From Octopus vulgaris (Eukaryota): a stretch of 64,000 bases of DNA. The stretch lies in assembly GCA_951406725.2 (NCBI GenBank), contig OX597825.1, positions 88,226,001 to 88,290,000 of the forward strand, read 5' to 3'. The notes below the pieces were generated by a model that saw nothing but the letters and a program-made list of their open reading frames with translations, was not told where the DNA came from and ran no database searches. The first letter of the stretch is position 1, and each line of letters starts with the position of its first letter. Of this stretch, positions 1 through 64,000 are shown piece after piece. The translations under genes were made by a program, and so were the position numbers.

Positions 1-3000
1 GAAAAAAAGACGCACACCTACATGGATACGCACGCTTACACACACACACAAACGTACACACACAAAAATGTACACACACATAGATCTAAAATACTATATA
101 TTTAAACAATATTCTTTTATGTAGAATATATAATCAAAGGGCATTCACTTTTCCCCAAACAGTACAACACCGCCACAACAACAACATCAACAACTACTTC
201 TACTACTACAACTACTACTACTGCTTGTTTAGAGTGTTGTGATGCTAATGTCATTAATACGACCAGAATTGTGATGATGATTTGAAATAAGAGAACGGAT
301 TTTTGCATATGGGAAAATACGAGAGTTTGAAGACGATATGAAATGAAGACAATCATGGAAGCGAAATGCCGGTGACAAGTGATGGGATAGCAATGACAAT
401 ACGACTAATGTAGCACAGCTGTTGCTAAATAACAATCGGTTATATCGCTATTATTCATGTCTGCATTTGAGAGCCACTTGCCTTGACAACAAGCGTTAAG
501 TAAGTGAAGTGATATAAAAGTAGGCGAGTGACCTTTCGCGGTAAATAGACCAAATGCCCCATCAATTAAAGCGGCATCGGTAATGCTTCTATCTATCTTC
601 CATATACATTCATATGCGTGTGAGAGTGAGTATGCTTGTGTGCATCCGTGGGTCTGTACATGTATGTATGAACATGTGTGTGAGAGAGCCTCCTTGCCCA
701 TATTTCAGTTTGTATGATTGATTCTGTCTGGAATTGTAGAATTTCTTTGAGCCTCGGGTGTAGACCATTATGTCGGCGCAGACACTGATGCAATGCTTCA
801 CTCACAAAGTTAATTGAATCAATATAATTGCATTTATCATTCTATTATCACCACCTCACCTTCAACACCTTCACCACCAGAAACCCAATCGAACCCTCAC
901 CACCACCACCATCACCACTACCATGATCATCATAATCATCATCATCATCATTTGTAATTACTGACATTATAAAATCCAGATATGTAGTCGTTATCGTCGT
1001 TCCAATCATCCTCGTTATTACTGTAACATTAGTAAAGATTAGCTCTTGATCACTACCACCAGGCGAAAGAAGAGTGACGCATTGTTTCAGCGTATCATGG
1101 GGCCCAGCGTGGAGCGATTGCAGCCGGGTAAGAAAGTCATACATCCTAGACCAAAGCGAATTGCGAGCGAATGAGAGTTTCTCACACACAGGGTAGAAAA
1201 GAGCTAGAGAAGAGCAACTGGATGGAATGGTCATCAATAATTACCTCCACAGACCAATGCTAGTTTCGTTCGAAACGTCATAAGCTAACAAAGGAATATA
1301 CATACATATATACATATATACATGTATATATATATATATATGTATACATATATATATATTTATATATATATATATATACATTCCTATATGTATACGTGAC
1401 ACACATTTCATAACCGTCATCACGTAATGGACACTTAGCTAACACTGTATTTTCACAGTTCAACATCGTCTCACGTCTTACAAAATTTTGTACGATGCTT
1501 CCTGATCGCAATGCAAAAACTCTCAGGAAATCATTTAAAATCTATGGCAATATTTTCTAATAACTCGAAGCATAGTATTTGTTACTACATTTAAAGCCTG
1601 ATGCAGTTAGATGGGTTGCCCATCCAATGTTTCCACCATAAATCCATCTGCCTCTCCTTTCACCTTTTTTTGTTTTAACTATTGAAATTACAAGTGCCAG
1701 TGTTGCTGCAGGTATGAGCTGGCCTCTCGTTAGCACACTTGGAACGAATGTTCTCCTACATCGCAGTTCTAATACTCCACACCGGAACACAGAGTTCTCC
1801 GTTGAGGGCCTTCCTGTTTTACAGTGTTATTATCGATGATGCTTTCGAACCTATTCAATGAATTATGGTTGCCTTATTTTATCCAAACGTTTAGTATGTA
1901 AATGTTTCCGTATTTGATACCCCTTAAACACTCCCCTCGAGGTTTTCAATTCTAACCAAATCCTGTGTAGCATTTAGATAAATGGAAATTTCTAAATCTT
2001 TGTGATCCGCACATGTGGCAGCAGTGACTGTAAGTCTTTTCATTACTTGCGTTAGAAGTCTCTCCTTCAAGACTGACCTAAAAGACATATAAACAATACA
2101 AGCGGTTGGGAAAGAGTAGTATACTAACGATGTTGTGCCCTCAAATACCATTGACACACTAGTGTTTGACATTATAGGATCAGTACAAACTGCTAAAGTT
2201 CCACTGTTGACAGGAAAATCCCCGGAAAATGTATTCTCCAAATCCATTAATTGTACTCGACATCACAGCACCGCGACTTTTGCAACGTCAATTCCCCTCA
2301 TTAGACACTTTAATGTTACTTAATACTAAATATCATACTGGTATGATCATACGGAATGAATACGGCATAGGAAATGGTTAAAACGTTAGAAGTTAGGTTA
2401 ATTAGAGATGGTTTATGGCAATAACAGCGAAGCAATATTATTATATTAGCACATAGCATATATTCACATTAATAATCATCGAAAATTGTACATGTAATGT
2501 ATTGCAGTGCCATCGTGTTTCAGTGCATTTGTCGTCATGCTGGCAGACGCATCTAATGCGAGTTCCATTAGGCTCTTCTCTCTTGTTTTAATAACAATTT
2601 TATAACAACATTTTTACTGAGCTACAAAGTAATGTCCATCACAATCAGAAAGACATTTAAATATTTTCTATATATTAAAACTCTACTGCAACTAGAAGAG
2701 TAACATTCACTCAGAATGCAAGCTATACGATTCCTTTTATTGTGTTAAAAGTGATTTCACGCATTTCCCTTTTATTTGTGATATATGTTTCTGGAACCTT
2801 CTATATGGACAGCTAAAGTTTTCACGAGGCAATGGTTTGTGACGGAGGTAACAAAAAAGAAGAAAAGTGTCGTTTTTAGATGCTTAAACACGACAGATTT
2901 AAAGCGGTCACATATTTCACAGCTTTAACCCCAAAGCTGCAAGAGATTAGATTATCAGTGGAGATTGTGGCGTTTCCTTTTTGTTTCATTTTGAAACAGG

Positions 3001-4066
3001 CAATAAGATGTATTCATCACTTCTCATTGTGTGAGACTAAACAATTATTTACACAAAATGAACGAACTGAATTGCCGTTTTACAAAGGGAGATTTCGATT
3101 TATCTGAACGCCCTGTGGGGATAGATATTCATCTTTTTAATGAGATATCTTCTTTCAGCTGAAAAGCTTCTGATTCAGAAAATTCCAATTAAGTTTGAAA
3201 TAAGTAAATACAGTTGAATTTTAAAACAGACTGAATATCTTTTACAATACAGTTAAGTCATGGTAAAAACGCTTTAATGCAGTTACTACAATGGCAACGG
3301 TTTAATCATAAAGCGTATCGTAACGTGATGCTATTAGTATTTGCAGGGATGCCTTTGATCTCATTTAGCAAACTACAACCATTTCCCCTCATATTTGTGT
3401 TAACTACGTTTTTAATGTAATTGGAGTACTCTATTATCTTTCCATCCTGTTTTTTTTTCATATAACTCATAATAAAGACGTTTTTTCTTTCATTATATAT
3501 TATTGCGGCTTCTCAATGGTTGGCTGATCCTTGATGTTCTTGTATCTAGATTCGAGCTGCTCCCATCAGAACGCTTTACACATTCTGCAAATATTTTCAT
3601 GCACTTGATAATTATAAATATCTGTTTGTAAGGTGTTAGTTTGTTCTGAAATTGTTGAATATATCATCCGTATTTTACACTCCTATGGCTGCGCTTTATA
3701 CTTTTAGTCATGTTTAGAAAGCGTCTTTCTATGTTACACGCAAGACAGTCACGTGTGTTCAAAAAAGGCCGTGACACACGCTAAGCGGAAATAAACTTGA
3801 TTCAGGAATCGAAATTCATTTTAAAATTAATTTATAGAGCCAAGATATAATTGGAATTTTCTTTTTCCACGGGAAAATTAAATAAGCAAAAAGCGATGTC
3901 GTTTATCTGCTTTCCTGAAACTGAATAATGAAATATTACACTGATATAGACATTCTCCATTTTAGGCTACAGACACATCTCAATGTTCAGGATATTTTCA
4001 ATATCATGTTGATGTTCAAATATTATGTGCGTGCATATAGCTTATGTGTGCCTGTGTATGTATATA

Positions 4067-4172
<106 letters not shown>

Positions 4173-4175
4173 TTA

Positions 4176-4222
<47 letters not shown>

Positions 4223-4225
4223 TAT

Positions 4226-4675
4226 GAAAAAACAAGTCAAAAATAGAAAATGCTAAAATAATTTTATAGTGAACATTTCAGTACCGGTTTCGGTCATTTT
4301 GAGACCTTTTCAACTGTAACGATTAAATAATTAAATTTAGAAAAATTAGAAGAAAAGTTTTTTTAAAAGAATATTTCTATAGTAGTGTTCAGATTTAAGT
4401 GGCATTCTGCCTTTCTCTGACTCCCTTGTTTGCACTTGTGTGTCGGAGGTCGTTGTGAGTTCTTGGAAGGGTAGTAGAGGAAGAAGGCTGGTGGGGAAAG
4501 GGGGATGGGAGAATCTGGGAGTGCCCTGATGGTCGTATTTTGAATGGTCAGTGGCGGCTGGCAGTCTCAGTTCAATTCAGGAGAATATTTATATTGACAG
4601 GCTTGTTTATAGAATTAGCGAAGGTGTTATACTAAAAAACATTAGTGACAAAGTTAAGGGTTAGGGGGTGGAGAA
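4226..4675 (-). mobile_element. Probable PLE 3' terminus (pseudo-LTR remnant) between microsatellites
   Basis: Contains the hammerhead at 4277-4319; minus-strand translation NILLN*TETASRH resembles the LLN..E...CRH end of PLE endonucleases; ends at (TA)n. Confidence 0.5.
4277..4319 (-). ncRNA. Type-I minimal hammerhead ribozyme candidate with U3-A8 core
   Basis: Minus strand: cag-TTGAAAA-ggtc(tcaaaat)gacc-GAAA-ccgg-TA-ctg; stems I and II pair; palindromic stem III. Confidence 0.7.
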
Positions 4676-4677
4676 GT

Positions 4678-4853
4678 AGAAGAAGAAGAAGAAGAAGAAG
4701 AAGGAGAAGATGACGATGATGGTGGTGGTGGTGATGATTATGACGACGATGATGATGATAATGATGATGATGAAGAAGAAGGAGGAGAAGGAGAAGATGG
4801 TGGTGATGATGGTGGTGATGATGATGACGACGATGATGATGATAATGATGATG
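4678..4853. repeat. (GAA)/(GAT)/(GGT) compound repeat, duplicated as a higher-order unit of about 85 bp
   Basis: gaagaaggag..gatg..atgacgacgatgatgatgataatgatgatg occurs twice. Confidence 0.85.
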
Positions 4854-4894
4854 TTTTTTCATATATATCAACTCGTGTGTTCCTTTTCACCCTT

Positions 4895-5995
<1,101 letters not shown>

Positions 5996-6439
5996 GTGTG
6001 TGTGTATTCATGCCGCACACACATGTATATAGGTACATGTGTACATATGTATATACACATACATACATATATATAGCGGTCAAGTCATTTAATATGTATA
6101 TATATACGTATGTATGTATGTATGTATAATGAGTGACTTGACAGATTGGTAGATGGCAGGATCAGTAGAGACTCTCATAAATAACTTGCGATGCGCTTTC
6201 TCGTACTCTTACGCTCACCGCCCACTTTAAGTTTATCGTACCAAGTTCTATGACTGACAAACTAAATCTGTGACATCTTGCTATCAACATTGGCAGTGTC
6301 CATTCACGCAAACTGTATGTGTTTATGTCTCAACTAGAGATCATTTAACTTAGACATGTTTATAATTATACAGAAAATATTTTATTTAACACTTCGGTGT
6401 TTTTACTAGAATACACTAGACTCAATATATTCGTGGTTA

Positions 6440-6606
6440 CGGGCGAAATGCTTAGCGATATTTCGTCTGCCGCTACGTTCTGAGTTCAAATTCCGTCGAG
6501 GTCGACTTTGCCTTTTCTCCTTTCGTGGTCGATAAATTACTGGTGCCGATCTAATCGATTGGCCCTTTCCTCAAACATTGCGGGCCTTGTGCCTTGAGTA
6601 GAAACG
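6440..6606 (+). mobile_element. 5'-truncated tRNA-derived SINE with 16-bp TSD
   Basis: B-box-like gagttcaaattcc; body gtcgactttgcc..ggtcgataaa shared with other copies in the window; aatatattcgtggtta at 6424-6439 and 6607-6622. Confidence 0.85.
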
Positions 6607-7518
6607 AATATATTCGTGGTTATCTAGGCTACATGGGTATCTATTACCTAACGTGTATCTTTATTCGTTGAAATACGTTTAGATTGAATACTGGTTAATT
6701 TAACTTACAAATAAAGCTAATCCTTAGTTGTGGCTTGTGTTGAAGGCAAATCGGCGCTGGATTTTTCTTATTAGATCTATGTGCATCATATTGACACATT
6801 ATCTTCATGGGACAAAATGTGACTGAGAAATTAAGCAGAGGGTCATGAATTCGTGTGGAACAAAAACATTAAATTTACTTGTCCTGTCAGAGTGATTATG
6901 ACATTCGCAAACTGTAAATATTTCACATCTGATGAGTAAATGTGATTGCATCTTTCAAATAATTGTTGTATTATCTTACATTTTCAACAATCTTTATACG
7001 GTTCTCTCATCACGTCTTTCACTATAGAATTTTTTTGGGTAATTATAGCTAAAGTATGACTAGACTTTTCATTAGACACACATATCTAATGAAAGCAATT
7101 AATTTAAAGGCAACTTCATTTAACATTAATATGCGTTTAATTGTCTTCTAAATTGAATTTACAAATTTAGTTTTTCTTGTGAACATAATCTGAAGGGCAA
7201 CTAATTAAATTTTAATTACAATTAAGAAAGAATATTGCAATTTTCCTCTGCCATTTCTGCTACTATATTTGTTATATGAAACATTTGTTAATTAACGTAC
7301 TGTGCATCTCTCGCTGCAAAAGAAAAGGAGAAATGAGAGGAAATTAAATGCAATTCAATTATATTTAAGCACTTTGAATAATTTAAAATGTTTCGTAAAA
7401 TTATACCACACCCACAAACACAGAGACAGGCATATGCGCACACATGCACACAAAAACACACACGCACGCACAATAAGTGTGTGTGTATATATATACATGC
7501 GCGCACACAGACACACTG

Positions 7519-7556
<38 letters not shown>

Positions 7557-8399
7557 GAACATATACATATTTACACTTGTGCTTTATGGTTTACTCAGTT
7601 CAGGAACAGTAGTGTCAATGATCTTTTACAGGTCACCTGGGACTATTGGCGAAGTTAAAACAGAACTCATTCTTGCTATTTGAGGAGGATGTGTCAGAGA
7701 ATCACTTAATGGCCAACAAATTTATCTGTGACGTTTAGTGCAAATATTTAATGTGGCAGAATGTAAGAATATATTGTTTTCATTGTAAATTATACTGTAC
7801 AATATTTACTATAATTGATTACGTGTTGCTTACGGAACACAATACGGGAAAGAAACAGAATTGAAACATTATATACTATTGATATAATACACGTTTATAC
7901 GAAACTCTGATATATTTTTTTTGGCGGGGGGGATATATATATATATATGCTTATGTGCTGAGTGGTGGTGCTAAACGACGTTGTTCGAAAATATAAGGTA
8001 ACGGATAGTTGGAGAGTATGTTTTCTGAGGGTAAATGGAGGTAGCATTCGGCCTGACCAGATCTGCGTGGTATGTCGGCAAATAAGCGCTACTCTAGCGT
8101 GCTGTTACTCAATGTCTCTCGTTGAGAGATTTGCAAATATCAATTTTCTATTTTATTAGATTAGTGTCATTTCGAAAGCTATATATTTCGAAGAATTTAA
8201 CAGTGCCACCTGTAGCCGAACTGATATCCTGTCCTGATGAAGAAAAATAACCCAGAAATCGCAACACGCAGAGATAGCTTTTTTTGTTTGCTGAATGGCG
8301 ATGATAAACTCCTTTGTTTGAAAACATAAGGGCACAGAGAGTCGTATAGCCAGCTGGAGACGATGTTTCCTGTGACTAAATAACAGTAACTCACATCTT

Positions 8400-9650
8400 A
8401 TTTCCCTTGGTATGATGGAAAATATCAGCTGTCCACGGGCAGCAGACTAAGGTGTCACTTACTTACTGGTCATGCTTCAAGAAGTCTGCGACAAATTCTT
8501 GCAGTTCCAAGCAATGCTTATTTTTGTAGTTGTTCTACCTTCAAACTCGCACCAATCTATTTTAGCCATGTTGGTAGTTGAGTGCTGATACTTCCAAGTG
8601 CACCAATTACAATTGGTATTCCATCTGCTCTCTTCATTGACCACAACCATCGTATATATCCCACTTCAAATCGTCCTACTTGTTTATTTTTTCTTCTTTC
8701 ACATTGATCCTGCTGCCACTGGGGTCAGTGCTACGTCGATTGCCATACATGTTCTTTCTTTTTTATTGACCTCAACAATATCCGTTTTCCGATGTCCGAT
8801 CGGTTGCTCGCACCGGATCATTTCATCCCACAGGATTGGGCAATATTCATTTTCGGTGATTCCTTCTGGTGTTTCTTCGTACCACATCTTTGCTATTTGT
8901 GGGCCTTGATTTCCAGAGAGCTCCCAATCGATCATTATTGCCACATTGTCATGGCGTCTTTTCTATTCGTGTTGTACCTATTTCGGACATTTCGCTAACT
9001 ACATACCATTCCGTTTCACCAATCTCACCACACATTCTGCATTTGTAGCTATCGCTATTCTTGTCTATTGTGCACTTTATAAAGTTGGTCCTTAACGCTT
9101 GTCCCTAAGCTGCGCATATGAGTACTTCTGTCTCTAACTTCACGTCACCCCACCTCATGCATAGCAACGGATCCTCTGTATATGACTTGGTGTTCACATC
9201 TCTTGCAAACTGGCCGTACATTTTTATCCGTCCATGCTTTTTCTTTCCTGTTTCTTGTTCATGTTCTGTTTAAAGTGTTCTTTCGATGCTCAATTTTTAG
9301 TTCTGACGACGTCGGGCTTCTTCGTGTGTTTCAACAGTGGCTCCCCGGCATTTTTTTATATACGACTCTCAGTTGTTTTTTCTCTGCTCCGATACAGTTC
9401 TAGGAACTGATCAAAACAACTTAACTCTTGTCCATGAGCTGCGCATATGAGTGCTTCTGTCTCTAGCTTCAAATGACTTCTCATCCATAGCCACCAGTCC
9501 TGTGTACCTGTCTTGGCGTTCACTTCTCCTGCAAACTGACCATACATTTTCCTCCTTACATTCTTTTCTGTTCTGGGGGTTTATTTATTTAAAAAAATAT
9601 TCTTTCAGTTCGCAATTTTTAATTTTGATGACACCAGACTTCTTCTTATG
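8400..9650 (-). mobile_element. Decayed R4/Dong-like LINE 3' fragments (two adjacent related segments)
   Basis: YGQFA..KLETE.LICAA occurs twice (about 9100-9230 and 9430-9550); KCRMCGEIGET; WYEETPEGITENE..ILWD; KTDIV..AIDVA; LLGTARI. Confidence 0.8.
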
Positions 9651-9733
9651 ATCCAACTATGGCTTCACGATATTTTTTATGCACCACCCTGTTATCATGA
9701 TCATCAACATCATCATCATCATTAAGATGTTAA

Positions 9734-9960
9734 TCTGGCAGACTGATTAGCAAGCTGGACGAGATGCTTTCATCCATCGCTACGTTCCGAGTTCAAATTC
9801 CGCCGAGAGTGACTTTGCCTGTCATCGTTTCGGGGTCGATAAGTTAAGTACCAGTCAATTACTGGGGGACATGTAATCGACTATCCCCTGCCCACAAATT
9901 CCAGGCATTATTCTTATAGTAGAAAGGATTATTATTATCATTATTATTATTATTATTATT
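9734..9960 (+). mobile_element. tRNA-derived SINE with (ATT)n tail
   Basis: gagttcaaattccgccgag..gactttgcc..ggggtcgataa..agtaccagt..tagtagaaaggattatt. Confidence 0.8.
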
Positions 9961-9981
9961 ATTTTATATGTACGTTATAAT

Positions 9982-10035
<54 letters not shown>

Positions 10036-12720
10036 CCATATTTAAAACGTCAGAATGAATAAGGTAACTGTTGACTCGGCAGAATATGAAATCGGTGATT
10101 GACGTATATATATCTTGAACCATGTTTATATAATATATATGTTATTACTGCCAGTGTTTATATATGTTGTTAAGTGTACACTTGGTGTGCAAGTACTGGT
10201 AAGAAATGAAGTTGTATACGATTTAAGTTATGGTGTCATAGAATAAAATACGTAGAGTCAATATTGTATAAATAAATTAATTGGACGTCTGAGAGAGTGG
10301 TTATGATAAGACAAATCAATATTTTGTAAAATATCTGATTTCATTACCGAAGAGGACATGTATGAAAAAGTTCCATGATATTGTGAGAAGATGGTATGAG
10401 GAAATGGAATGTAGGCGTTATAAGTCGAATGGTCTATAAATTAGAGTTAATTAATTAACTTTGAATTAATAGATATATTTGTTAAAGATAAATTATTGGG
10501 TTTGCAGAGATTAATATTGGAATTTGAAGACTTGGGAAAACTTTTATTTGGATTAGTGAGTAATGGTGAAGTTTGCTGTCGCGTGGAAGCCAAAAAGAAG
10601 TAGTTTAAGAATTAAAAAGAATTAGAGGAGATATTTGTAAGTCAGATTAATATGAATGCTCTTAAAATTCTAAAATTAGAATCGAAAATAATGTAGGTGA
10701 TAAATCTAGACAAGAAATTTGAAGATGTAAATACGCCAGCTTTATAAAGAGTTAATTCTCAAAACTCGCACTCAATATATAAATGAAATGTTGCGAATCA
10801 GTTTTTGAGGAAGAGAATATATCTGGAATCTGGTCTATGAAGATTGAATATTTTATTTAGTTATCCACACCACGGACACTTTGACTAATTGCACGACTTT
10901 GTTGCTGTGTGACGTTTCTAATAAGGTTTGCTATAAAGATTATAATATTTCATAACGTGTAGAATTGAACTTGGCAGTATTGACAAAATGAAATAAAATA
11001 TATTTGCATAATCCTTTTTCTGGAAAAGAAAAATATATATTTTTTTAATTCTTCAAAACATTGATAAGATTTTATCATGCCTTGCGTCTGAACATTTATT
11101 TTAAATATAGAGACTTGTTTCATATCTTCCCAACGCTGTAATAAAACTTTATGATTTCCATTTTTCAAGCAATAATTAGAGGCAGGCTACCTAAATCCCG
11201 TCTATTCTAAACTTCGCAATAAATAAAAATGGATAAAAAAAAACCTTCATTAATACAGAATTGTATGCGCTTCATAAACATTATTAATACCATTCTTATT
11301 TCTAATTTTCCGTTTGTATAGGTCAGCTTAACGACTAAAGTACAAATAAAGTGTGTCTACTAACATTCAAACAAAATGCATAAATCATGACTCTATCTTG
11401 TAAATCGCTTTTTTCGATTTATAAATTAATCACATATTTCTCAAGATATAGAAAAAATCTGAAATTTCATCATCGTTTATCATTATTGGTTCGGCGTCAG
11501 AAATGATACATTGTTTTGTAAAATAGCTTTTTCAAGTAAACTGAAAAATTATATAATGCTCTCTTGCCCGTTATGAACTCATACACAGAGGTTTTAGTCA
11601 AGATTTTGGTTGTTGCACAAACACTTTTACACGTAAAGAAACCCAATGGAACAGACATACAGGCAGGCAGACAGACAGACATATATATAAATAGATAGAT
11701 AGGTAGATAGATAGATACACCTGTATCCGATGTTCATAGTAATCTATGATGGAAGAGCACAGAGTTTAACAGGGACGGATATAGGGTAGACATGGAAATG
11801 TCATAACCAGACAAAATGTTTCATAGCTCTTCTCTGGAACGAGGCTATTATAAACAAGCAATAAACATGTATATATGATTCTTTTTGCTTTTTTATGTGA
11901 AGAAATTAATGTAGAAGACAGGTTTCAATGAATGCAAATAATATTCTAAAAAATTCTAAAGAAACACATTTAAAAATAAGAATATCGTTAAATATCGCAT
12001 TACAGGCTGAAACAAAATACAAAAGTATTATTAGGTGTTTCCGTTTAATGAGATATTTTGCATAAATTTAAGGTTTCTGGATGTATAGTAATATGTGGTA
12101 TTTTCAGTAATTTCTGTGAATATTTTGCGATGCAATTGAAGTTATATGCCATAGAACATTCACTAATCATAACGAGTTTTAAAATTTCGTTTAGGAAATT
12201 ACTTCGTCTCATATAATGAAAGACCATAAAGAGGGATGAAATCAACCTAAAATCTTTAGGTATCAGAACATAGAAATATATATTTGAAGACCAAAATGCT
12301 TCAAATGTTCAAAATGGTATTAAAGCGATTTCTAAGCACATTAAAATAAAACCAAAATAGATTTAAATAAACTTGAAGCAAATTAATCAGGTATTTGGAT
12401 TAAAGCTAATACATTTTCATCTTCTTCCGAATTATTTGAACTTAATCAGATTAAATTTATTTCCCTTTTTGGAAGTTAGAAGCACAGTTTAACAAGGAAA
12501 GTTTGGTTCTGGCAATGAAGCAATGGAGTCCATGCCACAAGACATCATTTGAAACGTGCATGCGTGCCTTGAGTAAAGGATTGGGAATCTATTAATGTGG
12601 AACATGTTGCTATGTCAACGACAATATCACCTGTGTGTGAATGCAAAGAGAGGGCTTTACATTTCCTTAACAATAACTGTGCGTTATGAAATGAGAGAGA
12701 AAACGAATATACCAAAGCAA

Positions 12721-12915
12721 AAGGCGGCAGAAACTTTAGCAGAGCGGGTGAAATGTTGTATTTACGTTCTGAGTTCAAATTCCGTCGAGGTATACTTTGT
12801 CTTTCATCATTCTGGGATCAATAAATTAAGTACCAGTTGCATTCTGGGGTAGATTTTATCGTCTAGCCCCCATCCCCCTACATTTGAGATCTTGTGCCTA
12901 GAGTAGAAAAGAATA
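12721..12915 (+). mobile_element. tRNA-derived SINE
   Basis: aaggcggcag start, gagttcaaattcc, agtaccagt, gtgcctagagtagaaa end. Confidence 0.8.
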
Positions 12916-13149
12916 TACTAAACCAAGTGTTGACTAAAACGAATATAGACAAGCAGCGTTACAGAAGCTTTAAGAACATTCACCTTCAGTGGATATACCA
13001 GTGGTTATCAACCAGGCGCCATGTGACCGCTAGAAATAAGAGTCAAAACCTTTATTTGGACCACCAACAAATTTTAACTGAAAACAATAGATTCAACGGT
13101 ACACTAGCAGATCGAATATAAAGCTATACATTTAATGATACAGGTATAT

Positions 13150-14545
13150 ATGTGGACCGGGTTCTGGTTCAACACGGCAGATTCGGATAGCGTTTCAAAG
13201 GGTATATACATGGTTGATCAAAAGTCACCGGACAATAAATCAAAATTCCATATATACCATCTGCAATTCTGTATTGAGTCGAATGGGAAAATGTGTCGCT
13301 CAAGCAAGAATTCAGTTTGAACAGTTTTCATATTTCATATGTAGATAATTTTATTAAATTCATTCAGCAGTTAAGCATAAATAAACCTTGGAATTAAATG
13401 GATTTGATTTACTGTCAGGTGACCTTTGGCCAACCCTGTATATAATATATATATATATCGGCGCCCCCCATCCCCCGGGAATTGTCTTGGGCCATTACTG
13501 CTTATGATAGCACTCTTAATCCCGTGGTTACTCAGAAAGCCACTGTTACTAACTTCTTCCATGGTAGAAAATTATTGTAGGCGATAAAAAATACCCAGGT
13601 GATATCTCATGCTTACGGCAGGAGCTTCTTTCAATACACGCATGGGCTGAATAAACCAGTATGTTTCCAAATTTCAAGCACTGCACTATCACCTCAAACG
13701 CATCGCAGCCTCTATAATATATATACAAGGCCGGAGAGCACTGAAGCCTCAGAGCCACAGTGAATGAGCGTCTTTGGGATGAATATCATTTCCGGTACAC
13801 GTTACCAAGGTGCCAACAAAGTGCAGGTTGAATAGTAAGGTCCTTCTACGTACGAGATCAAGGAGTCATATTGATCCTGTCGATGGGAGTTTTTCTCAGT
13901 CGCCTAGACTCTACTCTCAGCTGTGATCATCACATAGCACAAACACCCGATGATCTCGAGCGGTCCAAGGTAACTACAATAAGAACATTGTAGCAGTGTA
14001 GCAGATGAACTACAGGGAGAAGATATAAAAACTGCAATGCGAAAATGCGTCAGATATATCACAATCTACACATGGAAAGTTCTGGAAGGGTTAGTACCCA
14101 ATTTTGACATCGAGCGTTACTCAAATGCCGAAAATGGTTGACGTTGTATTATACTAAAGTTGCCGTCTATCTTATCTATAGTCAGAACCTAACACTTCAA
14201 TGGCTTACGGTTCAAAGGCCCACGGCACATCAATACCCTATCACAAAAAATTAAGATACACAAGATGAACGTGGATGGCTTCAAGAATTAACGGGACATC
14301 CGTCTATCCACGACACCGGAGGAAACAATGGGCTGGCATGAAGTACAAGTAATGGAAGAAGTGTCAAACGCCCTCAGGCGCCACATGGACCAACAGCAAA
14401 GGGGAAATTCACTCGAAGGAGCGCTGATATGAAACTGCAGCAGCCGGAAAAAATCAGCCAAAGCAGAATATGTAAAAGTACAACAAGACGGTGGTGCACC
14501 AGCATGGCCGCAATGACGTGGCTGAAGAGAAATAAAAAGAAAAGA
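13150..14545 (+). mobile_element. Highly decayed CR1-like LINE
   Basis: VLGPLLLMI near 13485; IYTWKVLEGLVPNF near 14065; FKGP; the same 3' tail as the 43765 copy (ggtgcaccagcatggccgca..gctgaa). The left edge is uncertain. Confidence 0.6.
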
Positions 14546-15084
14546 ATTTACACACAAACACAAACACACAAACACAAACACATGTACATATAACAAGCAA
14601 ATTTGCTAGTTCGAAAATCTCTCTAAGAGATCAAAGTCGTAACGATACTGGGAAGTAAAGTTTATCGCCACTTCACTGTGTATGTTGCAAGATTAGTTGC
14701 TGGTGGTGGGGCAGGTATTTTCTACATGTTGCGAGCTAGAGTGAGATATCGTTATCTCTAGCGGACGAGTATCCACCACCGAGAATGATCAAGAAGACGT
14801 CGAAACTGTAGGTTCAGGCGGTCACATGACTGGAAGAGAGTAGGTTTTCACTACCCTCTTCTCTATATATATCGGGTGCAGATTGCATCGAATTCCAAGA
14901 TAGAGAATGCGTACACTTGGAGGAAAATATACATACATATATACACGCTTGCACATATACACATATATATTTATAAATGTACATGCTTTCGGTGCGAATG
15001 GTTCGGTTGTACGGCGCCGGGTTTTACAATCATCTAAATAATAATAACGGCATTTATACAAGCTTATAGCGATCATCGTGCAAT

Positions 15085-15180
15085 GACTGAGAAGTAGGCT
15101 TCCTATTTGCGTGGGACTCGAATCTGCATTCCTTTGTTAAAGCGACTGTGTTATCATTACACCAGCGAATTAGCCGCCTT
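15085..15180 (-). mobile_element. tRNA-like SINE head
   Basis: aaggcggc..gctggtaatg..gattcgagtccc: A/B-box spacing but no valid tRNA cloverleaf seen. Confidence 0.4.
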
Positions 15181-15839
15181 GTTTCTGTGAAATTTAAGAA
15201 CTATTCGTAGTTACTTTTGTAAACAAACTTCCAATATGCTTTCTGTGCGAATGGTTTTCTTATACGGCGCCTGTCGAGGGCTTATATATTCCATTATTAG
15301 ATAATTTTTTAGTAATTGCACGGTGGTCACTATAAGCTTTAGGCTTATATGAACACCATTATTATTATTTACAGAATTGTATAAATATCATATATATATA
15401 TATATGTATATAACGGATGTTCCAAAAATGAATACAGATATTGTGTGTTTTGGTTGCTATTTGCTTGCACTTTCGTTCAATGGCTTTTGCCGTTTTTTTT
15501 TTTTTTGGCTGGTAACTTTATTATTTAAGATCTACACTAAACTATACAGTGTTGTGAGGTACTGTAAACACGGAGAGCATTCTAGCAAAGCTCGAGATCT
15601 AATCAACCTATTTGGCAAAACCACGGTGAGGTAGGCTTTTTATTATAATGGTTTGTGGACGCGTTCCAACTTGCCAGAAATAGCTTGCACCTCTTCAAAA
15701 TCCTTTTCAGAGCATGGTATAGCAGATTTGTACATATTCCAGTAAATAGATCTGGTCACACGGCAGTCAAATACGAGTGGTCCACTTAATACTTTTGTTT
15801 GACACACCATACTTTAAAAATTGGTAAATATTCCTGATA

Positions 15840-16435
15840 TTTCTCCATAATATGTGGTACTAAAATCCTCTGTTGTTGCAATTGTGATGTTTAATTGAAT
15901 CATTTAATTTAACTGTAAGCTCATCCGTTTAAAACAATTTTACAAAATGTGTCTCCTCTGCACCTCTTGACAAATATCAGTCTCAAAACTCAAGTTTCAC
16001 GTCCTCGTTACGTGCTTTGAGAGCCAGAACAATTCTTGGAATGTAAACTTGATTTTTAAGATTCCACCGCACGACAAGGTTGCTGCACAGATTTTCTTGA
16101 AATCAGGAAATAATTTATGAAGAGCCTTTCTTTGACATGTTCCCGTCGATGCCAACTATATTTTCAAATGTTTGTTGAGGACATTCTGAAGTGTTCCTTC
16201 TGCTTCAGATTAAGTTTCATTTGAATTTATGGTAAGTCTAAGTCAGTTGGTTTGTTTGGAACTTCCTCTTAAACTATCATTGCATTTCGTCTACCTTTGT
16301 GTATTGAAACGTTCAGTGGCACCGCCAGGTCAAGTTTATTTGTTCAACGCCAGGTCTGCTTTCCTTTATTAATTCGTATTCCTTCTCTTTAAAAAGAAAT
16401 GCAGTTATTTATGTATGTATACAATTGCTAGAACA
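15840..16435 (-). mobile_element. Decayed Tc1/mariner-superfamily transposase remnant (DUF4817-type N-terminus)
   Basis: SRKSVQQ, YIPRIVLAL, DELTVKLNDSIKHHNC (cf. YIPRL.HAL and SDEA.FKLNG.VNRHNC). Confidence 0.55.
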
Positions 16436-17112
16436 CCTATAAATATGTGTACGTGTGTACATCATGTACGTAAATGTATAAAGAATAACTTTTAAAAAAG
16501 ATTCTACGCATTTCGTAAATTTGATAATATTTCCACATTATCATTATAATCAAAGGTTTTAGCACCATCGAAATTGTCATTTTCGCAAAGAAAAAACAAT
16601 GAAGCAAAAACTTACCAAAAATTATACCAAATTCAAAATTCTATATGTAAGAATTTACAATGCACTTCTTTTCAAAACGTTAAAGTTTAAGCTGTTCAGG
16701 TAATTTTTGGAATGCGTGGCATGCTGAGTGTGTCTGTGTTTGCTTCACTTTTAGTTCATGGATTTCAGTCGATATTCACAATGGAACCGGTCTATCAGGA
16801 GCAGCATAAATTTGAGAGCTGTCACGTTTGAAGTTTCTTCCAAGTGGCCATGAAGAAATATGTTAACCGTTTTTTCGTATGTTTTCATTTTTTTTTTGTG
16901 ATTAAGAAAATGTTTTCTTCGTTTTTCAAATATTCTTTATTTTTTGTTTGTATGTTATTTGTATTTGTATATTTCTCTCTCTCTCACTCGCCCCCTCTCT
17001 CTCTCAGCTCTTTGTGTATATATATGAGCATATACATTTACACTACTTGTGTGTATAGATTCATATGTATAAATGTATCTCTGTCTGCCCTGTCTCTCTC
17101 TCTCTTTCTTTC

Positions 17113-17172
<60 letters not shown>

Positions 17173-19150
17173 CATACATACATAGATATATGTGCATTTG
17201 TATTGATTATGATATCGAACATTGCATACAGTTGAGGCTTTCAAGAAAAGAAATATGAAAGGATATACCTCAGATGACGGTTGTATTGATCTTCAAATGC
17301 TACGGAAACATCAATTCCTTGATATTTTTATAAGACGTACAACATTTTAAATTCAAATAACGCAAAATAACAATAAAATCCGATGAATCTCCATCAAATG
17401 TACATCTTGCCGTTTATCTATATATCAGAATGATAAAAGTTATAGGACCACTCGTCCCTGGTGATATCTGCCTCTAAAATGAACTTACAAAACTATTTTT
17501 CTTTGATAGTTCTCCGAATAACTCAACATCGTACGTTGTAAATTGATAAATATACAATTCCATTTTTCTTTACGATTCTTTGTTCAAAGCAACTCTGTCA
17601 GACAGGCTTTTCTATATAATATGTTATTGATAACATTTGTATCGTTCAACTGACTTTTTCATTGTGTCTAATAACAATTACCTTCTCTCTATATATGTAT
17701 ATACACTCATGTACGCAGACGCACATGAGGCTTTCATTTTCATTGCTGCATTGTGGCTTTTCAGTTATGTTGTTCAGTTGTCTTCTGCCGATATATGTGT
17801 ATGGATATGCTAATAGGGGTAGTTATGTGTGTGTGTGTGCGTGTAGGTGCTGGTGCAGTATAATAATTGAGCTAGAAAAATATAAGAGCAATAATGTAAC
17901 AATTGCATTAATTCGTCGTCAATATATTCTCTGCGACATAGTTTTTTTTTTATAAGTGATTTTCATTTCGAAGTTTGTTAACGTAAACTCTGCACATGGA
18001 CATAATAACGATATCAATGAAATATTCAGCGTGAAACGATTCAGAGAAATGTATGTTAAAAATTCTACTCCAGACGAATATTATACGCATCGGTATTGTT
18101 ATCATTGATGTCTAGGAAAGAAAAAACTGAGGTGACGTCCATTTCATATTCCACGTAGTTGTATCACCTTCAATATATCATTCAATATCACAAACACACA
18201 CACACACACACACTTGTATATATATATATATGTATAGATATATCATTATATATATGTGTATATATATGTGTATAGATATATCATTATATATATATGTATG
18301 TATATATGTGTATATATATCATTATACATTGTTTCCGCTTGTGTAACACTTGGTTTAAAATAAACAATTCCTTAAGGATTTAAATGCTTTTGGAGAAGCT
18401 GATATGTATTTTTTGCTATACAAATCATTCCTTGTGTTAAAAAACAGAAAGAGAATGTGTAGGTTAATTATAAAGCATTTCCTGTCAATTAGCTTCCTTG
18501 TTTCTTTGGAAGCAATTTCGTTTAATTTATCCTTTGTGGTTTACTGCAGATTGTTGCAATGTCTCCTTTGCCGTGTCTGATTATGTATGATATCTTGGGT
18601 GTTTTATGGCGAAAAAATAGAATGTAGTACTTTCGTATAACTTTGAAAGTTGATATAAAAAGCATAGAGACCATTTATTGACACAATTACTTACATTATA
18701 TGAAATATATATATATTTCAAACGCAATTTTATTTTCTGTTTATCTTCTATGTTGAAATATTCTGATAATAGTGTTTGCCAAATCAACCTTCAACAAAGC
18801 CAAGTCGTCTTTCTTTGGCAATGTGACAGGCGGTTTGGTATAGAACTACACTTGGCACAGACCATTAAATGGAGTTGAGTCTGTAAAAGTATCTCCGAAT
18901 ATTTTCGTTCAAGAATTTACAAAATATATCAGTTAAATCCGTTTAATCTCAAAACGCAAGGATTAAGAAACACACGAAAAATAATGTTACATAGCAAGTA
19001 ATGACAATTAATAGAAATGGAAAAGTATATTTACATTTCGTTGCTATAGAGAATCTATTGCAACAAACGAAGCAATTATATAAAAAGAACTCTTCCAAGA
19101 ACTCTTTCAGGAAAACGCTGAATACGCAAGTATTCCAATAGAATATTGGA

Positions 19151-19410
<260 letters not shown>

Positions 19411-19598
19411 GAGTGTATTTTTACCTTGTTAACAATTAACACGGAAAAATAAATAAATAGTTACCAGGGCAGCAAAAATCTCACAAGTAAAGTTGTTGTA
19501 ACTCCTTGTTTATAAAGGTAGAAACTTTTTATTTACGTTGAATATTTGAATAATATGAATAAAAAATGGAGTTAACGCAGGTGTAAACAAATATTTTT

Positions 19599-19684
19599 AC
19601 TTTCGACACATGTTTCGAAAATTCCACTGATACTATTCAAAATAATAAATGGTATAAACAATGCAATCTTCACTTCGGGAAAGT
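19599..19684 (-). ncRNA. Hammerhead-like motif in the left pseudo-LTR, extended stem II
   Basis: actttc-CCGAAGT-gaagatt...aattttc-GAAA-catgtg-TC-gaaagt; 6-bp stem I. Confidence 0.62.
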
Positions 19685-20023
19685 GAAAAAAACGAAACTC
19701 GTCAATACGACATTTTAGCAAAGAATGATGGATTTGTATAGCGATAGACAGAACGCTATTAATATTATTTTAAAAAACGTTATATGATATAACGTCATAA
19801 GTAGCTAACAGAAAGAGTAGGGATATTAATAGTGAATGTTAAATATAAAGGAAATTAAAGTTTAAATTATATATAATGATAGAGACTACTTATATGCACT
19901 AAATGTATGTTTTTGCCAATGCTTACATCTGTATGCTCGCTCTATAACCGTGTTTACTAGAGTATTTCTAGTCGTAAAAGAATTATTGATAACAAACATA
20001 ACTTACGCACCGATACAAAGCGA

Positions 20024-20815
20024 ATGAAGGCAGATAACCCTTATTTAATCCCCTATTATCGATCTATAAGTAAATATAACACCTTCAAAAGTAATTACGC
20101 TATGAATACTAGTAAAAATATTTGGTTAATAATTCCTTACGTGAGACAAATTAAATCTAATCTCCCACTGCTGTTTCGTCAAGCTATTGCTAGGAATTTT
20201 CCAAACAATTCTAGATATTATTCTATAATTAATTCACATAAGGTTAGGATAGGTTTTTCAAACACAAAAAATCTCTTGCAAATTATATCTTCTCATAATA
20301 ACAAACTGTTAAATATTAATACATTTACTAATACTAACATTAATTTAGCTAATACCATCCAACCCTCTAGAAATATTAATAACAAGGTTACTGTATCTGA
20401 AGTCAATTCCAATAGAATTAAATTTATGTCAAGTAACTCTAAGATTAAAAATTCTATATACCAGTGTATAATCACTACTCGTAATAAAGTACGATTTTAC
20501 ATTGGAAGCACATCGTTAAAGTTATCTAAAATAATTTCTATCCATTATTCAACATTTAGGGACAGAAATAAACGGAATAGTACCGGTCTCAGCAAACTGA
20601 TTTGGGATTTAAAAGACCACAATGAACAATTTCATTTAGAATGGTTGATCCTCTCAATTTCGATACCATATGACAAAGGCAAGAAATTCTGTCTTCTCTG
20701 CAATTCTGAGCTATTTTTCATTATTTTTTCTAAAAATACTCTAGTAAACACGGTTATAAAGCGAGCATACAGATGTAAGCATTGGCAAAAACATACATTT
20801 AGTGCATATAAGTAG
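20024..20815 (+). pseudogene. C-terminal part of a PLE ORF (thumb/linker plus GIY-YIG endonuclease), probably Naiad/Neptune type
   Basis: WLIIPY..NFP..IINSHKVRIGFS..IISSHN; SIYQC..FYIGST; STGLSKLIWDLK; CLLC..E; RCKH. The frame stays open upstream to the 19968 junction, so the ATG is internal. The expected catalytic Arg position reads Ile (ata). Confidence 0.8.
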
Positions 20816-21009
20816 TCTCTATCATTATATATAATTTAAACTTTAATTTCCTTTATATTTAACATTCACTATTAATATCCCTACTCTTTCTGTTAGCTAC
20901 TTATGACGTTATATCATATAACGTTTTTTTAAACAATATTAATAGCGTTCTGTATATCGCTATACAAATCCATCATTCTTTGCTCGTATTGACGAGTTTC
21001 GTTTTTTTC

Positions 21010-21095
21010 ACTTTTCCGGAGAGAAGATTGCATTGTTTATACCATTTATTCTTTTGAATAGTATCAGTGGAATTTTCGAAACATGTGTCGAAAGT
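21010..21095 (+). ncRNA. Hammerhead-like motif in the right pseudo-LTR, extended stem II
   Basis: actttt-CCGGAGA-gaagatt...aattttc-GAAA-catgtg-TC-gaaagt. Confidence 0.62.
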
Positions 21096-22237
21096 AAAAA
21101 TATTTGTTTACACCTGCGTTAACTCCATTTTTTATTCATATATATATATATATATTTGGAGTTAAACGCAGGTGTTATTCAAATCTTTATATTTCCCGAT
21201 TATTTGAATAATAAACGAGAATTAACACCAAAGTGCTTGCATTATTCCCCAAATCTGTTCAAATATTTATCTAATGAGAATTCTTAATAATGTATCATTT
21301 TACGTAAGAGATAGTTTGAGTTTCTCTACACGAAGATTTTAAGTTGACTATCGTTAGTCTTTGCTAATCTAGAAGCAATGACTACCCCCGCATCCAGTAC
21401 AACTCTGTTATTTCTTTATCTTCGATTCACGACTTTTATAACTCTCAGGTCTGTCCTACTTTTACACTATCGGAACATGGATTATATTAGCAGCTAACAC
21501 TTAAAACCTGTGTTTATCAGAAAGTGTTGATCTCTCCTTCTTTTTCCACTAATAACAGAACTGTAAATTGTGTATAAATGTTTATTTGTGCATTTGTGTA
21601 AATGCAAACTTGTTTAGCTTTATTTATGGATTATGTCACATAACTCAACATGTAACTTTTATGTAATCTACCGCAATGAAATATGAAGAAGGCGAAATGC
21701 TTGCAAAGAAATATTGGAGGAATGACCAAAGGTAAACATTAAAATATCCCCCACTGAATTTATTCAGGTAGATACAGGTTCCGTGTCTCGGAATTACCTA
21801 ATCTTTCTTGTATTAAATCCAAGCGGGGAAAATTTAATTTAGTCGTATTTTGATTAAGAAGTAATATAAAAAAAAACAACAAAAGTATTACACATTCCTG
21901 TGTTTTTATTCGTTTACTCATTTACTCTCTTCCACTCGAAGGACACTTCTAGAAGCGACGATCTGCAGCTGTCAGCTGAAAATGACTTTTGTATAAAATG
22001 CGAAATGTTTGCAATCGTTCTCATGGCGTTTGTGTTCTTTAATATTATTTATTTCAAAATTTATTTTTAGTAAATTAATCATCGCAAAGTAATTATTTTT
22101 TAAATAATTTTTACTTTTAGGGTATTGTACTAGACCCACTCAGTATTCGACAACTCACATTGACATTTCATTAAGTGAAGCATTTTTAATGCAAAACCCT
22201 CAATAAAAGATAAAATTGTAATTTTTGTACACACATG

Positions 22238-22290
<53 letters not shown>

Positions 22291-22395
22291 GCTTTCACAC
22301 ATAAATACATACGTAAATACAAACATACACACATATATACATGCATATATATATGTATATGCATATATATATGTATATGTATATATATATGTATA

Positions 22396-22431
<36 letters not shown>

Positions 22432-22699
22432 AATACATGCATATATGTATATATATATTGATATATACGTGTGTGTGTATATGTTCTTGTTTTAATTGTT
22501 GGTTATATTGAAAACAATTTAGCGCATTTTGTAATTAAGTTAACTCTTAGTGCACAGCTGAGAGTGGCAACTGGTGTGGATTAATTGCCGAATTTGCAGA
22601 TTCGTGGGTGGTGGTCGTCATGAATTGTACACTTTGCAACACGTTGATGCCACCGCAACCAAACTCTTCCCAATTAAGCGCAAGTTCTCCCATTCGATG

Positions 22700-23000
22700 G
22701 ATCTATAAATTTATTTCATTCTGAGTTTCACATAGAGTTCTCTTTGCAGATATATATGTTCTGAGGTAGTCTTCCCTTGCCTTCCCCATCGGGATTTCCG
22801 TTGACCCAAGTGGAGCTCAGAAGGACTTCAGTACAAGTTGTTTTTGGTTCTGCTGGGTGTCACAAGTGTTTCAAGCTCCAGATGTGGCGGAGCAGGTTTC
22901 GTCGCCGACCACGGGACCATAGAACAGGTAGTACTTGTTTACATGGCACCAGCAGCAGGTGTCCTGAGTCTGCAAGGCGAACCCTGATCTGACTAAAAAC
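22700..23000 (-). mobile_element. Decayed RTE-clade LINE 3' fragment
   Basis: GC-rich island; broken frames give HVNKYYLFYG, QLVLKSF*AP and GQRKSRWGRQGKT, resembling the RTE C-terminal G.R.RGRP..T motif. Confidence 0.5.
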
Positions 23001-23383
23001 GCAGAATAGAGGTACAATATAATAATGCTGGTCCAGCAAAATTTAAAATTGAGTACAAAATGTCAAAGGTTATATATGAATGTTGAAATCATTATAAGTA
23101 AACACTTCAGTAAATACCTGCTACCAAATGCATTGGAGCCATTAACATGCCATTTGACTTTCCGGCACAATGTACCTTAAAATACATCTTCCAAATGTTA
23201 CTGCGTTTTTGAAAGTACTGACTTGTGATGTGAGGGGAATTTTACAGCGGCAAAATGCAATAAGTTTTAAATATAGATATATCGTATGCATTTGTCAGTC
23301 ATTTAACGAAGAGTGTATATAGATAAATACATAATAGGTGCTGAAATCAATTGAATTATCAGCGAGATCAATTGAATTATCAG

Positions 23384-23759
23384 CGCAGCAGTAGCTGTGT
23401 GGTAAGAAGCGTGCTTCCCAACCACATGGTTCAGCGTTCAGTCCCACAGCGTGGCACCTTGGGCAAGTGTCTTCTATTGTAGTCTCGAGCCAACCGAAGC
23501 CTTCTGAGTGGATTTTGTACATGGAAACCGAGAGAAGCCTGTCTTATATATGTGTGTATGTTTCTCCCACCAACATCACTTGACAACCGATGCTGGTGTG
23601 TTTACGTCCCCGTAACCTAGCGTGTTCGGCAAAAGGAACCAATATTATAAGTACTAGGCTTACAAAAATAAGTTCTGGGGTCGATTTGTTCGACTAAAGG
23701 CGTTACCCCAGCATGGCTGCAGTCAATTGAATGAAACAAATAAAGGATAAAAAAAAAAC
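23384..23759 (+). mobile_element. tRNA-derived SINE of a second family with a CORE-like motif and CR1-type tail
   Basis: tagctgtgtggtaag (A box), gttcagtcc (B box), ccttgggcaagt; tail ccccagcatggctgcagtc..tgaaacaa. Confidence 0.85.
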
Positions 23760-24073
23760 AATATATATATATACGCACGCGTATAATTTTGAGTTATAGT
23801 TTTGTTTTCTCTATTCACTGGAATTTAGACTGAAGTGAAAAGTTATGCAGATTCGTTGAATGGCGAGTTCTTATCCATCGACAAAAAGGCATTATCTATA
23901 ACAGGCTTATATATCTGTGCGCGCTTGTGTGTGCGCGCTTGTGTGTGTGTGTGTGTGTGTGTGCGTGCGTTTGTCTCAGTGTAAAATAGCCTTCTCTTCA
24001 GGAAGAGAGCAGGAAGTTATAGAATATTGATAATGTTTCTATATGTGGAAGTGAGCGTGTGTATGCATGTGTA

Positions 24074-24107
<34 letters not shown>

Positions 24108-24699
24108 ATAGAAACGAATGAGACAGACATGTCTGTCCAAACGCAAGTGTAAAGGCAACACATACATCGCCAGACAAATACGTTGTGGTGATCATTATAT
24201 GTAATATTGTATTTATACGTCATGTATAATTCATATTTTCCAAAACATTGTAATTGGGAATGATGTTTTTCGAATTACCATTATTGTGACAGAGTGAATT
24301 TTATAAAGATTAATCATAGAATAAATATTAAAACCCTATTAATATCAATAGAGACATAGCACGAAGTATGTATTTCAACGCACACACGCATATACGTATA
24401 TGTGATATATATGTGCACACACACATTCACACATACACTCACGCTCGTACACACGCATACAGACACACTCATACACTAAGATGTCGATATAAAAAATATA
24501 GATATATTCACACCGTGAAAAATGTACTCCTGAAAGTCTATGTTCATGATATTATGAATATTGACACATATATTTTGCTCACAAACACACACACGCGCGC
24601 GGGCGTAGACAAACACACACATGCACACATACACGCACACCACACCAAGATACACACATAAACACATACACATATTTCCCACTTACAAAGTGGGAATCA

Positions 24700-25500
24700 A
24701 AGTAGGCCTATGGAATTTACGTAATTCCTGCTTTAGTAGTAGTAACCAACCTCTTAGAACTCAGGTCGGTCATGCATATTCATTCGTGAAACTGTTGTCG
24801 CTAAAGTGCTGCATCGTAGAAAATGTCGACTAGCTGACGCCGAATCTCTGCCTGTCTTACCATGTGCTCGATCCAATTCGGAGATCGGATGTTGCCCAAT
24901 TTATCAAATCCTACATCTTGCGAACGAACTCACGTATACATCCTCACAAGATAAAACTACTAATACAATATTTAATGGCATGAGTATACAGACTTCTTTA
25001 ATACTGTGGCCTAGTAACCGCTATACGTTTCTTTTTAAATATTTCCATCCTATTTTTGATTCACCGAATATATATATATATGTGTTGAAGTCACTACATA
25101 TATTGTCAATAATTATTCTGAAATAAAAAAAATTAAGAGTTCCCTTAGAGTTATATCCTCTTTGCATCCCTCGTCTCGGAGGAATTATTACTTTAGGCGA
25201 GAAGATTCTTGCATTTGGTGGGAGAGACAAAGACGTAGCGTACCCGTGCTAGATTATTCAGGAAGTGCCTTAGTGTATAAAAGACAGTGGCTAAAAGGTG
25301 AGAGACGTGTTTGGCACGAGTTTGGATTATTTTCTGTCACCATTCGTCAACGGTCATCTTCAACATTTAAATCTCCGGTACCAAGAACCTCCATCTTCCA
25401 TCAATACTTCTTGGACTCATAACTCTGGAGACTATTTTGCTTTGTCCATTATTTGATATTGATACAATCATTTTGTATCAACTCTGTACTGCCATTATTG
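24700..25500 (-). mobile_element. Possible highly decayed mariner
   Basis: GTGDLNVEDDR (HTH-like), PKVIIPPRRGM and a FSTMQHF-like remnant occur in mariner order. Confidence 0.4.
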
Positions 25501-27260
25501 TAAACTTTATCATATTATTCAATATTTAACTGAACTGTACAGACCTGTTTGTTTTACTTGCTTTTTCGATTAGGACTGTCATGCAGTAACAGTAACAGTA
25601 TATATATATATATATATATATACCGCAGACCTCTAAGTTTGAGGGAACTTGTGACTGAAAATAATTGCGCAGGGATATATACGATGTATGAAATATTGCA
25701 ATCAGTCCACGTCCAGCATCGAATAGTGAGAACCACATTCGACACTTACTTTGAAGACAATCATCTCAAGGTATTTTGCTATACGTAAATGAATGTAAAG
25801 GGCTTACAATTGCATACACCTCTCCCTAGGTTCTGGTATATGTAAATCCACTTTGTAAGTATTGTACATCATAATTTACTTCTAAATAATAATTCACTGT
25901 GTTGTAAGCAAGTACACAAACATAATTTTTCTATTAGATGCTTAGAAATTCCATGCTATGAATGATCAGTAAGAGGTTGTGTGACACAAACTAATTATTT
26001 AACAACGACCTCTAAATAAATAGGAATAACCGACGATGAACCTCCATATGTTTGTATTTCACTCATTACCTAAGTTGGTGTCTAAGATCGATGGATTATA
26101 TAAATTTATCCGAGTTAATGGATAGTCCATTGATTACTCTTTGTGATGAATATGTGTTTCATATTTAAGAAAAGTCTTGTAATACAGCAAAGAGGTAATT
26201 CGTGGAAACTTGGAATTAGACAAAACTCTTCCTAAAAACGTTTTTGCTATTAGCGATGTTCGATTTTTTTACAATATGATTTACCGAAAATATTTCTATA
26301 GACTTCATTTAGCTATGAAAAGTTGGTGCAAAACAATGGCTTGAAATGTAACTGAAGAATTGCTAATTTTCATCTCAGCTGTTACACAATACGTCAATAG
26401 ACAATACTGTACAGTCATCAAGAGCATCATCATCATCGCCGTCATCGTTTTCTTTGTCGTCGTGGTAATTGTCGTCTTAACCTCCCGTCTACCCTCCTTC
26501 ACCTCTTGATAACTAACCCGATGGTGGTTGTTCGATCTGCTTGAAATGAGAGTCAGCTATCAATCGAATTGAATACATCCTGCCCTTCTTTTAGGACTAC
26601 GTATCATAATTTTCGGCATGAAGCGCGTCAATGTTACTCGATGTTCTTATTATAAAACTCATGATTTCTTCCTTATTCGCTGCTGAATGATTCTGGAAAC
26701 GGAATTAGATCGTATAACTCACCGATTTCTTGAATTTGCAACTGATTTAGAACCAATATATAATAACTAATGAAAGATAAAATATAAAGAAATGGTTTAA
26801 CTGGATTGGAGAGAACTTTGTATAGTAAATTCCAAATAAGATCGAACATTTCCTGAACTTAAGACATTTGGAATCCAAGTAATTTAACGAATTATTTTTT
26901 CTACACCTGAAATGCTGTTCTTTTATGTAAAACTGACATTTAACATTACCGCTGTTGTCGTAAGCAAAATACTCTATCTTAGTATATGCAGATAGTTGAT
27001 AAGAATTTATTAGGGGTCTATAAAATCTACAACAAACAAGGATGTAAGGTGTTTTCTTGTGCAATTTTGCACGTGCAATATTGCGTATGATCTTAATCAG
27101 CATCAGAAGAGTCTGCACAAAATATATTTCACTGTGGAGGTATTAGTGATACTGAACACTGTTATTACCAGTTTAATTAATACTCCAGACTTTTTCGCAT
27201 TATCGTTATTTTGCAAATCATTCACCCAGATAATGTCATTCTCAATATTTCCCTAGATTT

Positions 27261-27488
27261 AAGGTGGTGAGCTAGCAGAATCTTTAACCCGCAGGACAAA
27301 ATGTTCAACGGTATTTCGCCTATCATTACATTCTGAGGTCATATGTTGCATGTTGCCGAAGTTGGCTTTGCCTTCCTTCCTTTCGAGGTCGATAAAGTAA
27401 GTACCAGTTGAACGCTGGGGTTGATGAAATCGATTTAGCTCCTTCCTCGAGATTTCAGGCCTTATGACTTTAGTAGAAATGATTATTT
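27261..27488 (+). mobile_element. tRNA-derived SINE
   Basis: aaggtggtgagctagcagaa start; same body and tail as the 9734 copy. Confidence 0.75.
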
Positions 27489-28395
27489 TCCCTGATTCGT
27501 TTTATATTTTGAAGACAAATCCTCCAAGTTGTTTTCATTATAGTTAACCTATAAGTGTAATTTCCCAACACGCAGTTAGATTCTAAAGTTCACAGTTGGC
27601 ACTGAATCTGCTACAATGGGATTAAAAGTCCATACTGAGGAAGTGGAGCAGATATCATGCACACTACATATGTTTCTTAACTAGCTGAAACTAGTGACGC
27701 AATTCTTATGCAATGAACTATGCGCAGTGAAGCTAATCATTAGACTGAGTTTAATTAAGTTGAAGTCACAATTTTGTTGTGGCTAACTTCCTTTCATTCT
27801 CAGCCTCATTATTAACAACGTTGAACATTGCTCATTGCATAACAACGTTAAGAAAGATATGTAGCGTGCATTTTCGCTATTCCACTCCCTCTTATAATTC
27901 CCTATTTTGTATAGTATTCATATCTTTATAAGGCACCTCTGCTTTTAAAAATACTCTTATGATTTTTAATTTTATAAACTGAAAATATTACGATACCTTC
28001 ACAATTATAATTGAAGCCAAAACACGTCTGTTGCTCTGAGAATTTGGTAAAAGAAACCCAGACCAAGTTCCTTGAGACTATTGAGCAAGATGTGAAGACC
28101 TTGGAATAAATGTATCATTACACATCTCATTCAATAACCAACAGAAATCGTGTCGCCATTCATAATTTCATTATAGACAGACGTACGAAACAACATCGCT
28201 GACGCTAGCTAATCGTGTAAGGTGAGCTGATTTAATCGATATGTAATAATTTGACAAATTCTTTGACGCTAATAGACATAATAACATGATTCTCGACTGA
28301 AATAGCATATAATAATATCACAAACTTACCAGATATCTTATGAATCATATCTAACTACAAAAGCCAACTATGGAATATTTAGATTAATTGAATCA

Positions 28396-28435
<40 letters not shown>

Positions 28436-28534
28436 CCGCACACAGACAAATACACACACACATATATATATACAAACGCGCGCACACACATATATTTCAT
28501 GAATTTATGCACTTATTCATCAAGTTTCCATATG

Positions 28535-29243
28535 CATCGTGTTTGGGTTAAATCGGACGAATTTTTCAGACAAAACAGTGATAAATTGTTGAACAGGTAA
28601 CGAAGTTGGAGAGCGTAAATATCTAAGTTGTAGTTGAGGAAACGTTATATGCTATGGAAGATCAAAAGCCATTTGGGAACTGGAAATTCTCGCCAGGTAT
28701 TAAAATGTCAACGTCATGACTGCTGCTCAATGCTCTGTAAAGTAATTAAGCCGTGACATGCATTTGCAACGAAGACTACGAAAACCTGGCCAACAGGAAT
28801 CGAAACAGCAAGTATTCTGACTACATCCGCACGCTTAGTATTTATCCCAACATCAATGAACCGGGCCTTAAACCCTATTCGGAAGGCTATAGGAAACTGC
28901 TAAAGACTTTGGAGAGCGTTACTATTAAGGAAACATATGTGTAACTGCTGCATTCACCTGTATGCGAGAACTCCGGAAAGAGTCAGAGGTGATAATCTGA
29001 AAATTTCATCAGCCTCAGTTTCTGCAAAAAGCTATTCGAACATTTTCCCAGAGACACTGTGAAGAATGCATGCACCAGGTTGAAGCGAGGGTGGAAGCTG
29101 AGAGTAGCTACTTTCAGTAAACTAATATCTTTCAGCCATAATATACTTCATTTTTAATAATAAATGTTTTAATTTTTTCATGGGAATTTGTCTTTCCTGT
29201 CCCTGTTTATGCAACTCGTCAAATTTAGCCCGAACACACTGTA
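28535..29243 (+). mobile_element. Internally deleted maT-like element with TIRs
   Basis: Left gtgtttgggttaaatcggacga matches the reverse complement of right tcgtcaaatttagcccgaacac; C-terminal remnant VKNACTR..VEAESSYFQ*. Confidence 0.6.
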
Positions 29244-29874
29244 TGCATGTTGATGTGTATATAATGATTCCATGAAATAAGTGATGTTTAATTCGTATAA
29301 AATATAAATTTCTTGCAAAGCCGCCAACAGAAATATATTTTCTTCCGACATCAATACTAATTATATTTGACTCTGCTTCTCTAAACTATTTGCATTCTTA
29401 AAGTAAAGTGTATTTCAATCTGATTGCACTTAGTGTGAGTCGCATTCTGGTCTCAGGATAAATAATTTCCAATCGATACCCTTGTGAATATTTCATCATC
29501 CCTATCGTTCTCCTCTCAGTGGTCACATCGCTGATAACCGCCCAGTTTCAGAGCAAATGACAATTGCCTTGATACTAGCAGCAACAGGAAGACGTCCATA
29601 TTGCATTATTTACATTGTAAAACGTTTTCATTAAGCTTCCACCTTGTACAGTACGATGTTGGCTAATGAGGGAAATCCGAAATTATACGTTTTCAATTAC
29701 TGAATGGTTATAAATGAAATTCATGTATCTTCTCTGTAATTTAATACTATAGCGCAGACATAATTTATGACGAATATCTACCGCTGTAGGTCTTTAATCA
29801 ATTCTTAACAGTTTTGGTTGTATTTCTTACAAGTTATTTAATTATTACTTATTACTTCGAGTATGCGACTCTCC

Positions 29875-29908
<34 letters not shown>

Positions 29909-30100
29909 ACGTACAAACTCACACAAAAATACACACAGACACACATACAGAAACACTCACATACGCACACATATATATATATTCATATATGCATACATAC
30001 ATACAAAATCACATCCATAAAACCATCCACAGGTACACATATATTTAAATATGTACATATATATGTATGTATATGTATTTATATATATATACATATATAT

Positions 30101-30154
<54 letters not shown>

Positions 30155-30262
30155 GCTTATATATATATGTGTGTGTGTGTGTGTATATATATTATAAATA
30201 CACATATGCACAAATTTATATATATACAATTCTTTTATATATGTATACACGAGCGCAGACAC

Positions 30263-30311
<49 letters not shown>

Positions 30312-30999
30312 CAGAGAGAGAGGAAGAGAGAGGTGAGAGAGACACGGACAGAGATATATGTGTACATACACACATATATTAATGAAAAGTGGGATCGACA
30401 CCAGTTTAGAGAGGTGTGAGAGAAGGTGTGAAAGAGAGTGAGAATGAGAGAAAAGAATAAATAGAATTATTATATCTTTATGTATTGTGGCGTAAGAAGC
30501 TAATTAACCAGGTTTTCATTTAACTGCAGATCCATTTCACGTCCACAATATAAATTTGACAAATATCAGTTTCATAAATAGCATTTTTTTCCAAAATATA
30601 TGCTGTTTTTGACAGAACTGGAATTGAAATCATAAATTCTTCTTCGTGTAATATATAATCAGAATGGTAATGTTGAGTCGATATATGCATCTGACTTTAT
30701 TTCTCGAGGTGCAGGTTTTTGGGATTGCTTGTATGAATAGAGAAAAAGTCGTATAAACTCATCAAAGAAAAGCTAGAATTAAAAACTACTTGGTAGAAAT
30801 AATATTGGAAATCCTTTAATCATGCCTATTGAATGACTCCACTGTTAGCGTAATAGATCGATTCAATGCAGGCTCAGAAGTGTTGATATGCTCCAATCAG
30901 ATTATCTGTATCAAGTTTAGACATCATACTGGTTATGGCAAACTCGAAAGATTTATGATGTTATGAGGGTGTTAATTGATCTACGCTCCAAACGTTATA

Positions 31000-31720
31000 A
31001 TCCATTGGAATGAGGTTTAATGACACACAACGCTATTTTTCTTGGAGAACATGATTATGGTGATTGGTACGGATCCTCGTTTGCGTTCTGGCAGTCTTAG
31101 GAGACGGTACAAAATCTTGGAAGACGTATGGTTTTCTGTTGCGTACTCTGTCTATCCAAGGCCACATAGCTTCCTTCAATGCCTTTTCAGGCCATTGAAT
31201 CTTGAAGCACTTAAAAAAAATTGGAGAATTGACATCTTTCTCGTCTCTAGCGATTCATACAGCCAGGATTCACTTGGAACTTAGCATACATTCTCGGTGG
31301 AATCTCATTTAGATTTCAGCATAAGTGCATCTCTCATTCCTTCGAGTTAACACTTGGTACTGATCCAAGTTTTTCGCTTCAGAGAAAAATCAAAGCCGTA
31401 CATCCTCTTTTCACATCCGACATAAAATGATACCACCTCGTCACATACAACTTTTACCGGGTGTCCTCAGGCACAGCTTTTCTGATGGTACATTGTGAAA
31501 CCTTGAGCTTGCTTAAATTTACGTGTGATATTTAGAGACTGAGCATGCGTTTTGCTTTTTGGTGCTGATCTTGTATCCATGTCAGCCGGTTTTAGGTTCT
31601 TTCGAAATTTGACAACAAAGTATCGAGTAACTCTTAGGAATCAGCTACCTTTCTATCACTACACTTTACTATTCAGGTGACAATTACAGCTTGCCTTTTC
31701 ATTTAGTTAGTTAGGCTGAT
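31000..31720 (-). mobile_element. Decayed maT-type transposase remnant
   Basis: LKVSQCTIRKAVPEDTR*KLYV and KPYVFQDFVPSPKTARTQ (cf. PYVFQQDSAP.H). Confidence 0.55.
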
Positions 31721-33636
31721 GTCTGACATTATGTATTTGAAAAGAATGGTAGAAAAGACAAGTTAGAAAAATATTAGGGCTCTTGAAAGAGTTTGTCAAG
31801 CGATGTTGGTGAGGGAGGGGACAAACACAGATGCACAAACATATACACTGACGCCCCCTATACATTTATTTTCAGTTATTCTAACACCAAGTTTTGAAAA
31901 AAAATTGTCAACGTGATATCCTGTCAACTGAAACGAAAAAGTATTTAACTATTTCTAAAGTCAGACTTTAGAGCAAGACTACAAATACTCTCGCTGCCCA
32001 AAGTCAAATCGTTCAGGAAGGAGGACCAGTGGATACTCCTGTTGATGACTGCTAAAATTAATTTGTTTTTAAACCATATGTAATGAGCTAGTTTTTACTC
32101 ATGGAAATGAGTCATTATAGGTACACATAAAGATTACATACGCACATAAGCATGCACACATACATACAAAAACAGACATGCACATGCATATATATACATA
32201 ATTGTGCTCGGGTGCGTACATCTTTCTCTCTGAGGCTATATATCTGAATGTATTATTTCACGCCTGTATGTTTCTGGTTGCAAAGACGGCCATGTGCGCG
32301 CGCAAACGGGTATCAAAGCGAACGATCGATACATTTTCATAAATTAAATTTACAATAAAGTATAATTATGTGGAACATGAAAAGATTAAATTTTATATAA
32401 ATCTTTTAATGTAAGTATTCGAACGATACACGTTTCAATAATTCTCTCTGGAGCGATTTAAAACGATGTTTAATTGGTATAATATCAACATATTTATTCA
32501 AAATATTTATTTTTTCGTTAATTCTTCGACTCTTCTCACTCTTTCCTTATATGGATGCGACCCAGAGCCGTATTATCAAACGAGTGGGCTGGAACATTAT
32601 TTTCTCAATCGGTTTTAAATGTCGAGGCGAAAATGTTATCATCAAAGGTTTGATTCACTGGTAACAGAACGTAACATATACACACAATATTAATATACTG
32701 CAGCGCACAATTTTACTGCATCGGCCGCTTTATGGTCAGATTTAGAATATTCATATTGCTCTCTATTTTTTTTTTAGATATATTTGGGGTTTTTTGTTGA
32801 TTGAGGAGAGTTGGTGCATATGGGTATAAAACTGTGTGTGAATGAGTGTCTTCATAGCTGCAATGGTTAAATGTATCACTCCAAGATCCTGTCTTTTGCT
32901 TTGAGGAAGGCCTGCCAAATGGAACATGCTCACAACATAGCTCGAAATCTTACTGAAACTAATATGAGTGGCGTGAACAGAAACATCCGGTCGTGTAATG
33001 TATAATCATATATTATTTTAATTTCTCATTCATTCTCATTCTGGAACAACTCATTTTCACACTGTTCGCCAGTCAAAATAACGGATGACTTTCCACGTTA
33101 TAAGATTTCAACTTTTTGTCTTATGATATTTTAAACGTTCCTGTTTTTTTTCTTTGTGTGTGTGTGTGTGTGTGTGTGCGTGTGTTAAACATATCGTGTG
33201 TATTTGCATTACCTAGAAATGTTTCTCTGCACACTTTCAGAAATATTCTAAATAAAAGATCATTTATCTTATAACACTCATATCTGAACTGAGCATCAGT
33301 AAGGTGAAATTCGAATAACCAGATGCGAATGTATGTATATATGTATGTATGTACGTATGTATGTATGTACGTATGAATGTATATATGTATGTATGTATGC
33401 ATGCATGAATGTATGTATGAATGTATGTATTTATGTATTTATGTAAGTATGTATGTATGTACGTACGTATGTATGTATTGTCAATGTATGTATGTATGTG
33501 ATGGTGAGAGAGAGAGGGGGGGTAGGTTACATTTGCAAACCTGTAAGTAGAGGCTGAACTTATAATTGTGTAACTGGAATTCGATCCTGTCTGTGGGAGG
33601 TCGGGTGTTTAAATAAAAGGATACTTTTCTTCTCTT

Positions 33637-33768
<132 letters not shown>

Positions 33769-33789
33769 GTTGGTCTTATATCTTATTAT

Positions 33790-34180
33790 ATATCATGATG
33801 CATTCGTCATCTCTACATGTTAATCGCTTCTCCTCCGCTTGTTTTTGGCAAATCTTTATTTGGCAAAATAGTTTTATTGCTGACTTTAGTTTACTAAATT
33901 TATTCTTACTCACATATCTCAGTATTGCTCTTGGCAAACACCGAATATTACTGCTACTAGATTATTATCCTATATATTATATTTATTATATATTTCGACG
34001 CCTGTGCTTATGAGTCTCTCATTTTAAAGTAGTTGGCATTTTTGTCTCTTTCATACTGAATATTGTTGAATTTAAAGTGTTTTATGATATTCTCTTCAAT
34101 TCCACCTGGCGTTCACATTGCCTTTCTCACACTGCGTCAGTCTCCCATACACTCGCTCTCTCTATATATATATATCTATC

Positions 34181-34220
<40 letters not shown>

Positions 34221-35880
34221 ACCGTTACTCTTACACAATCTTTCTATAATTATCGTACATTCTTTTATCACATAATATTTCTACATTTAGGGGAAGTGTT
34301 ATGGACTAAGCGAAACTCTGTCATTAGTGCTGTTTTAATATTATTATACGAGCTATAATCAACAAGTATCCGGACTGTTACCATAGTAACGAAGTAAAAG
34401 CACGCAGAGTAAAGCCGCTAAGCAAAGTTTGACTTCAGTGGCTGTTGTACCTGCGCACTCGGTTTTAATGCTTTAGCTTACTTCCGCTGTTTACAGCAGT
34501 GCTCGGTAATGACGTGTGTAGCGTGTGATCGTTGCATTGAGCATGACAGGAAAAGAGAGGAGTGTATGAGCCGCCCACGAGTGTACGAGTGGTTCAGACG
34601 TTTCGAAGATGGAAGAAAAAATTTCGATATTGATGAATGTTCTGGGAGACCCGCAACAAGCAGAAATGAGAAAAACAATACAGATGTGCGTGAAACTGTG
34701 AGGCGACATCCGTGAGTTTCCAGAAGATGTGCAGATTAGTTATGGCTCAGTTCAGTCCATTATTATTGAAGATTTAGGCATGAGACTCGTGTCTGCCAAG
34801 TTTGTGCCAAAACTGCTTTCAGCTGACCAAAAAGACACTCGGGCTTCAGTTGCTTAGGATCTCCTTCATTGTACGAGAACGTTGAAAACTTTTTGAAAAA
34901 TCGCGTAGACCACTGAGCAGCTAGCATCAAGCTTTTGGTAAAAATAAATTGATACAGATTCTCTGCTCAGAGTTCTCCGTCATACTCGATGCGACCATCA
35001 ACACGTTACACACGTTACTTCCAAACATTGCTGTAAACAGCGGAAGTAAGCCAGAACGTTAAAAGTTAGTGCGCATGCGCAACAGAGTTCAAGATTAATC
35101 TTTGCGAAGCGGCCTCATTCTGCATGCTTTAGCATCATTACAATGACGACAGTCCGGATACTTATTGATCAGTCCACGTATTGATCATGACTCTATGTAA
35201 GATATTGTCCAGCTCCCGGATTCCAAAGTGTCTGTACCCATCATCATTCGGACCTTCCATTATCTCTCCGTAGGGAAATTATATGTCCTTGCCATCTGCT
35301 CGTTTCCCTCGTTTCAAAGTGAGCAACGTACGCTTCGATATACTGAATGCCATCCCTATATTATTGCTGCATATATGCACAATCGCAACCAGCCTCTCCA
35401 TTTCAGGCTCTGTTTTTGCGATCGGTTTTAAATAATCTATGAAGAAAGGCGGTTGAGACGATGACCATTTTTTTGTAAGCTCATACTGCACAAGACGACA
35501 GGAAGTGGGATCAAGTCCATAACAAATAACAAAGGTGAACAAGGGTCTCCCAGAAAGATACCTCTTTTGGTTGCTACCTCTGGTAAGCGCTGGTTGCTAC
35601 AGAAAAGGCGTGTTTTCTAACTAGGCATGCTGTTCTTAATCAACGCACAGGCGTTCTCAAGTATTCCACACATGTCAAGTGTTTCCAAAATCCACGAACA
35701 TGGCAACGTTGTAAGTCTTTTTAATATCTATCCAGGCCATTCACAGGGTTTTTTTGGTACCTTTTACAGTTCTTCATTACAATATTGACTAAGGTGTACC
35801 TTGGTACCCTTGGATCGTTTTCAGCATCCCATTTATTCTACTGGAAGCAGATTACTTTTCGCAAGAAACGTTTAAAAATA
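33790..35880 (-). mobile_element. Older decayed R4/Dong-like RT-region fragment interrupted by a mariner element
   Basis: WIDIKKTYN (cf. WIDYKKAFD), FFIDYLKPIAKTEPEMERLV..SNNIGMAF..LKRGK (cf. YMDDLK..DDIGMEFG), GYRHFGI (cf. YKYLGI); LPKTSGG (cf. LPRAQGG) near 33840. The left boundary is uncertain. Confidence 0.65.
34349..35178 (+). mobile_element. Non-autonomous mariner-derived element with long (~190-bp) imperfect terminal inverted repeats and TA duplication
   Basis: TA|cgag..atcaacaagtatccggactgt versus acagtccggatacttattgat..cg|TA; inner match cttacttccgctgtttacagca / tgctgtaaacagcggaagtaag; mariner HTH remnant SRPRVYEWFRRFEDGR..SGRP and DLGMRLVSAKFVPKLLS; no catalytic domain. Confidence 0.88.
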
Positions 35881-35914
35881 ATGAATAATGAAATAATGAA
35901 ATGTATAGGTTCGT

Positions 35915-36485
35915 TCTTATTATTTTTATTATTGCTCTTAATCACAGGTTGTTTTGGAGACCTTGGAGTCTTGCTACCTGCAACCTATGGTACCATACTA
36001 TCCGTTCTTTTCAGCTATCCATATATTTACTTAAGTTTTCAAATTCCTTTACAGATTTATATTTTATCAGTGGGAACACTTGCACCCATCAGTCTACAAA
36101 TGTTTTCTTCTCTGTCTTTAATGACTGTGTCTCGTCGATTAACCTGGATCGTTCAGTCGTTATTGATTGGAAACACCCAGATGATAGCGACATTTTTACC
36201 TTCAACGACTGGCTCAGGATGATTTTCATAGAAGTAAGCAGGAGTGCTGATTTTGTAGTGCTTGCATGTTTTCCCATGTAAATACGGTCCTACACTATGA
36301 TGGCGATTTTTGTATTCGTTTGGTGTCAGAAGAGGGAATCCCGAGACGAGAAGGTCTAATATTTCTTCGAATTTATTGCAGAATCTGCATTTAAGGTCAC
36401 AAACGTTTTGAAGAACGTTAGCTTGATTGTTCCTTGTAAGCAAGCTTTGATCACGCGTCGCTAATATAAAATATTTAGTCTCTGC
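35915..36485 (-). mobile_element. Decayed 5'-truncated R4/Dong-like LINE 3' fragment
   Basis: LTRNNQANV..KCRFCNKFEEILDLLVSG..EYKNRH..YENHPEPVVEGKNVAIIW aligns by eye to the C-terminus of the intact ORF. Confidence 0.8.
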
Positions 36486-36489
36486 TTTA

Positions 36490-37385
36490 TTATTATTATT
36501 ATTGCCTTTTCGCAGCTACTAACGTTGGAGATGTACTACAGTGTCAACTGTTCACTACCAGTGAGCAAACACCCCTTATTTTTTGAGCACCTTCCGGAGT
36601 ATTCGAGCGGTTCCAAGCAGTGCCGTTTTCTGAAAGTGCTCCACACTTATTGCAGCCCCTATTTGTCCCTTGTACTTCTCAAGAGTTTTACTCACTGTTC
36701 GCAGGGCTCCGACATATATCGGTACTACTACCACCTTTTTCATCGACAACAACCGCTTAACCTCCCATGTTAACCTGTCATATCCATCGACTTTTCTTTC
36801 TTCCTTTTTGCATAACTTGTCAGCTGGGCATGCTATATCTATCGTTTATATCCAGCATCGTTTGCTTTCTTTCTCAATTAACACTGTGTCTGGCTTCCTA
36901 TTCTCCATCTCAAGGCCGCACTCAATCATAAAATACCGATAAGATCTTTGCATTATCATTTTCGATGATGCCTTCGGGTTTATGTTCGTACCACTTTTTT
37001 GTTCTGTCAAGTCCATCCTTGTTGCCAAGTGTCCAATGGACAACCCTTGCTATTTTTTCATGATGTCTCTTATATTCTCTCTGGGCTATTGGCGCGCATT
37101 CACTGGTAATATACCATACGGTTTCACCATTTTGTCCACAAATTCTGCACTTATCACATTCTGCTGAGTTGCAGATTCTGTGTTTGATGTAATTTGTGCT
37201 TAGTGTTTGGTCTTGGCCATCCGTTTCCGGTTTTAAATCACTTATAGTCATCCACAGCCATCTTTTTTCTCTGTTTGTCTTATTTTCAACATCCCTATGA
37301 AATTGTCCATGCATTCTTTTCTTTACCCACCTATTTTCAGTTTCATTCGTTTTCATTTGCTTGTACAGTTCTTTATCTTCGCAAT
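36490..37385 (-). mobile_element. Decayed 5'-truncated R4/Dong-like LINE (knuckle and RLE region)
   Basis: KRMHGQFHRD, DLKPETD..QDQTLSTNY, CRICGQNGETVWYITSEC, WYEHKPEG, NRKPDTVLIEK, GTARILRKVL; frameshifted; ends in (TAA)n near 36490. Confidence 0.85.
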
Positions 37386-37387
37386 CG

Positions 37388-37500
37388 TATTATTATTATC
37401 ATTATTATTATTAACATTATCGTTATTATTATTATTGTTATTATTATCATTATTATCATTATCATTATTATTATCATTATTATTATTATTATTATTATTA
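37388..37500. repeat. Left copy of a ~113-bp direct duplication (probable target-site duplication)
   Basis: Imperfect (TAT)n carrying the interruptions tatcatt...ttaacattatcgtt...attgtta, which recur in the same order at 41705-41817. Confidence 0.85.
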
Positions 37501-40500
37501 TTTTTTTTTTCTTCTTTCAAATTTTCTTCCATTTCTTGCCGAGTGTCTTCCCGACTCCTAGGGCAAAGAAACTCATAGTGTATATTGGTAGGCCATTAAA
37601 CCAAACTCAGTAGTTCGTTCATTTTTTTTTTTTTTTTTTTTTTTAAAGTTAAATTAAAATACATGAGCAGCAACAGTTCTCACATCGACAATGCTCTTCT
37701 CAATACGTGTGATGTACCAGTTAAGACAATCTTTTGCACTTCTTGCAGGGATGGTAAGCCAGGGATCATTCTCATATAATTTTCGGTTCCCTTCTTGATC
37801 ATTCCTAGTGCTCCTACGATCACTGGTATTGTAACCGCCTTGAGATGCCACATTTTCTCAATTTCAATGAGTAGGTCTTTATATTTTCTGAGCTTGTCAA
37901 ACTCTTTCGCTGAGATATTATGATCACAGGGGATGCTCATGTCGATCAATAAGCAAACTTTATTGTTTTGGTCTTTCACAACAATATCTGGTTTATTGGC
38001 CTTGATGGTTCGGTCTGTATGTACTGGAAAGTCCCACAGAATGGTTACATTTTCTCCTTCAGTTACAGCCTCAGGGTGGTGATTATACCACTTGTCGGCA
38101 GTTTTGATATTGTAATGCCGACTTATTAGCCAGTGGAGATATTGGCCAACTTTGTCATGTCTTAATTTATACTCCACTGGTGCTAAAACTTTACATCCAG
38201 AGATTAGGTGGTCCACTGTTTCAATCATGTCGTTGCAGAATCGGCATTTTGGGTCTGCTCCATTTTTCATCACATTGGCCTGGTAGTTCCGGGTTAATAG
38301 GCTTTGGTCTTGAGCAGCCAGGATGAAACCTTCGCTCTCTGCTTTTAGCCCTGAGCTCCGCAGCCACTGATGGGTTTGCTTCTGGTCAACATCAGCTTGT
38401 TTGCTGCGGGTCACATATTTGCCGTGCAGAGGTTTCTCCTCCCACCTATCAGCCAATTGCTCGTGCGCTTTTTTCATTGCCATCATTTTCACCTTCTTTG
38501 CAACAATAGTTGCCGTACTTCCCTCGGGTTGTTCAGTTTGGGTATCCTGCACGAGATCAATAGCAAATTTTTTGCTTTCCTTGATGATAGAATGAAGCTT
38601 CTTTCGTCTCTCGTGATTTTCCACGAGCTTTAGCATCCAGTCATTCGATATTTCGAGATATTTGGCCAGTCCAATTGTGGTTGTTTTGTAAGCTATTTCA
38701 AATTGGATCAGGCCTCGACCTCCTTGGGCTCTGGGAAGGTAAAGGCGATCTACGTCTGCCTTTGGGTGGTGCATCCTATTACAACTCAGCAGCTTGCGTA
38801 TTTTTCTATCTATATTCTTTACTTCACTCATATTCCAGTTCAACACATTGTAGCTATAAGTAACAACTGGAACTGCTAAGGAATTTATAGCTAACACCTT
38901 GTTACGTGCATTTAGTTCAGATTTCAGGACTGCACGAACTCTCCTATAACATTCCTTCCTGATTTTCTCTTTCATGCTTGCATGCTGAATACCAGAGCCT
39001 TCATTTATCCCTAAATATTTGTATGTCTGTTCTTGCTCAAGCTCTCTTATGACTGTGTCAACATCTAACACGACTGAATTTGTGGTCTTCACTTTCCCTT
39101 TCTGGAAAGTGGCCTTGGCACACTTCTCAAGTCCAAACTCCATCCCGATGTCATCGCTGAATGCTTTCACTGTGCGCAATAGGCCTTCAAGTTCATTATT
39201 GTCTTTACCATAAAGTTTTAAGTCATCCATATAAAATAGATGGCTTATTTTTTTATTGGCAATTTTATACCCATACCCTGTTCTGTTTAATTCACTTGTA
39301 AGGGGTATTAGGGCTATGCAGAATATTAAAGGTGAAAGTGAGTCACCTTGAAAAATTCCACAGTTGATGTTTATATTTTCTGAGGCAAGTACTCCATTAG
39401 AGTGGTATAATTGGAGATTCGTATTCCACAACGACATATTGTGCTTCAGGAAGTTTGAAATCACAGGGGAAATTTTAAAGATGTCCAGCGATCTCAAGAT
39501 CCATGGATGCGGTATACTGTCGAAGGCCTTTTTATAGTCAATCCATGCGGTGCTGAGATTTCTGCGCTTGTTGTGACAGTTCTCAAGGATCATACGATTG
39601 ATTAGCAGTTGATCTTTGCATCCGTAAGAGCCTCGGCGGCACCCTTTTTGTTCAATGGGGAAAATATCGTTCTTCTCCATGAATGCATATGTTTTCTCCG
39701 CCAGGATAGATGTTAGGATTTTATACGTGGTGGATAGACAGGTTATAGGCCGATAGTTTTTTGGAAGGTTGGTTTCGTTATTCTTTGGGAGTAGGTAAGT
39801 AATGCCACTTGCTAACCATTCAGGTGTTTTCTTTGGGTCTCTCAAAATTCCATTAAGCAGCTGAACTAGCTTACCGTGTGCGCACGGGAGCGATGCGAGC
39901 CAGAAATTCGGCACCCTATCTTTACCGGGGGATTTCCAATTATGGGCCTTCGTGAGTGCCTTTCTTAGGTCTACTATTGTGATGTCTTCCCATGCTTGTT
40001 GTTGTAAATTTTGGTAGGATCCTTCAGTTTGTATAATCCAGTCTGCATTTATGTTGTACGTCTTCTTGTCACTCCAAATCCTTTCCCAAAAGTTTTGAAC
40101 TTCTTCCATGGGAGGAGGGTCTTTAACGGTTACTTTCTCCTTCCCTATTTCTCTGTAGAATTTTTTGGCATTGGATGTGAACAGCTTATTTTGCTTGTAA
40201 AACTTGTTTCTCTTCTCAAATCTTCGTATTCTTTGGGCTTTTGCTTGGACTTTTTGTTTCAGCGTTTCTTTTATTGATATCAGTTCTTCTCTTGGTGAGG
40301 ATCCAAATTTTCTCTTCATCTTTCTTCCTGTTCTGGATCTTACATCATTTCCACATATTAGTTCATTTAATATTGATATTTCCCCTCTCATAAATTCAAT
40401 CTCTTTTTCAATTTTACTTCTCCAGGTTTGATTTCTTCCCAGGTTTTGTTTTCTTTGTTTTTTCGGGGGCATACAGCTGGTTTCAATTGCCCTAGCAGAA

Positions 40501-41704
40501 GCGTAAATAATTTCATTTAACTCAGTAAAATCAGGTTTTAATTCTCGTATTATTTCATTTGTTACATAGTTGCCAATTTGGATTTGTTTTTTATTTTGGT
40601 TTGTATTTGAGAGTTTATGAAGCGGTTCTCTATCATTCATACTTGTATGTCTTACAACTTCAAGCGTATTCAGGATTTTCTGCCTCATTTCTGCCATAGA
40701 CTCTCTGTGTTCTTCAGCAAATGCGAGATCTTCAGTTACTGTTGTTTTTTCGTTTTCCTGGCTATCTTTAACAGGTACAATAGAATTTCTTGTATCTTCA
40801 GGCCTTTGCGTACTTTGGTCAGATGGCAGTCTTTCAATTAAGCCTCGTGGCGGGCTATACTGTTCATCTGATTCTTCATTTCCTTTGTGTCTTATATTTA
40901 TGTCATTTTCCGTTGCGTGCTTGATCGCACTTATTTCACTGTCTGTGAGTCTGTTATTTCTAAAGATATCCCTCCTCACATTTGCTAATTTGTTCTCGTC
41001 CAAATAGGGCCTACTGTCTTGATTCCGTGTTCTCCATATACTGTAAGAGTTTGCGGTGTGTCTCTCTTGAGATGGCCTACCTAATGCATAGTAATAAGCG
41101 TATATTACTTCTTTATACTCTTCTCGGGTCCATTTGTTCCGCTTACATTTTTCTTTCTGTGGTGGTTGTGGTGGTGAACTTGGAGGGCTCGAGTTGGGAG
41201 ATTTCCCGTTCAAGTGACCATCCATGTCCGTATTCGGAGAAGAGTTTGTGCCAGTTGATGACTTTTCGATCCCAGGCTGGCTCTTCCCTGGGGGACGCGC
41301 TTCCAGATTAACCATAGGACAAGCGATTTGGTATACTGATTTAGTTTTCCTTTTAGTTTCCAAAAACATTTTGGTGCTACGATAATGTTATCATTTTTTA
41401 GCTTTGATTGGCTCGTGGGGAGACGGCCATCATTGCCGTTACAATTATAACCGTACCATTATAGCAGCCGTAGTCGGCTTATTATTGTTATTATCTTCAC
41501 CATTACCATCACTATCATCATTATCACCACCATTACCATCATCATCATTATCATCATCACCATCACCATCACCACCATCATCATCAATGATATTGTTTTA
41601 TGTGTAGTCACAGCAGTATCTTATTATTGTTATTTTTGTTTTTTTATCATTATCACCATCACAGTAGTGTCTGTCTGTCTCGTTGGCTGGCTTGTTATTA
41701 TTAT
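37501..41704 (-). mobile_element. Full-length R4/Dong-like LINE including 5' leader and 3' UTR, inserted in a (TAA)n microsatellite
   Basis: ORF above; 3' UTR 37511-37679 with an internal A-run; terminal A10 joined directly to (TAA)n; bounded by the direct duplication 37388-37500 / 41705-41817. Confidence 0.85.
37680..41369 (-). CDS. Uninterrupted ORF of an RLE-type non-LTR retrotransposon (R4/Dong-like): N-terminal domain, reverse transcriptase, CCHC zinc knuckle, restriction-like endonuclease
   Basis: 1229-aa ORF. N-terminal KWTREEYKEVIYAYY motif. RT motifs KSPGKD, NYRPITCL, WIDYKKAFDSIPH, GIFQGDSLSP, HLFYMDDLK, YKYLG. CRFC-x8-H-x4-C knuckle. RLE motif KPD..IDMSIP..K..KY. No APE endonuclease domain. 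The true start could be the later Met in MVNLEARPPG. Confidence 0.93.
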   Translation of the reverse strand: MFLETKRKTKSVYQIACPMVNLEARPPGKSQPGIEKSSTGTNSSPNTDMDGHLNGKSPNSSPPSSPPQPPQKEKCKRNKWTREEYKEVIYAYYYALGRPSQERHTANSYSIWRTRNQDSRPYLDENKLANVRRDIFRNNRLTDSEISAIKHATENDINIRHKGNEESDEQYSPPRGLIERLPSDQSTQRPEDTRNSIVPVKDSQENEKTTVTEDLAFAEEHRESMAEMRQKILNTLEVVRHTSMNDREPLHKLSNTNQNKKQIQIGNYVTNEIIRELKPDFTELNEIIYASARAIETSCMPPKKQRKQNLGRNQTWRSKIEKEIEFMRGEISILNELICGNDVRSRTGRKMKRKFGSSPREELISIKETLKQKVQAKAQRIRRFEKRNKFYKQNKLFTSNAKKFYREIGKEKVTVKDPPPMEEVQNFWERIWSDKKTYNINADWIIQTEGSYQNLQQQAWEDITIVDLRKALTKAHNWKSPGKDRVPNFWLASLPCAHGKLVQLLNGILRDPKKTPEWLASGITYLLPKNNETNLPKNYRPITCLSTTYKILTSILAEKTYAFMEKNDIFPIEQKGCRRGSYGCKDQLLINRMILENCHNKRRNLSTAWIDYKKAFDSIPHPWILRSLDIFKISPVISNFLKHNMSLWNTNLQLYHSNGVLASENININCGIFQGDSLSPLIFCIALIPLTSELNRTGYGYKIANKKISHLFYMDDLKLYGKDNNELEGLLRTVKAFSDDIGMEFGLEKCAKATFQKGKVKTTNSVVLDVDTVIRELEQEQTYKYLGINEGSGIQHASMKEKIRKECYRRVRAVLKSELNARNKVLAINSLAVPVVTYSYNVLNWNMSEVKNIDRKIRKLLSCNRMHHPKADVDRLYLPRAQGGRGLIQFEIAYKTTTIGLAKYLEISNDWMLKLVENHERRKKLHSIIKESKKFAIDLVQDTQTEQPEGSTATIVAKKVKMMAMKKAHEQLADRWEEKPLHGKYVTRSKQADVDQKQTHQWLRSSGLKAESEGFILAAQDQSLLTRNYQANVMKNGADPKCRFCNDMIETVDHLISGCKVLAPVEYKLRHDKVGQYLHWLISRHYNIKTADKWYNHHPEAVTEGENVTILWDFPVHTDRTIKANKPDIVVKDQNNKVCLLIDMSIPCDHNISAKEFDKLRKYKDLLIEIEKMWHLKAVTIPVIVGALGMIKKGTENYMRMIPGLPSLQEVQKIVLTGTSHVLRRALSM

Positions 41705-41790
41705 TATTATTATTATCATTATTATTATTAACATTATCGTTATTATTATTATTGTTATCATTATCATTATTATCATTATCATTATTATTA

Positions 41791-41817
<27 letters not shown>
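41705..41817. repeat. Right copy of the ~113-bp direct duplication
   Basis: Same interruption pattern as 37388-37500; one visible mismatch (gttattatt vs gttatcatt). Confidence 0.85.
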
Positions 41818-41828
<11 letters not shown>

Positions 41829-43670
41829 TATTATTATTATTATTATTAATGGCTATGGAAATACTAGATACTAAATAACGTACTATGAGGAATAACTAAT
41901 TGAATCAGTGTGGACGCAAAATTTATTTAAATTCATCACTTTTTCTGCTCTCAAGATAATTGCATTCAAAAATAGTTTCCGGTAATATCACGAGTAACTA
42001 TTTAAAACAATTTCGTGTTTTCAACAGGAAAGCATTTGATAACCGTTTTGCAAAAGAGAAAATAATTAATCGCAAATGCTTTCCTTTCAACGGGACATTT
42101 GTTATAAGAATTACCATCTCATAAATCTGAGAGCTTGTTAATTTAGTGGCACTTCTGTTCATCAAGTTAATCCATTCTGCAATAAGATTTTTTACTGTCT
42201 AAACTTAACAAGATTTAAAATAACCAGAGTGATATTGTATATATTTCTAATCAACTAAAATAATTGCGTTGCTTTACTTCCATACATGTAATTAATGTTA
42301 CACTCAATCAACTCAGTTTGATACTCCTGGCACAAATGTCAATCATGTTGATATAAATTTCTAATCCCGCAAAACCAACTTTCGCAACAGAAATTCTAAT
42401 AGCAATCGTAATCTAAACTCATTCTCATGATTTCCCTACAGCCATGCAGCTGCTTACATGCTCAACAGTACACAATAGGACCATCAACAACGGAATAGAT
42501 GAATAGCAAGCAGTTTCAATCCGGCAACTCTAGTTCTGTCCTAATAAACTTTATAACATTTCCAAAACTTTTATACACGAATTCATTCAATTTTGCTCTT
42601 TAACTCTTCATATATTCCAAATGTATCTTCTAATTAACCTACATTGTGACTATCCTCATTCAAATTAAAGATTGCTGACGTTCATTAATGCATTTCCGAA
42701 CATCCTATCCCCCTCTCCATGTATCTTTCCCATAGATTAACAGACTTCATCGTCTTTCATAGGAAAAGCGTCTGGAAGTATCTCTCTACTCTGAACCATT
42801 CAGAAAGCCTCTACTTAGACTTTCCAACCGATAGGAATAGGTAATAATTCCCCTTTGAGGTACGGCATAGAATGTTAAATGAAATGCGTTAATCTTACAT
42901 ACAAAAGCTGAGACAAAAACATAAAAAAATACGAATGCCTCTGTTCACAATCCAGTCCATAAGATAATGGCTGACCTGAGTTTGAACAACAATAACAATC
43001 TCTGTACGTTTGTTTCTCAAAATAAAGTCAGTCACTTAATTCACCATGGACGGTAACAAAAGTTGATATACGCAATCATCACATCTATCTCTGTAATATT
43101 GCCAAACACGAAACAAACATAATCATCTTGTCATACTCTCACATCTCAACACACAGTTTCTTTAAATCTGACTCTCCTCTAAAGGACAAGCGATTCAGGA
43201 AAAGAAGTCAGTATATTCAGTAAAAACAACAAAGCGATCACGTTGAAACATTTGCCAATTAATTTTCGAAAATCATTATCTTTCATTTCAGCAGATGTGG
43301 TTTGAGCAAACAAAAGCAATCTATCCTTTTGAATTAAGATAAAAGTGTCACGCTTTTATAAAAGAAGATCTACCTGGCGATGATACGAGCTTAGTAATAA
43401 TATGAGAATTTATAGATACAGTCACTGAATAAAAAGGCATCGAGTAATATGTCAGCCGGTGAATGTAGCATCTGAAAGAACAAGGGAAAACTGAAATAAA
43501 TGCAACCGAGGTAGATGGACTGTTATGTAGAATTTGACAACTACTCAGCCGAAAATATAGATGTATATGTTTCTTTATATATGCATATGAATATAAATGT
43601 ATCAACAGATATGTACGCAGACACGTTCACACTCATATATATGCAAACACACACAGACACACAGACACAC

Positions 43671-43740
<70 letters not shown>

Positions 43741-43764
43741 GTGTGTGTGTGTGTATATATATGT

Positions 43765-44590
43765 ATTTATTTTTGTTTTATTTTATCTTGTTTCAGCTCA
43801 CGAGCTGTGGCCAAGCTGGGGCACCGCCATTTGGTATTGCTACATGATTTTACTTCACGAATGCTTTTTAGCAATTGCTATTTGGTGCATGAAAGAGTTG
43901 TATGCAGCTGCCCTCATCTGCACCTCCTGCCGTGAAGTTGGTTCATCTGGGACACCTGACAGGAATAAATCCAGTTTTATTTTAAAGACATCTGCATCCA
44001 CCCCATGCAGGTCTCTCAGGTTCTTCGGGAGGATATTAAAGAGCTGTGGGCCTCTGAAGCCCAGGCTATCACAGTATCTTGTCCTACATCTTGATGGCAA
44101 ATTTGGAGTTCTTGGCACCATGCAGTGGCGCCCAGTTCTAGCATTTGTGTAACTCTCAATGCCAAAGTTTGGGACAAATCCTTCTAGGATCTTCCAGATG
44201 CATATTATGGCATATCTTTCTCGCCTGCGCCCTAAAGAATAGAGTCTTAATTTCTTGAGTGTTTTTCAGTAGCTTTTATGCTGCTCAGAAGCTATCTTCT
44301 TCGTGTAGCTTCGTTGGATCGCCTGAAGTTCTGTGATCAACTTGACACTGGATGGTGACCATAGCTGAGAGCAATAGTCAAAGTGGCTTAGGACAAGTGT
44401 CCTCCAGAGGACCATCATGGTTTCCTGGTCTCTTGTTCTAAGAATCTATCCGGTCAGCCGCCTACATGCACATGAAAAGTTGCATCATCACTTATGTAAA
44501 TACCTAGGTCTCGCACTGATTGTGTCTCTGGGATTGCAATCCCTCCAGGTCCAGTGTATTTATTGGGTATTACATTTAGTTTTGCATGCT
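43765..44590 (-). mobile_element. CR1-like LINE 3' fragment
   Basis: LWRTLVLSHFDYCSQLWSP, LRLYSLGRRRERY, SLGFRGPQLFNILPKNLR, FKIKLDLFLSGVPDEP; 3' stem-loop cagctc-gt-gagctg and A-rich tail. Confidence 0.85.
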
Positions 44591-44603
44591 GATAGCATGC
44601 AAA

Positions 44604-44646
<43 letters not shown>

Positions 44647-44846
44647 GTATGTATGCTTAAGTAATACTTTATAATCAGGGTTCAGCAAAGATTTGCTTCA
44701 CCACATACCGAAGTTTAGAAATAGCAGTCAAAGAATCTTAGCTATTCCTCGAACTTTAAAAGGGACTGCCAGAAAAACCAGAGTACTTGAGCACAATCCA
44801 GGCAATATGTATGTATATTTATTTATATATATATATATTTTTTATG

Positions 44847-44899
<53 letters not shown>

Positions 44900-47800
44900 G
44901 TATATTTATATATATGTTTATTTATATATATGTATATATATATGTATATTTATATATATGTTTATTTATATATATGTTTATTTATATATATGTATATTTA
45001 TATATATGTATATATATATATTTATTTATATATATGTATATATATATATTTATTTATATATATGTATATATATATATGTATATGTATACTCACATATATA
45101 AACGCATTCGAGTGTGTGCGTGTGTATGTGTGTGTGCTAATTTGGGGATCTGCGTGTGTATATGTGGTAGCAAATTCACTTTATAAAATTTCAGAATGTT
45201 ATACGTGAATAGCAACAGTAAATATCTTTAAATTGTAATTATATGTCGGGCAATCATTTAAAACGCCATGGCCTCACTCAGCCGGCTACGACATAGATTG
45301 CATCATCGAAGACATATATTCAAATGTATTACAAATTATATGACACGCACTTGTATTATTGATCGGAAATCGACCAGTAGACTTGCTTGTAATAGTTGCA
45401 GAGCAGTTTGTGTACCTGACGGGATTTGAACTGGTGTTGTAGACAAATTAAATGTTTTCTCTGACAGTTATCTCAATACGTTACTACTCAATCAACACAC
45501 ATTTCGAATATTACATTATATCATTAGTTTCTGTCTCATCATTTGATGATTGCTGATAAATTGATTTGGTTGTCGAGTCTGTTTGATCAACTGACAATAA
45601 TATTCCCACAGCTGAATTATAATTAAATATTATTCACAAAACGATAATATGCTTGAAAATCCATCTTTAATCAATATTTGTTTATATTACATATTGTTTT
45701 ATTTCTAAATATATAGTTTCCTAAGTCTGTCACTGCACGCTTTATTCTAGAATACAAGCTGATAGTAACCTAGGAACTGATGTTTCATTTTATATTTGAA
45801 AATGATAAACGAACGATCATAAATGCTACGTATATTTATTGTTTTTCCTTCGTGGAATCTAATATTTCGATAGATTTATCCTGAGATTGCATATTTAATT
45901 AAATATTGTTAGCGAAAGAATATCTTGCACCTTAATTCCACGCGGATGTATCTTTTGTACGACACATGTTATTTATTTTTCACGTGAACAGCATGTCCAA
46001 GTGCTATGTATAAACTTTGTTAGGCTGCAGTTTCTGCGGCAGTGTATGTTTTATTCCGAAAACCATACTCTAGATTCAATCAGTATCTTTCTCTTGATCC
46101 ATGCAAAAATCGTTGCTTATTTCTGATGACAGGAAAAAAAATCAATAAACTTTGAGCTTCTTCTCCTCTTGTTTAGTACGCGATGCCTTAACAGCTACAA
46201 ATAAACGTTAGAAACTTTATGTGAATATTGGAATATTGGACAATTTGCGCTACGCTATGTTTTCCTTCACGTTTATTATTACATTGCACCAACAGGAACA
46301 CAATAGAAACAGAAGTGTTTGCTACTTCAGTATAATATCCATCCCTAAGCACTGACATTAATACAATTTGTATTTACTCGAATCTATACAAGAAATGACA
46401 AAAATGCTGGATAGGAAAGCCAGGATGATGACTAAGGAAATAAAACGTCGTTAACAGAAGGGAAGTTGAAAAAGGATGTTTCTACACTCTTTTAAACATT
46501 TAACTTCGTGGCCCAATACCAAATGCAGCCAGCGCAAATAATATTTAACATAAGATACTGAACATTTTCTTAGCATATGCAATCATGACGTGCATTGGAT
46601 TTCCAGCTGCGTTTAGCATTGTTGAAAAACATGCAGTTTATCTTGTTTTGATGGAGAAACTCCTACAATGTTTATCAGCCTGATATAATTTAAGATTTAG
46701 TTACAAGAATGATACATCATTCTCATATGAAATGAGATCTTGCCTATAATGCACTTTATATTTCCACGACATAAGGATATCCTAGTACGGGTTCCTCGTT
46801 ATCATGCAAGACGTTTATTAAAATTTACGCAAATTGAAATATCAAATAATTTTTCAAGTTTGGGTGTTTTGTGCTGTGATGTAGGATTATAAGAATTAAT
46901 TATAATTACTATAGCAAACTACATGGGATTTGCACAGCGATAAAGGGTACGTCATATAGCAATTTTAAGGAAAGGCTATTTATTGGAAGGGTGAGTTATT
47001 TCCATTACACAACAGATGTAAAGTCACGTAAAGAAATGTACATAAATATTTCCGATGAAAGAACCAATTACTTTCAGGAATGCCTATAGATTTCAGTCAT
47101 TTGTTGGCCTTTATAGCTAAAAATGAAAATCAAAAGCAGGATGGTCTTTAGATTTTCTAAAATAATTTGATAAAATCTCTGCTGGAAAGAAATTTAATAC
47201 ACATAAATCATTGTGAGTTAGATGAATCTTTTCTTCGCTGATCATTAAAATGCTTGAAATAGAATCTAAAAATTGGAAGATTTAGTCAGGACATAAAATA
47301 TACCATTCCTGGATCACAATATTAATCTTTTCCAACAGATCGATTATATATTATGTGCGGATATTCAAGATATTTTCTATGGGGTATGTGTAAATATGTA
47401 AATTTCTACAAACCGGAGAATATCACGAGTTGCATTTTTTTATTATTACGTCAATTGTACTTTGTTGTTGAAGGTTGAAAGAAAAGCACGCGTATTTATA
47501 TACTTATTTTAAATTCCATTGAATTACATATGAACCTCAGAGCAATGCACACATATATACACATATATTTAAAGATAATTCCAAACATTTGTATGTTATT
47601 CATAAATACATGCGTAATTACATGCATGCACACACATATGTATATACGTATATTATATATACACACACAACTACAAATATGGATGTACGTTATGAATATA
47701 TAACAGCTCATATATATATATATATATATATAAATTGAGATAGAAAGATATAAATGTAAACATACACACACTTATATATTGACTTAGATAGAAAGATATA

Positions 47801-48282
47801 AATATAAAGCCATATGTGTATTAGTGCTCGCGCGCGTGTGTGTGTGCATATGTGTGTTTTATAGCTGTTCTTGCATTTATATGTATCTGTCTGTGTCATT
47901 GACTAAACATAATATATAGGATACGTGACGAGTCTGTCCATCTATCGAGTTAAGCTCACAATAATCAAATATATACTACTGAATGGGAAATGAATTCACT
48001 TCTGAAGCAATTATGTGTAGGTTTAGGATAACAAATTTACATATGAAATAAAACGTTTCTCAGGAGAGAAATCAATCATCTCAATCTGTTCACAATCTTT
48101 ACTTTCTATCTTCCTGCTTTGTAAGAGTGTCTTCAATAATTTTCTAAGCTCTAAATCACAGACGTGCTGACACGAATGTAAGCTTGTATGTCTGTCTATA
48201 TGCATCCAGGAATATATTACGTATGTTCATTATTTAGGTGCACGCATATGTCTTTATATGTATATATATATATGTATATATG

Positions 48283-48317
<35 letters not shown>

Positions 48318-48348
48318 TTATCTATTTATATGTCGATATATATATGTG

Positions 48349-48403
<55 letters not shown>

Positions 48404-48653
48404 TTATAAATATAGACAGACATGTGATTCCATATATGTATATATGCATGTTTCTCTGTATATACACGTTTATAAACAGCGAAATATACAAAACTGTGGT
48501 AGTGAAATACATGGAATATGTGTAGGTTAGTCACTTATTGTGTCCATAGCGATGATGGATATTTTCTTTTATTTATCAATTGGTGATCCAACTCAGCTGG
48601 ATGCCAAATGAATAACTAAATGCAAAGATGTATAATAATACGCAATATTGTCA

Positions 48654-48705
<52 letters not shown>

Positions 48706-48728
48706 TATACATACACACAAACACACAA

Positions 48729-48779
<51 letters not shown>

Positions 48780-48842
48780 TATATATTATACATACACACA
48801 AACATATATATTATACATACACACAAACACACACACACACAA

Positions 48843-48877
<35 letters not shown>

Positions 48878-49039
48878 TTTATGAATTCGCACGGTTTATT
48901 GCATCTCCTTTTTCGTGTGCACAGTGATGAAGTCAATTGATATTCCCATACAAGTCTATGCAGGTGTGCATTTTCTTAAATTTGTACCTTACCTCTTAAT
49001 ATATTTGTTCTTATAAAATGTCAAAGAAGAATTTCTTAC

Positions 49040-49251
49040 CATCGCAGTCGACTAAAACTTTTCTCGATAAATGACTCACAGACCAAGACGTGTCAGGCTG
49101 GCAGCATTCGGTAACGGCAGCCAGCGTACCTTTCCGTGGAGGAAATTATTGAGGTACATCACGTAGAAGAAAAAATGTATCAATGTTTTGAATGTGACAG
49201 GAAGATGACAGCAATGACAAGAACATGGCCGAAATTTAACCTGGAGTTAAC
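49040..49251 (-). other. Candidate spliced non-coding or 5'-UTR exon ending in ATG
   Basis: Minus strand: tttaatttctccAG| ... gcgATG|GTAAG; non-repetitive sequence; all three frames contain stops. Confidence 0.25.
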
Positions 49252-51109
49252 CTGGAGAAATTAAATAAGATTATTATTTAATGTCCCACCTCCAATAAAA
49301 ATAAAAGAATATCATGTCGGAAACTAGAACTGTAAACTGACAGAAGTTAAGTTTATAATTCTTGCTTTCGAAATGAAGAGACAAATGTAATGCTAAAGTA
49401 TTAGAGAAAAGGTCAAGAGAAATATCGATTATAAATATAATGTGTGTGTGTGTGTGTGAGACTGTGTGCGTGTGTATATGCGCGCGCATGTGAGGAACTT
49501 AACAGTATAACAATAGCTAATGTTCACGGAAAGAGTTACAATTTACAAAGAAAGTTTACAAAATACTTTTGCTACTAAATCGTATTTAGAAAAAATTATA
49601 GAGAAAGCCTAATAAAACACAACAACTCCATTTTCAAAGTGGAAACATCTAAATGATTTATACTAAAACGAAAAAAAGATGATTATACGAAATTAAGGGT
49701 TATTTCAATAATGGCGTATATAATGCAAATGAGCCTTTTGTCGAAGATTGTTTCATTAAAACTGTTTAGAAGAGAGGGTGTTCCTGTTTGGTAAGTTCAA
49801 ATTATTTCATTAGTACGGTCGTCTGACATTAAACATTCTCATTTCATTTCACCAATTGTTGACAAACTAATGTCTCAGGATTGCTTTAGCACAAATGTAG
49901 GAAATTGTGAAGAGAATCCTGTTTGCCATAAGCATATGACCAGTCTATTGAATGAGTAAATGAATTGTGAAATAGGAGAAACTTACTGGAAGGTGTTACT
50001 TAATATTGCTTTCGAGTGAGAGAAGTAATCAACCAGCAATTAAATCGAACAATAAGCTGAAACTGCAAATTGTGTTTGGTATGCAAGTTGGCCATCCTTC
50101 GTAATTTTGCAGCTGGACTTAACAGGATACCTAGAACTGAAATTATTCAGGTTATTTTAGGATCAGAAAGACGCCAATGCACCTGTTGAAAGCTGGAGGA
50201 ATATTGTCTAAAAGAGAATGCTTAATTTAATTTGAGAATGATTAAAGCAATATTTAATTATGCGATCTTCATTGAAATAAGAACTGCTAAACCACATTCA
50301 CGAGAATTCAAAAGGAAGAACGTGAAATTCTTGTTTTTTTTTCTTCTTTCTTTTGTCTGAGGCCTCACTGGTTGTTGAGATTCGTATGTTTACTGATCAC
50401 CTTGAGGAATATCTACAAAACTACAGATCTGGAAAGTAATTTTGTGAGAAATTGATATGGTAGATGATCTCAGGGACGGTATGGTGTTTTAGATTATAGG
50501 AATTAGCAGGAATTGATTATAGGGATTAGAAGGAATATAATTGAGATAAAATATGATTTTGGCGTGAGAGTTAATGAAACTGAGACGAATGAACACATCT
50601 GTAAAATACTAAAAATGTGACGAAAAAATATAGCCCCGCGCACCGTGTGTAAAATTTCATAGGGATTTCGTATTTCTTTACCTAATTTGGGAACGGCCCC
50701 AAAAATCATTTGTTTTCGTTACGTTGTTTATCCTTGTAACTCATATATGTTTCCATCTTGTATATGATTACGAATCTAATCAATCATCTACTAAATTTAT
50801 AGGGATGCTAGTGTTTTCTGCCAGGATGGATTTATGTATAAACTACTTCACTAATTTTAATATAATTTATGGCGAAAGTATTCTAACGGGACTCATATTG
50901 TATTAAGTGTAGATTAACTTTAATTTCCAGGCACTAAGATATTCCAGAATATAGTCATTTTGATATTCTCTGAGATATTTTTGATGCACGTCCATACCTC
51001 TCTTTCTTTGTTGATTGGTATAACGCTCACTATATGGAAGATCCAATTCGGAGATGCCCTCATATTCTCCGTCTTAAAACTAAGCAACCGCAGCGATCTA
51101 ATTGATTAC

Positions 51110-52300
51110 CTCCCTTCCACCTTCATATGTTCCGCAGCTGAATAATTCATTGTTCTTCAGTGTATGGTTTTAGTGGGTTTCCGTATTGAAGTTGTTTAAC
51201 CTTTATCGCAAAGATCAGAAATTATTGATACAACTCAGACTAGAAAAAATTATTCGTTGCGGAAAATGCTTGAGGGGAAGAAATCTACTTCTAGACAATG
51301 CGTAAGGAATTATACCAAGCTGAGCTGTTAATCAATACGTTTTTTTAATCATTGTTGAATAGTGTGTCTTCCCGTTAAGTAATTCCAGCTTCATAAAGAT
51401 TAGCGCAAATGAGTTTCTTGCAGTTTGTTTCTAACGGCAGTTCTTGGCGGGGTGGGTGTCTATGAACGATGCTAACCACACAGAACATGTGTCTCGTGTA
51501 CTCCGCTTTCACATTCAGTGTGATTTTAAAAAACATACTTTCAAAGAGGCTTATATTCTCCAGGTCAGGTGTCGCATCCAGGGTTTTATCATATTTCAGT
51601 GTGCACCAAGCAGGGTTCACAATAAATGCAGAGGGTTTTATCTTAATCATTGCTATATGGTTCATCTTTAATTAAGAAATAATGGTGTTTAGCGTTGTGA
51701 ATTTTTTCCTATTCCCATTTCGTTTAGTTTGTTCGGTGCAACCCACGTGGCGGACATTTTGAAATCTTTTTACCATGACAACTTGTAGCCTCATTATTAA
51801 AAGAGTTTATAAACTTTTCACAAGAACTGTAGTTATTTCTCTTCGGGATTACCTGTTTTCTCATTTGTCTTAGAGAAAGAAATCAGTTTTCTTTTTTTAT
51901 TTCGAGCCTTGTAATAATCTGCTATAGTTATCTGTTAGTTCTCTGCTTGTCATATTTGTAGTTCTACTGTGGATAATTCATAATAGATATTTTGTCGCAT
52001 AATAGTTATAACAACAGTGTCGCTGTAATTATCTCTTTTGCAGGTAAATAAACTTCTATGTCAGATTTTGTTTCATGTATTCTGAATGTAATTATTTTAC
52101 CCGTCTGATCTCATTAATTCATTGAGCGTTCAACTGAGACTTCTATAAATTATTGTTTGGACACCGAGCGTATCGATGCATATTACCTCTTTTTCCTATT
52201 CATTTTAGTTCTACGTTTTAACCCAATACGTTTCCAGTGCTTGTAAATCAATGCCTGGTCGCATTCCGTTATGATTTTATCTTGCAATGCATTAATGTTT
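51110..52300 (-). mobile_element. Possible decayed Penelope-like element
   Basis: KCPPRG, IT..AEYT..IVHRH resemble the PLE linker and GIY-YIG; a decayed CTGAAGA...GGAA-catatg motif lies just downstream (51122-51165). Confidence 0.3.
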
Positions 52301-52978
52301 ACGATGACGTTTTTCCCGTTGTGTTTGATTTGTTGCATTTTACTTCAATAAATATCGAAACAATTGCTCTGGTTACACTGAATATTAACTTCAGCACTGT
52401 TTCTAGTAACTAAACAATTTCAACGTAGAAAGGGAAACGGTCTGGCCCCTTAGAATTTGCTCTTCAATGATTACTCAGGGACAGATAATGTTGTACACAC
52501 ACGCACACACACATACGCATACACAAACACATGCACATTAAAAATCTATGTAAAAACTAGACTCTGAAATTTATTATGATTAGCTTGGTGCACATATTAA
52601 TACATATGATTTTTTCGTCAGGATTGCAATAGAGGCCCATTTTCCAGTGCCGCTATCTAATCTCGTGTCTAAGAAATTACCTTCGTATCTGTACTGATGT
52701 TTAAAATCTGAATCTTCGAATATGCTGTTTGAACTTCTACCAAACATCACTCATTCTATGACCAGTCATTCTTCGGGAAATCAATAGCTTTTCTTTCAAG
52801 ATAATATTGAAATAAAAATCTATATTTGTCATTCTGAAACTCCTTTGAGAAAACGTTGACTAATCTTGCTCTGATGTTTTTACCAATAATTTTGCTTCTG
52901 TAACACCATATCACTTTTTTACTTTAGCAGAAGGAAACAAGCCCAGCATTAACATTCCTAATGTTTCCGTTTCTAATA

Positions 52979-53012
<34 letters not shown>

Positions 53013-53326
53013 ACGCGTACGTATATGTTTATACACACAGACAACTATGTGCACACTCATATATATGATTGCACGCATGCACGCAATACTCTCTGCCACT
53101 CCTCTCCTTCAATATATTTATCTGTGTGTATGTGTGTCACTTTACACACTACCTATAGTATATTCTAAAATACACAAACACACACACGCGTATATATAAT
53201 TTTGCTGATATCACTCATTTACATAAGCGTATTCACATAAGACGATGTATTTGATATAATAGATGACACTCCGGTTCTTCGCATACAAACAAAGACATTG
53301 ATGGGAATATCTTTATATACATATAC

Positions 53327-53373
<47 letters not shown>

Positions 53374-53559
53374 GTACGAAGGCTTGCTAGCAAAGGGGAA
53401 ACCTCAGAGATCTCTTAAGTTTATATTTTGACAGCCAAATTCCCATTAACAGATTTCCTTCAGATCAAATAAATTACACTTTTCGATATATTCATGAAAC
53501 AATGCCGTCTAAAATACTACGATATTCTGAAATCGTCTTTGTGCATAAAATCTTTTATT

Positions 53560-54600
53560 TATAATGCCTTGTCACATATTGATTGTGTAGATATGATCTC
53601 TCTCGCTTCCGAACTTAGATGGACGGAAATGATCCTGCCGGGTTTTCGGGATAAATGTTATGCATAGTAGTGCATGGGATTACGATTGAGGGAATAAAGA
53701 AATCGCAGGCATTTTCAAATAACGACTTTTGACTCTCTTTGGAGGCATGGCATGTAGTCGAATCCTACTTTCATCCCTATGGCCGTACAGTAGCCAGATA
53801 TTTACCCCAGTGTCCGGGAACTTTACATTGCCGACTGAATAGAGCATAAATCTCTGCTCAAAGATGTGGAGCCGAATGACATCGTCACTGGAAACACACT
53901 CAAAGTTCACAGTTTGAGGTAATTCGATTTCCATGATACGTGGGTCATTACATGGATTGTAGGCAAGCCGCGTTTTGTTTTGGGTTCTGTGAAACCGGCC
54001 CTGGCAGAAGATCTCTTCACCTGAGAAGAGCCGGATTATCTCCATCTCACAAGATCTCTCTGTTTAATCAAGAGTTTCTTTGCCTTTTTTGAGTGGTTCT
54101 CCTCGGCCTTGTGCGATTGGTAGGTATGGTCTTCATTTAGGCCAGGTTCATGGTGACGACTCCAACACCCATTATTTTCATCAAAGCCTGGATTGCTTGT
54201 TTCTAACCTTCCATCACCTTGTTATGCAGTTGATAGATTCATATCGGTGTGCGGATGCAGTCAGTTTGTCTGGTTCATTCCTGCTTGAGAGGAATGGCTT
54301 AATAGCCGCTGGTGCAGCTATCAATGTCACATCTTACGTTCTTGCCAGCGTTCACTGCACATTGAGAAGCAGTCATGCTGTCAGGACTTTGAAACCGGCC
54401 ACGAATCATCACGTGACATGCAAATCTTGTTTAATGTTCGATGGTTTTTTTCTCAGCTCCAATTTTAACATATATGCTCCCCAACACCGTTGAGTGTTCA
54501 ACGATATATGAAGCTGTTGCTGAACACAAAAGGAGTCATAACATCGTCAAGTTTAGCTCGTAAACCTTGCATAAACCACACAACGTATTTGAAATGGCCT
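53560..54600 (-). mobile_element. Decayed maT (DD37D)-type Tc1/mariner transposon
   Basis: FSGEEIFCQ..TQNKTRLAY..PQTV..CVSSDDV..HIFEQ and RP*G*K*DSTTCHASKESQ resemble FSDEK..QN.R and RPYVWQQDSAPCH. Ends are approximate. Confidence 0.7.
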
Positions 54601-54624
54601 CATGTTACTCTTCTATCAACAGCC

Positions 54625-54785
54625 CTTTGGTTTCAGTCAATAGGCTGCGGTCATACTGGGGCAGCACCGTATTGGAGAATTTTAATGAAACGAATTCACC
54701 CCAGTACTTACTTTATCCACCTCTTTAGCCGGACCGTTAGCTTACAGGAACATAACCAAACCAACACTAGTTCCCAAGCGGCGTG
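54625..54785 (-). mobile_element. SINE 3' fragment
   Basis: Reverse complement ggtgctgccccagtatgaccgcagcc..gactgaaacc. Confidence 0.55.
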
Positions 54786-54849
54786 AAAGTAGGCACAAAA
54801 GTCCGCGTAAACACACGTAATAGAAATGAAAGCATCTCATTAGTACTCT

Positions 54850-55075
54850 ATTAGTATATTGGTTTCAACATTTGGCAGCAGGTCAGCGATTTCGGGGAAG
54901 GGGCTGAGTCAGTTACCTTGAACCTAGTGCTGAACTGGTACTTGTTTTATCGACCTCGAAACGATAAAATGCAAGTCGACTACGGCGGAAACGGAACTCA
55001 GAATGTAAAGAGTCACGGATTGCCGCTAATCAGTTTAACCCATTCGCTGACCATTCTACCAGCTCAACCCCCTTA
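54850..55075 (-). mobile_element. tRNA-derived SINE (decayed)
   Basis: Reverse complement contains gagctggtagaa, ttctgagttcc, gtcgacttgc, ggtcgataaa, agtaccagtt. Confidence 0.7.
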
Positions 55076-55357
55076 CTCTAGGTAGTCATAGACCGATGTC
55101 TAATGTCCTCCACGGTTTAAGAGAAGTGATTTTTTTATAAAGATTTTCGTTTAATATAAACACACATATGAGGTTTATGCATTAAGTTACTTGATATTAG
55201 GCTTGGGTTTCTCTCGTTATTCACATGTGTAGAAGCAGAACTAACAATGAGCGCTAACAATTAGTACTTAGATGGGAAGTAAAACAATTAACGCCTACTC
55301 GAACTTTTATGAAGAATCGTTTGAAAATAAAAAAAACAAACAAACGTAAAATTAACA

Positions 55358-55720
55358 AGGTGCAGGTGTGTCTGTATAGTAAACAGTTTGCTTCTCAACT
55401 TTATGGTTCTGTGTTCAATTCTACTGTATGAGATCTTTGGCAGGTGTCTCCTATTATAGGCTCGGATTTGGTACGCGGTAACTGTAAGAGGTATGTCGTA
55501 TATGAGAACGTGTGTGTGTGTGTGTGTGTGTGTGCGTGTATGCTTTCACGTCTATCTTCTCAATCGCTTGAGAACTCGTGTTAAATTCTTTACGTTGCCA
55601 GTATGCAGGAGTTCGATAAAGTTAGCGCTGGGGTTGATTCGTTCAAGTAAAGTTTTTCAAGACAACGCCCCGCCACGGCCGCAGTCTATTGACTGATACA
55701 AATAAAAAATAAAAATAATA
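55358..55720 (+). mobile_element. Decayed copy of the second SINE family
   Basis: Collinear with 23384-23759, including the internal (TG)n and the ggccgcagtc..gactgataca tail. Confidence 0.7.
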
Positions 55721-56732
55721 GATAGGTGGATTATCTTTAGGCATATATTTGTATCCGAATTATGTTAGAAAGACAAAACCAGATTCACGTTTTCGTGCGC
55801 GAAGAAAATGTCATATTACATTTCCGTGAAATAAAAAGAATTTTTACAATAACCCTAATTTCAGTAGAAAATATCACCGTTTATGGTATATTCCACGTCC
55901 TTTCTCTCTTTATTTCTCCAACCGTGTCAAATATTTTCAAATCTATACGGCAGGAGGAAATAAGCAAATATTTGCGTTAAAATATTTCTTTATTAATTAC
56001 AGAATTCAAACCACAATACAGTATTTCTTGTAAGAAATCATATAGAATATTATGTCTGTTCAGTTATTCAGTTAATTAATTATCTAATTAAAAGAAATTA
56101 TGATTCGCATTAATCCCAACTTTCAGATATATTTAAATATATAATCAATACTGATATTTTACATTTTATTTCAACGAATCAGATTTCTTGTAATTTAATT
56201 AAGATAACGATGTAAGGACGTATAAATATTTGATGAAATCATGAAAGCAGAACAGTAACAATAAACGTCTTGTGCAAAACAGCAAGTGCTTAATCCGGTT
56301 TTGTCTTCCTTTTAGGATGTATCAGGAATAATACACATAATTACCAACATTATCTTTGACGATTCGGCCAGCCCATTCTCTAATCGTACGGTTTTCAAAA
56401 ACCTGTGAGTATTCAGTTTCCTATTATTTGTTGTGCAAAAGGCTTCGTCAGAGTTCGTATGTTGATAACTGGAATACATTTGCAACTAAAACAATAGGGA
56501 CGAGTGTGAATGTGTAAGTACTATACATTGAAGATACTTGAATAGTATAAATTTTTACTTTCTGTGGACGGCAACTGGACCAAAACAGTATTTACAATGG
56601 TTTAATGAGAGAAGACAAAGGATACTATTTAACTCATTAATTTCGTTGGCCGTTGAAAGAGATGAAAGCAAACAAATTGCCGGAAAATATCAGGAGACGA
56701 ATTTAGTTCCTGCCATGCCACAATGCACAGGA

Positions 56733-56765
<33 letters not shown>

Positions 56766-57759
56766 CGCACATATAGATTGATGCCTAGATAGACGTGCAT
56801 GTGTTTGTATCCATATAAAAAGAAACATGTATATAGACATCTACGTAGATACATGTGAACGTGAAGGTGTGTGTCTGTTTCTCAATGTTGTGTACAATAA
56901 CGGAGAAAGTTATACAGCTTAAAATTTATCGCACTTGAAAGGAATACATCATTTTTTCCTGACAAAATAGTTAGACAGATATTTTTCTAAACGCTTCGGA
57001 TTTCTGTTATTGAAGATTGAAGACCAAGTGAAAATAACTTAGGACAATCGGGTGTTTCGTATATTCACTTCTGAAGGAAATCAGAAATATCGGAAGGAAA
57101 TATACAAAGTATTGATATACAATCATGTATACTCAATGCCACAGAGTTAGATTATCAAAATCAAAATAATTGCTTAGTTTATTGTACCAATGAATATCAA
57201 ATTTAGCTCTCTAAATGTAACCCGTATAACGTATTTTAATACCAATGGTGGACAAAATCGTTTCTCATCGGAAACACACACTCGATCTCTATACCAATTC
57301 TATAAAAAAAATCGAACGAGTAAAATTCTTCTCAGCACTCATTTTTTGTTGCAAAAGAGAATGAAGATGAGGTATAATAATCTATAAAACGCTATGATTT
57401 TCATCGTTGTAAATAAGTTTAATTAATATAATAGCAATAGAGAAAACTCTACTGACGCCAATAATACTGGGAAATATTCTGGAAAAACACTTTTTGTTGT
57501 CTTGCTTTTTTTTTCCTTTTTTACCATTAGTCCTACCAAATTTTGTGGTGTTCGGTTCAGAAATAATCTCAAATATTTTCTGTCAAGTTCAGTTCGTTTG
57601 ATAAATTGGGATATCTTTTTCTTTTAGTAAAAAATGTAAATTTTGCCGTTAAATGCAATACTGAAATAATAAAATAACACAAAGGAAATAGTAATTTTTA
57701 TAGTTTAACAAATATATTACTCAAAATATTTAATTACACATCTTAGGATACATATTTCT

Positions 57760-58320
57760 GTCCAATTGAGGTTTCAGCTTCTCAAAACTTAGCTGCTTTG
57801 TGTTAATGACTAGCATCACGACGGTCACATCGCTGGGGCCAGCAGTGGTCAGTTAGTTATCGTGTTTGTGTTTCACCTGTCTTGATACCTTGTCTCCATT
57901 TTCTTGATACCTTGGTGAAATCTTTCTCCTAGCTCATCACTTACTGTACCATTATTTTACGGAAAGTAATACAAATGGCTCTGCAGGAAATGCACCCTTA
58001 TACGAACGTTGCAACGCAGTGATTGAACACTGCTTTACAGGGTCTGCACAAGTTCTTGATAATTTGATTACTTCCTGTTACTCAGGAAATCAGACACAAC
58101 TACAGCAAAAGTATTCCGTCATTCTTTTTCAACGCGAGACATAGTCTCCACAAACTGCTCGCCTGCAATGGCCAACGAATCTGTAGACAGTCAAACGAAC
58201 CACCTTCATTTCCGCACAAGAAATTTTCTGTTTAAGTATTTGAAACAGTCACTGTTTAATTGTTTTAATAAATGCCTTACACACTAAATGCGATGCTCAG
58301 GCTTTGTGTTGATCACCCAG
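57760..58320 (-). mobile_element. Possible decayed mariner 5' end
   Basis: TIR-like gggtgatcaa at the right end; EVIKL..QRSYKG resembles a mariner N-terminus. Confidence 0.3.
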
Positions 58321-59816
58321 TTTCATGCCAAAATAAGTAAGGTACGTTTTCCTCACAGCATCTAGGTAGAGTGTATCATCTACAATATATAGCAGAATAT
58401 ATCAGAGTGATGTTGTTTTGATTTGCTACAATTACAACTAGCTATGGTCCTGAAATACAACACATATATTCAAACCAGCTGTCACCTGGAAAAAGCATTT
58501 TTCAAAATTATCAACAGTTATAAAGTAAGATAATGTAGATTTGTTATAGAAATGAGCATTCTATGATAGAATTTAGCGATTCTGGATACGCCTAAGTTTA
58601 TGGCATTCTAAAATTGGGGCTGTTACAGATGGGTCTGCGGACCATCTTACGAGGGAGAGTCTATAGAGGCCCTGAGAGCAATGAAATGGTCCTCACATAA
58701 AAATGTAAACTTTCGCATTTATTATTCGGAAGCGAATTAAACTCACTTTTAAACATTTATATGAAAGATCCAAATAAACAGTGAAATAACAAGCATAAAT
58801 TCACTTTCATATCTCCTTACCTCTGTAATTCTTTCCAGAACATTTATAAGCATAATGGAAACAACTAAATGACCTTGAAAAATGTCTGAACACAGTAAGC
58901 AAATATCAAATTAAATGTACAGTAAACTAATTAAAGTAAAACAATATAAAACTGGGAAAAGAAAAGGAAAGTATTAGTGGAAAAAGTATTTAAGAAAAGC
59001 AGAAATGGAAAGAACTGTGGATTTAATTTGGAAATGGAAACAAAAGATTTTAAATATCGAAAGTTCCAAAAGATTGTAATCTAACTGTACTTAGAACGGC
59101 CCTCGAACATTATATTTGCTATAATCCAAACATAGATTTATAAATGCTATAATAATCATGGGAAAATTTAGGATGGTGGACAGAAGTTCTTAAAAAGAGG
59201 AAGTAAAGTGAGTTTTAAAGATAGGTTAGAAAGTATAAAGTGAGGCATCCCGCAGTGAATGGCTGCGGAAAACAATGAAATATAGGATTTCAGCGCCTAT
59301 GATTGATATATTTCCACTTATACTGGAATTGTACATTTAAAGATTTTATTATTGCTGATAACACCTACATTATGAGGATGTAATTCGTCGTCTGAGTGAT
59401 TGGTCCGAATGGCGTAAACCAACGACTGACCATGGTATTCTGTGACATGGGAAAGAGAGAAAAAACGAAGCAGGTGTAGTGGTGGTATATATATCACTAG
59501 TGGAAGAGCGCACTTCTCACTTGGGTGGTGTCCACCACAACACCTCTCCACTTGAGAGTTTTCTTTCTTTTCCACATTATTACCAGTCTACATTATTACC
59601 GGTAGCCCTGCATCACAGCGACTTGACTAATGTTCTTCAAACGGATTTATATCATTTTTCACTGTACACATTTCAATGTGTGTGGTTCAGTTCCTTCATC
59701 AACAGAATTTATTTTTTACTGAGTGAGTACGAATACTCGTCGCCACAGAGAGTTAGAAAGTGAGCATGCATGTATACATATGTATGTGGATGTATATGCG
59801 TGTATAAATATATCTC

Positions 59817-59855
<39 letters not shown>

Positions 59856-60329
59856 ATGTATACATATGTGCACATGTATACGTACGTGTGTGCGCACACA
59901 CATATAAGCCATTATACCTTCTTTCCTCCTCTCTGATTCCTACCTATCACACTAACCTATACAATCACATACGTCTATTTATAGAAATTAGACATCCTTG
60001 TATTCTTCCTTCCACTTTAAAATTTACTACTAAAATTACAACTCACTTTGGTGACACCACACACATACCTTCTCTCTATCCATCCCTTAATGCAGCTCTA
60101 TCATATCACCTCTGCTCACATAACTTACACTTATTCACTCCTTACTTTCTCATCTCCTCCTATCCCTCCCCACTTATCTGCCATCCTCCCCTCACCAATT
60201 GACCACTCCTTTCTCACTTCTTTCACCCTTCACATTTTTCACTCTTTTCACTTTTTTCTCTCTTTCTTCCTCTCATTTTCACTTCCTGCTTTATATATAA
60301 ATATATATATATATATATTTATTTATTTA

Positions 60330-60569
60330 TCTATTTATTTATTTACTGCCCACAAGGGGCTAAACACAGAGGGGACAAACAAGGACAGACAAAGGAATTA
60401 AGTCGATTACATCGACCTCAATGCGAAACTAGTACTTTATTTAATCGACCACGAAAGGATGAAAGGCAGAATCGACCTCGGCGAAATTTGAACTCAGAAC
60501 GTAACGACAGATGAAATACCGCTCAGCATTTCGCCCGGCGCGCTAACGTGTCTGCCAGCTTGCCGCCTT
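60330..60569 (-). mobile_element. tRNA-derived SINE with a different 3' tail
   Basis: aaggcggcaagctggcag..gagttcaaatttcgccgaggtcga..gatgtaatcgac, then tttgtcccctctgtgtttagccccttgtgggcag and (TAAA)n. Confidence 0.85.
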
Positions 60570-61578
60570 AGATATATATATAGTTAGATAGTTAGATAGA
60601 TTGATGGGTAGATAGATAGATAGAGAGACAGACAGACAGATTCTTTGGATTTTCATCGATTGACTATGCTACTACCTAAGTCGTGTGGGCTATTGGAAAT
60701 ATAAACTCAGAACGCAAAGAATTGGAATAAATACCACAAAACATCAGGTCTGACTTTTAAGCCGCTTCATGATATACTGTCAATCAATCACCTGTTATTA
60801 ATGATACGTTCCTGAGTCCGGGATGAAATGGCTTCTTTGAACTTGAAGATTTGGAAGGAATACAGTGAGGCATTCTATCCGACGCTTTCAAGATTCTAAC
60901 AATTCGTTGCAAATAACCACATATATTATGAGTATAAACGTATACAGGTGTGTGTCTGTGTGTAGAAGGGTGCCTATGTGTGTGCACATAGGGGGTGTCA
61001 GTGTGTGTGTACATATTGGGTGCCAGTGTGTGTTTGTGTGTGTGCATGTGCGTATGTGCACGCTTTGCGTATGTGCGCATAAAGAATAAGATAGGAAGGA
61101 TAAAAGTTTAAAATGCTGTATCATTTTAACGTTTTAATGGAGAAAGAACGGCTTTAACGTTTTGGAGTGTAGTCATTCACCAAACGAACAAAAATGGACA
61201 GCGCATGAAAAGGGCAAAAGGGTGAGAAAGACACTCCAGTAAAGTAAAAGTTTGAAACCGGTGGTATTCTGTGATATGGGAAAGAGAGAAAAAACGAAGC
61301 ACGTGTAGTGGTGGTATACATACATAACGTATCATTATATATGTATATATATGTATATATTACAATATATCTGTGTTTGAAGACGAGATGACGAAAATGG
61401 CGTATGCTTGTGTGTCACCGTGTCATACGTGCATCGATTTTCAAGTATAGAAGTAGGTTGAAGAGTATTGATCTGTGTGTGATTGTTGCGTGGGTAGCAT
61501 GAGCAGGTATGTGATGAACTGCGGGTGCAGGCGTGTGAGAATATATTTATTGATGAAGTGCATGGAATAGTAAGAGCA

Positions 61579-61621
<43 letters not shown>

Positions 61622-62133
61622 GTATAACCCTTTGGTTTGTATCAGTGCTTGCGCAAGTGCGTGTGAACAGTTACGGAGTCAGAACATTTGCTGCGTTGGT
61701 CACAGCTGTCGTCTATACATTTTTCAGTCTGTGATATTTAAAATAGTTTTCATGAAGCCACAGTTGGTGACATTTGCGTCTGTATCTTCTATATTGCTTT
61801 TTTTCTTTTTGCCTGATATCTATTTTCGTCGACATATGCAAATTTTCCATAAACCAGAAATAAATTAATCGGAAAAACGGAGAGTTTGAAGTATAATTGA
61901 TACATACAATGAGAATTATTTTTCTAGATTCGATGTCTGATATCAGAATTAAATTCTATCTGACAAGATGTATCATATTTTGTCGAGGGTTGGCAGATTT
62001 CTGGGCAACAATGAATCATGTGTAAGTAAAATGTTTACAATAGAATCATATATATATATATAAATACGGTGTACGTTTAAACACATAACAGGCATCCATC
62101 ATAAGACTCCTTCGTCGGAATTCTAAACAAAAC

Positions 62134-62169
62134 TGTCCGACGAACGGCAACGTGCAACTCTGAGTAACA
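62134..62169 (+). ncRNA. Hammerhead-like motif (U4C core; GAAA reads GCAA)
   Basis: tgt-CCGACGA-acg(gcaa)cgt-GCAA-ctctgag-TA-aca; about 100 bp upstream of a (TA)n array. Confidence 0.5.
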
Positions 62170-62266
62170 TCTTCTGTGATAAATTTGCTCTATTATTATT
62201 ATTACTCTACCTCTGGTATTCGAGTACTATTCTTTCTACCTTGCTTCGCATTAATGAGCTTACTCT

Positions 62267-62356
<90 letters not shown>

Positions 62357-63018
62357 CATGTATGTAAATGTATATATACACACACTCACATACACGCACA
62401 CACACATAAATATATATATATATATATGTATGTATGTATTTGTATGAAAGGTACAGTTATTGAAGAAGAGGGGCTCAGGTGCCTGTAAAACTACTAATTG
62501 GCCCTTATGGGAGTGATAACAAATATTTCAAGATTTACTAATTGCATAAAGATAATCTAACACCAGTGGAACACCAGCAGGACATTCAACTTTTAAAGTG
62601 GAACGGAATTGGTGAGAACCGTTAGTTGGAAATGCTTTGATTCTACAACGTATATGTTTTTTAAGAATGTTTTATAAATTCGGGAAAAATCTGTGGGAAT
62701 CACACTTATATAATATAGCTCACGGTCACACACGTCCGCGTACATATACATATATACATGTGTGTGTGTATGTTTCTGTGTGTGTGTGTGTGTGTGTGTG
62801 TCAGTGCGCGTGCATAAATGATTATTTACATCTACTTGTGATATATATGTTATTATGCATATGTGTGTATCTGAATGTATGAACTGGTGTATGCATCAGA
62901 CAGGTATATTTAACGTCTATTCTGCTGGATGAATGCAAAAGTGTTGAAATTGTGCTTAACAGGTTATTCAACACTTGTCTGTCACTGGATATATATATAT
63001 GTATGCATACATACATAC

Positions 63019-63081
<63 letters not shown>

Positions 63082-63199
63082 CATGTGTGTGTGTGTGTGT
63101 GTATTAGAAGAAATGAGGTACTCAGAAAATCGGATGGTTTATATTAACAGATATTTATTTGTATATTACATTTTTTATACATCATATAACTTAGATCAT

Positions 63200-63240
63200 G
63201 TATTAGCGCTTTCTTCCATTCTAGTGGGATTTTCAAATCA
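63200..63240 (-). ncRNA. Hammerhead-like motif with U3-A8 core, partly decayed
   Basis: Minus strand: at-TTGAAAA-tccca(ctagaa)tggaa-GAAA-gcgc-TA-at; weak stem I and one stem II mismatch. Confidence 0.45.
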
Positions 63241-63846
63241 AACTAAGTTCCTGTGTAAACAGTTTTGACCATTTTATAGTGGTATTGAGTCTGTAGTGGT
63301 GGGGAGGAATATAAGATAGTACAAGAGGGTGATGGATGGGGAGAAAGTGAGAGAGAGAGCATGTGTGTGTATTTGTGTGCGTGCGTGTGCGTGCGTGTGT
63401 GTGTGTGCTTTTGTATGTGAAATGATGCTAAAGAAAAAGTGGGGAAGGGAGAGGAAAGAAGAAAATAATTTTATTTGCTCTGCTGGACAGCATACTTACT
63501 CCAAGGGGGCGTCTAAGAACTTGTGGAAGAAGAATTTCAGTTTTGACCATTTCATAGTGTTATTGAGTGTGTGTGGGCGGGGAGGTAGACCATAAATTAT
63601 ATTTCTTTTATCATTGTGTGTGTGTGTGTTTAATGAGGGATGATCAAATGGTGTTTTGGTTTTAGAGAGAAAGAATTCTTTTTATTATTGTTATGTGGAG
63701 GTGTGTGTGTGCATGCGTGTGGGTGTCTGTGAGTTTGGAGAAGGGAAGAAAGGAGAAGAGGAAAAAAAGTAAGGAGAAATAATTGTGTTGATATTTATAC
63801 CATTTTTTCCCCCTGTCCTCCCGTCTCGGGATCTTTCTTTCTCCTA

Positions 63847-63882
63847 TGTTTCCGACGAAGAGCTCCCTCGAAACGTCATACA
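63847..63882 (+). ncRNA. Minimal hammerhead-like motif (U4C core)
   Basis: tgttt-CCGACGA-a-gag(ctcc)ctc-GAAA-cg-TC-ataca; about 95 bp upstream of the terminal (TA)n. Confidence 0.58.
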
Positions 63883-64000
63883 CTCCTTCTTCCATTTTCC
63901 TGAGCGTCTAATAATAATAATACTGTAATTGTTCCACGTGTTGTTGTTTTTTCTGTTTTCCCGTTTGGATTAACCTTATATATATATATATATATATATA

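Follow-up and report, generated by a model that had tools for sequence, protein, structure and literature searches.

Within the R4 clade, Dong and Dong-like elements have been described as Bombyx Dong, DongAg, DongBg and the ostracod Dong1/2 (PMC7998251, PMC3812793, PMC3774820). According to the accessible text of these sources, they have in common with the LINE copy analyzed here a single ORF with reverse transcriptase (RT) and restriction-like endonuclease (RLE), the absence of an N-terminal zinc finger, (TAA)n on both sides and the stacking of successive copies at one tract; the Myb/SANT-like N-terminal domain, which is diverged in the R4/Dong clade (PMC7998251), may have a counterpart in our copy. 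Unlike in Dong, A10 precedes the TAA run here, and the HDV-like ribozyme reported at the 5' junction of Bombyx Dong and R4 (PMC3774820) was not found in this element. R4 makes a 13-bp duplication (PMC6895275, PMC13486585), compared with 76–115 bp at the present locus. The supplement of PMC13282606 devotes a single table row to Dong-R4, and the literature searched, as far as its text was accessible, gave neither a target-site duplication (TSD) length for Dong nor a long TSD in a TAA tract; subscription papers and Repbase entries may hold such information.

Long footprints are, in contrast, already known for some other LINEs. R9 (R9Av) of the rotifer Adineta vaga is cited with a 126-bp TSD (PMC13486585, PMC6895275); it is likewise a LINE of the RLE type, and its duplication is comparable in size, but it is R2-derived and rDNA-specific, and its 126 bp are cited as an element property, whereas our element sits in a microsatellite and the long duplication has been seen at one locus. 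R2 variants with a crippled second nick produce duplications of about 1 kb (PMC13486585), and a class of L-TSDs (>20 bp) is known for L1 and ZfL2 inserts (PMC4245944, PMC2666801). These cases, in which the second nick failed or was made by the host, resemble ours in that the long duplication is occasional and the usual footprint short; they are, however, insertions of R2, L1 and L2 in cell culture, and ours is a copy found in a genome and inserted into a repeat, so that the length of its duplication is readable only because the tract is interrupted. The premise of the original prediction, that TSDs of such elements extend to about 20 bp, thus overlooked R9 and the L-TSD class, and what can be said of the present family is that a long footprint has been seen once so far. 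How the second strand is broken in RLE LINEs other than R2 is, according to a paper from 2026 (PMC13486585), still to be settled.

In the window, i.e., the whole 64-kb stretch of DNA that was analyzed, a minus-strand LINE lies between two copies of an interrupted TAA/TAT tract (Table 1). The best ungapped match between the flanking tracts (37388–37502 = 41705–41819) has an offset of 4317 and spans 115 bp with one mismatch (T at 37442, C at 41759), and 10 of 10 non-TAT bases, belonging to nine interrupted triplets between 37400 and 37475, are in register in both copies. This offset scored 111, while the next 14 best of 80 offsets tried scored at most 58 with 8–19 mismatches. Triplet shuffling of the left tract (2000 rounds) yielded a maximum of 78 and a median of 60, and the best match among other TAT tracts in the window, the pure 33636–33768 run, scored 75 and 84 against the two copies. 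The predicted presence of the tract on both sides, including offset and single mismatch, was thereby confirmed. The tract copies (G+C 7.8%) form a direct repeat that bounds the insert, adjoining A10 at one end and the 5' segment at the other, with 10 extra repeat bases between insert and upstream copy; beyond them the sequences are unrelated, with a unique flank upstream and an older decayed RLE copy downstream. As only 76 bp are pinned by interruptions and the remainder is pure TAT that cannot be assigned, the duplication measures 76–115 bp, the predicted value being about 113 bp, and a length surely above 100 bp is not claimed. The tract lies outside a young RLE LINE with an intact frame and, as originally proposed, is best read as a TSD; that its copies are a real long duplication caused by insertion of the element is likely, read as they are from assembled sequence in which contig and read mapping omitted the repeat stretches at both junctions. 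The empty site would then have been a single tract of ~144 bp.

Table 1. Features of the insertion and its surroundings (window positions).
Feature	Position	Strand	Basis
Additional decayed RLE fragments	35186..36487	-	36488-36066 at 52% identity; 35868-35186 at 27-30%
Older, decayed, 5'-truncated RLE element at distal tract end, followed by only (TAA)5	36503..37387	-	tblastn 37344-36585, 32-34% identity
Downstream (3'-side) copy of interrupted (TAA)n tract	37388..37502	-	interruptions in 37400-37475
A10 at element 3' end; 2 bases shared with duplicated tract	37501..37510	-	sequence
3' UTR, internal A23 at 37622-37644	37511..37679	-	sequence, ORF stop
One uninterrupted ORF of 1235 aa between stops; residue 7 is the first Met	37680..41387	-	ORF translation
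Structured 5' leader, starting right after a short (TAA) run	41388..41478	-	folding z -3.5 for 41350-41490
GAT/GGT-rich segment, 216 bp	41479..41694	-	sequence; largely outside contig mapping coverage
Extra TAA-repeat bases (10) at 5' junction, missing from downstream copy	41695..41704	-	tract comparison
Upstream (5'-side) copy of interrupted tract	41705..41819	-	tract comparison
Unduplicated remainder of target tract, 29 bp	41820..41848	-	tract comparison

The element is R4/Dong-like, an assignment drawn from its domain layout and the (TAA)n ends of its relatives; TAA tracts flank the element itself on both sides as well. Its single ORF encodes RT (aa 534–795; RVT_1, E 9.8e-30; YMDD at 719), followed by a CCHC motif (CX2CX8HX4C at 1048–1065) and the RLE (PD..D at 1132–1153, KxxKY at 1165), with C1048, C1051, H1060, C1065, P1133 and D1134 invariant in 45 aligned sequences. 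PDB sequence matches of the protein were to R2-type proteins only, and no named R4 or Dong protein was among the matches returned in the relative searches. The rDNA target and N-terminal zinc fingers of the R9/R2 clade are lacking, the target being a TAA microsatellite and residues 1–400 containing no C2H2-type pattern. A four-helix domain is predicted at about aa 80–165 (pLDDT 90). Its VIA structure matches, all with Z below 8 and with an unrelated entry ranked top, included Zeste (Z 5.8, rmsd 2.9, 67 aligned), ISWI (Z 5.5), R2 residues 147–215 (Z 5.4, rmsd 4.0, 69 aligned) and TRF-type Myb domains; Foldseek returned none at E ≤ 0.001 and Pfam at E 10 gave no name for it. The modelled fold is a candidate Myb/SANT-like domain.

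The copy is one of a large, many-copy family: 18167 and 11152 contigs mapped to the element in two samples, contig depth not being equivalent to copy number, and raw-read mapping of two runs contributed only 1 and 22 reads. At 8 of 39 listed places (8 further rows lie outside that list), the letter in the window is clearly in the minority, which marks the element as an individual copy at a distance of roughly 0.2–0.4% from the family majority. This distance predicts 0.3–0.9 mismatches between the tract copies, and one was observed, which fits the predicted recency of the event, deduced there from near identity; the element appears young. Less clear is where the insert begins. In other samples, the 5' leader is present in many copies at least as far as about 41400–41450, and neither Rfam at gathering score nor our own patterns for HDV-like and hammerhead ribozymes, the HDV descriptor being used without a positive control, matched within the element. 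The 216-bp segment beyond the leader is either outer 5' UTR or donor-site flank acquired by 5' transduction, which leaves the true 5' end of the insert uncertain.

A little better than even is the chance we assign to the following reading: target-primed reverse transcription of an R4/Dong-like LINE with a distant second break, giving a 76–115-bp TSD as an occasional outcome. The first nick, made by the element protein, would lie on the bottom strand within the long pure stretch of (TAA)11 in the ~144-bp tract and would have primed reverse transcription at the A-rich 3' end of the RNA. The top strand would have been broken far downstream, by the element nuclease or through a host-made break, within the final (TAA)4 on the tract's distal edge, which coincides with the place where the older RLE copy had joined. 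The cDNA end may then have been joined to this break through TAA microhomology, leaving the 10 extra repeat bases, while the stretch between the breaks, 92% A+T, would have been unwound and filled in on both sides. The distant break is likely but not forced, since extension of the primer on target DNA and unequal allelic exchange would both end in the same product; a second-strand nick more than 100 bp away, as originally proposed, is therefore not established, with 76 bp pinned and these two other routes leading to the same sequence.

In the former of these routes, which we consider improbable though the least so among the rivals, the two strands were cut close to the distal edge and the primer was extended, with strand displacement, by 76–115 bases on the target top strand before jumping to the A-rich end of the RNA. 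It takes its appeal from the older neighbour, which permits a duplication of only about 17 bp and whose two junctions lie no more than about 17 bp from the distal edge, so that the unusual junction at our locus would be the 3' one; LINE RT is moreover reported, in the accessible part of the source, to use DNA and RNA templates, displace strands and jump between templates (PMC6895275), and at the one mismatch the downstream copy has returned to pure TAT, which an error in copying could have brought about. However, we found no element in which such extension is shown to precede engagement of the RNA, the pure TAA run that holds the 3' junction is the longest one, where a first nick would naturally be expected, and the neighbour used as precedent belongs to a different, old family (32–34% identity). 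The other route, to which we would give about one chance in ten, assumes a short duplication at insertion and a second tract copy added later by unequal exchange or conversion with the empty allele upon misalignment of TAA runs. The mismatch could then be an allelic difference, the crossover could have left its trace in the 10 extra TAA bases of the 5' junction (both features suit this origin equally well), and the short duplications permitted by relatives would be accounted for. Against this, the crossover must have fallen within about 12–20 bp of pure repeat and then been transmitted, and one mismatch is already explained by the age of the insertion itself.

An assembly artefact, in which filled and empty haplotypes were merged or a repeat was mis-polished, seems similarly unlikely. 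Both junctions lie outside read and contig mapping coverage in a locus rich in repeats; yet the 64 kb contain no N and a 1.1-kb TA array is resolved, which suggests a long-read assembly, the element carries private letters instead of a collapsed majority sequence, and the tract copies are not identical, with one base changed and unequal numbers of outer repeats. Still more doubtful is a succession of two events, where the 216-bp segment, as a retro-sequence of its own, made the long duplication and the LINE later hit the TAA run at its 3' end, in which case the duplication would be real but not that of this LINE. The short TAA run preceding the structured leader at 41478, the resemblance of the segment to a decayed microsatellite and the relatives' habit of starting directly after a TAA run would suit this scenario. 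It would need two insertions close in time, as the tract copies differ at one base only; blastn found the segment only once in the window, and 5' UTR or 5' transduction accounts for it in a single event. Very improbable, finally, is the notion that the interrupted tract is part of the element, as terminal repeat or carried flank, rather than target DNA. Contig mapping did stop short of the junctions of sister copies, but the upstream copy continues into more TAA and unique flank while the downstream copy adjoins the old truncated element, and relatives' ends are mostly pure TAA, with no interruption series found to be common to both ends.

To judge how general the target-primed insertion with a long duplication might be, we turn to the flanks of relatives, all of them distant (about 30–65% identity); an initial search of metagenomes by the C-terminal 306 aa had found none, and an alignment-based scan retrieved them. 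The fetched relatives include 35 3' ends with a TAA/AAT run within 700 bp; they begin directly after a TAA run, end mostly in (TAA)n, and truncated ones (L075, L094) join right where the run ends. A duplication above 57 bp would fit at none of the 10 closed loci with two flanks (of 52 loci, 13 carried runs on both sides), a control weakened by short metagenome contigs that may be collapsed from several copies, and one above 34 bp was seen at 0 of 39 3' ends in a distant family, where many copies are old or internally deleted, which weakens this control, too. Repeats reaching past the TAA runs were not found in the relatives' flanks: matches of 211 bp (L085) and 42 bp (L033) turned out to be the 5' end of the next tandem element, and one of 34 bp (L141) a tandem unit. 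With no tested relative permitting so long a duplication, the general bearing on microsatellite-targeting RLE elements claimed by the original prediction is not established, and the long duplication does not look like a clade trait or rule but like an occasional outcome.

One further possibility deserves mention, albeit as a rather unlikely one, namely that elements of this Dong-type family cut the strands near the tract start and at the far edge and so routinely duplicate most of the TAA tract, duplication length then being set by the tract and not by the protein. Upstream and downstream run lengths correlated in the 10 closed relatives (rho 0.88; random-split P 0.0007), in a post hoc comparison of mixed hosts and assemblies. 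In 19 copies of the distant G001 family rho was −0.65, upon which the idea that whole tracts are generally duplicated was rejected for that family; this value and the mere (TAA)5 behind the older neighbour count against routine duplication. If it were true, these elements would be microsatellite duplicators with a footprint that pure repeats conceal.

The stagger of elements whose target is a pure repeat is normally unreadable, and the present locus provides one readable case, of 76–115 bp. Interrupted tracts could serve as rulers across the hundreds of young copies that such a genome likely holds. If long staggers turned out to be usual, Dong elements would join R9 as the second RLE lineage whose footprint is long, and TAA repeats would grow through them; should they prove rare, this locus would be one more example of the occasional long TSD.

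The two copies of the interrupted tract that flank the minus-strand element align without a gap over 115 bp at an offset of 4317, with a single mismatch, and all ten bases departing from pure TAT are found in register in both. Triplet shuffles of the left tract (n = 2000) scored at most 78 and the closest unrelated TAT tract within the window 75–84, compared with 111 for the pair, and the original observation of such a tract on both sides of the element is confirmed. A long duplication placed around the insert is real in the assembly. Because the interruptions cover the inner part of the downstream copy (see table), 76 bp are certainly duplicated; of the ~113 bp originally proposed, the long in-register repeat stands, while the outer parts are pure repeat and may extend the duplication to a maximum of 115 bp. 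On the upstream side, 10 extra repeat bases adjoin the element and 29 unduplicated bases continue the tract before unique flank begins; from this, a single tract of ~144 bp is expected at the empty site. Probably by chance, the most distinctive interruption, 12 bases long, is the reverse complement of a stretch where the frame of the element begins.

Coordinates of the duplicated tract, the element, its neighbors and tRNA-like heads in fetched relatives
Feature	Sequence	Position	Strand	Remarks
Tract copies, downstream / upstream	window	37388–37502 / 41705–41819
Single mismatch between copies	window	37442 / 41759
Interruptions, downstream copy	window	37400–37475
12-base interruption / its match	window	37412–37423 / 41379–41390
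Element	window	37503–41694	−	A10 end, 3' UTR, one 1235-aa frame, ~300 bp 5' sequence
Contig gaps in 3' UTR	window	37572–37680
Folded 5' leader region	window	41350–41490	−	leader begins at 41478
Decayed RLE fragment	window	tract edge to about 36503	−	then (TAA)5; more fragments beyond
(TAA)5 separator	window	36488–36502
Stack of decayed RLE fragments	window	35186–37387	−
Segment with inverted repeats	window	34358–35169
Decayed RLE 3' fragment	window	8479–8962	−
tRNA-like head	L006	84–168
tRNA-like head	L008	10–90
tRNA-like head	L061	105–180
tRNA-like head	L085	560–625

The element protein contains an RVT_1 domain, and its CX2CX8HX4C and PD..D endonuclease motifs are invariant across 45 aligned sequences; no N-terminal zinc finger was found in it. 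Its predicted four-helix N-terminal domain gave modest structural matches (Z under 8), including Myb/SANT proteins and the R2 N-terminal region, and the solved structures matched by sequence were only R2-type proteins. Among 867 protein matches at E ≤ 0.001 (best 67% identity), the names R4 or Dong are absent from the 120 listed. Most fetched relatives terminate in (TAA)n and carry a TAA run before their start, and R4/Dong elements are described as having the same anatomy as the element and these relatives (PMC7998251, PMC3812793). By anatomy the element is a Dong-like LINE. That the tract itself belongs to the element is very improbable. At the 5' end, the outermost 216 bp are GAT/GGT-rich and could be UTR or carried flank; the structured leader, which begins directly after a short TAA run, folds better than 200 of 200 shuffles (z −3.5) and matched no Rfam family. 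Around an internal A23 of the 3' UTR, one sample's contigs omit ~100 bp and another's have loose ends, reflecting either length variants or the effect of a skipped repeat.

In two other samples the family occurs in many copies (18167 and 11152 matching contigs). The element's letter is a clear minority at 8 of the 39 places listed (8 further rows lie beyond these), which would put it roughly 0.2–0.4% from the family majority; therefore, 0.3–0.9 mismatches are predicted between the tract copies and one is seen, so that the recent insertion proposed from their near identity is roughly borne out and the element appears young. As a curiosity, its length equals the mean for those Dong-R4 insertions of Octopus vulgaris that were active recently (4,732,901/1129 = 4192 bp; PMC13282606).

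The likeliest reading of the duplicated tract is a genuine, long target-site duplication (TSD) around this young LINE, and, taking the respective readings together, it probably arose during insertion. For the route as a whole (distant top-strand break, microhomology joining, fill-in), we lean just slightly in favor. The first nick would lie in the long pure run of the tract, the top strand would be broken at the distal edge 76–115 bases on, the ends would be joined via TAA microhomology, and the 92% A+T stretch would be unwound and then filled in. A distant second-strand break persists as the preferred reading, at 76–115 bases and thus not surely the more than 100 bp originally proposed, but the same sequence is expected from cutting near the distal edge, extension of the primer on target DNA and a subsequent jump to the RNA; this course of events is unlikely, although its product would be indistinguishable from that of a distant top-strand break. 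It is improbable, too, that a filled allele later underwent unequal exchange with an empty one, and an assembly artefact is just as improbable.

Decayed RLE fragments are stacked directly downstream of the tract; they number at least two and probably three, and (TAA)5 stands between two of them. The tract thus reads as a landing site used repeatedly, with copies stacked there over time. The duplication of the older neighbor would be at most ~17 bp, unless its run shrank later, and a nested two-step history of the long duplication is quite improbable. Elsewhere in the window, a further decayed RLE 3' fragment shows 34% identity to the element's protein, and a segment of ~810 bp bounded by 21-bp inverted repeats (20/21 alike, seen by eye) looks like a Tc1/mariner-type remnant.

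The ORF end is reached in 52 of the 97 fetched loci. TAA runs flank 13 loci on both sides, and in 10 of those 13 there is flank past each run. With the shorter run taken as upper bound on each duplication, these closed relatives allow 12–57 bp, below 76 in 10/10. At 39 3' ends of a ~40%-identical family (35 regions, host contigs of one genome bin), many of them from old or deleted copies, no flanking repeat exceeded 34 bp, and the 34-bp repeat is a tandem unit. Upstream and downstream run lengths correlated in the ten closed loci (rho 0.88, random-split P 0.0007; noticed post hoc) and in the six with long flanks (rho 0.94), as whole-tract duplication predicts; run lengths particular to each host, assembly, or insertion into the middle of a tract can also explain this. 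In the only family tested singly, rho was −0.65 (19/39 ends kept: identity ≥88% plus a TAA run) and −0.25 for the 8 ends with runs on both sides. That whole-tract duplication is the rule of the element's family is unlikely, and the bearing on microsatellite-targeting RLE elements generally that had been proposed comes down to one readable locus, with none of the closed relatives allowing ≥76 bp. Several relatives begin with a tRNA-like head that follows a repeat or A/T-rich run: the head of L006 is tRNA-Gly by ARAGORN (30.3 bits in Rfam), and similar ones were seen by eye in L008, L061 and L085. These LINEs may have a 5' end of the Pol III type. The prokaryotic genome bins G001, G002 and G003 (e.g., loci L084, L085, L090, L094) gave 95, 61 and 31 RLE retrotransposon matches; the contigs bearing them are likely contaminating eukaryotic host DNA, and some weak matches may be bacterial RTs.

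The literature searched, with key subscription papers outside its scope, gave no TSD length for Dong elements. TSDs of RLE elements measure 126 bp for R9, 13 bp for R4 and 9 bp for R8 (PMC6895275); those of Utopia measure 0 or 20 bp (PMC4640811). For L1 and ZfL2 inserts, TSDs >20 bp form a class of their own, which is rare in one insert set (1/25; PMC4245944, PMC2666801). R2 with a crippled second nick leaves duplications of ~1 kb, for which its authors speculate that host single-strand breaks are the source (PMC13486585). The R9 value is a known long duplication by an RLE element, compared with 76–115 bp here, and our locus is one readable case of an already known kind of outcome. Its value hinges on the genome-wide count of such duplications; were whole-tract duplication the family's rule, the interest of the locus would be much greater.
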